A stretch of 62,126 bases of DNA, filler included, from Basidioascus undulatus (GCA_000826855.1; 5 parts of 5 records of this genome joined end to end with filler, not necessarily neighbours in it); one strand, 5' to 3'; shown: positions 1 to 62,126, counted from the whole stretch's first letter. Numbers and translations: made by a program. The notes: generated by a model from the letters alone, not told the origin.

Positions 1-46
1 CCCTCTCTCAATCTCTCCCACCCCTCACCCCTCTGTCCCGCCCGTC

Positions 47-445
47 TCACCTGATACGCACCTCCCTCACCCAGAAAATCGACCCCTCCCGCACCCTCTT
101 TAGCGGGCAGGACATCAGCTCGCGGATCGGCTGATCTTCCTCCCCGCTCCCCCCTCCTCCCTTCTTATCCTCCCCACCACCCGTCCTCCTTCCATAACCC
201 CGTCCTACCGCCCCGCATTCGATTTCCCCTCTCTCCTCCTTTTCCGCCTGTACACGGCCCACAGCGCACCGCATCGCATACCCCGCAGCATCATCGCATC
301 TCTTCACTCCAAGTCTATGCGCGGTTCGGGATCGGTGAACATCCGGACGTGTTCCGTCGCCACACTCTGACTGACAAGAAAGGAAGGGGATGCAAGCTGT
401 GCTGACCGGACCTCCAACTGGCTGGCGTCGGACCTCATAAGCATG
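47..445 (-). CDS. Possible 5' part of a hypothetical gene running off the contig start
   Basis: Open frame ...GSIFWVREVRIR ends at a GTGAGA donor-like site near 47-50; no recognisable motif; start uncertain. Confidence 0.2.
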   Translation of the reverse strand, partial: HAYEVRRQPVGGPVSTACIPFLSCQSECGDGTRPDVHRSRTAHRLGVKRCDDAAGYAMRCAVGRVQAEKEERGEIECGAVGRGYGRRTGGGEDKKGGGGSGEEDQPIRELMSCPLKRVREGSIFWVREVRIR

Positions 446-3272
446 CCGAAAACGAAAGCTTCGCGCGGTCGAGCGAAACAAGACGGGAGGGAGGCTTTGC
501 CGCAACGTCTAGGGGGCGGCGGGCATCAAGCGTCCCGAACCATCCATCCCAGCTGAGGTCGTACACAAGATCTTCAAGTCGTCGGACATCAGTTCCGATT
601 CCCCTGAATCGGCTTGGGAGTGCGCACAGCGCGCTCAGTCTCCGTCAGCAGATGAATTTAATTTGTCAGTTGAAGCGCATGATTCTCTCAATTTCCTAGC
701 GTCTGCATTTCGACTGTAACTGAAGTTGCCCCTTCGCCAGTCGCATCCTGCACGCATGCCAGCATTGTCCCTGCTATGATAAGTGTGCACGCTGACAAGC
801 TTCGACGAGTGCCGAATGTGCCTGCTTCTCTTTTATTGACCGATCTGTACAGGTGTGCAATGTTGCCAGGTGCCGTCAGGACGGTCAATGCTGCTCGCAT
901 TTGCGTCCTTCGCTCGGGACCAGCTAGGCTTTGTTACAATTCTGATGAATTCGGCATTGTGAGCTTCGTTCAATCTGATCCGCTTTGTATTAGGGAGGTC
1001 AGGAGCGCATGGGCGAGTGGGACAGGCTCCTGCCGGCCAGGGCACCACTTTTACATGCTTGCTCTCTTCCTCAGCAGCAGCCTAGACATTATTGATAAGC
1101 TTTTATGAACTTCGGTTGACGTAGGGGCGAAGTGGTCCTGGGCGGGCAAGATTGCCAATGTATCGCCTCCGACCTGGTTCTCTCCCCCGAGCATCAGCAC
1201 TCGGGGCAGAATCAGAAGAGCCGATACCAGTAGATCCTGCATTCAGCTGTCTAATAACCTCTCGAGGCAGCTGGAGTATAAATTACTTCGTGCTTCCATT
1301 TCAGTGTCTGGGTGCTGTCCCTCAGAAACATTAGATTCAGAGCGGCGGCCAGCCGAGTGTACCGAGTGTGATTGCAGGCTTGTAGTGTCATTGCAGGGTT
1401 GTTGTGCTGATTTGCAGACCTTGCTAAGGGGCGTGGATGCGAAATGATTTTCATCGTACAAGTCTGATATACCCAGGTGCAGGTAAAGTTTCATTGTTCA
1501 TTGGTGTAGTGCATTGATGTGGTGCATTGATGTACACGCCTATGCCCCACCTCTCTCCAGCACTCCAACGCAACTCAATGGATCCAGACCCTCTTGGATG
1601 CAACACCCCTCCCTTACATGACAAGTGTTATGAGGCTCTGAGCATCCTGATCATTGCCTCTCCAAGAGAAGAAATGTGGTGGCATGCGTCTCGCAGGACC
1701 AGAAGCCAGAAAACACTGTTAGGAGAGTGTGGCGAGAATGATGATCGCTGCAAGCAGGCAGTACGAGGATAAGCCAGACCATTGGGGAGAGGCCTTGATA
1801 CACAATCTCCCTGGATATGTTGACCCAGAATAAGCTGAACGGGTGGACAGGCTTGTCAGTCGCGCACTGGATGTCTTCCCGCAACTGCACGCACCCCAGC
1901 CAGGTTTGAAAGGAGTGTTCCAGCCGGCAGTGACAAACTGTACAGCTTATCCTGTCATCTCAAAGGTCTATATGGAAAGGTAAAGCCCAAACGCAACCGC
2001 CAGGCCAAACATGCCATGATGACTGGCAGCAAAACAAGGAGACCGCCGCTAGGCGGAGCGCGGCCACCAGATGCTTGCCATGCCGAGCGGAAGAAGCGTC
2101 AAAGGAGGCAAAGATAACAAGAAGGGTTGTAGGTATGGGAAGTTAGTTGAGCAGCAAACGAGAAGCAACCGTTCGCTTGGTTGGAGCTGAGGAGACAGTG
2201 TATCAAAGCCTGACCGCCGAGGGCCTGGAACTTGCACATGGAACTGTGGGCAGGCTTGAGGGCCATAAGTATTCAGCGTCGAGGCCTCCTATCGGTCAGA
2301 CAAACCTCCTGGTGTGTGATAGGAACGGCAAATCTTGTGTCAAGCAGATCCATGCAACTCAAAAGACTGTTGTGGATGGGGAATCGGACCTGCTGCACGC
2401 AGTGACGGCCCTCTCCCTTCAAGTTCTTTGTGAGGGTTTCGATGCGAGATCACACTTGTAAGTCAATGTGAAACTGTAATAAGTCCGCATTGAGAAATTT
2501 GCAGTCGCCCTTCAATCTCAGAACACCTCCAGATCACCTTTTCCGCATCAAAGTATCCAGAAGTCGTTGTGGTGCACACCGGCTGGCCATGGGGGAAGGT
2601 CTAAACCTCACATGGCGAGGGGCCGTTAAGCAGCAACATCGCCGTTTGCCTTCAAGTGTGCATGCGAACTGCACTCGAATATCCCATACCGACCGCATGA
2701 AAGAAAAGAAAGCTGTCGGTTGCGAGAGGAGAGATTCGCGATGCGCGGGCTGCCGGGCAAGCAGCCTGCAGCGGAAGTGGATTTCGACTCGCAGTGTCGT
2801 CCGACCCAAACAGCAGACAGCAGACTCACGTGTGCACGTCTCTCGCGTGCAGGACGCCAACGACGAGGCGGCGAAATATAAATGGCATGAAGCCAAGGCC
2901 AGTTGTCGGTCAAACACGGGCCACATGACCTTCGTTCCCCGGAGCAGCTTGTGGACAACGAACGGTTTCCTGTCGGCTTCCTCAGCAGTCTGGTACGCCC
3001 CCGAGTTGGCCGCGGCTCCATGGAGTTTCGTGGAGTTCCTGGTTGCTCGCCCGTCCAGGACCCTGTTTGGCGCACCAATAAACGACCCACCAAAGTCGAA
3101 GGCCACCGACTTGAGCCTTCGCCGTCTGTACGCGGGGGTCCAAGCTGTCCAGAGGCGCTCGCTGCAATATTAGAGCTGCACGCCCTTCCGCAGGCTCTGT
3201 CCACCGCCACCCTTCTTCTTTTTCCTCTATCCTCTCCCACTAGAGCCCCCCCCGAAGAGACCCATTTTCAGC

Positions 3273-5819
3273 ATGTCAGAGACAAAAGACTTGAAGCGGG
3301 AGGTATCGCACGTGGATCATGTCTACAAGTGCGTTTCATTGCATGCACCACGCTCCTTTCACCGATTGCGACTCATCCCAGCCTTTCTTTTCAGGGAGGA
3401 CTTGCGCGCCGCCGAGGGGCAGGAGCACATCAACCTGAACAGGAACGTCTCTGGCAGGTCCGTCTTTCTCGCTCTCTTCATCCCTCCCATGCATGCGTCG
3501 CCGCTCACTGTGGCACTGCCTTGCAGGATCCGCAACCCCTTGGCTGGTATCCCGCGCGAGCAGCTGCTGCATCAGGTGGACGAGTTTGCGCACGAGGCGG
3601 GCATGACGGACATCCTCCCGCTCCTCCACAAGGGCGCGCTCGTCGCCCAGAACCCGGCCGAGTTCGAGTCGGTCGCCGAGCTCGAGGACGTCGAGCGCGA
3701 GGCGCTCCGCAACGAGGTCCTCCACAAGTGGCGCCAGCCGCTCTCCCTCTACCTCACCATCATCACTTGCTCTATCGGCGCGGCCGTGCAGTGAGTCCTT
3801 CTACAGTGTGGAAGTTGGGGAAGCGACGTGTTGCTGACAGGCAGCGTGGTGACCGCAGGGGTTGGGACCAGACGGGGTCCAACGGTGCCAACCTCTCCTT
3901 CCCTACGGAGTTCGGCATCGCTGCGGCTGAGGGAGAGCCAAACCACGACCGGGACAACTGGATTGTAGGTATTGTGAATGCGGCACCGTACCTTGCCTCT
4001 GCTTTTCTGTGCGTCGGCACTCTCCGCCCTTGCTCATACAGTCCAGCACTGACCAGCTTTTCCATCTGTTGTAGTGGCTGCTGGATCTCCGACCCGCTGA
4101 ACCACTACTTCGGCCGTCGCGGCACCATCTTCTTCTCCGGCATTTTCTGCTTCCTCCCTGTCATCGGCTGCGCTTTCTGCCAGAACTGGCAACAGCTCTT
4201 CATCTGTCGCCTTCTCATGGGCATCGGAATGGGTTCGAAGGGATCCACGGTCCCCATCTACGCTGCCGAGAACAGCCCCGCCTCGATCCGTGGAGGTCTC
4301 GTCATGAGCTGGCAGATGTGGACCGCATTCGGTATCTTCTTGTAAGCAATCAAACCCCTTAGCGCTTACTCCGACCCTGTTGAGCTTGCGCGCTGACATT
4401 CCTCTGACTTTTTAACACGTAACAGGGGTTTCTGTGCCAACCTGGCTGTCTTCAAGGTCGGCGACATCGCTTGGCGCTTGCAACTCGGCTCGGCCTTCAT
4501 CCCCGCCATCCCGCTCCTCCTTCTCATCTACTTCTGCCCCGAGTCCCCACGCTGGTACATCAAGAAGGGCCGGTTCCAGGACGCGTACAAGTCTCTAGTC
4601 CGTCTTCGCAACACGCCGCTCCAGGCCGCCCGCGACCTGTACTACATCAACGTCCAGCTCATCGAGGAGTCCGCCATCATCGGCAAGAGCAACTATGTCA
4701 CGCGCTTCATCCAGCTCTTCACCATCCCCCGCGTTCGTCGCGCTACGCTCGCGTCTTTCACGGTAATGCTCGGGCAGCAGGTGAGTGTCTCGTATTCCAA
4801 TTCCCCTGTTCCGAACCGTGAAAGACGGCTGACATGGCTGCACCCACCCGTAGATGTGCGGCATCAACATCATCGCGTTCTACTCCTCCACTGTCTTCCG
4901 CGGTGCCGGCGCCTCCACCAAGGAGGCACTCCTCGCCTCGTGGGGCTTCGGTCTCGTCAACTTCGTCTTCGCCTGGCCCGCCATCCGCACGATCGACTCC
5001 TTCGGGCGCCGTAGCCTTCTCCTTTTCACCTTCCCGCAGATGGCCTGGACGCTGCTTGCCGCCGGGTTCTGCTTCTACATCCCCGAGTCGAGCAAGGCGC
5101 ACCTTGGACTCATCGCGCTCTTCATCTTCCTCTTCGCTGCGTTCTACTCGCCCGGCGAGGGGCCCGTGCCGTTCACGTACTCTGCCGAGGTCTTCCCTCT
5201 GTCCCACCGTGGTGCGCATTCCATTCCTCTGGGTGGGTCTGACTTGCTTTTGCTAATTCTCATTGAGTACATCTGCTTCAGAGGTCGGCATGAGCTGGGC
5301 AGTGGCGACGTGCTTGTTCTGGGCTGCGATTCTTTCCATCACCTTCCCCCGCATGCTTTCCGCTTTCGGCAGTGTTGGCAGTTTCGGGTTCTACGCGTAC
5401 GGGCCATTTTGTTTCCTCCATTTCTCCTACACCAGACTGACCCTTTTTCTCGTCGCTCCAGGGGCCTGAACGTCATCGCTCTCATCATGATCTTCCTCTG
5501 GGTGCCCGAGACAAAGCAGCGCACGCTTGAAGAGCTCGACTATGTCTGTGAGTCTTCCAAACTTCATTCTCTTCCACTTCCCATCAAATTTTCTCGTCGA
5601 TGTTCATACGACTGATTGTGTTCCATGCACCCCTTACTCTCAGTTGCCGTGCCGACCCGCACGCACATGCACTACCAAGTCACCAAGGCGCTGCCGTACT
5701 TCATCCGGCGCTGGGTCTTCTTCGACAAGAACGCCACCCTCGAGCCGCTCTACCACTTCGACGCTCCCGTCGCTTCTGACGCGGACAAGGCCGTTGTTAA
5801 GGAGAAGCAGTTGCAGTAG
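3273..5819 (+). CDS. MFS sugar porter family transporter (myo-inositol/polyol-like), about 9 introns
   Basis: Spliced exons give [15 protein letters not shown]..., [117 protein letters not shown] introns; stop TAG at 5817-5819. Confidence 0.93.
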
Positions 5820-6880
5820 AGCGCGATTCGTCTTCTGTGCAATGTACCGTGTATAGTTCAGGGCACGGATTGTCTTGTATTCATGCTTGCCATCATTCAT
5901 TGGGTATGTTAGTACGCACGCATTTTGCGGTCATTGTTAATATCGTCGTCCAAGTCTGCTGCCCTGATAAGTTCCTTGATGTAGTTGAAAAGCAAAAAAG
6001 CGCAGATTGCTGGAGCTTCGAGCTCAACCACCGTTTCGCTTGCGGTGAGGTAGGGCGAGTATTCTCAGCGAAGCTTAGGGGTTTTAAACAGCTGGGGTAA
6101 CTAGAAGGATAGGTCGGCTTTCAGGCCCGAATAGAGGAGCGCGATGGCGGAACGCAGTGGACCTGGCTGCCGTATAGATTATGCGGGCCAATCCCAAGGT
6201 CCGATGAAGTACCCGGTTGCCATAGACCCAAGCATGAAAGTTTGAGAAAGTAGCATTCAGGCATCGGACCACACAAGCATGCTAAACCAAACAGCTGTGG
6301 GGTCCATGGTACATCGTGCACTGCGCCAGCGATCAGACAGGACACCTGCAGCCGCTTGCTTGGATTTAGACAGACCCATCCTTTCCAATTTTGGTCCAGA
6401 GCTATATCGGGATTACATTTACCCCGTCAAAAAGCCCAGTAGCTGACTCTTTTCTGCGCAACGAGTGCGGGAAGATCTTGTGCTCTGCCAGCCGGGCACA
6501 ACAATGGCTGTAGCTCCCCCGCTTTGAGCTGGCGGAATCCTACTTTCAGGTAAGATGTTACACACAAAATCTCCGGATTTTGTTTTCTATGTCAAAGCAA
6601 GGCGAGCTTTCACCTGTTGATCTGTGCGACTGGTGCAGCAGGTGCCAAACACATCCCTTCCTTTTGCAGAGAATGAAGCGCCGACAGCCCGACAACATTT
6701 CCAGTGTTCCGCATGAATACCAAGCACAGGCACGCGAAGTCATTTCAGGCGTACAAACATACTTCTCCTGAAAGTCACACGAAGCAACCCCGCGCACCAA
6801 GACTACCACGAAACCCGCAGTCGAAATACATTCCCCTTCGCTCTGCTCCCCTGCTCCCTTCCACGTACGTCTACCATACC

Positions 6881-9013
<2,133 letters not shown>

Positions 9014-9699
9014 TGTATTCTCGTCTTGAATCTAAGGGTATGGGTGGCTTGGGTATGGGGTCTGTAGCCCTGATGGTGGTGATGGTGGTAGCGAACGTAG
9101 AGCAGATAAAGCAGAGAATCTTGAAACGAAACGACAAGGTCGAGCATGAGCCGTGAGGTCGAGGGTCGGTTCGTAGTTTGCCGGCCACTCCGGCACGCGT
9201 TGGCCCGGCTATGATGGCTGACAATTCACGTCGTTGTGTTTTCGTGTTTCATTTATTCGAACGTGTTTTCCTTCCTCTACAGTTTGCCTTGACAACTCAC
9301 TACCACTAGGAGGTGCAGTATTACTATCGACAATCCTCGTTGTGTGGCTGGTCTACTCTTTCCAGTTTCATGAAAGCGTCTACTTCATGAAATGAGCGCT
9401 CCTCGGCCTGCATAGGCTTGAAGGCGCGACGTGCCTTCCTTTACTTCTTGTCCTCTTGCACACCTGACCCTCCCGCACAATATCACCTACTCATCATACC
9501 AGCTGACGATGAGACTCAAGCTCCAAGTATAAGAGATCGATTGGCGAAGGAGGAAGGGACAGCAAGGGAGACGAGATGTCGGATACGGAGGTGGATATCG
9601 CGGTGCGTCCGACTATGCTGCTTCCCAACATCTCATACACCTTGACTTGCGCTTGCTTCTGCCGACGGTCCTGCAGAGCAAGCTCCTCAAAGCGCTCTC

Positions 9700-11235
9700 C
9701 TTTTCCTTCACCCACATGGGCGTGATTGACTACGCGCCCACCCCATCGCACCCCTTCACCCACCGGACTTCCCCCTTCTCGCACCGCATCCAACGCTGCA
9801 CGCCCCCGCCCTCTGCGGACCGCACGGGCCGTCCCTCTCGCCGGCGGAGATCCGGCGCTTCAAAGCGGCCGCGACGAGCTCCGAGCCGGGCGTGTGGGAG
9901 ATCGCGGACGTGCCCACGTCCAACCCGGCCTGGGACCGCTGGCTGGGCGGTAGTCGAGGCGGCGCAGGTGGGGCTGGGCGTGCAGGGCTCGAGGGAGGAC
10001 GTGAGGGCTGTGTCGGGAAGGATGGTCTTGTTTGAGGGAAGGGGCGAGGTCGCTGCTGCGTGAGTCCAGTTCAGTCCGGCACATGAGCACATCCTTCCGC
10101 ATATGCTAAACAAAAGTCGTTGTTTCGGGGGAAAAGGGTCTACACCCCTTCAAGGCTCGCTCGGAACGCTCATGATCGTTCTACCAAGGCCGCACACGGG
10201 CGGGACGCTGCGGCTCTCCGCGAGCTGGCAGACGCGCTCGTTCGACTCGGGCCGTCGAGCGAGTTCAATGCGAGCTTCGTAGCCGCGTAGTCTGGTTATC
10301 CATTCCATCTGTGTCTTTGCGACTGGTATTCTTAATGCATGCTACCAGGTGGTACAACGGCGTCCAGACGCGCCTCGCCTCGCCCCTCACGTCCGGCGTG
10401 CGCCTCGCCCGTTTCTACGACGTCCTCTATTACACGGGCTTGACGCCGCCGACGGTCCCCGATCACGGAAAGGCGACTGCCGACCTTCGCTGGGTGCGTT
10501 AGCACTTTCCGTGTCTCTGTATTTCCCTTGATACGGCGCCCCGGCTGCACGGACAGGTTCTCCGCAAGTAGCTCTCCCTCAAATCGCCGGAGCGTCTTGC
10601 CTTTCTGCTGAAGAAACCACCTCTGTGCGCGTCTTCCTGGTTCCCATTCTCCCTCTCGTCTCTTTCCTGCCTCCTGATTCCTCTCCCCATTGACTTTCTT
10701 CCAGTCGCCCTCCCCTGAACAGTAACCCCTCCCTTGCGACCCTCCGCGGCGTCGACAGCGCGGCGGTGCAAGTCCTGCTTGACCTCCGCGGCCCGCTCAA
10801 CATCCTCCTCTTCTTCGGCTTGGTCGAGCACATCGTGTCCGGCGACGCGGTTTGCGTATGGGAACCGTACGCGGACCTCGGTGCGGACTGGGAGGGCCCG
10901 CCGGGGAAGCGCAAGGGTTTCCTGGGCAGGGAGTACCTCGACGAGGAGCAGATGCCTGAGTTCGCGGAGTACGAGATGGACGGGGAGCCGTAGAGAGGAA
11001 GACTTGTAGCTGTCTTTTAGGCGTCTGCGCGAGGGTGAAGAGAGGTACATTGATGCGCTGAAGATGGACAGATGTCACCCAGTTGGTCGGAATCGATGGC
11101 TCGAAGATCAAGTTCGCCCCGCGCGCGTTCGCGCTCAGGGACGGCGAGCTCGCTGCGGCAAGAGAGCGGCTTGAGGAGTGGCGGAACGACGAGAAGCATG
11201 ATGGAGAGGTGAGCGGCGATCTTGCTGTCCGAGGT
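9700..11235 (+). pseudogene. Degenerate fungal 2OG-Fe(II) oxygenase-like gene
   Basis: Segments WEIADVPTSNPAWDRWL / VVEAAQVGLGV...RMVLFE / LGTLMIVLPRPHTGGTLRL / SEFNASFVA / WYNGV...PLTSGVRL / LATLRGVD resemble this family in order, but need frame changes near 9948 and 10250 and cross stops near 10991-11010. Boundaries approximate. Confidence 0.55.
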
Positions 11236-12360
11236 GAGCGGAGCGCCCACTCACCAAGGCTGACTGTTATTGTGTGCGATATAGACATATGAATGGCGTA
11301 AGGACCAGCTCTGACAGTAACAGGACGTGCCGGGCAGCTAAACTCGTCTCTTACCCACGCAAACCCAGACTACCGCCACACCGCCGTCCTCCTCCTCCCC
11401 ACGCACAGATACCTCGACCTCGTCCGATGTGCCTATCAGGACGAATCCTGCCTCCAGGACCTCTCCACGCGCCTGCGGTCCGTCCTCGCCTCGCCCCCCC
11501 TCGCCCTCCCACACAGCCGAGCTGTCCGCCCTCGCGCGCGTGGCCCTGCGCAGCGCGCGCGACTGCCCGTACCCATCCGCGATGTCGTACGCGTGGCCCG
11601 TGAGCTCAGTGGGGATCACCCAAGTACTCAGCCTGGTCGTCCAGATCGCTGCGAGGCTCAAGACCTGAAGCTGTTTGTCCTGGCTGCGGATACAGCGCTC
11701 GCGAGGTCCCTGCCGGTGATGGAATTGCTGGATGAGGGGGTTGTGGCGTTTGGGGGGATGTGATCAAGGAGAAGTGAGGTAGATTCTTCCTTCGCTCTGA
11801 AGATCGGGTGCTTATGTCTCTTCTATTATGATAGGTTCGCAGGCGCGATCGAGGTCCTGCTGAATGCCGACGCATGCCGCCATGTTCTCTGGACAATGGT
11901 GCTCAAAATGGGGATAGCGCTGGTGTTGGCCGATCCTGCATCGGATCCCAAGCGCAAGGCGACGGACGGGCACGAGACCAAGCCGTCGCCGAATGCACGC
12001 CAGTGAAACTGTTTCGAGGCTTGGTGCATTTGCGCGGTACGGGACGCTGGGCGCACTGGGCGCTGCATGATTGATCTCTTAGAGCTCGTTGTCTACTTGC
12101 TTGTTATAATTTTGCAACCTTTTGAACCGCCAGACTCAGAACGCTCGGGGCTGTCTTGCACTCCGCACCCAATGGCTGGGACATCGCGCTGCGTCGCGCT
12201 GTCCGCGATATTGCGACCATCTGCCACCTTCCGCACAAGCAAACCATTGCCTCAATCGAGCAATCAAGTACTACCTCTCCCCCGCAGCAACCTCCTCCCA
12301 CCTCCTCCTCCTCCCGCGCTCCTTCCAGTCCCCCTGCCCCTCCTCCTCCTCCTCCACCTC

Positions 12361-12460
12361 NNNNNNNNNNNNNNNNNNNNNNNNNNNNNNNNNNNNNNNN
12401 NNNNTTAATTAATTAANNNNNNNNNNNNNNNNNNNNNNNNNNNNNNNNNNNNNNNNNNNN
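12361..12460. other. Artificial contig linker
   Basis: N44-TTAATTAATTAA-N44 (stops in all six frames), identical in four places. Confidence 0.98.
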
Positions 12461-12866
12461 CTCTCCCAGCCGCAGCTGTACCTACCAAACCTCCTCCCCA
12501 TCCAAGCGTCCCTCCTCTCCGCCATCCCGCACCGCGCCTCCGTCCCCCTCCAAAACCCGCAAAGCCGGCACGCGCCGCCAGCCCGTTGCAGTCGTCGACG
12601 ACTCGGACACGTCCGACACGGACGACGGCGCCGCGGTCGGCGCGCTCCTTCTTCGCGCTGGCAGCCCGATGCGCCTCGGCACGCCCGCAAGGTTCACGCT
12701 CGCCGCTGGGGAGCGGATGGAGCTCGGGACGCCTACGAAACCACCCCCGGACGTGGACGTCTTCGGGTCTAGCGCGATGGACATCACCTCGCCACCCCGC
12801 CTCGCGGTGCCGCTCTTGCCTACGAGACGGAGCGCGAGGGTCGCGGCGAGGGTGGGCGTGGCGTAG
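12461..12866 (+). CDS. 3' end of an unknown low-complexity protein, truncated by contig start
   Basis: Open frame from the contig edge [23 protein letters not shown]...DDSDTSDTDDG...PTRRSARVAARVGVA* followed by AT-richer UTR-like sequence. Confidence 0.5.
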
Positions 12867-13327
12867 AGCGTGATTTGAGTTGCTGGTGATACCCGCTGGA
12901 TTGGTGCTTCGTATTTTCTGCTACTTTCTGAGCATTGCGCTGTGACTTGCATTGTACATACTTTAACTGCTCGTGTACATTGTACTTCTATTGTGTTTGT
13001 GCAATCTATCACGCGTCGAGGCCCTGGATGCATGCGGTCGGCGTGGCTGGAAATTTCTGACTGCGTACAAGCCTGACCGTCAATAGGCATACGAAGTGCG
13101 CGTGTGTTACTGCCTGCAGAGGCTGAGCCATGGCATAACAGACGAACATTCCGCGAGTCGACGGCGTTCGCAAGACTGCGACTCTTCAAGTCGATTCAGT
13201 CTCACTATTACAACACACACTGCTTATGTGTTCAGCGAATCGCAGAATGATATTCGATTTACAGATTCAATTAGGTCACTTCGAGGCTCACTTTCCTGGT
13301 ACCGAAGCGTGTCGGCCGCCGGGTAGC

Positions 13328-14643
13328 GTTTTCCTGATCTCCCTGGCAGAACACGACTCCAGCTTGGCCATCGCCGCCTTCTCCGCGACCTGCTCGTCTC
13401 CTCGACCACTCTTCGCTCGATTTGCATGGCATTCGCTCATCTCAAACCGGCAGCATGTACTTCTCACCGCGTATCGCGTATTCTCGCGTTCGCTATCATT
13501 CCGAACCTCGACCCGGATGCCGAGGTGGCAAACTGACCCGGAGCTGCGCAGCTCGAACTGAGGCTGGTGTGCATATCATTGAACATGCGCATGCGAATCT
13601 ATGGCTCTTCTCTCTTCGTGGGCTAAAATTCAATGTGTTATCAGGTGATTGCGATCCCGTTGCTTTCCAAAAAGCTCGCCCTTGTCGATTTGACCTACAT
13701 CCTCGGCCTTGCGGCGCACCTCGCTCGATGCCACCTTCGAGGCGCAAATGAAAATCTGGATGCTACATTCGCGACATCGAGATATATATAGAGATATCCC
13801 ATGTTTTGCTCAAAGTTTTTCATATGACGCTCATGTCAATCATCACCCACACGCCTCGCCTCGCATTTCCTGTTCCGATTGCAAGGCGACCCCGTCACGT
13901 ACCAGCGTCCTCCGATTGCGCGCGTCTTGCTGCTCTGTACCATGCGCCTCAACATTCCGGATTCTCGAGGGCCTTCATGTCACCCTCGAGCAGGATTTGC
14001 TTCTTGCCTTCCTCAACACCTGCACGAATCGCTCTACGGGTCCAACAATATCGAATCGCACACTATTTCGGGCGTAGGTCTAGTACTAACTCGTCTTCGG
14101 GATATACGTTGGTCACCGAGCGTGATGACGCCGCTTTCACGCATACCCTGATGCGCTCAGAGCTGCTGATGCTTCGGACACTGGATCTCGAGTTCCGAAA
14201 AGCCAGACTGTCGTCAAGGAGCATCACATATGCGGATTTTCTCGAAAGACTCGCTCAATAGCTTGCATCTTGATGACAGCGGGGGTGCTGAACGGCCGTT
14301 CAGCGCTTCTGTCCGTCTCTCCACTCAATCACTCTATCCAAGAAGATCTTCGCATCTTGGGAGGTTCATTCGCTCCAAAACTCTATGATCATACAATAAT
14401 CTCCGAGAGTGCTACATGCTAGACGAAGGCGGCAAATCCACCAGCTTTCTCAGAGCGGTACAGCTCTGTCCTCCGCCGATGCTCGAGCGAGTGGTGCTCG
14501 TCGACTTCGATGCTTTCGACACCTTCGAGGCGGACGAGAAGCTACTGCTCGAAGAGCATTCGTTGAGGTTTGCTGAGCGGGAAATTGTGCTAGAAGTTGA
14601 ATGCCCTGGCCAAGTCGTCACATTTGGCCCCTCCCATGATTGA
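13328..14643 (+). pseudogene. Possible decayed F-box/LRR-like gene
   Basis: FPDLP...LLVSSTTLRSIC resembles an F-box start; Leu-rich fragments (LRTLDLEF, PPMLERVVLVDF) lie in different frames with stops. Confidence 0.25.
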
Positions 14644-15817
14644 GGTTGGAGGCTCTATTCTGTATTGCTGCATGACCCTTGCATTCCTGTCTCTAATAAA
14701 ATCTACAAGGCATTTTTGACTGTGGGGGCTGTTTGCTTTTTCACAAGACGTTCCAAGTTAAGTGAGTCGTCTGACACTGACGTTTGACAACCTCAGCTCC
14801 CCAAGTGCTTCAGAATCCCTTGGATGGATTGCTCGTTAGCAATTGTTATGGTGTCCTTATCTTTTGAACCAGCACCATACTTGATTTTCTCCTGACCCGC
14901 TTGAGTAACCGCCGCGGGCCGGGAAGACGCTTTTGTCAGTCCAGCCGCGCCCCGAGCAGCAGCTCGTCGCTCGTCATGCAGCAAAAGACCGAAGGTGGGC
15001 TGGTATAGTCTACATATTGATGAGAGTTTTTTTGGCGCTTGTCCTATGCCGGATTATGTAGGCGCGTGTATTCCGGGTAACGGTTCATTTCAATTTCGTG
15101 TATGTCGTGCAACGGGCATTGTCCTCCTCGCACGTCGTATCCGATGGATTGATTCGGTTGTACCCACGTTCCCAGACCAATGGCACGATGAATCGTTACA
15201 TAATTATTTTTCATGAAACAACGTCTGCTGCGCACGCAACGCCTAGTCGCTGCTAGGTGTGGCTCACTGCCTGGGACCGCGCCCATACGTCTCAAACGGA
15301 CAACAGATGAGAAGATGAGGAAGCCCCTCTAGTTGTCTTTGTACAGGCATTGCAGGAGTCCTATACGCAATAAGAAAGTTTAAGATGGACTGTTACATGC
15401 GTGAGATGAATACAGCAGTGTGTGAACCGCACTGCTGCAGCGGCATAGCCTAGAGCCGATATTCCACGGTCATCTGCAGCAACGCCTCGCCTCATCTTTC
15501 TTCCCCATGCTACCGGCTCTCCTGTCACCCTGGAAATAATGACCACGGCGTTGAACTGCAAAGTATTTCTGTACCAGCAGTCTTGCCTCATGTTGATCCC
15601 AGTCCCAGCTGGGCGTTGACGGTAGTGCAACGGCTGCGTACCGGCTCGCTGCCTTGTTCACCTAAGGCCCTGGTGTCCGGTGTAGGAGGGGCAATCCGAT
15701 GCAACCGACTTGTTGTTTCCATCGCGGCTTGTTCTCCCTCAAGTCCATCGCCATCGCTCCCTTCTCTCCTTAGACACACCCCCATACCTATACCTAGCTA
15801 AAAATTCATATCACAAA

Positions 15818-17397
15818 ATGCTCTTCCACGCCGTCATCCCCCTCGCCCTTTCGGCTGCCGCTGTGTCCGCCGCGCCCCTTCACGTTCTGCCAGCGGCCTC
15901 GTTACGGAACGCTCCACCCTCAACGACCACCCAGTCGCTCCTCTGGCTAGTGTGTCTGCCCGCAGTATCGACGCCGGGAACGACAACTCCGCTGTAAGTT
16001 GCATGCGCGCTTGCATGACCAGGACTGGAAAAGTAACAGACGCTAATGCCATGTTCTTTCAGGTCGAGAAACGTCACGGCCTCATCCAGAACCTCCTCTC
16101 CGCACTCCTCGGCAATGGGACTACTCCCGATCAGGTGAACTCAGTCCTGGGTGTTTCGTATGGAGACCTGGTCAAGACTGGGGCCATCACGAACGTGCGT
16201 CAATGGACGACATACAGCGCCGTGATGTTCTGAGGCTAAGACCCACTCCGTTTTCCCTATTGTCTCCGCTGCAGGTCAACAACAAGCGTGCCGAGGCGTA
16301 CTGTGTTCCCGGGGCTTCATGGCTATCGTTGAGGGTCTTCTTTGCAGCTCGACGCACGGGATGGGATCGTTGCCGACCTACTCGCTGCTCTTCTTGGGCA
16401 AGGCGCCTTGGACGACCAAGTCAAGTCTACTTGTGAGTTTCCAAGCAAGACTTAATCAACATTGGTGCAGTTAACAATGCGGTACGTCCAAAGCGTCACT
16501 TTCCCCCAAATCGGCTGCTCACGCTGTCGCATTACTCGCTTTGCAGATCAACACCCGTGGTGTAGGTACCGCGCATCCCTATGTTTGACTCCATCGCTGA
16601 CAGACTCGATTGTTTCAGGAGCGCGACAGACTCGTTCCCGATCTTCTTTCCGCCCTTCTCAGCAATGGCGCTACTCCCGATCAGGCCTCGTCGGTTTTGG
16701 GTGTTAACATCGGAGACTTGTACAAGGTCGGCGTCGTTACGTACGTACGTCAGTGTTTCCCCAAACATTCACGTTTCAGCTTATTCAAAGGTGGCCTGGT
16801 ACCTCTGCAGTACCACAACAACAAGCGCGACGAAGTGAGTTCTTGCAGCTTGCAGCCGTACCGTCCCAGATCCTTGCTGATGCCTCTGTCTGCGTCGCAG
16901 CTTGCGGAGCGCGATGGGGGCTCCTCCAGAAACTTCTCGGTTTGCTCCTCGGCAAGGGGGCCTATAGTGTCGAGATTAAGTCCGTTCTGTTGGCCAACAT
17001 TGGGACTTGCTGAAACTTGGCTCCGCCACGACTTGAGTCTCTTCTGCTCAGTCCATTCCACCTTCTCTTGCATCTTCGCAGGCTCATCCCTAACTTTGCA
17101 CCTGGCTGCAGTACAACAAGCGCGACAACGTAGGTATTGTGCTACAACTTCACAAGCCATTGCTCACGTCACAGTTGCAGCTCGAGCAGCGTGATGGGCT
17201 CGTTCCCAACCTCCTCTCCGCGCTCCTCGGCAATGGCGCCACTCCTAACCAGGTCGAGTCTGTCCTGGGCATCTCATATGGCGACCTTGTCAAGATTGGC
17301 GCAATCACGAATGTGCGTCCACGATCCTCTGGTGTTCCTTTGCGATCGGCTGTTGACACGCACTCTGGCTGGTTGCCTCGCTTGCGAGTACAACTAG
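15818..17397 (+). CDS. Secreted Kex2-processed repeat protein (KEP-like), five ~40-aa amphipathic repeats; partly disrupted, possibly a pseudogene
   Basis: Signal peptide MLFHAVIPLALSAAAVSA-AP. Repeat exons at 16063-16194, 16348-~16481, 16619-16744, 16901-~17032 and ~17175-17312 share DG-L/I-V-x-x-LL-S-ALLG-x-G...QV-x-SVLG-V/I-S-x-GDL-x-K-x-GA-I/V-TN. Mini-exons between them carry NNKR/YNKR. Confidence 0.75.
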
Positions 17398-17980
17398 AGT
17401 AGCACGTAGGTGGGTTGCAACCGATACTGTTGGCCAGCCGGATCTGACGGATGGACGTTGGTATGAAGACTTAGAATGTCTCCAATCCAATGTGGGTAAA
17501 GATTTCCTTCCCTCGACTCAAGCACTGCATGAAGCTGACGTGTTGAAATGTTCTCAGTCATATCGCCCATCCCTTTTTCTGTGCTCCTCCTCATTTCACT
17601 TAGTTGGTTGTAAAGCAGTCTGTAGCAAAGCAATCTGTGTCGTTGCAGTGGGATTACAATGTAACACTACAAATCTATCTCGTGTTTCGGCTTCACCTTC
17701 GACCTGGAATTGGTTGCACTCACTCTCGGTAACGTTCAGCTTGATAAAAATTGGCAAGGAAGCTCTTGTTTGAAAAGTTAGCTTCCAACCATTCAACGGT
17801 GCAAGTTGATACTTCGCAACAATGAGAACCTGAGTCTGCCGCACAAGCAGGGGAAGAGCACTGGTTCGGCTCCATGGTACGTTGAGCGTGCAGAGCAGCT
17901 TTCATCAGCCGTACAGAACAACAACGCAAGCCCGAGGCATGCATATCGGATCTTCAAGCATCCGTTCATCTTGCATACGC

Positions 17981-20135
17981 TCACCACCCCACCTCCTCCA
18001 CCCCCCATCCATCATCGTCCATCCACCCGACGCCATCCTCCTTCCACCCCTCAACCTCGCTCGCCCAATCATCGTCCTCCCCATCCTCGTCCGCTCCTCC
18101 TCCCTCCTCACCCTCGCCCTCGCTCCCCAGGACCTCCTCGACCCTCCACGCCCGGCGCGCAACCTCAAACGCGTCCTCCACGTCCGGCTCGCGCTCGCGC
18201 TCGTCCTCCTCCCGAGGTGGCGGGGGCGGGGCGGGCCCTTTGCCCTGTTTGCGTGGCGGCTGAGGGGCAGGAGCGGGCTTGCGGGAGGGTGAGAGGGAGG
18301 AGGCAGAGGCGGTAGAGAGCGTGCGCGCGAAGGGACGGGGCGCGAAGATCGAGGCGACTCGTCGGTCGCGCTCCCGCGCTTCTTGACGAGCGCGTTGAGC
18401 GGGGGAGGTGAGGGACAGGATGGAAAGCAGGCCGGTGGGAACTCCCGCCGTCTCGGCCGCGAGGGTGTCCGCTGGCTCCTCCTCCTCCCGCGCCCCGTTC
18501 CAGCGCGCCTTGGTCGGCGAAGGTCGTAACAACGGCAGGTCGTCCTCGTCTGACGAAGACTCCGCCCCAATGAGCGTGTCGGGGTCGAACGTCTCCGGAT
18601 CGGGCGGCGGAGCGGGGGGCGACTTGAGTCGACGGCGGCGGGCCAGCGCGGACAGGTGCGGAACGACGTGCACCACGACCTTCCTCTTCTCGCCCTCCCT
18701 GCCTTCCCCGCCCGCTTCAAGCTCGAGCGCCTGCTCCTCAGGCTGTTCTGGCGCGCGCATCTCGGTCGCGCTCGGGAAGCGGACCTTGGACTGCGCCGGA
18801 GCACGGCGCGCGCGCTTCGGGTCCGGCTGCGGCTGCTGCTCGGGAGCGGGAGAGGGAGCGGGAGCGGCGGAGAAGTCGGCAGACTCCCGCGGGCCGAGGA
18901 GGCGCTTCGTACCGCGCTTGGGCGGCGGGGGGAGAGCGGATGTAGATGGCTGCGGATCAGGTTGGGGAGGCGGGAGGGTGGGCTTGGACGGGAGGGGCCG
19001 GAAAAGGTGTGTAGAGCGCGTGGAGGAGGTCGCGGAGGTTGTAGCGGCAGAGTTAATGGCTGAGAGTGTGGTTGTTGATCGGCGGGCGGGGAGAATGGGA
19101 CGTGCGGGGGCTTTGCCCTTGTCGCGTGAGGAAGGCGTGGGCGGGCCGTTTCCATCCGCCTCGTCCTCGTCCTCATCGTTATCATCAAAGATGGGTCGGA
19201 AGACCACGCCATTCTTGGCCGGCGTGGGAGCAAGAACGTCCTCCTCCTCGCCATCCTCTTCAGGCTCCTCCTCCTCTTCCTCGTCCACCTCCATCTCCTG
19301 CTCCTTCGCCTGCAGGAATACCTCTACGTCCGCGCTCTTCTCCGGTCCCACGCCAGCCAGCGCCCCTCGGGACTTTCTCGCGCGCCCTGGCGTGGGGGGG
19401 ACATCCTCTCCGCGCAGACGCTTGCGCGCACGCGTGCGCGGCGTCCATCCCACCGCGGCTGCGGCGGACGTGTTCGGCGAGCGTGAGACGGAATGAGCGG
19501 CGACGAGCGTGCGCAGCTTCTGGGGCGAAGACGCGAAGTGGAAGAGGTTGGAGGGCCCGGGCTGCTCGACAAAGGGGTTGTCATACGGGTCGGCGTTGCT
19601 GCTCGTAGAGGTGCGTCGCTTCGTAGGCGTGCGGAAGGAGGGCTGGGGAGGCGGGGGACTGCCGTGCATGACGTTGTTGAGCTTGCGCGCGGCAGCGGAG
19701 GAAGGTGTGGGTTTGGAGGGAGTCTTGAAGACGCTATCGGTGCCGGTTGTTGTGGCGGAAGGACCGGGAGCAGGAGCAGGAGGGCGCGAGGGGGGCAAAG
19801 GGGGCCGCAAGGACGCGGTGGACACGGATCGCTTGACGCCCCCTCCTCCTCGACCAGGCGTCTGCGGACCATCATCCGCCTTTTTAGGCTTAGGAGGATG
19901 CCGCGCGCGACTGTACGCTTTGTACTTCGCAGCTGGAAAAGCCGCAGCACATCGTCAGGGACCCCTGCCCACTCTCTCAGCAGCGGGAAAGACGCTTACC
20001 GATCTCTGGCTCGGCCTGAATGTCAGCTTTCGCTGGATCCCGCCTATGCGCTGAGCGGAACTGGCGCTCCCAGCGCTTCAGCTCGGCGCGCAGGGCAGTG
20101 ATGTCGCCGTCGGAGTGCGAGGCGGGCGCGGTCAT
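17981..20135 (-). CDS. SLD2: DNA replication regulator Sld2/Drc1 homolog (1 intron)
   Basis: N-terminus LRAELKRWERQFRSAHRRDPAKADIQAEPEI, intron ~19933-19999, then AAKYKAYSRAR, matching the Sld2/RecQ4-N motif; long disordered S/T-P-rich (CDK-site-like) tail. Confidence 0.8.
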
Positions 20136-20186
20136 GGGCGAGGATCGGGGCGGGGCGGAAGCGGGGAGGCAAATGGCGAAGGATAA

Positions 20187-20204
20187 GACGCGTTCAGGCG
20201 CGTC
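20187..20204 (-). promoter_or_regulatory. Paired MCB-like elements upstream of SLD2
   Basis: GACGCGCCTGAACGCGTC on the sense strand; perfect ACGCGT at 20188-20193, about 50 nt before the ATG. Confidence 0.5.
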
Positions 20205-20697
20205 GAAGGGGCAGCCATCCACTCATTTTTCTTTTGGCTACCATTCGTCGCTGGCTTTTTTTGCTGGCAGAATTTACAGCATACACTATTGAAAGTACTA
20301 ATTCTTTGTGAAAGATACTTCGACATATTGAAACAGTTTACAAGTGTCCGGTGCCGATATCCGATTTTTAGGTAGACGGACCGCAGCGCACCTAGAACGC
20401 TCGACACTGCGGCCACCTAAGACTGAGGTTTTCTGAGTATTCCCAAGTCGGGGTCAGGAATACTAGTGAAGTTGAGTACCCATGCCAGCTGAAGTTACCT
20501 TGGTTCGGCCCGAAAGATGCGGGTGTTGAGCCGGCTGCAAGTGCACGCTGCGGTTGCCCCTTGAAGTGCGACACACATCGGCATAAGCAAGAGTCGACAG
20601 AATAGATACGCGTAACAATCTCAAAAAATGCTGAGGCATCAAATCGAAAAGTAGGAAAATGCGCAGCCTGCCCTCCGAAGAACTCGAGCACCACCTC

Positions 20698-21800
20698 TCA
20701 AACCTCGCCAGCGATGGCACGGACAGCCTTCCGCCCCTCCACGAAGTCCACCACCCTGTCCCCGAGACCAAGCCCGTAGTCCGCCAGTTCCAGTCCGTAC
20801 CGAGCTCCCCGGACCCAGTAGCGTCCGCCCCAGAGGCCGAGGCGGATAGCCCCGCCAACAGCGCGGCGGACGAGGCCGACGCGGACGGGGCCGGCACCTA
20901 TGGACGGTGCGAGGATGAGGGCGTTCGCCTTGTCGTCCGACGGCCTGGACAGCGACAGGGCCTCCTCGGTATAAATAGGTAATGGGCTGGACGGGTTGGG
21001 ATGAGGCTCGGACTTGACCTGAGCGACAGGCTGGAGGGGCTGGTAGTCGGGCGTTGCGGTGGGCGACGGGGGGGACGCGAGGGTAGGGGCGCTCTCGGAA
21101 CTGCAGAACGGGCCGAAAGGATTACTGTACTCCGGTCCCGCCCTCTCGAAGGGCGCGGGGGGGAGCTGGAGTGGGAGCGCGCCGCCGAGCATGTCGCCGT
21201 GGATAGAGACCGGACGAGGCTTGCGGGGCGACTCGTGCTTGAGGTACACCCGGGAGGTGAGGCGCGACTTCGGTACTGGCGGGAGCTGCTGGTCGAAGTT
21301 GTAGAGATCTGGGATGATGCCCAATGCTATTCGTCAGAGATGAGAAGTGGGGGAGCAGCTCGGGGATCACAACTGACTGACCGCGGCTGTCGGACCGCCT
21401 GCGCTTGTTCTGCACCATAGCGGGAAGGACGAGCGCTTGAATTCCGGACTACCCATCCATTCCCATATGAGCTCATGCCCCAAAGCTCCTCCGAGGTCTG
21501 GAAGTGGTGTACTCACCCGCCGGTTGAGGTCCCGCTCGCCACCCGCGTTGTTCTCGGCGAAAGGCAACTTAGCCAGCTCCACGCCCGCCGACCACGAACG
21601 GCGATGTGTGTTCGTAAAAGCTTTCTTGTCAACAGGAGAGTCCCTGGAGGTGCTGGGGGGAGATGGGAGATGTCAGACGAACAACCGGGGAGAAGAGGCG
21701 GGGGAGCTGCGAAACAGGCGTGCGGGGGAGGAGGGCAGATTGGGAGGTGAGGAGGGACGTACAGGTTCTCCATCTCCTCACCGGGGTCCATGGTGCTCAT
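20698..21800 (-). CDS. Hypothetical spliced protein, Pro/Ser-rich with a hydrophobic/amphipathic C-terminus
   Basis: ATG at 21800 (MSTMDPGEEMENL, then GTACGT donor), further GT-AG-bounded exons, final ~200-codon exon ending GRKAVRAIAGEV*. Confidence 0.5.
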
Positions 21801-24385
21801 CTGTAAAGGATCAATAGGAAGATTGGATGTGCGGAAACGAGAATATCCTGTGCAAGTCGCGAGGTACAATGTCGGCTACACGCCGCAGCAGTACAAAGAG
21901 CATTTTCGACTCACGTCGATAGGTGGGGCAAGCGGTGGGGCGAGATGGGGGACGGTGTATTGTGAGAGAGATGGTGGTCGATATAAAGAGTCCCCAGGGG
22001 GAAGGAGGCGAAATACCGGGCGGTCGACCAGCCGAAACACGCAGGGCCGAGTCTAACGAAGAAGACTGACCAACATCCCTGCACGGTGTAAAAGAAAGAA
22101 AGCCACGCCTTGCCATCCGCTGAGCGAAAATTACTTGTGAATTAAAAGAGAAACTTTTAATTTCACATAGGAATGTCTTCAAGAAGCATCCAGTTAGACC
22201 ATCGCTATTCGAACCTAGCAGCGCACTTCTACCCAAACCAAGCACAACTGGCGTCCGGCCCCTGGCAGACATCAATATTGAATGGGTAACCTGATGGATA
22301 TTTTGAGGATAAGAAACCAAGATACTATTGTTTTTCATGAGCTGACTGTAACTCCGGGCAAGGGACGACGGAAACAATATCAATGTCCTCTACGCAGTGT
22401 CCTGACAGGCCTCATTGCTGCGTCAAGCAGCGCTGGCGGCATCCCTGGCCGGTCGCTGCCGGACCGCTCGAGAGTATTCTTTGAATATTCCATCCAATGA
22501 AATTTTGTGCCAGATGAGTGTTATTCAGACCGCACACTCTACAACAGGTGTGTCATCACTACTTCAACAGGCAGCAAAATCCACGGTTGTCCGGTCTCAC
22601 ACAGTGTAAGACAGTTTGTGTGAAACAAGAAACAGTCTTGTATACAGGGACTTGAATATATTAACAACCACCACATGCGACCAAGCATCCACCCAGCGAC
22701 CCGCGTACCCTGCCGACCTCAGCTGCAACTCACCCTTCACTCTGAAAGTGTGTTATCACCGCGGTGCTCGCTCGCTTTGACATGGGAGCGACTCACTGTC
22801 TTCCTCAATTCCCCAACACAGCTCACGAATGCCCAGTTTCACACCTGCCCCGATGCAGGCGTCTCGCAGGATGCTCAGTGACTCTGCTCGCAGCGCGATG
22901 TAAGTTCGAGGTCAATCATTGCCAATGCAGGCACGTTGGTCTCCCGCTTGTGGAGCGTTCTGATGAGTTGCTCAATGAAACTCTTCTCAGTGAAACATAT
23001 ATGAAGAGGCTGAGCAACGTCATCCCGGGTGGGAGAACATAGTCGCTGCATCTACGAGTGTCCCTTGGAGGGTCCTCTGTGAACAACAGCTCATAGAGCA
23101 TAATGGACGCTCAGACTTCGTATCCTCATGAACGCCCATGAGACGTACCCTAGACATACACGCAGAGGGAAAAAATATTGCACTCAGGAATTCTAGACGC
23201 TCCGTACACGCACGCGTCTGAATGTCCCAGACCCCGGAGGGGCGACTTTCACCCATATACCTCAACGCAATATGCGCCGCCCTCAAACAGCGGCTTAGAG
23301 TGAAGCTATGATTTGAGAACCTTGCAACACGCACGTGCGGTTAATGGTATAGCTGAGGCTGAGTGAGTAGCGCCCGTGTGTGGATGGGAGGCGCTGCATT
23401 TGATAGTACATGAGATCTCGCTTCAATACTTCCACTGCGTTAGGATAGAAAGCGGTCTGAGAAGCCGTCGTGCTGGATGCAAGCACTGCTGTTTACAGCC
23501 TACATCGGCCCGACACTGGTGTCAGCTCGACTTTCGAGCTTGCCGGCAGTCTCCCTCCTCTCCCTTGACCTCCATCCCAACCTGCCATGACGGTCATAAT
23601 GGTCATCCCGCCAGTCACACCGCCGACACCTCTCTCCGCTTGCTCGTCCTCTTCTTCCACCCTCATCACACACGCACACACACATGTGCACGCCGCACCG
23701 CACTCAGCAGTCCCGGACCGAACAATGCCATATGCAGGAGCGCCAGTAGCGGGATCGGGGGGGAGGGGCGGAGTAGGGCGGATGCGATGTAGGTAGGGTG
23801 GGATACAAACACGGAGGGAGGGAGGTATAACAGGGTTGTCGGTGGTGGGGATTTGGTCGGAGGAGTTTAGAGAGGTGGGTGGGTGTGGGTGCGGGAGGAC
23901 GGGAAAAGGCAAGAAAGGTTGTGAGAAAGAAGCGAAGTAAGCAAGGAAAGAAAGAAGAAGAGGAAGAGCAGAAGGACCGGTGATAAAACGAAGCAAGGAA
24001 AAGTGAAGATGAAGGAAGAGGAGAGAAGAGAAAGGTGAAGAAGAAGAGCCAGAACTACACACGCGGCATGGAAGAGATCATGGTGGTTGTTATGTGTGAA
24101 CTGTGTGCGTTTGTTGAATACTTGCGACATGATGTGGGCGAACAAGATAGGGGCGAAGTGGGCACATGTCTAAGCGAGTGTGGGCGAGTCCGAACGATGG
24201 TGGGGGCGCATATCTACCGCGAAGACAAAGGTAAGATGAAAGCAGAAGTGCAAGGGAAGCGGAAGGCAAACGGAACGGAAAGAGAAGGAAGAAAGAGAAA
24301 TAATAGAGGTAAAGCTGTGTGCGTTATTTTTTTGTGGTGTGGAAGTGTGGGAGGAAGTGGGAGATGTGAGTGAAGTGGGTGGGCC

Positions 24386-24817
24386 TCACGCGGAGATCGC
24401 AAGCTGCGCGACGGCCTGCTCGAGCCCCGCAACAGCGGGCTTGGCGCTGGCGCTGGCGTTCGCGGCAGCGGCCGCAGCAGCGGCCGCGAAGCTCTGCGCG
24501 CGGAACTCGGGCTGGGGCGCGCCGGAGCGGGGGGTGCCGTTAGACGAGACGGGCGTGGGGGTCGTGCCAGCGCTGCTGCTGCTGGGGTGGGTGGAGACGA
24601 CGACGACGTCGTCCTCAGAGCGGTCGCTCACGCTCACGCGGGAGCTCCCGCTCCCTCCACCGACGAGGGAGGGGAAGTCCTCCTGCGTCGGCACGCGCTG
24701 GACGGCGGGCGAAGCGCTCCGGCTCACGGCATGCTGCTGCTGCTGCGCGCCGTTTGGCCGACCGTTCCCCACCGTGCCGGGCTCCGCAGCCGGAGGCGGC
24801 GGGGACGTCTTCTGCTG
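24386..24817 (-). CDS. 3' end of an unknown disordered protein, truncated by contig end
   Basis: Open from the contig edge, QQKTSPPPP...PTQEDFPSL...AAAAAAAAANA...EQAVAQLAISA*, followed by a long pyrimidine-rich UTR-like tract. Confidence 0.6.
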   Translation of the reverse strand, partial: QQKTSPPPPAAEPGTVGNGRPNGAQQQQHAVSRSASPAVQRVPTQEDFPSLVGGGSGSSRVSVSDRSEDDVVVVSTHPSSSSAGTTPTPVSSNGTPRSGAPQPEFRAQSFAAAAAAAAANASASAKPAVAGLEQAVAQLAISA

Positions 24818-24917
24818 NNNNNNNNNNNNNNNNNNNNNNNNNNNNNNNNNNNNNNNNNNNNTTAATTAATTAANNNNNNNNNNNNNNNNNNNNNNNNNNN
24901 NNNNNNNNNNNNNNNNN
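24818..24917. other. Artificial contig linker
   Basis: N44-TTAATTAATTAA-N44. Confidence 0.98.
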
Positions 24918-24929
24918 GCGGTAGTTGAG

Positions 24930-25002
24930 ATCAGGGGGTTGCAGGTTCGATCCCTGCGTCGGTCACGGCCGGCTGGCTCAATGGTAGAGTATCTGACTAC
25001 GA
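24930..25002 (+). tRNA. tRNA-Arg(ACG) with halves in permuted order: 3' half 24930-24965, 1-nt spacer, 5' half 24967-25002
   Basis: 5' half GGCCGGC-TG-GCTC-AATGGTA-GAGT-A-TCTGA-CT-ACG-A and 3' half A-TCAGG-GGGTT-GCAGG-TTCGATC-CCTGC-GTCGGTC-A reassemble into a full 72-nt cloverleaf with all four stems paired (WC or G-U). Confidence 0.8.
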
Positions 25003-25003
25003 C

Positions 25004-25009
25004 TTTTTT
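25004..25009 (+). terminator. Pol III oligo-dT terminator
   Basis: TTTTTT starts 2 nt after tRNA position 37 of the 5' half. Confidence 0.65.
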
Positions 25010-25180
25010 GTTTCTCTCAACTCTCAGGCCTCACACGCCAGCAATGAAAACTCTCTTTTTCAAGATGGTCAAGAATCGTTCATTGCAAGAAAACTTACAC
25101 TTTCAATGGTAAGGAGCTTGCGGCCAGCCCGGCAGCTGGCTCGAAGCGGCGGCATTGCCAAGAAAATAATGGTAGGTACT

Positions 25181-26325
25181 TCAGCCTCCCGTTTCGAGAC
25201 GGAGATAAGGGGCAAATATCTCACCGGACAGAGTGGGAGGAAGTGACAGCGGGTGGAAGACGAGCGGCTGCGGAGGAAGCAGTGCCGCGTACGCTGCATG
25301 GGCAGCGTGCGACGCGAGGAGCCCAGCTGCTGGTTCTGGAGCTGGGCGTGGGCGGGAGGGAAGCTCTGGGGGTGGTACTCGCTGAAGGGGTGCCGAACTT
25401 GAGGCAGACGCAGAGGCAGAGGCGGAGGGGCTGCATGCGAAAATGAGAAGTCTTCCTTCATCGATAAGCACACACACGCACCTTGCGGCAGGATCGCCAG
25501 CCTCCCAACCGCAGCAAGGCATCTGAGCGCCTTGACCAGCTCCTGCGCGGGGATCCTCTTGATCGCGCCGGCCGGGATGGGGCCAGCGAAGTCGGCGGCG
25601 GTGCCCTGGTCGGTCGACGCGACGGCTGCGCTGCGGGAGATGTGCGAGGCGGACGGTCCGCCGAGCGCAGCGGCTATATGTGGTTGAGCGCGAGGTGGGA
25701 GGGCGGCGTGGAGAGACTGGTTCGTGGGCTCGCTCGGCTACTCGACTTTGACTTTGGGCGACGGCGGCGAGTGGGGGCTCTTTTCGGCTGCCGAGCGTAG
25801 AACCACCGCCCCAGCGCGCGAGTTGATGCCCTCCTCTGGAGCTCCTCCAGTTTAAGCTCGAGATTTGGGAGAGTGTATTTCATCAGAACGCACCTTCGCT
25901 CAACGCCTTCCGCTGCTTCTTCGTCCCTGACCCATTGGCCCTGAAGAACGTCTCGTGCACGAAACACTCAAGGGGTGAGGTTCTTCGACTTGAACCGGAA
26001 GCCGGCGGGCACGCCAACCAAGTCAGGGAGAGCAGACTGATCTTCCTTCTGGTTGAGGTGACCGAGGCTTTTGAGGGCCGAAATGGGAGCGGACGTGGGA
26101 TGCTGGGTGGGGACGCGGCGGCTGGAGCGTGAACGACCACGATGCTCGAACCCGTGGATATGAAGTGAGTCTCAGATATTTGCGACGGAGGTTTGGGTAG
26201 GATTTTGAAAGGGTTTGCAACGTATGCGTGGGCGATGGGACGATCAGGACAACAGAACATGAAAGCCAGGAAGAAGGAAAGAAGCCGCCGCGTTCGCGTT
26301 CGATCGTCCTCCGCCTCTTCGGCAT
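25181..26325 (-). pseudogene. Possible decayed hypothetical gene
   Basis: Coding-like fragments (KYTLPNLELKLEELQRR; AIKRIPAQELVKALRCLAAVGRLAIL) are broken by stops and frame changes; no family recognised. Confidence 0.2.
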
Positions 26326-27107
26326 GTTCTAAATTGGTAACTCTCCTTAGGCGTTATTCACAACTAGAATTCCCCATTTTTATCATTTCAATATCACTTT
26401 GAAAGACTCCGTGGGTGTTCGGTGGGACACGAGCAGCACACCTTTCCGACTCTGAGTCTGCACCGTGATAGAGAGAAAGCGCCCGGCGCGTGCATTGTCC
26501 AGTATAATCCGCTCTTTCTCGTAGGTTATGCCAGAGGTGGAAGCTATGTTGAATAGTGATGCACCTGCAAAGCCGACATGCACCTGAAAAGCCAACGGGT
26601 CCACGAGGCAATTGCCTTTCCATTGCCTTTCCATGTCAGCTTGAGCCGTTTGGTGCGCGGGTGTTGAGCTTTGTCTCTTCGGTACTAAACCTTTCAGACC
26701 ACTTAGTGTCATGTCCTTCTCCTCCAGTCGCCTTGTAGTGCTGGCATGCTCGCGTCGTCTGCTTGCTTGGCTCCATATAAACAGTCGTACATGACTATTT
26801 GCTTCAAAGCATCTTTCCTCATCAGAAATTTCATTCCCACCCTTGCGTTTTTTAGAATGACCATTGTACGTGCGTACATAGGCTTGCATACCATGATTGC
26901 AAGACGCCCGAACTCACTTTATTGTGGGCAGCCATGGCGTGCTTCTTGAATGGGATGGCTCAATCGCTGTCCTGACGCGAAGGTCGGGGTAAAGCACATC
27001 AGCGCAGACTTATCAGTTACTCTCAGAGGGTCAAGTTTGCTCTTGTTTCGAAGGTCCATCTCTGCGTTCTTCAACAGACAGGGCACCACGCTAACCTTCT
27101 CTCGATC

Positions 27108-29428
27108 ATGTCTTCTGTTCCCTACGCAACCGCCGCCCCCGATGCCCAGCCAAAGCGCCAGCTGGTGTTCAACGCGTTTGTTATGAACACTCCGGGGCAT
27201 TTGTCCCCGGGCCAGTGGAAGTTCCCCGGGGACCGGGCCAGGGAGTTCGCGACATTGAAGTACTGGACCAACGTGCGTATTCACTTCGTCCTTCGCGTTT
27301 GTCTTTACAGCCAAAGCTCATGGGTACGTAAAAGCTCGCAAAATTGGCAGAAAAGGGCAGGTTCAATGCAATCTTGTGATATCCTTCATACTCTGTGCTG
27401 ATACTGCCAGTGTACTGAACCATCTGCATCAGTATCGCGGACGTGTTGGGCGGTTACGATGTGTACAACGGCAACCTGGATGCGGCGTTGCGCACGGGTG
27501 CAGTGCGTCTTTTATGCCCCGATACGGCCGCAACCGTACTTAATTTTGTTTTGTTTATAGCAATTTCCGGTGCATGACCCCTTCCAGGCCATCAGTGCCA
27601 TGGCTGCCGTGTAAGGCAACATCTGAAGCCTGCCTTTGAACGGTGGACTGACATGTCGCATGTCTATAGTACCAAAAACCTCGCGTTCGGCATCACCCAA
27701 TCGACGACGTACGAAGTAAAGACCATCTTTGGTTTCTCCGAAAGCACCGCTCACCTCGGTGGCCCAGGCGCCGTTCACCGTCGCGCGCCGCTACTCGACA
27801 CTGGATCACCTCACCCAAGGTCGCGTAGCGATCAACGTCGTCACCTCGTACCTCGACTCTGCTGCCCGCAACCATGGACTCAAGCAGCAGCTCCAGCACT
27901 CGGAACGGTACGAGCGCGCTCACGAGTACCTGGAGGTAAGTCACCTTTTCCTGTACTGTTCCTCTCGCACTTACCTCTACCGATCCTTGTGGAAACGCTC
28001 CTCCTGACAATTGAGGCTGCAGGTCCTGTACAAGCTTTGGGAATTCAGCTGGAGGGACGACGCCAAGGTGCTGGACGTCGAGAAAGATCTCTATTACGTG
28101 CCCGAGCGGGTTCGTGAGATCAATCACAAGGGCAAATGTGGGTCTTCTCAAATTTATATTTTCTGCGTTGTCTTGGGTTAACCTGACTTTTTATCACCTA
28201 ACACACACACACACTATAGTCTTTAATGTCAGCGGTCCACACATTGTGGAGCCGTCGCCTCAGCGTACTCCTCTCATCTTCCAAGCCGGTAAGGGGCATT
28301 CTCTACTCTGAAGTTTAACCGGGAACTTAACACCTTTCCGTGTTCAGGATCTTCTGGTCCTGGTCTCGACTTCGCTGTCCGCCACGCGGAGGCGATCTTC
28401 GTCAGCGGCTCGGATCCGCGTATCGTCCGCAAGAGGGTGGACACCGTGCGCGCAGGTGCGAGCAAGATCGGGCGCGACCCGCGGTCGGTCAAGGCCGTTG
28501 CGGGCATCACCGTCATACTCGGACGCACTGCCGAGGAAGCGAAGGCGAAGCTGGAGGCGCACAGGAAGGTCCAGTCCATCGAGGGCGCGCTGGTTCTCCT
28601 TGGAGGGTGAGTCAGTGGGCCTGGCCTGCGAAAAATGCTGGAAGCTGATCCGAGTTTGATTTCAGGTGGACTGGCAACGACCTCGGTATCTATAATGACG
28701 ACGAGGAGCTTCGTCTTGTGGAGTCGAACGCAGTCAAATCGGTGAGTGAAGGCATTTTCGTTGCTGGGTAGCCTTTGTAGGAAGCCGCTCAGACTTTGAA
28801 GCATCATAACAGACCATTGAGACATACTCGAAGTGAGCATTTCTTTCTACCTTGATGGAAAGAATGCCCTCGCTAATTTTGCTGTGTGTTTCTTCCATCA
28901 GTCGCTTTCCGGATGTCCCGAAGTGGACCAAAGCCCGCATTGCTCAGCATGTCGCGTGAGTTCGAGTCACGTAGAAAAGATGTCACGATTCTAACTGAGC
29001 TCCGTCTTCCGGCAGTCTTGGTGGAAACAGCCCGGCACTTGTCGGCACGCCAGAGAGTGTCGCCGACGAGCTTGAGCGCTGGGTGGAAGTCGGAGACGTC
29101 GACGGTGCGTTCCCTCAAACGCCTCTCGCCACTCTCACACCTCACTCATCTTGCCACCTCCCCTTGTTTTTCAGGCTTCAACTTCGGCTACATCGGCTTC
29201 CCAAGCACGTTCGAGGACATTGTCGAGCTGCTCTTTCCTGAGCTCGAACGTCGCGGGTTGCATCGGGCCGACTTCCCCGCCACGAAGGACGGGGAGCCGC
29301 TTACGGCCCGTGAGAACTACTTCGGTGTGGGCCAAAAGCACCTTCGGGACGACCACGTGGGCGCGCAGTACAAGTGGCGCATCCCTGAGCAGGTGGACAA
29401 CGGCGCTGGCGCCGCGAACAAGGAGTGA
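27108..29428 (+). CDS. Luciferase-like FMNH2-dependent monooxygenase, NtaA/SnaA/DszA family, about 13 introns
   Basis: NAFVMNTPGHLSPGQW, IADVLGGYDVY, TKNLAFGITQSTTYEAPFTVARRYSTLDHLTQGRVAINVVTSY, PSPQRTPLIFQAG, HAEAIF, VGTPESVADELERW, DGFNF, LFPELERRG, TARENYFG; stop TGA at 29426-29428. Confidence 0.93.
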
Positions 29429-29721
29429 CTAAGCGAGGAGGGCGGAGTGTTTGTGTAGACCTGGCTTTCATAATATCGGTGTTTGGTGTGTCAATTCTGG
29501 AGTGGCATGCTTCAACGGTGCAGTGCTGTGTGGGGTACATCTATGAATTATGAAAAGGGCATGTATAGCCCAGACGCTACCTTGCAAGGTGAATGCAGCG
29601 TCAGTCACCCTCGAGGAATTCAACATGCACTTCCCAAGGTCAGAAAAGGAGACCTCGGCGGCTGCCCTGTAGATTAAGTCAATCGGGGAAGAAAGCGTCT
29701 CGAGCAGCGGTGGCTGTTTGG

Positions 29722-31300
29722 ATGAATTACTTGACCGCCATTGGACTGGACTTGCCACCACGATTACACATCATACAAATAACTTCTGACCTGGACAGGA
29801 GACCTCAATTTCAAACTGGCTTCATACTTTCAACCTTCAGTTGGGACGATGCATTCGCCTTTGCCTTGTCCTCCAATAATCCTCCAATACTTTACCCCTC
29901 CCTTAATTTCAACGTAACAATAAGCTTACTTCCACGGTTACTATTTGGAAGAGAGCACAGCGAATGGGCAGCCACAAGCTGAGACTGCTCGCATTCGGCA
30001 CTGGCACTAGCTGGTGCAAACGGCACTGGCTGTGAGTGTAAGCGTTACTGCTCTTCGACTTCCGGAGCGGCTAACGGCTTTCTTATCAATGAAATGTTTG
30101 CTTTGGCTCTTCTGGTCTCGTATGCAGCAAGCGCTGGCATTGCGACAAGCTACTATATTCCTCGCAAAGACGGCTCGGCGGTGGAGGAGTTCACTTATGT
30201 CTACTCCTTCCTACCTATGGTCGCTGGTGTTGCTATCATACTTCAAGGCATTCTTGCTCTTGCCATCTTACTATGCACGACGGTTCCCACCTGGAGCAGC
30301 AGCCCACTCGATGTAGCTCCGACTGCTGCTGCCGGCGGACTGTTGCACCCTGTGCCCGCTCGCTGATGCGCTCCGTCGCCGACTCGCAGTCTGCATCCTC
30401 GGACCCGTTTACCCTCGTGATCTGAAGCGTTCAGCATAGATTCTCACTCTTCCGTCCGTCGTGTAGTATGGTTCACATGGGCCCTTGTCCCGGCCAGCCT
30501 TCTGTGGGGCGGTATCATATGGGCTATCATCGCCAGGCGCAGGGATGAGGGCGATCCCCCTCTCAGCTGGAGTTTCCTCCCTACTAGCCGGCCAGCTCAA
30601 TATAACACAGTCAGCCTTCTCGAATCCAGTCATCCTGTCCCTGCCTCTTTCGGCAACGTCGTGATCACGCTCGTGATTCAAAGCTTCGTCACCTTCAACT
30701 TCCACTGTGTGAGCTCGTCGTAACGCTCGTCCGGGATGAGCACGCCTGGCGTGCCGCTTCCAGTAGGTCCGGTGCTCATCCTACCATAAACTCGCTCTTG
30801 GCGGCAATCAAGAACTGGCCGGGCCTTATTCTCCTCACTGCGAAGGCGTTGCTGCACTGGATGTTTGGGAATGCGATGCCAGTCAGTAACTTTACAATTA
30901 TGAGGCCGGTTCAAGTAAGAGTATCAGGTTCCTGAAATCAATTATTTTCCCGCTGACCAAGCCACACGGCTGCGGCATTGACGACGCACAGATCCTTTAC
31001 CTCTCTGTGGGCTTGGCGCTGCGTTTGTGACCTTCGTCACCACTCGTCGCCCGCGTGAGCCCCAGCGGGCCGCATATGGCAATTTCCAGACGCTCGTGGA
31101 CCTCATCGACGAAAGGTCGCCCCACATGTACTGGGGCGACAAGACATCGGAGGAGGCGGCAACCGTTCGTCATGCAGGTGCGCTACCCGACTTTACGCAT
31201 GAGCTAGAACTCTCGCTCACCTTCATGTTTCTTCCAGGAACGACCTCCAAACGTCTTCCTCCTGTGCGCTTGGACGCTCTGTACGAGCTCTCTGATTTCA
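29722..31300 (+). pseudogene. Disrupted fungal multi-pass membrane protein of unknown function
   Basis: Hydrophobic segments plus motifs TWSSSPLDV, LLHWMFGNA and PQRAAYGNFQTLVDLIDE..MYWGDK..HAGT; in-frame stops at about 29980 and 30364 and frame changes. Confidence 0.5.
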
Positions 31301-32499
31301 CGCTCCCTGACTTCACCGCATCATATATGTATTGCGACCCGTGCTTTGAATGCCAAAGGCCTCAAGGCTCTCCTCGTCACCCCCAAGCCGTGTTCCATTA
31401 CCTTCGGTCGCTCACCATGCAGAGATCACCAAGAGCCTTTCTGGCTCGCCCGAAAATACCACGCATTGCAAGCTTCACTATGTCTGTAATCAGAAAATTT
31501 GAGGCTATGATTGACTTAAAATATGGAGAATTACGTGGGTGCACAAGCCGTTTAAGCGTGGACTGCTTGTATGTTCACGCTGCAAACGACCGCAACTCGT
31601 CTCCTCCAACCCGAGTTCGCGTTCAAAGCGCCCACATTCTATGATAAGGATTGGTGCACCTATTTTACCTGATATGGAACGGGTCCTGTGGGCCCAAAAC
31701 AATGTGTTGCGGCAGAACACAAACCGCCAGCCGCAAAGACCTTGGATGAGACTTTTGGGCTCACGCGGTAGGCAAGGGTGCAGTTGGGCTCCATCGCGAA
31801 CCGACGGGCTTCACTTAAAATATCCTGAACTACTTATGACGTTGGGATGTCCACAAGAGCATTAGGTAGCCTCACCGTCATCCGCATAATCAACTACCGT
31901 CCAACTCGGCGTCTACGAAACGGTTTCCCCTAAACCGTTCGCGATACCCGAGCACTTCGAGGCCATGCATAAACATAAAGCCTTTATTAAAAATATGAAT
32001 TCCATACTGGCAGAAGCTGCATGTCGAACAGTAGGTCGACTCAGTCGGCGTCGGTGCTCTTGATAGCGCTTGCTGGCTTAAATTGATTGGGAACCTGACA
32101 GAACTGCACACGACTTAAATCAACCGAACACAAGGAACGAAAGGCATCGATATGGCGGTACATGCATGGTAATAAGTGTCAATTATCAATGAGTTGGGGA
32201 CGAGTGTAACGCATTTCTAGTGCAGGTGAAGGCGAAGGTTGCGAGAGGAAGAGCAGAAGTCCGTGTTTACAATGAATGTTGAAAGAGAGAATAATGGCAT
32301 TTGCTAATGAGTGGATTTAGAAAATGTGATTTTATAGTGTATAAACGGTCCACGATAGATGAGAAAAAAGGATTGTGGGAGGCCAGCTGCAGAGGTAGTC
32401 GGGGACGGAAACCGCGATGTGGGACTGTCCCGCGCAAGGGACGTATTTCGTCAGTTCCAAGTACAGCCTACTATAGCTTGGGAAAAGAAGAGCTCACCT

Positions 32500-34326
32500 C
32501 TACTTTTGCGGGCTAACCGTAAGACTTGAGTACGTGTAACAAAGAGGAAACTGGGTGGTGTCCATCGCATCGCGCACCGCGACGCCGTCCATCATCCCGC
32601 CGAAGATCATTGGGTCGTCGAGCGAGGCCTTCCCGAGGCGCTCCGCCGTGGCATCGATCATGACCGTGTTGCCCTCGAACGCTGTCAGACGGGCGGGGTG
32701 GTCGAGCGCCTGCCACGCCGACCACAGCCTGTCGACGTTCGTGTGGTGCAGGTAGAAGAGAGGGTCGTTGGCGGCGGAAGAGTCTGGAGGAGAGCAAGAG
32801 CGGTCAGTAAGAACGCAGCGTGAGAATATGGTGATGAGATCTTGACTCACTCAAGCGGACACCTTGAGCCATGTCGCCGCCCAAGGCGACGTGGATGGTG
32901 GAGTCTGGGGTGCGGTTGCGAAATCACAGTCAGGCGATACGAAATGATATGAGAGAAGAGAGGACGCACGAGGGCCGATTATACGTCCGCGCTCGGACGG
33001 GATATTGCCCTCGAGGAGGTCACGGAAATCAAAGTAGCTCTCCTGACCGAGGATGAAGGCCATGCGCTCGGGGTTGCTGCGCGATGCAGGCTTGATTAGC
33101 CGACTGCGAGGGCACAAGTACATTTTGGTCAAGAACCGGCAGACTTACATGGTCTCGCCGTAGTAGAGGCCAGAACTTAGATAGGTATTCAATAAGCAAC
33201 AGACCAATGGAGTATAGCTGTGTTACTCACGGGGCGGGGATGGATGGGAAAGGCGACGAGCGCAGATTGCGGGAGAGCTTGTGAGTGAACCTGGGCGTTG
33301 TTTCAATGTCAGCGGGGTTCTAGTAGAGGCCGGAAACTCAGAATGCATACGGGATGGTGATGTCCATGAAGGGGTAGGCGCCGTCTGACACGATTTCGGC
33401 TTCTGAATTCACCAACACGATAGCAGTCAGTACTCAGCGGCGATCATGGAATACGATGCAAACGCACGGAAAAGGTTGCCCTCGACGTAAGAGCCGAAGC
33501 TGCCATGTCCTGCTTCGGGGTCACTGTCCCAGATGGGGGAGGCGGAGAGGTCGGCGTAGTCGAGGTCCCAGCTCCAGTCTGGTGGAGAAGTCAGGATATT
33601 GCTGAGAGAGAGCGAGGTGGTGAAATGCACTGGCTTACAGGGCATCTCTTCAGTGAGGCCACACGCCTTGAGTTCTTGGTGGAAGAGCCATACGAACCTA
33701 CAGGTCCTCGAGTTTGTAAGCCTCTGACTCGTTGGTGGAGTGAGAGACAGCTCTTACCACCGATGCCAGGGCAGGAACTGCGCAGAATGGAAGAGAAATC
33801 AGCGACACTCAACGGGTGGAGCTCAACAGACTCACCTGCGCCACCCAGTGGATATCTTGACCCGGCTGCCAGTGAACCCACTCAAACTGCAGCCAGAATC
33901 CTCAAAACCTCTCAGCGACAGTCCTCCCCATAGCCCAGACAGCGAGTCACTCACGTCTTCGAACCTCCCCGTGCTCGGGAACTCGTTGCTGAGCCCAAGC
34001 GACTCCTTCTTCCTCATGCAGTTGAGGGCCTGCATGTAGTTTATGCGCTCCTCCCGCGAAAGGTCGCGCCAGTCCTTGCGCAGTCCGATCGACTCGCACG
34101 TCCCGACCTTGCCGATCGCAGCGCCCGCAGACTGGAGACTGCTTTTCAGTCCACCAGACTCCGGCCGGTCGTCGCCATCTGTGGCGGAGTCTACTATATC
34201 GTTGGCCTCCCGCACGGCCCCCTCGGCCAGGTCGTCGACGAGGTCGGTTGGTTGTGGTAAAGCGTGGGCTGGGAGGAAGAGGGCGAAGGCGAGCCAGATG
34301 AGAGCGGAGGAGGACGTGCAGCGCAT
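32500..34326 (-). CDS. Secreted tyrosinase-like di-copper-centre protein
   Basis: Signal peptide MRCTSSSALIWLAFALFLPAHA; LRKDWRDLSREERINYMQALNC; CuA His in FEWVH..DIH..FLPWHR; PYWSW; CuB His in GPHSTIH..ANDPLFYLHHTNVDRLW; C-terminal LCYTY. Exons join in frame. Confidence 0.92.
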
Positions 34327-35928
34327 GGTGGCGAGTGCAAGTGTGGCTCGGAGCTTCGGTGGGGGAGATGGGTGGGAGACGTGAGAGGAAAAGGGGTGGC
34401 TAGGAACAGTTGAGGTCTTTTGTATCCCGGAGTGTGATGAAGAGGTGCGAAGCGTGGCATGCAAAATAGATAGCGACCACCGGGTAGCGTTACGGCACGG
34501 CAGGGGCTGGAGTTGGTTTACCTTCGCATCTGGGGGGGCGAGGGAGACAGGACAGGAATACACGCGAATTGCGAGATGCAGAACCAACATTCAAGGGTGG
34601 CAGACCCAACAGGTCCATCGGCCCATCCCGCAGGGTAAGGCGCCAGCACTGTTTCGTGCGGGTTTGTCTCTAGGCCCGTTGAGGCAAATCAGACGTCCAT
34701 TTCCCCCTTCCCGCATCAAACAATGAGCTTTCGTCTGGTCTCTTGGATCCGGGTCTGCAAGACATGTAAATATTCTCTGTCTAGTCTTGACGGAGCTCTT
34801 TCAAGCGTTCGGAGGGCAGTTTTGGCATGAGACCGCTCCCATCCCAGACCGCTCCACACGCGCCATCGGCACTTGAGCATGTCTCTAAGCCAAAGAAAGG
34901 CTTGAGAAAGACATCTATCACTTGAGTGACACGCACTGGTTTCGCTGTGAAGCTTTTTACGCTTGCACATGGTGGACGCCGCCCGTGCATCGCCGTGGAT
35001 GTCAGACGTTCGGGGGCTCGGGTTGGGACAACGTTCTAGCTATATGGAAGATAAAACAAGTTGCCTAATTATCGTTCTTGAGAGAGAGCACTTTGTACAC
35101 TTGCGTACTTCACATACACACACAGACTCTCTCCCCAATCGATGCTTTCCTCGGAAGGTCGCAGTTTACCGAACCTCATAAAAATAAAAGGAACCCAGCC
35201 ATCAGAGAAGGGTAGAGGAAACGCCTGAAATGTGGTACAGTTATACCACATCGCCGGTGCGTCAGGAACCAATTTTCAGAGGTCCAGTAACGGCCACTGA
35301 CGCTCAGCTGCAGCTGTAGGTCGGATGGGCTGAAAACTCGTGGGAACGGGAAGTTTGGTTGGAAAATATCTCCTATAACATGTCATCATGCAGGCCTTGA
35401 GCTTGAGCTTGAGCAGTGCAACACTGCAACATTGTCTTTGAGTGCAGTGTGAGGAGTAACGTTGCGGTTGTCCGACATCAAGAGGTATCAAGGCCCTTGA
35501 CTCATTACTCAAGGATCTGTTGCTGGGAAACTGTTAATAACTACACGAGAAGAAATGTCTGGCTTTCTGCGGCGATGTGCTGTGATCGACGTGAGTGTCC
35601 ACTGTTTGACCGAGAGAACGCGCATGGAAATGGAACACAGTAGTTTACCTTATCCACAGAATTTAATAGACCGGGTCAAAAAGTGATCATTGCTCTATTC
35701 TGCCTTGCCAAGTGGGACGACGCGAGCCGAAGTAGTGCCACGGCCTGAACCCAGCGAGCAAGCGGACTTTGCCGCGCAAACTCTCAGTCTCGCCCTCTTT
35801 GACGCTCGCCATCCCCGCCTCCTCCGCCCGCATCCCCCGTCGCGTCTCAGTCGCGTCTTCTACTTCCCTCCCATCTCCTGCACCAGTACCCCTCCATCTT
35901 CTTCTTCTTCTCGCACATCAATCGATTG

Positions 35929-37250
35929 ATGCCGGCCAAGAAGCGCACGCGCCCGAGCGTGCTCGACCGCGACGTCTGGTCGCTCTCGTACGTAGAGGAC
36001 AACAGCTTCGGCCCCGCCTCAGAGCCGCTCGACATCGCGCGCTTCGTCGCCGACGCAGAGCGCGTCGTCGAAGACGTCCAGGCGCTCGAGATTCCCGAGT
36101 CTGAGCACGAGAGGATCGAGGCGATCTGCAGGTGCGCCTCATCCCATGTTCCCTCGCTGGGTTGTTGGATGAGACGCTGAAGGACGGCGGGCTGTGCGGG
36201 AACAGCTTGGAGCCGATCCTCGGACCTAGGGACGACATTCTTGCCGAGCCACGACTCGTCCATGTCATCCGCTCAGTCGTCGACATGCGCCTGAAGAACG
36301 CCCTCCCGGCTAGCATGGTGGACAAGGTCAAGGTCTCCACGACGGGGAAGGGCAAGGGCGCGAAAGGCAAGGGAAAGGGGAAGAAGACGACGCCTGGCGA
36401 GGGAGGTGAGGGTGAGGAGGCCGAGGAGGAAGACGAGGAGGACGAGGAGGACGACGATGAGGATGAGGCGAGGAAAGAGTGGCGCGAGAGCGTCAGGCAC
36501 GAGCTGGAGCACTGCCCTCTTCGCATCGCCAGGTGCGTCTTCCTCTTGAATCGAGCGAGTTTTCTCCGGGACCCGCTGACGCGACGATTCCATAGACTCC
36601 CTCCCGAAACCCCGTCCTACACCCGCAAGTCGCGCCAACCCGACTACACAGCCCTGATCGCGCCGATCCCCTCGACCGCCTCGTCCGCGTCCGCCCCCGC
36701 ATCCATGCCGCTCGCGCTGCTCGAGTTCACGCTCCACGCGCGGTCGGACAAGTCGACCGCGCTGCCGATCCAGCAGAAGATCGTGCTGCACTCGGAGCAG
36801 ACGCTCGCGGACCTGCGCGACGCGATCAAGTGCGAGAGCGACCGCATGCCGGTCGAGGACGCCGATGGGTGGAGGGCCGTGTCGAGGGTTGCCGGCGCGT
36901 GCTTTGGGATCGAGGGCGTGCTATATTCGGATACGAGGGAGGAGGGCGTGCTGGATTACGCGCAGTACGTCAAGAGAGCTCGGATGGCTTGTTCGGGTTG
37001 TCGGATAGCTAACAAGGCATTGCGTCGCAGGGCCGTTCTCTCCGCCCTTCCTGTCCCTTATCGGGCGTCGACAACCCCGATGCACCTCACGACGTTCTCC
37101 TCCCTTCCGCTGCGCACGGACCAGCCGTACTGGTACCTCCACCAAGGCAACTGCGAGCACCTCTTCACTCTCTCTTCCATCCGGTACGTTTCCCCCCCAC
37201 CCCTTCCCCTTTGCCCTTTCGCTCGCTCCGGTCCGTCCGCGCCATCCCCT
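35929..37250 (+). CDS. SNAPC3: snRNA-activating protein complex subunit 3 (SNAP50) homolog, 3'-truncated
   Basis: QTLADLRDAIKC, ACFGIEGVLYSD and TFSSLPLRTDQPYWYLHQGNCEHLFTLSSIR match the SNAP50 C-terminal Zn-finger lead-in (PY.Y.HQG.CEH). Confidence 0.8.
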
Positions 37251-37350
37251 NNNNNNNNNNNNNNNNNNNNNNNNNNNNNNNNNNNNNNNNNNNNTTAATT
37301 AATTAANNNNNNNNNNNNNNNNNNNNNNNNNNNNNNNNNNNNNNNNNNNN
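37251..37350. other. Artificial contig linker
   Basis: N44-TTAATTAATTAA-N44. Confidence 0.98.
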
Positions 37351-39284
37351 GCGGAGGAGGTGGAGGGGGAGGCGGCGGGCGCATCGTCGTCCGTTACCCA
37401 CTCTTCGACGTCCTCCGTGACTGTTGATTTTGTGTGACGAGCGAGTCAGTCGAGCGGAGATGCAGGACAAGAAAGAAGAGGGAAGACAGGGAAAGCAGAT
37501 GGGAGGGCCAGGGTGGAAAGATTGAGAGGAAGAGGGAGGACGGACCCATGTACCCCTTCCCATTCAGCCTGTGCACCGAGCGCACGACCTTCTTCTTCCC
37601 CTTCCTGCTGCTCGCCGTCCCGCCTCTGCTGGACTTCGCTCCGGCGGTGGCGGAGGAAGCCTTCTTGCTGCTCGTGCTCGGTCTTTGCGCCGGCGGGGGC
37701 GGGGGGTCGGAGGAGGGCTGGAAGTCTGGTGGGAGATGACGAGTGAGCGATCATGGGATGGGAGTGGGGGAGGGGGTAGGAAGGAGGGGAAATGAGAAGG
37801 GGAAGAAAAGGCAGGACAACGCACCGTCCTCGTCCAGCCCATCCAAGTCCATCAGCGCCCGCTGCTCTGCCTCGATCTCCTCCTGGCTGAGCGTGCGGCC
37901 CTGGACGCCCTTCGCCTTCTTCTCCTCCTTCTTCTCCTCCTTCTCTTTCTTCTCCTTCTTCTGTGCGGGAGGCGACTCGGACTCGGACTCCTCCGAGTCG
38001 GAGAGGATTGCCCCGCGCGAGAGGCGCACGCTCGAGCTGCGCGGGTTTGGCCGGGGGGAGGGGTCCGCGGGGGAGCCGGCCGCTTTGCGTTTGGTGCCCT
38101 GTGGTTGGTGGGGGGATGTCATAGAGCGCGGGAAGGAGAGGAGGAAGAGTAGAGAAGGGGAGGGGGGAGGGGACGCACAGCAGTGGATTTGGAGGACGGC
38201 TTCGGCTCGTCCTTCACCTTGGACTCGTCGGCCATCTCTACATCCTCACCCTTCTCCTTCTCTTTCGCTTTGCCCTTCTCCTCCTTCACCGCCGGAGGAG
38301 GCGCGGGCGCCTTGCCCTTCGGCCGCCCAAAGAAGTCCTTCGCCTCCTTCTTCGGCGCAGCTGCTACCGCGGGCGCAGGGGCAGGGGCAGGCTTGGACTT
38401 CGAGGACGAGGCTGCTGCGGGCGGGGGGACGGGCTTTTTGGAGGTGGATTTGGAGGAGAGGGCGGGGCCCTGAGGTGGGGATGGATGGGATTTAGTGAAG
38501 GGAAGAGAGGGAGAGGGAGCGGAAGTGGGACCAGGACACGCACGATCTCCTTGCACTTCTCGTTGATGATCACGCCCAGCGCGGCGCGGTTCTCGGCGCG
38601 GGAGAGCGCGGACGCGTCGGGGTCGGAAGGGTGCGGGGAGGAAAGGAGGAAGGGGTCCTACGGTTTTGTACGGTTCAGTCATGCCATGGGGAAACCGAGA
38701 CGGGAGGACGACACACGGTGATTTGGAACGCCGAAAGCGCGTAGACGTAGGTTGAAGTGATGTGCGAGAAGGACTTGCGAGCGTCTATAAACGAGAGAAT
38801 GAGCTGAGCACGACGCGGTCCACCAAGCGACCGAACTGGTAAACGTACTCTCGTATTCGTCAAGCCCAACAAGCTGTACCACATGCGCGCCCGCCACGGC
38901 GCCACTGTCGTCGTCGGGCTGCATCACGTCCGAGCTGCGGGTGCCGGCGAGGGCGAAGATGGGGTGGAGGGTCGGGTGGTCGGGCTTGGACTGGGAGGAC
39001 GCGAGGAAGGCGTAGAGAATGCTGGGGGGGAAGGCGAACTCAGCTTGTTGTCTTGAGTAGCTGATGAGTGAATTAAAAGATGAGAAAGGAAAAGCGCACT
39101 TTTTGGACTCGTTCACATGGATTCCCAGCTCGCGCGACAGGACGCGGTAGGTAACCTGGAGCAGTGGACGCGGTCAGTGTGCGGGGTTGCAGCAGAGTGA
39201 AGCCAAAATTGGGCGTACAATGCGCTTGTCATCGTACAGCGCTGCTGAGAGAAACTTGTCTGCGGCTGGCGGAATGGTAGACAT
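37351..39284 (-). CDS. cdc27: DNA polymerase delta subunit 3 (Cdc27/Pol32/POLD3), 3'-truncated before the PIP box
   Basis: MSTIPPAADKFLSAALYDDKRI-VTYRVLSRELGIHVNESK..LYAF is the winged-helix N-terminal signature; K/P/A-rich linker; KGKKKVVRSVHRLNGKGYMVTEDVEEW near the C-terminus. Confidence 0.82.
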
Positions 39285-39329
39285 TGTGCGCTGAGGTCGT
39301 TTGATGGCAGAACAGAGCAAGGCACTTTG

Positions 39330-39348
39330 GACGCGTCCAAGTCGCGTC
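39330..39348 (-). promoter_or_regulatory. Paired MCB-like elements in the 228-bp divergent cdc27/DBP5 promoter
   Basis: GACGCGACTTGGACGCGTC on the cdc27 sense strand; ACGCGT at 39331-39336 lies inside the 14-bp palindrome TTGGACGCGTCCAA; CGCGAAA at 39431-39437. Confidence 0.5.
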
Positions 39349-39512
39349 GCATGGTACCTGCATAACTCCGATTGAATTTCATATCACCGAAACCGAGGGA
39401 ACTTCGGGCTCGAGGCTCGTGCATCCTAGTCGCGAAACAGGCGACTGCCATCTCACAGACGCCGTCTTATCCTCATCGTACTTTCACCTCCCACCACACC
39501 CACACACACAGA

Positions 39513-41982
39513 ATGTCCGCAGACAAAGCAGGCGACGACGGCTGGATCACCGAGACCGCTACCCCTGCCGCAGGGGACAAGTCCGCCACCGCTGCCTCCG
39601 CCGCGCCCGACGCGGCGGACGCGCTCGCGATGCGCATCAAGGGGCTGAGCACGGGCGAGAAGAAGGAGGGCGAGGGCGAGGGCGGGGCGGAGCCGGAGGA
39701 GAAGAAGGACGGCGAGGCTGCGAAGGCGGAGAAAGAGGTGAGCCAGCTGATCGAGAACCGGTATGAGGTTGCGGTGCGTGCGCTTTCTGGTCTTGCTTTG
39801 CTTGCGCTGGCGGGGCTGATGGGCTGGTGTGGATGCGGTGTGATAGGTTACCCTCGCCGACCAACAAGCGGACCCAAACTCCCCGCTCTTCTCCGCAAAG
39901 ACCTTCGAGGAGCTCGGCCTGTGCGTCTTCCCCACTCCCCCCTTCTTTCCCTCTGATCGCCGAACCCGGGGGAGAACAGGCATGAGAACCTCCTTAAGGG
40001 CATCTACGCGATGAAATTCCAGAAGCCCTCCAAAATCCAAGAACGCGCTCTCCCCCTGCTCCTCCAAAATCCGTGTGTCGGCCCCTCCGTCTTCCCCCCT
40101 CCTCCCTCTCCTTCTCTCCTCTGCCACGCCTCTTTCAGTCGGAGGAAGCACCGCGTGCTGATGGAGGAATGGCGGATCGATGTCAGCCCCCGCAACATGA
40201 TCGGCCAGTCCCAGTCCGGCACGGGCAAGACCGCCGCCTTTGCGCTCACCATTCTCTCGCGCATTGACTACTCCGACCCGAACCCTCAAGTGCGTGCCCA
40301 CCCCTCACCTCCCCTCTCCCAACTCCCATTTCCTCTCCCCTTCCCTTCCCCCGCTCCCTTCTCATCCCCTTCCCTTACCCCTCCCCTCCCCCGTGCTTAC
40401 CCTCTGCCTCGCCCCGCTCGACAGGCGATCATCCTCTCCCCCTCTCGCGAGCTCGCGCGGCAAACCATGTCCGTCGTGCAGCAGATGGGCAAGTACACGT
40501 CGGTAACGACCGGGTACGCGATCAAGGACAGCGTCGAGCGGGGCGTGAAGCTCGAGGGGCAGGTCATTGTCGGCACGCCGGGGACGCTGGTCGACGTCGC
40601 CAGGAAGGGGCAGATCAACCTCAAGAGCATCAAGATCTTCGTGCTTGATGAGGCGGACAACATGCTTGACCAGAGCGGGATGGGCGACCAGAGTATCAAG
40701 GCGAAGAAGTGGGTCCCCTCGCGCCTTTCCCCTTCTTTACTGTCTATCGTTCGCGAATGCTGATTACTGGGAGCGAACGCTTGAAGCCTCATCCCCCGCA
40801 CCGCCCAAATCATCCTCTTCTCCGCAACCTTCCCCGACGTCGTCCGCAACTTCGCGGCCAAGTTCGCGCCCGGCGCGAACGAGATCCGCCTGCGGCAGGA
40901 GGAGCTGAGCGTCGAGGGCATCCGGCAGTTCTACATGGAGTGCGTCGTGGCTTTCCCTTTCCTCTTGCCCTGGGTTGGTGCTGATGCGGGTGCGGGTGCG
41001 GGTGCGGGTGCGGTGCGGGGAATAGCTGCTCGAGCGAGGAACACAAGTACGAGGTCCTCGTGGAGCTGTACCAGCTCTTGACGATCGGGCAGTCGATCAT
41101 CTTCGTCAAGGTGCGTTTGGCGCTCCTCCGTCCGTCTTCCTCCTCCGTCAGACCCCGCTCATCCCCTTCCTTTCTGCGCCTCCCCACTCCCCACCTCATC
41201 CATCCGCACCCCACCCCACATCCCCTCGATCCCTCACCTGCCCCACCCCGCACCCGCACCCCCCAACAGCGCCGCGAGCAAGCGGACGAGATCGCGCGGC
41301 GGATGACGGCCGAGGGGCACCGGGTCGTGTCCCTGCACGGGAAGCAGGAGTCGTCCGACCGCGACGCGACGATCGACTCCTTCCGCGAGGGCAAGACAAA
41401 GGTCCTCATCACCACGAACGTCATCGCGCGCGGGATCGACATCATGCAGGTTAACATGGTCGTACGTCGTTTTCTCCGGGGGAGGGAGGAAGATGGGTGC
41501 TGAGTGGGTGAGGGTCGGCAGATCAACTACGACATGCCCACTGACTCGCACGGCCGGCCGGACCCCGAGACGTACTTGCATCGTATCGGTTCGTTTCTCC
41601 CTCCCACACCCTTCCCCTTCCCCCATTGAATGACTGACTGAGGACTGGGGACTGAAAAGGCCGCACGGGCCGCTTTGGGCGCAAGGGCGTGTCGATCAAC
41701 TTTGTGCACAACCACAAGACGTGGCAGGAGATGCACGCGATCGAGGAGGCGCTCAAGATCCAGATCCAGCCCGTGCCGACGGACGACTTTGAGCAGATGG
41801 AGAAGGTGCGGTTGACGGCCCTGCTCTTTCCGACTCCCTCCCTGCCCGCCCTTCCCTTTTTTGCTTCACACCCTGTCCTTCCCTTTCTTCCCTTTGTGTG
41901 CTCCTGGCATCCTGGGAGCCAGACGCTGATTGGGGTGGGATGCGGCGGTGGACAGACTATCAAGAAGGGGTTGAAAGACTGA
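39513..41982 (+). CDS. DBP5: DEAD-box RNA helicase Dbp5/DDX19 (mRNA export)
   Basis: [115 protein letters not shown]. Confidence 0.96.
40985..41019 (+). repeat. (TGCGGG)n hexamer microsatellite inside a DBP5 intron
   Basis: Four perfect units, then TGCGG and TGCGGG. Confidence 0.8.
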
Positions 41983-42495
41983 GGATGGGGAGGGTGGACT
42001 CGGCTTCTAATGAATCAATCACAAAAACTTCGATTTCTTGCGTGAGTGCACGGCGAGGTTTGGTGCACCATGCAGACGGTCTGACGACGCCTAGCCCGAA
42101 TGCAGATAATCCATACACTTCGAACTGCTGCATGCACATCCTTGCATTGCCCCTGGCTGCACTCGGCAATTGTTCTGGATGTCGATCGCTTTTAGCTGCC
42201 GACTTTCGATCGCAATGCTCACTTCAGCCATTTCGGGACGATGACCGGGCTACCGGAGGCGGCGTGCCAGCCCTGTTTTGGACTGCTCTTTCACTTTCGC
42301 GGGGGACGGATGCGGACGCGGATGCTTATCGTCGCGCGCTGCTCCCCAGCCTTCTTTCTTGCGCCCGTTACTTAACTGCCCGGGCGCTCACTTCTGTTTC
42401 TTCACTCTTGGCCGTGCACCTTGCATTTACCGCATTCACTACAGTCCTCACCGCCTGCAATCCCGCCTCGCAACTCTCGACTTCGTCCAACCATC

Positions 42496-43965
<1,470 letters not shown>

Positions 43966-45361
43966 AGTGGTGGCTTTGGACGCTGAGCGATTCGCTGTGA
44001 TGGGTTGCTGTACGTGTGCAGGCACATGCTGTTCATGAGTGCTTGGCAATCGATGTTCATGTGGATGTGCACTGGACCGATTCCAAACGGTCGAGGGAAG
44101 CTTCCGTGAGAGCTTGGACGTGGTACACCATCTGTACGGCCTTGACTTCCTCTTTCACTGCCTGCGCATCTTCCCGGGAAAATGCTTCGACAGGGAAGAA
44201 TTCTTAGCATGGAAAAAAACACCCGTCATCTAATACCCCACCTCGGCCATAAACCCGCCGTCGCCCACAACATGGTCCACCAGCTCGTACCCCTTCTCCA
44301 CGCCTTCATGGCACATGTTTACAACGAAGATGAGCGTGGTGTTGATTATGAGGATGGAGTCAAGCGTAAGAATCGCGGTAAGTGGAGCCGCAGACTTCGA
44401 CTTCGGAAAGAAGGAAGGATGGAAGTCCTGTATGAGGAGTAAGCGATAGGCGAAGGAGCCAGCATGTTTACAGCTCGTCTGTTTCAGACCACTGCGCCTG
44501 CGTGCCTGTCCCTTCTTCACAACCCTCCCAGCAACGCTCACTCGATTTCTTATCTCATCCATCTGCTCGCCACTCCAACTCCCCGAAAACCCCCTCGCAT
44601 CTCCCTCTTCTCGCCGCCGTTCCACCCAACCTAAAACGCTTGCTCCGCCACTTGCCTCCCCATGCTGCAGCTTGTCTTTCAGCAGACTTTTCTTATATAG
44701 ATGGAATAAACTCTTTGACTTCGACAATGATTGAAAATTTGAAATCCATCAAGGCCAATGCAGCACGGGAACCTTGCGAGCCACTGGTCGAGCATAGAAA
44801 AGGCACCGGACCAGTTCCACTGCTGGGTGGACATGGGCCCGCTGTGGTGCTTCTCCGGCTATGCAAAAGAAACGAGCCATCTCACATCGTGTACTTGAGG
44901 GTTGAAGAGGGTCAAGAGTGCTTGTTAAAACTTATACCCAGGCATTCCCAGATGATTGAAGCTGTAAGCAATGCTGGTGAACGTTTGAAAGGGGGGGTGT
45001 CTCAGGTGTTGCCAGGCCTGCAGTGTTAGTACTGTCGCTTTGCCCAGCCATCAAAGCTCACAGAAACTCGTTCGCATCCACAAAACGAGATAACGAAATG
45101 AAATTGCATGGTGATACATAGTCAACAGGAAGGGAAAGCTCAGACTGGGGCGCCTACGCGACTTCACTGCACGAGCCTGAACGTCCGCCAGCAGGCTGTT
45201 CCGATCCTGCCTGCACACTGCCCCTTGCCCCTCCCCACTCACCAGCTCGGCTTGCACTCCCACCGCGTTATCGCTACCACCACATTCATACATATCCACC
45301 TCCCCAATCCTCAATTCACACTACACACTCCAGACCCCCTCATAGACACCAACAATCGAGA

Positions 45362-46860
45362 ATGAGGTGGCCCGAGACGGCGAGGACGATCGCCGAGCAG
45401 GAGCGCGCGCACGAGCGGTCAGTGACGCTGACGGACCAGCTCGCCGCAAGCTGCCGCGACGTCCAGGAGGCCTAGAACCCAGCGTGGACCGCCTTGAGTC
45501 TCCTCGCCAACGATACAACAAGGCTATGATCCAGAGCGAGTTCGCCAAGGCGGCGGAGCAGAATGCGACACGCCTCGAAAGTCAGCTCGGCGATGCTCTC
45601 GATCGCGAGCGCTCCCTCATCGAGCAGGCGCAGGCGGCGGACGTCGAGAAGCAGCGCTTCGCCGAGCAGCTCGAGATGGCCGTCAAGTCGACGGCGACGG
45701 CGGAGGGGGGGAAGGCCGGTCTCCGCCACGAGGCTGTCGAGGCCAAGCGCCAGGCGACGTCGTTCGAGTCCGAGCGCGACGCCGCGCGGTCCGAGGTCGA
45801 GCGCCTCCAGAGCACGATCGAACAAGACGCCTGATCGCCGCTGCTACTCAGGCCGAGCACGAGCGCGAAAAGTCGGTTTTGAAGGGCGAGCTGGAGGCGA
45901 TGCGGCGCGAGTTGGATGCTGCGCGCCGACAAGGCGGAGCTGGAGCGGGCGAGGTCGAGCGCGCCGGTGCAGATACAGCACGAGCGGGGCGCTGAGATCG
46001 AGCAGATCGTCACCAGCAACGCGTCCGCCGCGGTTGGGACGACTTCCGGCGGCGGCGCTGCAAGCGCGAGCCGCGAGGCGGGACAGCAGGTCGCGTCAGG
46101 GGATGGGTCGGGCTCGGGAAGGACCCCTGTCGGGCGCGGGGACTCTGAGTTTACACGGGAGACGCTCCCATATTAGCTTTGCTTATGATTTCACGAATGC
46201 CTCTTCCTTCCCTTCCAGGCCTGCGCTCTCCTCGCGGACTCACGCGCGCCCGCCAGCGATCTCATGGCGGCGGCCCCAGCCCCTCGCACGCGCCGCCGCC
46301 GGCTGCGCACATGGGTGGCGCCAGTGGGCGTCCGCTGCCGGATATGGTCGACGATGGGGAGGAGCAGGAGCAGGAGGATGAGGACGTGATCATGGTCGAG
46401 CAGGAAGACGGTGCTCACGAAGGGCCGAACCAGGGTGCACAGGAGCGTCTCCGGCCCGGTTGTCCCGGCGTCTTCTAGCTCCGATCCTAACGTTATCCTA
46501 ACGCCATTGCCTCCTTCCCTTCATTTATCCCCCCCCCCCTTTCCCCTATACCATGTTTTCGTCGATTTCCCCATCACAGAACAATGGCAATGTCGCCCGC
46601 TCGCCCACGCCCGCGCAGGGCGCGTCTTACGAGGACGAGTGGCACCCGCAGCACAACGTCGACGACGACCGATTTGAGCAGGAGGAAGGCGTAAGGGAGG
46701 AGGCTGGGGAACAAGAAGAAGGTACGTTTAATCTTCTTTGAACGCCTCAATCCAAGCCAATATTACGTTGCCACCCCTAGCTGCTGATCCGGCCAAGCGC
46801 CGCCGCGCCAACGCATCCGGCAGCTCGCTTTCAGCTTCAGGCGACGTCGTCGTGCAGCAG
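45362..46860 (+). pseudogene. Frameshifted coiled-coil/acidic protein of unknown family
   Basis: E/A/R/Q-rich helical segments (RLESQLGDALDRERSLIEQ; EHEREKSVLKGELEAMRRELD; LRADKAELERAR) lie in alternating frames, with stops at about 45472 and 45832. Confidence 0.45.
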
Positions 46861-47389
46861 GTGTGTCTTGCGCTTTTCATCTGTATGTAGTTCGGACCCC
46901 ATGCTGAACAGGGACGGGATGCTGCAGCCTGGTAGAAGCCGTCTTCGCTCGGCTAAGGGCAAGCCGGGCCACTCTGACCTCTCAAGGAATAAGGCACACT
47001 GACATTGCAATCGGCCCTCGATCTTCTTCGTGTCTTCCATCTGATTTATGACGAAGAAAGGATGTGCCACCTGTTCAGGCAACGTTGCTCATGGGGAGGA
47101 CTGCCCTCGATCTTACACAGCCACGCCGCTAGTCCCTGGTATCTTTGGAATGGCAGTGATAAAAAAAAAACCCCCGAGCAGGTCTTAAGCCATCCAGCCA
47201 GGTTCAAGCCGGCGCAGCCTTGTCCTATCAACCAGCAAGTGCCCAGCCGTGCAGCCTGGATGCAGCGGCCGCTGCTCGCTGCGCAAGAAGCTCCCCAGTA
47301 TATAACCCCCAGCTCTCTGTCCCAACAGTCCTACATCCAGCCCATCCAATTCTAATCAACCAATCTTCAAACTCCTCAATCTTCCAGAA

Positions 47390-48123
47390 ATGCGCGCCGC
47401 CCTCGTCCTCTCCGTCCTCTCCCTCTCCACCTCCACAGCGTTCGCCGCGGCGCTGCCAGGGTTCCACACCGGCATGGGCAGTGGGCCGCTTGTGGCGAGG
47501 GATTGGCATAAGAGTGATCATCATAAGAAAGAGGTGAAATATTGGTAGCTGCGATAACCACATCATGAGCTGCAGATAACTGTTTTCGCCGCAGCATCAC
47601 GAACCGAAGCACTACTTCAAGAAGGTCGAGCACAAGCCGAAGAAGCACTACCAGCCGAAAAAGAAGGTCGAGCGCAAGGTCGGTCATCTCTTCCCTGTCT
47701 CTCTCGTCCACTTACTCCTCCATATCTCACAATCTCGAGCGCAGCCGAAGGAGGTAGTGAAAGTCGTCGAGAAGCCAGTCTACAAGGTCATCGAGAAGCC
47801 GGTGATCAAGGAAAAGATTGTGGAGAAGCCCGTGGAGGTTATCAAGTATGTGGAGAAGCCGGAGAAGAATAAGGAAGAGAAGAAGGAGAAGAAGAAGGAC
47901 CAGAAAAAAGGTGCGGTTCAGCTGGGTCCGGAGTGTCGCCCGTGTAGTCGGAAAGGGCGCGCTGACATCATTTGCGTAGAAGGAGAACAAGGAGAAGGAT
48001 GAGAAGGATGAAAAGAAGGAGGATAAGAAGAAGGAGGACAACGATGACAACGATGAGAACAACAGCCGAAACAGCGACGGTTCCAACGGCGACTCCGACG
48101 GCAACGACGGTAGAAACTCATAG
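47390..48123 (+). CDS. Small secreted His/Lys-rich protein with VEKPV repeats and a charged tail
   Basis: TATA-like TATATAA at about 47299; signal peptide MRAALVLSVLSLSTSTAFA; LVAR then DWHKSDHHKKE; KVVEKPVYKVIEKPVIKEKIVEKPVEVIKYVEKP; 3 GT-AG introns. The last exon reads KENKEKDEK...NS* only if the A6 run at ~47904-47909 is A5. Confidence 0.7.
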
Positions 48124-49470
48124 GAGTTTTCCTTTGTTCCCTCCCCTCGCGTTCCTCGTTAGCCGGAACGTAATGGAAACGCATATTTCGAGCTGTACCC
48201 AGTCGCTGAAACGACTGCGTTCTGAGCGACGAAGAAAGGCTGGCGCTGGGCAGAGGGGGTAGGACGTGTAGGACAGCTGAATCATTGTATTCGAGAGAAC
48301 TGGGTGCCGTACGTCGAGCCAGCCGTGTCGCCTTGCGTGCGTAGGTGTCGGGAACCAGTACTGTCGTCGCCGCACAGCACGACAGCGTCGTAGCCTTCTC
48401 AGGGAACGACGCCGAGCCGTTGGCAGCGTCCGCTACCAGTATCAGAAAGACGCAGCGCAGCTTTGGTTTAAACAAGCTCCACTCTTTACAGAGAGGATGG
48501 CTCTCTGCACGATTGTGAAGACTGAAAGCGGAGGTCGAGTTCTAGCGAGGCGGACCCCCGCTGGACTTGGCGTTGGGTGCGAGCGGCGATCGAACGGGAT
48601 TGTGGCAGGCGAAAGGAGAGAGGGGACGATGGCTCAGGACAGCTTCAGTCCAACAAACCACGCACTGCTCCCGGACCGGATGGGTTTTGGCGTGAGTCCG
48701 AAGGCTGAGACGAGACGCGGTCGGCGGGAGCTGGGCAGCAGGCGTTGGACTGGAGGGGATTTGATGGGGAGAGGAGGGGACGAAGGCGGTGAGTGCGTTG
48801 CATATGTGCAAGGGGTGAGGGGACAAAGCGTGCTGCGTCGGGCAGCTTCGGTCTGAACAACCCACCCCTTGCTCCCAGACCCAACAGTCTCCCCTTGGCC
48901 GGCCGGGCGGACACGAGCGGTGCTCGGCGCTGTACTCGAGTTGAGTTGGGTGCGAGCGGCGATCGAAGATGGGAGAGGAGAGGAGAGGAGGGATGATGCG
49001 CTCGAGTGCGCGTGTGAGGAGAGAGGGGACGACGCGTCGGGCAGCACCATATCAGACCACAGATCCAGCCCGCATAGTCTGCGCGTGAGTCGGAAGGCGC
49101 AAGGCCGCGAGAGCGATGTGGCCTCGGGCCACGTTTCTCTCGAAGGGGGTGCGATCGAATATGAGCGAACGAAGGAATTGATACCCTCGGATGCCTCGAG
49201 TGAGGGACACGAGATAGACGAGATGAGACGGGCGGGACTGCGTGCGCGAGGATATTGATGAGAAAGGCGGCGAGGAGATCTGCGATGGTGCGCTACTTAG
49301 GGATGGGAGATCGGTGTTGCAGGATGGACGTGAGGCTCGTGAGTTAGGCGTAATCAGCAAGTAAGCAAGGTCAGTCTGGCTGAGTCCGAGCACGATGCGA
49401 CGCCCTCAGCGTCGCACCGCGCTTCGTCCTTGAGACGTGCCACACAACATCCTCATTCCCAAGTAACGCA

Positions 49471-49689
49471 TTACTGATCAACTCTTCAACCGCAAAAAGG
49501 TCAGCCCCCGTCTCTCCCACCCCCAACCCCTGCCTCGCACGTACCTCTTCAAATCAACCAGCCCCCTCATAACATCCCGCACCTCCAAGCACTGCGCGAT
49601 CGCCGCCCCCAGGGGGTTTGCGGGCCCTGCAGACTGGAGGATGGGCGGCGTCTTGACTTCGATTATGTAGCTGCCTGTGGGGTCGAGGG
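49471..49689 (-). CDS. MED18: Probable C-terminus of Mediator subunit Med18/Srb5, truncated by contig end
   Basis: LDPTGSYIIEVKTPP...IAQCLEVRDVMRGLVDLK, intron, RVDQ*; resembles the Med18 C-terminus from memory; short fragment. Confidence 0.5.
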
Positions 49690-49789
49690 NNNNNNNNNNN
49701 NNNNNNNNNNNNNNNNNNNNNNNNNNNNNNNNNTTAATTAATTAANNNNNNNNNNNNNNNNNNNNNNNNNNNNNNNNNNNNNNNNNNNN
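49690..49789. other. Artificial contig linker
   Basis: N44-TTAATTAATTAA-N44. Confidence 0.98.
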
Positions 49790-52338
49790 TTCACGGCTTG
49801 CTGTTTCTCCTCTCCCAGCATCGGCGCGAGCGACAGCGGGCGCTTGTTGAGTGTGAGGGGGAAGCGGCGGGCCTCGGCGGGCTGCTCAGGCTCCACAGTC
49901 GCTTTCGCGCTCGCCGTCGCGTTCGTGTCGTTCGAGGCCTTCTCCTTGTCCTCGTCCTCCTTCTTCTCCTTGTCCTTGCCGCCGCCAAAGAGGCCCTTGA
50001 GCTTACCTGTCCGCCATGCCGGAGTAAATATTAGCATCAAAGCTGGGCGGGAATGGCGAAAAGTGCGCAAAGTAGAAGAAAGGAAGAACACACCGGCGAT
50101 CCCGCCCGCCTTGCTGGGCGGAGCGACGAGCTCGGCGCCAGAGACGAAGACCATGCCGTTCTCGGTGTACTCGACGTAGACCTCAACAGACGTTTCGGAC
50201 GCGTCCACGTCCGTGACGTTCTTGAGCGCGGCCGCGACCGCGTCGTCGGCGACGCGCGCCTCGAGGTAGTCGCGTGGGAGCTCGCTGATCAACCACCGGG
50301 GTGAGTCAGCTGGGTGCGGGGAGGGCGAGAGGGAGAGAAGGAGCGGAGGGGAAGAAAAGAGACTTACGAAGGAACGACCTCCGGCCCGTACGACACGCTG
50401 ACTGCGATCTCGCCCTGGCTAGACGGGAACGCGATCGTCCTGCGTACGCCGGCCAGCTCAAAGTGCTTGACGATCTGGGTGGTCTCCGGTTCTGTCCGCG
50501 CCCCAACCCTAGCATCAGCATCTCCTCCTTCCCCTGCTCCGAAAACGAAGAAGGAAAAAGGACCCACTCCCGCCCTTTTCGTACCCCGCCAGCAAGTCGT
50601 ACACCGCGATGTCCTCCACGCGGACCGCCTTCGTCCGGAACAGCGGGCTCTGGCTCGCCCCGTAGAACGCCGCGCCGAGGACGGCAGCTTCGTCCGCGTT
50701 CACGTTCTGGGCGATCTTCTCGCTGTTGCCCACCCCACCCATGCCTCAGGTCAGTCTCCTTTTCAAACCGGGGGACCATGAGAGGTGGGAGAAGGAAGGG
50801 AGGACAGATGGACGCACTCGCCAACCAACTGCCGAATCGCGTCCTGCACCTGGGGGATGCGCGATGCGCCGCCGGTGATGATGACCGAGTCGACGTCGCC
50901 CTGTCACCCCGCCCACCTTCATCAGCCAAACACCACAGGAGGGAGCAGGAGTGACGGAGAGGGACGCACGATCTCGAGCCCTGCGGCGTGGAGCGCGTCG
51001 ATGATGGGCTTTGTCCAGCGCGCGCGATACTCGGCTGCCGCGTCCTCGAACTCTTGCCGCGTGACGTGCGTCCGGAGGTCGAGCTCTTCGTAGAGGGACT
51101 CGATCTGTGTATCCATCGACGTTGCGTTCAGTCCGAAAACAGAAAAAACCAAGCAAAGGGCAAAGATGGAAAGACGCGAAGGGAATGAGGATCCAACTCA
51201 CCGCGACGACCGCCTCGCTATTCGCGCTCAGAATATGCTTGACCCTATTCGCCTCCTTCAGGAGCTTCGCCCACGTGCGCCCATTCTTCCTCCACGCCGG
51301 ATCGAGCCCGCCCTTCCCGAGCTTCTGCTCCTCGAACTTGTGCGCGATGATCTCGCGCAGGACGTGGTCGAGGTCGAGCCCGCCCAGCCGCGCGTCGAAG
51401 CCGTAGCCTTTGACTTGAATGACCGTCTCGTTCTCCGCCTTGGCCTTGGCGGAGGCTTTCTTGGACTTGGAGGGGAGCGGGATGCTAGAGAACTTGGCGA
51501 GCGTGGCCCGGAGGGAGCCGTGCCCGGCATCGTAGATCAGGTGCGTGGAGCCCGAGGTGGGGAAGGTCCGCGTCATGGCGTAGTTGATGGCGACTGAGGA
51601 GGGGAGAGAGGCGTGAGATGGTGGGAAGGTGGAGAAGGGAGGGGAGCGAAGGGAGGGACGACGCACCAGACGTCCCGTCTTGGACGAGCGCGAGGGGACG
51701 CAGGCCGGCAAGGTCGAGCGCGTCGAGGACGGCTTGGCGTTCGTAGGTGGAGAAGAAAGCGGGGATCTGTGTGCGGGAAGGAGATAGTTGGGATAAGGCG
51801 TAATAGGAGAGGAGATGAAAAGGTGTGTGAGGCAGGAGAGAAGACGCACCGAGACGACCGCCTCCCTGACCAGCTCGCCCGCAACGCCCTCCGCGAGCTC
51901 GCGCGCATACGCAAACTGCATCGCAACAATCTCCTCGACGGCAAATGTCTCGCCATCCGGGCGACGGACATCGATCGTGCCCCTCTTGTTCTTCTCGAGG
52001 GGCACACTGGGCCACACGGCGCTCCACCGCTTCTCGTCCGTCGACTCTCCCTCGAGCTTACCGAGCAGGAGCTTCATCGCAGAGTACGAGCTCGCGGGGA
52101 AGCGGGTCTGCGCGGCGGCTGCCTCGGCGCCGAAGACGCGGTCCTGGGACGGCTGCTTGAAGGCAACGGTGCTGTGGATCTTGCGCTTGGAGTCGCGGTC
52201 GAGGACGACGTCGAAGGGCACGCCGGGCTTAATGAGGGAGACTTTGAGGGACTCGGTGCCGTAGTCGAGGGAGAGGACGGAGGCGAGGGAGAGGGTGAAG
52301 AGCGCACTGAGCGCGAGGAGGAGCGGGGCGAGCCGCAT
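49790..52338 (-). CDS. LHS1: ER lumenal Hsp70-family nucleotide exchange factor Lhs1/Grp170, 3'-truncated
   Basis: Signal peptide then VLSLDYGTESLKVSLIKPGVPFDVVLDRDSKRK, AINYAMTRTF, LIYDAGHGS, LLKEANRVKHILSAN, IITGGASRIPQVQ, IAQNVNADEAAVLGAAFYGA. Confidence 0.92.
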
Positions 52339-55137
52339 GCTGGGCTGCTGAAGGGGGAAGACTAGCCCGACGATGTGGGCGGTAGGCTGGGAAGGGGAAC
52401 CAGCGATGGGGTGAGGGTGGTGGCGGTTAAGAGCCGAGGAAGGGATGAGCTGGAAGGGCGAAAGCCAAAAGCCAAAGCGAGAAGACACACGAGAGCAGCG
52501 TCGACGTGGTCGTGGAAGCAACTCGACCTCGACACGCACGTCATTAGCCACCGGCTACAAAGCCTATCAAAAGTTCCTAACAGACTCTAATAATGAAGCA
52601 TTGTGATTTAACTTCTCCAGCAGCTGCTCAGTGCCTTTCATACAAACCATCTGTTCTGTATAATCGACGCCCTCACACCTTAGGTTCCTCATCGTCTTGA
52701 GCTCGCTCGGGAGGCCTGACAGCGTCCGAGCCCGACCTCTCCACCATGCTCGACCACAGCCAATGTTTCTACGTCGACCACCCCGACACCATGCACCAAA
52801 AGCAGTTTTCGGTCCCATTGTATTACATATTGCTGGTGTTTAACAGGTTCTGGGGACTCGAGAACATTGAATATACCGTCGGGCTTTTGCCACGTACTGT
52901 TCCTGGACCTTCGATTATTGCTGCGGGCCGAGCTGACAATTAGTAGACGAGCTCAAGAGCTTTAAAACTTATGGTTATAAGATCCTCGAGTATGGAGCCC
53001 ATTAAGCCATCAAGTGCAAACAACATGGAAGTCCGAGTGCTCTGGCAGCTGGCAGGCGCCAGACTGCCAGGCCTCCATGGTTGCCTCTTCTCCAGATGAA
53101 GTGGAACTAATTTTGGTGCCTCGTTTGGCTCTGAATACACCTCCACCCGTGAGGTGTGAGATTGAGGAGACCAATATGACTGGCTTCTGAGGCACACAAG
53201 AGAGACGCCCGTTCTTATTGACTTGGATGTGCCAGAGTCCCCCGCTTACCTCCTCCTTCTTCTAGGTCTTGTTTTGGGCATAGATCAGGGTCTCACATTT
53301 TCAGGGAACCCATGCGTAATAAGCTCCATCGGAGGGTTTGGGCAAGGAAAATAAAGACAGCTTCGGTTGGCCGGTTCCCATTCTGAAGCAACCAGCAAAC
53401 GTTGAACATGCTCCTTGAACATCTCCGGGAGTCAGCCTCCTCTAAATGGGTCCCGATTTAACTCTTCCAGACCTTTGTTTTAAATCAACAAGCTGCCCTG
53501 GGCGACTTGATGAATCCGACAGCTGGCAGCGAGTGCGTTTGCGGTCAAGATGATGTCGACCTTACTCGAGGAGACGGTCACTAAGCGCCGCAGAGATTCG
53601 TAGCCAGCCTAAATATAACTACCACCCCTCTGAATGTGCTTTTGGGTGAGCTTAACAGGACCGTGGTGCCAATGTCTTTCTGGAGCTTGTGTGCGCTGTA
53701 AGACGCGTTGTTCTGATTTGATGTGTAGCTGAGCTGTCCCTCGTTTCACGATCACATCGCGCCTGCCCCAGCTTTGTCCAAATCGGACTTGAGGACTAGA
53801 TTGTTGAAGCCAGTGCTCCTTCAATGGATCGCTGACAAGAACGTATACCAAGGTTCATCCCCAATGCGTTCGAGGTGCTGTCGATGCCCAGCGCCGAGAG
53901 ATGACCTCTCACACCATCCCACACACTGAGCCCACATGAGAAATGTCTCCATTCCATGAGGTCGTGCTCAGGAGCGTGGAGGGCAGGCGATCATCCTTGT
54001 GCACTGCTGTCTGCTGTCCCGAAACGGGATGGGAGTTTACAATGATTAAAAGGGTTACAAAGGCTAAGAACTCATGGAAAACCCCCGCCAGTATTAAATA
54101 ATTATCAGAACTTGCATTTCCTACTGAGTCCATTGATTACCCGGCAGCATATTGGAGAGGCCTTGAGAATCCCTCAGAAATCCTGCCGTATGTTAAATTG
54201 CCTTTAGAAGGGACCACCATCTATTCACCTCTGCTGAACTCTCCACCTTCTGCAAAATTTCTGCCTTTATTTGATTTATACCGAGAGCGTAAGTCCAATC
54301 GGTCGGCATGGTAAAATTTGGTTCCAATTTAATTGAGTATTGAAAGTGAGAAGTTTGTTGGATGTTCAGTACCTTTGGATCGGGCATTCGCCTCGTTGGA
54401 AGGGAACGGCGCAGTGCGGGGAGGGAAAACTGAGCCGGCAGGACCGATGCCTTGACTTACTTGCTGGGTGCCTCTCTGATGTTACATCTTTTATCGGTGT
54501 ATTTATCAATGCAGAAGACGTGCACTTCAGCTTATCGGTGTATTTATTGATGTAGAAGACGTGCCCTTCAGCCCCTCCTGCTCAGAAGGGCGGTCTCTCC
54601 AACTCTCTAGAAACGATCAAGGCAGTCGAGCTTCACTGCAGCGCCTGTACCGTCCACGAATCGCCACAACTTCAAACCCCCGACAAGTGCAGTTTACAAA
54701 GGCGGTTTCATCCCTGAATGTCCCTCACCTTATCGCCTCATGCAATGCCTCTCAGAAAACACCGTTAGCGCTGCACCTTCTCCTGTCACCTTGGGGAGGA
54801 GTAAACAGGGGAAAGGACGCACAGGGCAAGGCAGTCCGTCCGGCCAGATGACCTCGGCCATCGAGCAAGAATAACTGATGTAAGACACGAGCACAAGCCC
54901 ATAGGCCAGCGAGAAAGACGGTGTAAGGGGCGGAGATGCACAGTTCGTCAGCATCTGCGGCCTTGACAAACCACCCAAGCAGTTGCGCTACGATATAACA
55001 GCTGCTGAATGTGAATTACATAATTTTGGTTGGTGTTTGGGTGACAATAGTATGTTATAGGCGAAGCTCAAGTGAGGGTATTGCCGGAGAAGGTATGTCT
55101 AAAGATCTAAGGTGGTCCACTAGCCTCGATGGTGCGC

Positions 55138-56472
55138 TCAGTTGCGCTTGCTCAGGTCGAACGTCGGGAGGAGGAAGAAGGACGTCTGGGGCGTGAGGAG
55201 GCCGGCGAGGGCCACATACCACCTGCGAAGGAGGGAAGCAAGTAGGCGTCAGCATGCGGGTGCAACACTTCTCGCAAGATAGGGTACGGACGCGTCGAAG
55301 GCGGTGATCAACTGTGTAGTGCGTTGGGCGGTCAGTATTGGATCCATAAAATACTCGGCATAAAAATTAGAGAACTCACCCCAAAGATACCACCAGCCTT
55401 GGTGACGCCGACACTGCCAGTGAACTCTCCCGCAAGGCTGTAATCGCGACGGCGAGGGCTGTAAGCATGGAGCATGGGGCGTAGGGACAGTGGTGGGGAC
55501 TCACAGAAGGATGAAGGTGATGTCAAGGAAGAAGAAGACGCCGACGAGGCCGAGCGAAGCTGTGAGGAGGCATCGTGTCAACTCCGGGCTTCGCGAGCGC
55601 CAGGAGGGTCAGAGAACGCACAGCGCAGGGAAGCAATGAGCATAATGGTGGTGAAGATAAACCACGCCGCCAAATAGAGGCCCAGTGCGTTTTTCATCAT
55701 GGAGGGGTCTTCCTCGTACGCGGTCTCGATGCCGAAGCCGGGGATGAGAATGATGGCGTAGGAGAGCCAGAAGCCGCCGTAGGACGAGAAGGCGGTGGCA
55801 CCGAAGGTGTTACCGCAGGCAAACCTAGAATATACTAGTTAACCCCTGGAAAACACCAAAAGAACCAGAAAACTTACTCCCACATGCCCGCTAGCAGCTG
55901 GACCAGACCACCGTACTGTTCGAGGAGTGACATGAGCGAGCGAAGACAGGGCTGAGGAAATGAAGGAAAACGCACACCAAGAGCCAGGCCCACCACCGCG
56001 TTCGGCACCGAAACCCCCCGAGCCTGAACATTGTACATGCTCAGTACGAAAGTGGTCGTCGCGAAAGCTGCGAGGCCAAGCGGCGCAGGGTTGGCGATCT
56101 TGCGGTGGACTGCGAAGGTTAGGGATGCGATGAGCACACTGCAAACACCCAACTGCCCGGCCGCTACAAGGTCCTTCCCCTTGTTTTCCTATGTCCCGCA
56201 CCGAGAACACCCCCGGACATAGAGGAGGTTACTCACAGATCGGGAACGCAGGCTGCGAGTTGTCGATGGGGTTACCGCCCGGGGTAATGAACCGGCTGAC
56301 CGCAGCGGAGTTCGGGTGCTGCAACCCAGACGAGAGGGTGTTTCGTGAGCTCTTGATTTGTGCTCGTTCTGGGTGCTCCAGGAAACAGAAGACGCACCTC
56401 GCCGTTAGCGAGGCCAATGTGGTTGGGCTGGCCAGGGAGCTCGCCGCCGGGCTTGGTCTCGTTCTGCGCCAT
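55138..56472 (-). CDS. GPR1/FUN34/YaaH (Ady2/AcpA) acetate transporter
   Basis: [79 protein letters not shown]...FDLSKRN*. Confidence 0.93.
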
Positions 56473-58982
56473 CTCGTTCAGGTCTGAGGGGGTCGTAGCT
56501 TGGCGGTCGTGAGTGCGTGGACAAGAACAGTGCGTGTAAGCTTCTGGGTGAAGGAAAGAAACAAGGAGGAGGGGTCCGGGTGTTGGTGGGATGGATTTAT
56601 GCAGGGATGGTGCAGGAGAATTGGCCCAACCCCACCAGCACGACGACCCCGCATGTCTTCGCCACGGCACGACCGGCATCATCTTTCTCCATATTTCTCC
56701 GCACTCCTCTATTGCGGAGAATCCGCAACCCCTTCCAGCCAAGGGACGAAGATGAGGCCATGATTCGCTTCTCCTGGTTTCTCCAACAGGGCGCAGACCT
56801 GTTTGCGGGGCCCGAGAAGGAAGACCTCCACAACCCCAGGGCTCGATCGCTTGGAAAGCGTTCGATAGGCACAAAAATAGCAATCTGCGCCTTTTCATGT
56901 GCTTTTCTCGCGTTTCGAAAGGTCTTTGGCTTGCAATTCGCACCACTAGCGCTGCACAAGTTACTCCCGTCCACATCACTTGATTGCGTGCCACGATCAG
57001 CGATGGACTGCGATGCCTCCGAGCGGCAAGATGCCGCTGACGCACTCAGCTCGTTGGCGAGGTCGCGACCGCGAGTGAGCTCATTTGCAGCGCTAAATGA
57101 ACGGGCTATCCCGGAATGCAAGTGCTGCAGCGACTGCCAGATGACTTTCACAGACTGGCAAACGGCGATGTTAGGACGACAAAGCCACTCCTGGGACGAG
57201 AGTGGTCAATACCAACGCCTGGATACACAAAGGACACAGCCGGTTTCCGAAAGAAAAGTTTTCACGAGATGCCGGGTCATCGATAGGCCAGCGCTAGCTG
57301 GGGTCGGCTGCCGTCTTGCGCGATGGCCGCCGTACGCGTTTTACGCTGGCCAAACTACGCCAACGCAACTCGGCATGGCCAACAGCTCGGCAATGAGAAA
57401 ATCATCGGGAACGGTTGTAGACAGGTCATCGACGGATTGTGGTTGTTCCTATTCACCGTGAATACCTACAGCAGGAGCATCGCTGAGCAAAGCGGACCTG
57501 GGCTGTTTCTCTCCGCCTGTCGGCATGCCATTCAATGGCGGCTGATACCCGACGTTGGCAGGCCCGGAGTGGGCCCAGAAAACTTAGGCCGCAAATATTT
57601 CTGGTGTTACTGCTCTAGATGCTCAGCAACACGGAGTTGGAGCGTTGTCATGGGGGCGTCGCTATATATCAGTTGCCAGTTGCAAGCAGACCCGTCTGGC
57701 CATGGCATACTTGTTCTTTGACAAACGACTAAATGCTAGGATATTTTACAATTAAAGACTCACAAGTTTCTCCGGTAGAATAAAAGTCAGGAAGGGGGGG
57801 GTGGGGTTCTGCTTTCTGTGCAGGCGTCACGCGTTGCCTATCAAGCTGCAGCTTATCACCTTCCCCGAGTAGCATTCTCCCATTTAAAGATTCTCAGTTG
57901 GGGAAAATCAACCTTGGGGTGAATCAGATTGACGGGGGATTGGGAATGCGGAGGTCGAGCGGAGGAGTGATGCGAGTGACTAATGCAGTGTCATTCCTTA
58001 CACAATCGTCTCGTCAGCACAGACTAGATACCTTGTCAGAGTCGAGTATTCATTTTACACTTCCGGAGAAATGGTTGCAACCCCTCGGGATGCTCAACCC
58101 GCAGTCTGAACGGGCGACCCTTGCCTTTGGTCAGTGATGGAGAAGGACAACGACATACATACGTGCCTCGGCTTCCGTCGTTGTTTTCTCAAGGATTGAT
58201 AGGTTTACTTTGGTAGGGAGCTGGAGCTGGTATATGCCCTCAACGATATACTATAAAAATTGGGCATGCCTGGGTTAGTGCTCGCCGGAGACTCCCAGTG
58301 AGTCTATGAAATAAACACTCCCGATACCACGGCATCCCGGTGCGTCACCGAGCCTCCTCCGAGCAAGACCCCGAAGGCCGACCCCAGGACTGAATATGAT
58401 CAATGAGATGTCTTCATTCAAACCACTCCATCAGAGTACAGGCACAAAGCTGGAAGTCCTCCTGCCCGCCTGGATTTCGTCCTGTGGCACTTCGGTTTGA
58501 TTCCCAGCCGTATTTTCCAAGGCATATCGCACACAGGCTCGCTGCTCATCAATAAAGAGTTCCACCCTGCCACAGTAAGACCAGGGGAAAGATGAAGTAG
58601 GGAAAACATACAGCGCAACCGCAGTTCAAAGTCCCACCACCGCCATATGCTCGAAGCAATGTCCGTCCCTCACCTGTCGCCCACCAGTCCCGAGCATGGG
58701 AATATACGACGGCTGTTGACCTTCCCGATGGGTTCTGCTCCTCGATGCCGCTGCGCCTGCAGCAGTGCCGCCGGTCCCGCTGCTGCTCGCCTCCGCCCCC
58801 GTAGCCGAGCTGCCGCCCGACTCCTCGATGGCCGTGCCCTTGTCCCCCTCGTTCCCGACACCCCGTCGCTCCGAGAGCACCCAGCCCACCGGAGGAGCTT
58901 GTCGTGGGACAACCAACTTCGCCTCCGCCTCCGCCTTCGCCCAATCATCCGCCCACTGCTTTCAGTCAGCGTCATCCTTCGC

Positions 58983-59640
58983 CTAAATCAATCCCGAGCC
59001 CTCCTTGCGGATGGACCACGCCGGCCAGAGGACGACCGCGGCGCCGGCAAGTCCCGCAACGGTCGCGCAGATCCCGACGGCGGTCTCCTGCCTCGCAAAG
59101 AGGTCAAGCACGACGCCGACGACGGCAAGGGTGAGCTGCACGCTCAGCGGGTCGACCAAGAAGGCCACGTGCTTGGTCGCCGCCTGCCGCAGCCGCGTGT
59201 CGCTCTCGCAGGGCACGCGTATGTCCGCGACGTTAAATATGAATCTCGAGTACGCCGAGCAGAAGACCGCTGATGAGCCCGCGGTTGCGTGCGAGGTGAT
59301 AAGGACCATGAAGCAGAAGACGCGCGAGGCTCGTCCGAGGCGGTCTCGAGTGACAGCGGTGAGCCCCGCCCAGAAAAGATCGTTGCTGATGGTCGGGCTG
59401 ACTTCAGCCTGCACAAATCCCACGATGGTCGCTTGGGTCGCAGCGAGGAAGGTGGCCTAGAAACAAAGGGAGTTCCGATGGTCCGCAGCGTTCAGTCGCT
59501 TCCCGACCACTTGCACGTGGGAACAAGAGCTGGACCTCACGATGAGGGCGATCGTGCCAAAGACGTCTTTGTTGGTCCGGTCGAGGCGCATGATGTTCTT
59601 CCTCGCAGCCTCGACACGGCGAGTTTAGGCGTCCTCCATG
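58983..59640 (-). pseudogene. Hypothetical small membrane protein, probably disrupted
   Basis: Spliceable hydrophobic segments FGTIALI / ATFLAATQATIVGF..NDLFWAGL / SSAVFCSAYSRF..LAVVGVVLDLF..VAGLAGAAVVLW; early TAA after MEDA. Confidence 0.35.
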
Positions 59641-60079
59641 GCGGCCCACCCAGGTGCAGACTCCCTGACCCACTCGTACGAGCTGGCTGGGGCCGTGGGA
59701 GTGGACATGTTGGCAGGGACTGGATCGAGGGGTCTGTTTATTTTCTCGTGCGCCCTCTATCTTCCCTGTCCTCCTCTAGAACCCCTCGCGCCTCATCCGC
59801 GTCTTCGACGCGCGCTTGCCTCAAATATCGTAGCTTGCCTGGCCCCCAGCCCTCAACCCATCCGTGGCCAGATGGAGAGAGAAAATTGTAGGATTGTGGA
59901 GACTCAGCTTTGAATCAGCGAGGTGCCTGAAAGTTGGACGACGAGTGCTGCAGCTCGCGCCTTTACCGCTGGCTGTTTCTTGCATGGTGGTTTGGAAAAT
60001 GCCTAGCAAACTGCCCATCGACCATCGCGGCCCACCAAGATAGGTCTAGAAACACAATGACATCCATCTCCAATCGGCT

Positions 60080-60975
60080 CTACCTCCCATCCTCCTGCCC
60101 TTCCTCCTCCCGGCCCGCTCTCAATTCCCCATTACCCAAAGTGTCCCGTCTGCCACGGTGTCGTTCAACTTGTACCAGTTTCGACAAAATCCGTGACACC
60201 TTGACAGCGCGAGGCGCGGGCCAGTGTTCCATCAGGGCTCGGTTCAGACAGACAGCGTCCTCCGGCAAAGCGAGCAGCAACAGCGTTCGCAGAGCAGGCG
60301 CCGTGCTCGCGCAGGCCTTCGAGAGGGCCACCCGCCTTCTGAACATGTCCTCGTTTCCCCAGACATGATATGCGAAACAGGAGAGACCCGGCAGACGTTG
60401 GGAAATCAGGTCGGCCGTGCACTGGTCGAAGCGACGGGTGGGAGACAGGACCAAGTGCGTAACACTTGGGGGCAGCTCGGCGAGCCAGTCATCCTGGCAT
60501 TTGGGAGCGCAAACTGTCGAACGCCACTTCCTGCAGATGCTTACTTCGTGCAAATTTGATATAACTGTGCGCGACCTTGTTGGCGGGCGAGCCGCACAGC
60601 GCAAAGCGGGTGATCGAGACCGCGTGGTCGCACAGCGCGCCACTGAAATTACTGCGTAGCTGTTCGAGCAGTGCGCCGGTACGATCCGTAGGCACAATGG
60701 GCCGGTCGACTTCGAGCAAGATCGAACGGAGATACGAAAGAAGTGCGGGCTCTGCCTGCGTGGAGCCGATCAACTTCTCGACGCTTCCGCGCTGGCCGGA
60801 AATGAATGCGATCGAGCGATCGAGCTTCGGCGTAGCCAGCACGTTAATCAAGCGAGAGACCAGGCAGAGTGAGGCCAAAGTGCCCGAGTCCTGAGTGTAG
60901 GTCCGGATGGGATGTCGCGGCGACCTCCTTGATTATGAGCTGGTGGATATCGAGAGGCAGCTGCGACACAGTCAT
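60080..60975 (-). pseudogene. F-box-like/LRR protein with two frameshifts
   Basis: MTVSQLPLDIHQLIIKEV / TLASLCLVSRLINVLATPKL is an F-box-like motif split across frames near 60890; second frame change near 60500 into LPPSVTHLVL..APALRTLLL; no intron-sized gaps. Confidence 0.55.
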
Positions 60976-61460
60976 GCTGAGTAGCGATTTTGTGGGTGAG
61001 GCGGGGCAATTAAAGTAGATGGCGCTGCCGTATGCGAAGCCGGAGATGATGGGCGTCGGGTGGCAAGGCGGCAAGCCGCGATTCGGCGGGCACGTAAGTA
61101 GTCGTTCGGGCGCTGCTGATCTCGTGTTGTCCTGTTTGGGTAGCCGGTCCCATGGGTTATTTGGGATATTCTGGAGCTGGAAAGCCTCAAAAACATGCAG
61201 CATCTTGGCAGTGCACCTTGCGGTACCAACAGACCCTCAGTGAGTCAGTGTCGTGAACGCGCGAACACTCACTCCCCCTACCGACCTCGCTGCGTCGCCG
61301 AATCTCTCCCTCCGCGAAAGAGCCCAGACCCCAAGACTCGGAAATTAATCAATGAACCGCAGCCGAGCCGAGTTCAGGCATAGGTACTGACGTCCGTCGT
61401 CTCAATCCTGATCTCCATCTATTCCGCCATGCCAGCCTCCCGTTCCCGCTCCTCCGCCTC

Positions 61461-62126
61461 CTAAAACGCCTCCTCCTCTCCACCCTCCTCCCCCTCCTCC
61501 CCCTCACCTCCCGGGCACCTCAGTACCCGAACAGCCCCCGCCCCCGGACCCTTCTCGCCCTCTCGTCTCCTCACAATCCTCACCTTTCCACCCGCCCACA
61601 GCCACAATCAGCATCTCCCCTCTCCTCAGATAGTAAAAGAAACAAGGGAGCAACGCACCTCCCCCTGCTCATCATCTGCGCTCATCCAACCCAGCGCAAG
61701 ACTCACCGTATTCCACGCCCAGACTAGGTCCGCTCCCCCTCCCGCTTCAGGGTCAAGAAGAAGCGCGATACCGCCTCCCGCGTCGGGGCCCGCGTCCTGT
61801 AAAGCCTGAGCGAAGACCGCATGCGGATCGGATTCGCGGTGGGGGTGGGGGTGGGGGTGGGTTTGCGCTTGTGAGGCCGAGGAAGAGGAGGAGGAGGGAG
61901 AGGGGGAGAAAGCGGGAGAGATGGCCGGGGAAAGAGCGAGGGAGCGCGCGAGTGCAGATCGGATGAGGAGTTCGCCTGTCCCTGAGAGGGAGACCGCCGC
62001 GCGGGGGGTCGCGTATGTCCCGGCGCCGAAGATGGCTGCCTGGCAAAGGCGGCAGGATGTCAGCTCGCTATGCCTCATCCAGGAGACAGCCGCGCCCTAA
62101 CCTCCCACCCCCGCCCCTCCACTTCA
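61461..62126 (-). CDS. Asparaginase-2 / taspase-1-like Ntn-hydrolase, C-terminal part
   Basis: AAIFGAGTYA..AVSLSGTGELLIRSALAR..GGGIAL..LVWAWNTVSLALGW; last exon ends EEEAF* at 61461; 5' part lies outside the window. Confidence 0.75.

Follow-up and report, generated by a model that had tools for sequence, protein, structure and literature searches.

The third contig of the stretch analysed here opens with a tRNA-Arg(ACG) unit in which the tRNA's 3' half precedes the 5' half, and this rotated unit is real and multicopy in a fungus. Judging from its sequence, we favour on balance the reading that the unit is a member of a dispersed family of working circularly permuted tRNA-Arg(ACG) genes, a family of roughly 30 copies, at least 10 of whose loci differ in their downstream flank, with a type II junction (37/38) and an intervening sequence of 1 nt. 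The window, meaning the whole stretch of 62,126 nucleotides, is composed of five contigs of about 12.3 kb, separated by linkers of the form N44-TTAATTAATTAA-N44. The third contig spans 24918-37250 and the rotated unit occupies its first bases, so that the contig does begin 12 nt upstream of the tRNA, as the first-pass annotation had stated. The unit is made up of the following features:

24918-24929, + strand: leader GCGGTAGTTGAG, 12 nt; putatively equivalent to a 37/38 intron, either in full or in its 3' part
24930-24965, + strand: 3' half of tRNA-Arg(ACG), positions 38-73 (from sequence, ARAGORN and fold); comprises the 3' strand of the anticodon stem, a 5-nt variable loop, the T arm, the 3' acceptor strand and the discriminator A73
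24944-24954, + strand: box B GGTTCGATCCC, positions 52-62 (from sequence and box scan), upstream of box A
24966, + strand: intervening sequence, a single C between A73 and G1 (from sequence; crossed by high-depth short contigs)
24967-25002, + strand: 5' half, positions 1-37 with position 17 absent (from sequence, ARAGORN and fold); comprises the 5' acceptor strand, the D arm, the 5' strand of the anticodon stem and the loop CUACGA
24974-24984, + strand: box A TGGCTCAATGG, which covers positions 8-19 and lies 30 nt downstream of the box B start
24999-25001, + strand: anticodon ACG, inside the 5' half
25003, + strand: trailer C, putative counterpart of the first intron base
25004-25009, + strand: T6, a Pol III terminator-like run after A37 and the trailer C

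The letters at these coordinates match the layout that had been proposed for 24918-25009 (leader, positions 38-73, C, positions 1-37, C, T6). The 3' half stands ahead of the 5' half, with both on one strand, and the junction lies between A37 (25002), which ends the 5' half, and A38 (24930), which starts the 3' half, precisely at the 37/38 break assigned earlier. No T run separates the two halves in the sequence, and the 1-nt intervening sequence at 24966 falls within the known range of 1-74 nt. The 62 kb window contains a single occurrence of each half when up to three mismatches are allowed (0 expected from 100 shuffles). Box B stands before box A, as the first-pass annotation had it, the reverse of the conventional order of a Pol III type 2 promoter. 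This is the single arrangement of its kind in the window among 27 B-box-like sites on both strands; the box B consensus is described in PMC3978253 (section 5).

Exchanging the halves restores a complete cloverleaf, as had been claimed. All 21 of the named stem pairs are standard (17 Watson-Crick and four G-U), and with 24930-25002 presented as a circle ARAGORN calls one complete tRNA-Arg(acg) of 73 bases; linear ARAGORN runs on the whole window, with and without introns, return zero tRNAs. The conserved residues U8, G18G19, U33 and T54-C56 can be read in the rotated tRNA. Folding energies are neutral toward the cloverleaf, neither for nor against it: the predicted precursor has a minimum free energy (MFE) of -28.5 versus -27.3 when the cloverleaf pairs are imposed and pairing of the flanks is unconstrained (z = -0.17 against shuffles), and the circle has an MFE of -17.3 versus -15.3 when folded as a cloverleaf whose acceptor stem has 6 bp and is closed by a loop of 4 nt. 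The pair G1-C72 must open in the circle, because closure of the acceptor stem by 2 nt is impossible.

An Rfam search of 24918-25400 with E up to 10 returned the YrlA tRNA-like module at 24933-24997 with 30.3 bits and, besides this sub-threshold match, only two matches at chance level. Identity with YrlA (RF02553) was rejected, the gathering threshold of that family being 69 bits. YrlA, a bacterial Y RNA, presents a T arm, a closed acceptor-like stem and a D arm in the same order as the fungal unit; it occurs in bacteria or on phages and lacks an anticodon arm, whereas the fungal unit regains a full anticodon arm by joining its ends.

The leader had been described as intron-like, and the two likenesses named for it can be read in the sequence: its GTAG is complementary to CTAC of the anticodon loop, and a G at intron position -3 stands opposite C32. 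Conventional relatives extend this comparison. A scan of metagenomes with the D arm and anticodon loop of the 5' half yielded 20 loci, all 20 in conventional order, and the closest of these genes (L003, L008, which equals L012, L014 and L018) are identical to the rotated tRNA at 64-65 of 72 exon positions, 32-33 of 36 in the 3' half and 32 of 36 in the 5' half. These genes run from 5' half through intron and 3' half to a T run, and the fungal unit holds the same parts rotated, with the acceptor ends joined by a C. Their introns at 37/38 measure 8-11 nt and carry a GTAG core in three of the four; the 11-nt introns of three relatives read ATTGTAGGCTA, ATCGTAGGTTA and ATTGTAGGCCT. The leader, (C)GGTAGTTGAG, has the length and the GTAG core of these three introns and is complementary to C32-C35. 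By its sequence, the 12-nt leader thus resembles a complete conventional tRNA-Arg(ACG) intron in size and GTAG core, which the first-pass annotation had not noted. With an intron-like leader, the predicted precursor would be an ordinary pre-tRNA-Arg whose intron is open near the 5' end and whose acceptor ends are tied by one C. Compared with the relatives, pair 7-66 is C-G instead of G-C, pair 6-67 is G-U instead of U-U, and pair 49-65 is G-C instead of G-U, so that, at the level of sequence, pairing in the rotated tRNA is kept or improved. The permuted arrangement, searched for as a T loop, a spacing of 20-44 nt, a D arm and CTACGA, had no instance in contigs from metagenomes, prokaryote genomes and viruses, collections with few or no fungal genomes.

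How the leader would pair with the anticodon loop can be drawn in several ways. In the MFE fold of the precursor (RNAfold), the leader's GUAGUU pairs with G30-C35, a 6-bp version of the GUAG:CUAC helix. Aligned by hand in the canonical register, G(-3) pairs with C32, followed by a U-U mismatch and the pairs U:A34 and G:C35, with 3-nt bulges at AG|A38 and G36-A37|C; a second register, also set by hand, forms the 4-bp GUAG:CUAC helix between the leader and C32-C35. In the canonical register, the pairing of leader and trailer departs from a strict bulge-helix-bulge in that its 4-bp helix contains the U-U mismatch. The trailer consists of C and U residues only.

Two read sets, X1 (unique depth 17.3) and X2 (52.5), cover the stretch completely, and their contigs were compared with 24918-25717; both possibly come from the source sample and are in that case not independent of the assembly. 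A third set, X3, labelled 'DNA?', covers 0.08 of the sampled words. About the first 100 bases (24918-25025) are matched by 63 of 24,453 contigs in X1 and by 62 of 16,194 in X2. The summed depth on this block is 1108-4308 in X1 and 3500-13497 in X2, compared with 17.3 and 52.5 on the unique part, values that constitute an upper bound because contigs that overlap enter the sums repeatedly; on the 5' half the summed depth is about double that on the 3' half. The A73-C-G1 joint is crossed in X1 by record 5, free of differences over 24936-24988 and at depth 298.3, and by record 4, with one difference over 24936-24991 and at depth 175.4. Together the two amount to about 27 single-copy depths, a sturdier estimate than the sums. 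Under a bridging rule of 31 letters on each side of the joint, to which records 4 and 5 bring 30 on the left and 22-25 on the right, the only bridging contigs are X1 record 2 and X2 record 10 (4.2 and 18.5 kb; 24927-25009; six differences). Contigs of this type are paths of 31-letter words seen in the reads, and every word of X1 records 4 and 5 should then span the joint. Record 5 continues past A73 without a branch. This suggests that, wherever the final 30 nt of the 3' half occur unchanged, the same sequence follows and not, for instance, a terminator. Within X1, 36 of the 63 contigs are at least 99% alike on the block, and diverged copies with five to six differences in 57-83 nt are represented by records 2 and 3. 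The order 3' half, C, 5' half, T run is therefore real DNA in two read sets and forms a dispersed repeat of dozens of copies. This multicopy family, which is new beyond the first-pass annotation, probably accounts for the contig break at the unit; position 24918 is probably where the assembler stopped inside the repeat, about 92-101 nt from unique flank, and not the edge of the element.

The flanks of the copies, described here among the contig pieces and loose ends listed, delimit the repeated unit. Downstream, the copies part into at least nine different flanks within the T run or immediately behind it. The loose ends listed behind 25007-25012 in X1 belong to nine contigs in four groups, and flanks in X2 begin at 25007-25018; since copies diverge only from 25007 on, every copy seen keeps the C and at least T4. 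Upstream, flanks begin at 24919/24920 in three listed contigs of X1 and five of X2, and as other copies diverge before this point, GGTAGTTGAG belongs to the repeated unit. About nine more contigs per run match as far as 24918 and continue upstream out of view, so that the left edge of the unit is known from three to five copies. In the upstream flanks visible for these three to five copies, no 5' half precedes the leader, and the sole clean upstream flank contained in a single contig has no resemblance to it. The 30-nt consensus sequences visible for the upstream flanks of other copies contain no TATA and have AAAG..TAAC in common.

We propose that such a gene would work as follows. Pol III would start slightly upstream of the leader and stop in the T run, giving a primary transcript of leader, positions 38-73, C, positions 1-37 and C-U(n), the two halves of which would fold into a normal cloverleaf. 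The leader would pair with the anticodon loop, through GUAG:CUAC or G(-3):C32, like the intron of a conventional pre-tRNA-Arg, and through this pairing the endonuclease would see an ordinary 37/38 substrate with an intron open in its 5' loop. The tRNA splicing endonuclease would cut away both leader and C-U(n) trailer, after which A37 and A38 would be joined by tRNA ligase, and RNase P would cut between the linker C and G1. This cut may follow ligation and act on a 73-nt circle as in algae, which is one possible order, or it may precede ligation, giving a two-piece tRNA held by the acceptor stem with no circle formed. In budding yeast, end processing precedes splicing, and the two-piece order would follow if the same holds here. 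The yeast endonuclease resides on mitochondria and the ligase in the cytosol (PMC3978253), and the eukaryotic endonuclease is described as measuring from the mature domain and needing an anticodon-intron pair (PMC3978253, section 8). After RNase P cleavage, the linker C could serve as C74; the 3' end would in either order already read A73-C, leaving the CCA enzyme only CA to add and making a tRNase Z cut unnecessary. Initiation is the weakest step of this proposal, the reversed boxes being ill-suited to TFIIIC; a box B upstream of box A is a geometry described as unsuited to this factor in section 5 of PMC3978253.

Much of this layout is shared with the permuted tRNA genes already described. 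Table 1 of PMC3978253 lists 34 of them, from six algae and Thermofilum pendens; most of the eukaryotic entries are of type II with intervening sequences of 5-74 nt, and the sole 1-nt entry is archaeal. Sections 4-6 and 8 of the same source characterise these genes by type II junctions, by intervening sequences 1-74 nt long, by a T stretch downstream and by processing of the splicing type, and section 6 has the circle of the algal tRNAs form first and be cleaved at the ends afterwards. A permuted gene in the sense of Soma et al. 2007 would further be expected to have a gene-external promoter upstream, with a TATA-like sequence within 50 bp, and a leader and trailer that adopt a bulge-helix-bulge or relaxed hBH motif at the cut sites. 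A 2025 preprint adds permuted tRNA genes of Auxenochlorella (PMC12633428), and a 2026 review places the eukaryotic exceptions in unicellular algae. Among the papers listed, judged by title and the opening of the abstract, our search of the open literature found no permuted tRNA gene of a fungus, in line with the earlier statement that no fungal example is known.

The closest counterparts are the type II genes of green algae (Ostreococcus, Micromonas), of the Bigelowiella natans nucleomorph and of Cyanidioschyzon merolae (Soma 2007 and Maruyama 2010, via PMC3978253), which have the same order of halves and the same 37/38 junction. As portrayed there, the algal genes and the fungal unit also have in common a short, terminator-free intervening sequence, a T stretch after the 5' half, a CCA that is not encoded and, more tentatively, a leader and trailer that can pair around the splice sites. 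The fungal unit differs in its host, the eukaryotic cases covered by these sources being unicellular algae, in its intervening sequence of 1 nt compared with the 5-74 nt of the eukaryotic cases in Table 1 of PMC3978253, and in its dozens of dispersed copies, whereas algal permuted genes are given as one or two. Arg(ACG) is absent from the 34 genes tabulated there, and expression and a circular intermediate are reported for algal genes, whereas the fungal unit is described here from its DNA sequence. The tRNA-Tyr(GTA) gene of Thermofilum pendens (Chan, Cozen and Lowe 2011, via PMC3978253) likewise has a 1-nt intervening sequence and, with it, the same puzzle as to the opening of an acceptor loop this short; according to that account, it differs in being archaeal and single-copy, with its junction at 59/60, an encoded CCA and an extra intron.

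The unit also carries a trace of how it may have arisen. GGTAGTTGAG, 36 nt, C, 36 nt and C add up to 84 nt, the length of a single round of a circle that consists of the 5' half, an 11-nt intron CGGTAGTTGAG, the 3' half and a C. The joining of exact mature ends, at the RNase P and 3'-processing sites, through a single C suggests an origin at the RNA level, and we postulate reverse transcription of a circularised, intron-containing pre-tRNA, which corresponds to model C for the origin of permuted genes in section 10 of PMC3978253 (reverse transcription of a circular pre-tRNA). A tandem duplication at the DNA level would be expected to bring flanking sequence with it.

A bolder version of the favoured reading, which we advance only tentatively and regard as somewhat doubtful, holds that the fungus has no conventional tRNA-Arg(ACG) gene and that the approximately 30 permuted copies supply all tRNA-Arg(ICG). 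The family would then have arisen and spread through reverse transcription of circularised, end-processed, intron-containing pre-tRNA and would be transcribed from a gene-external Pol III promoter. RNase P would act first to leave a two-piece tRNA, in which the endonuclease and a Trl1-type ligase would then unite A37 with A38, and C74 would be supplied by the linker C with no use of tRNase Z, a route of maturation that would be one not described for algae.

The multicopy nature of the unit, which underlies the favoured reading, also lends itself to an alternative that we consider possible, if unlikely: the copies may be dead, a circular or tandem pre-tRNA-Arg having been retro-inserted or a small repeat having spread otherwise, with conventional genes doing the decoding. 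About 27 single-copy depths and 62-63 contigs are more than a genome of about 35 Mb would be expected to carry for one isoacceptor. A unit with the length of one circle turn and its exact mature ends joined is the signature of a retro-copy, the reversed box order offers no obvious promoter, and the members in X1 records 2 and 3, with five to six differences in 57-83 nt, have diverged. Most members, however, are near-identical over the tRNA part (36 of 63 contigs at least 99% alike), and the leader and T run are kept in every copy seen, where the precursor needs them. The unbranched contig across A73 suggests, moreover, that there is no conventional gene with the same 3' half, which a parent gene should share, and the unit possesses neither a tRNA-unrelated body nor an A-rich tail.

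This compactness also separates the unit from tRNA-derived SINEs, which are likewise multicopy, dispersed and tRNA-derived, with Pol III-type boxes. In SINEs, box A still comes before box B, and a body unrelated to the tRNA follows together with a tail. The fungal repeat is a block of only about 90 nt, which holds the whole tRNA with its halves exchanged and has a T run at its end. A tRNA-derived SINE was rejected, given that box B stands before box A and that the flanks diverge right outside the leader and the T run with no body present.

Improbable, in our view, is the second half of the choice that the first-pass annotation had left between a permuted gene and a duplication intermediate. 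In such an intermediate, a complete or partial 5' half and the start of an intron would precede the unit, and perhaps many of the other copies; an ordinary intron-containing gene would be transcribed through box A and then box B, and the downstream 5' half would be mere trailer. The upstream flank of the copy at 24918 is cut by the contig start, the approximately nine contigs per run that continue upstream out of view could hold such a sequence, and in green algae, according to section 10 of PMC3978253, permuted genes have as neighbours intron-containing tRNA genes in tandem and an additional 5' half. A further point in its favour is X3 record 17 (93 nt), which runs through 24958-24982 and then 24920-24987; it repeats with a period of 63, with positions 1-21 of the 5' half placed before the leader and the A-then-B order restored, and it may represent a related tandem product. 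Against this, the upstream flanks that are visible (three contigs in X1, five in X2) are unrelated to the 5' half, which speaks for a permuted gene and disfavours the intermediate for those copies. Two long X1 contigs that end in the 3' half (records 1 and 3; 5.5 and 2.6 kb) have no second piece on the 5' half, and a joint from 25002/25003 to 24919/24920 is reported in none of the three runs X1, X2 and X3. In the copy at 24918 itself, the bases before GGTAG are GC and not the AT of the D loop.

It is very improbable that the unit is expressed as something other than a decoding tRNA, such as a 5' tRNA half ending in A37-C-U(n), for which Pol III would start upstream of box A, inside the 3' half, or else, with the whole unit involved, a tRNA-like RNA or a TFIIIC-binding site. 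A terminator 29 nt after box A, the YrlA tRNA-like module as the sole notable Rfam match (30.3 bits) and the roughly twofold summed depth of the 5' half would suit this explanation. The YrlA match nevertheless lies far under the gathering score of 69, both halves are intact and complementary, and the conserved leader would be without a role; we know of no precedent for non-decoding expression of such a unit. Finally, a chimeric assembly, which the first-pass annotation had kept in view and for which the position of the block at the very end of a contig, within a repeat, might speak, is excluded for practical purposes, as the same order of parts recurs in contigs built independently from two read sets (depths 17.3 and 52.5), is embedded in contigs 4.2 and 18.5 kb long, and has high depth.

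If functional, the unit would bring permuted tRNA genes to a new kingdom, in unusual copy number and with a 1-nt linker. A fungal multicopy family would place permuted tRNA genes in the opisthokonts, the group that is open to genetics and has the best-understood Pol III promoters, tRNA splicing (the Sen complex and Trl1), RNase P and sequence of processing steps. The rarity of permuted genes is explained in part by the need for TFIIIC-independent transcription (PMC3978253), and such a family would make it testable how Pol III starts on a gene with reversed internal boxes, whether RNase P opens a 1-nt acceptor closure, and whether permuted genes arise from circular RNA. As standard tRNA finders miss rotated genes, fungal genomes may be wrongly annotated as being without their main arginine tRNA.

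The gene content of the window agrees with the fungal host that had been proposed, the protein matches of an Hsp70 and a tyrosinase being fungal, and from the sequence the host is probably a basidiomycete. Had the contig come from an alga in a mixed assembly, a permuted tRNA would have been unremarkable. Open reading frames in the window are interrupted by short introns. On the third contig, a tyrosinase exon (PF00264) has as its single match a Sordariales protein with 49% identity, and a gene with a SNAPC3 domain is present, its SNAPC3-like open reading frame having one distant match only. On the fifth contig, an exon from a lumenal Hsp70 gene gave 15 matches, led by Ceratobasidium and Rhizoctonia (46-48% identity) and followed by Tremellomycetes; the best of these lumenal Hsp70 matches fall in the Cantharellales.

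The independent upstream flanks of the other copies, which are dispersed permuted tRNA-Arg(ACG) units with differing flanks in contigs of the sequencing runs X1 and X2, have in common an AAAG..TAAC-like motif located about 5-16 nt before GGTAG. The flanks compared are the loose ends of contigs before window position 24919/24920, one of those with the motif reading CAAAGCGTAAC. The motif may represent a promoter element upstream of the unit; alternatively, it may reflect a weak homology that reaches past the leader. In the window, the leader ends in AGTTGAG (24923-24929), and its exact reverse complement, CTCAACT (25016-25022), is located 7 nt after the T6 tract. Given read-through by Pol III, this leader end and the CTCAACT trailer could pair. 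As the downstream flanks differ in the other copies, the complementarity is probably due to chance or a relic.

The contig that carries the permuted unit has, at its end, an open reading frame with a SNAPC3 domain.

36105-37250, plus strand: ORF with SNAPC3 domain (PF12251, 81 bits, E 1.2e-22)

The ORF has a single, distant database match. In other eukaryotes, the snRNA-activating complex drives gene-external promoters, and from this ORF the fungus seems to possess such a complex. We regard the complex as a lead, not as evidence, on how transcription might proceed for a gene whose internal boxes are reversed.

A different arrangement is seen in a third sequencing run, X3, where a 93-nt contig (record 17) reaches a depth of 32.7, compared to a unique depth of 4.6. 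It matches window positions 24958-24982, followed by 24920-24987, and its first 30 letters are identical to its last 30. This contig is a tandem or circular unit with a period of 63, in which positions 1-21 of the 5' half continue via the shared GGTAG directly into TTGAG and the 3' half. The resulting unit is tRNA-like, lacks the anticodon arm, and carries box A upstream of box B.

Summed contig depth over the 5' half (window 24972-24998) is approximately twice that over the 3' half (24918-24971), with 4308 versus 2324-2704 in X1, and 13497 versus 5743-6351 in X2. This excess may stem from additional 5' halves standing alone, from other tRNAs with the same D arm, or from overlapping contigs that are counted twice.

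The window is composed of five contigs of 12,333-12,360 bases each, separated by linkers of the form N44-TTAATTAATTAA-N44.

12361-12460, 24818-24917, 37251-37350 and 49690-49789: contig linkers

The window is thus not one piece of DNA, and neighbourhood arguments across the linkers are meaningless. Two further loci, one on the permuted unit's contig and one on the fourth contig, are ordinary fungal genes, which served solely for taxonomic placement.

32503-32850 and 33832-34590, minus strand: tyrosinase gene of at least two exons (PF00264), permuted unit's contig; the upstream ORF (33832-34590), without a Pfam match, is counted as tyrosinase by eye only
42713-43720, plus strand: 3-dehydroquinate synthase domain (PF01761), fourth contig
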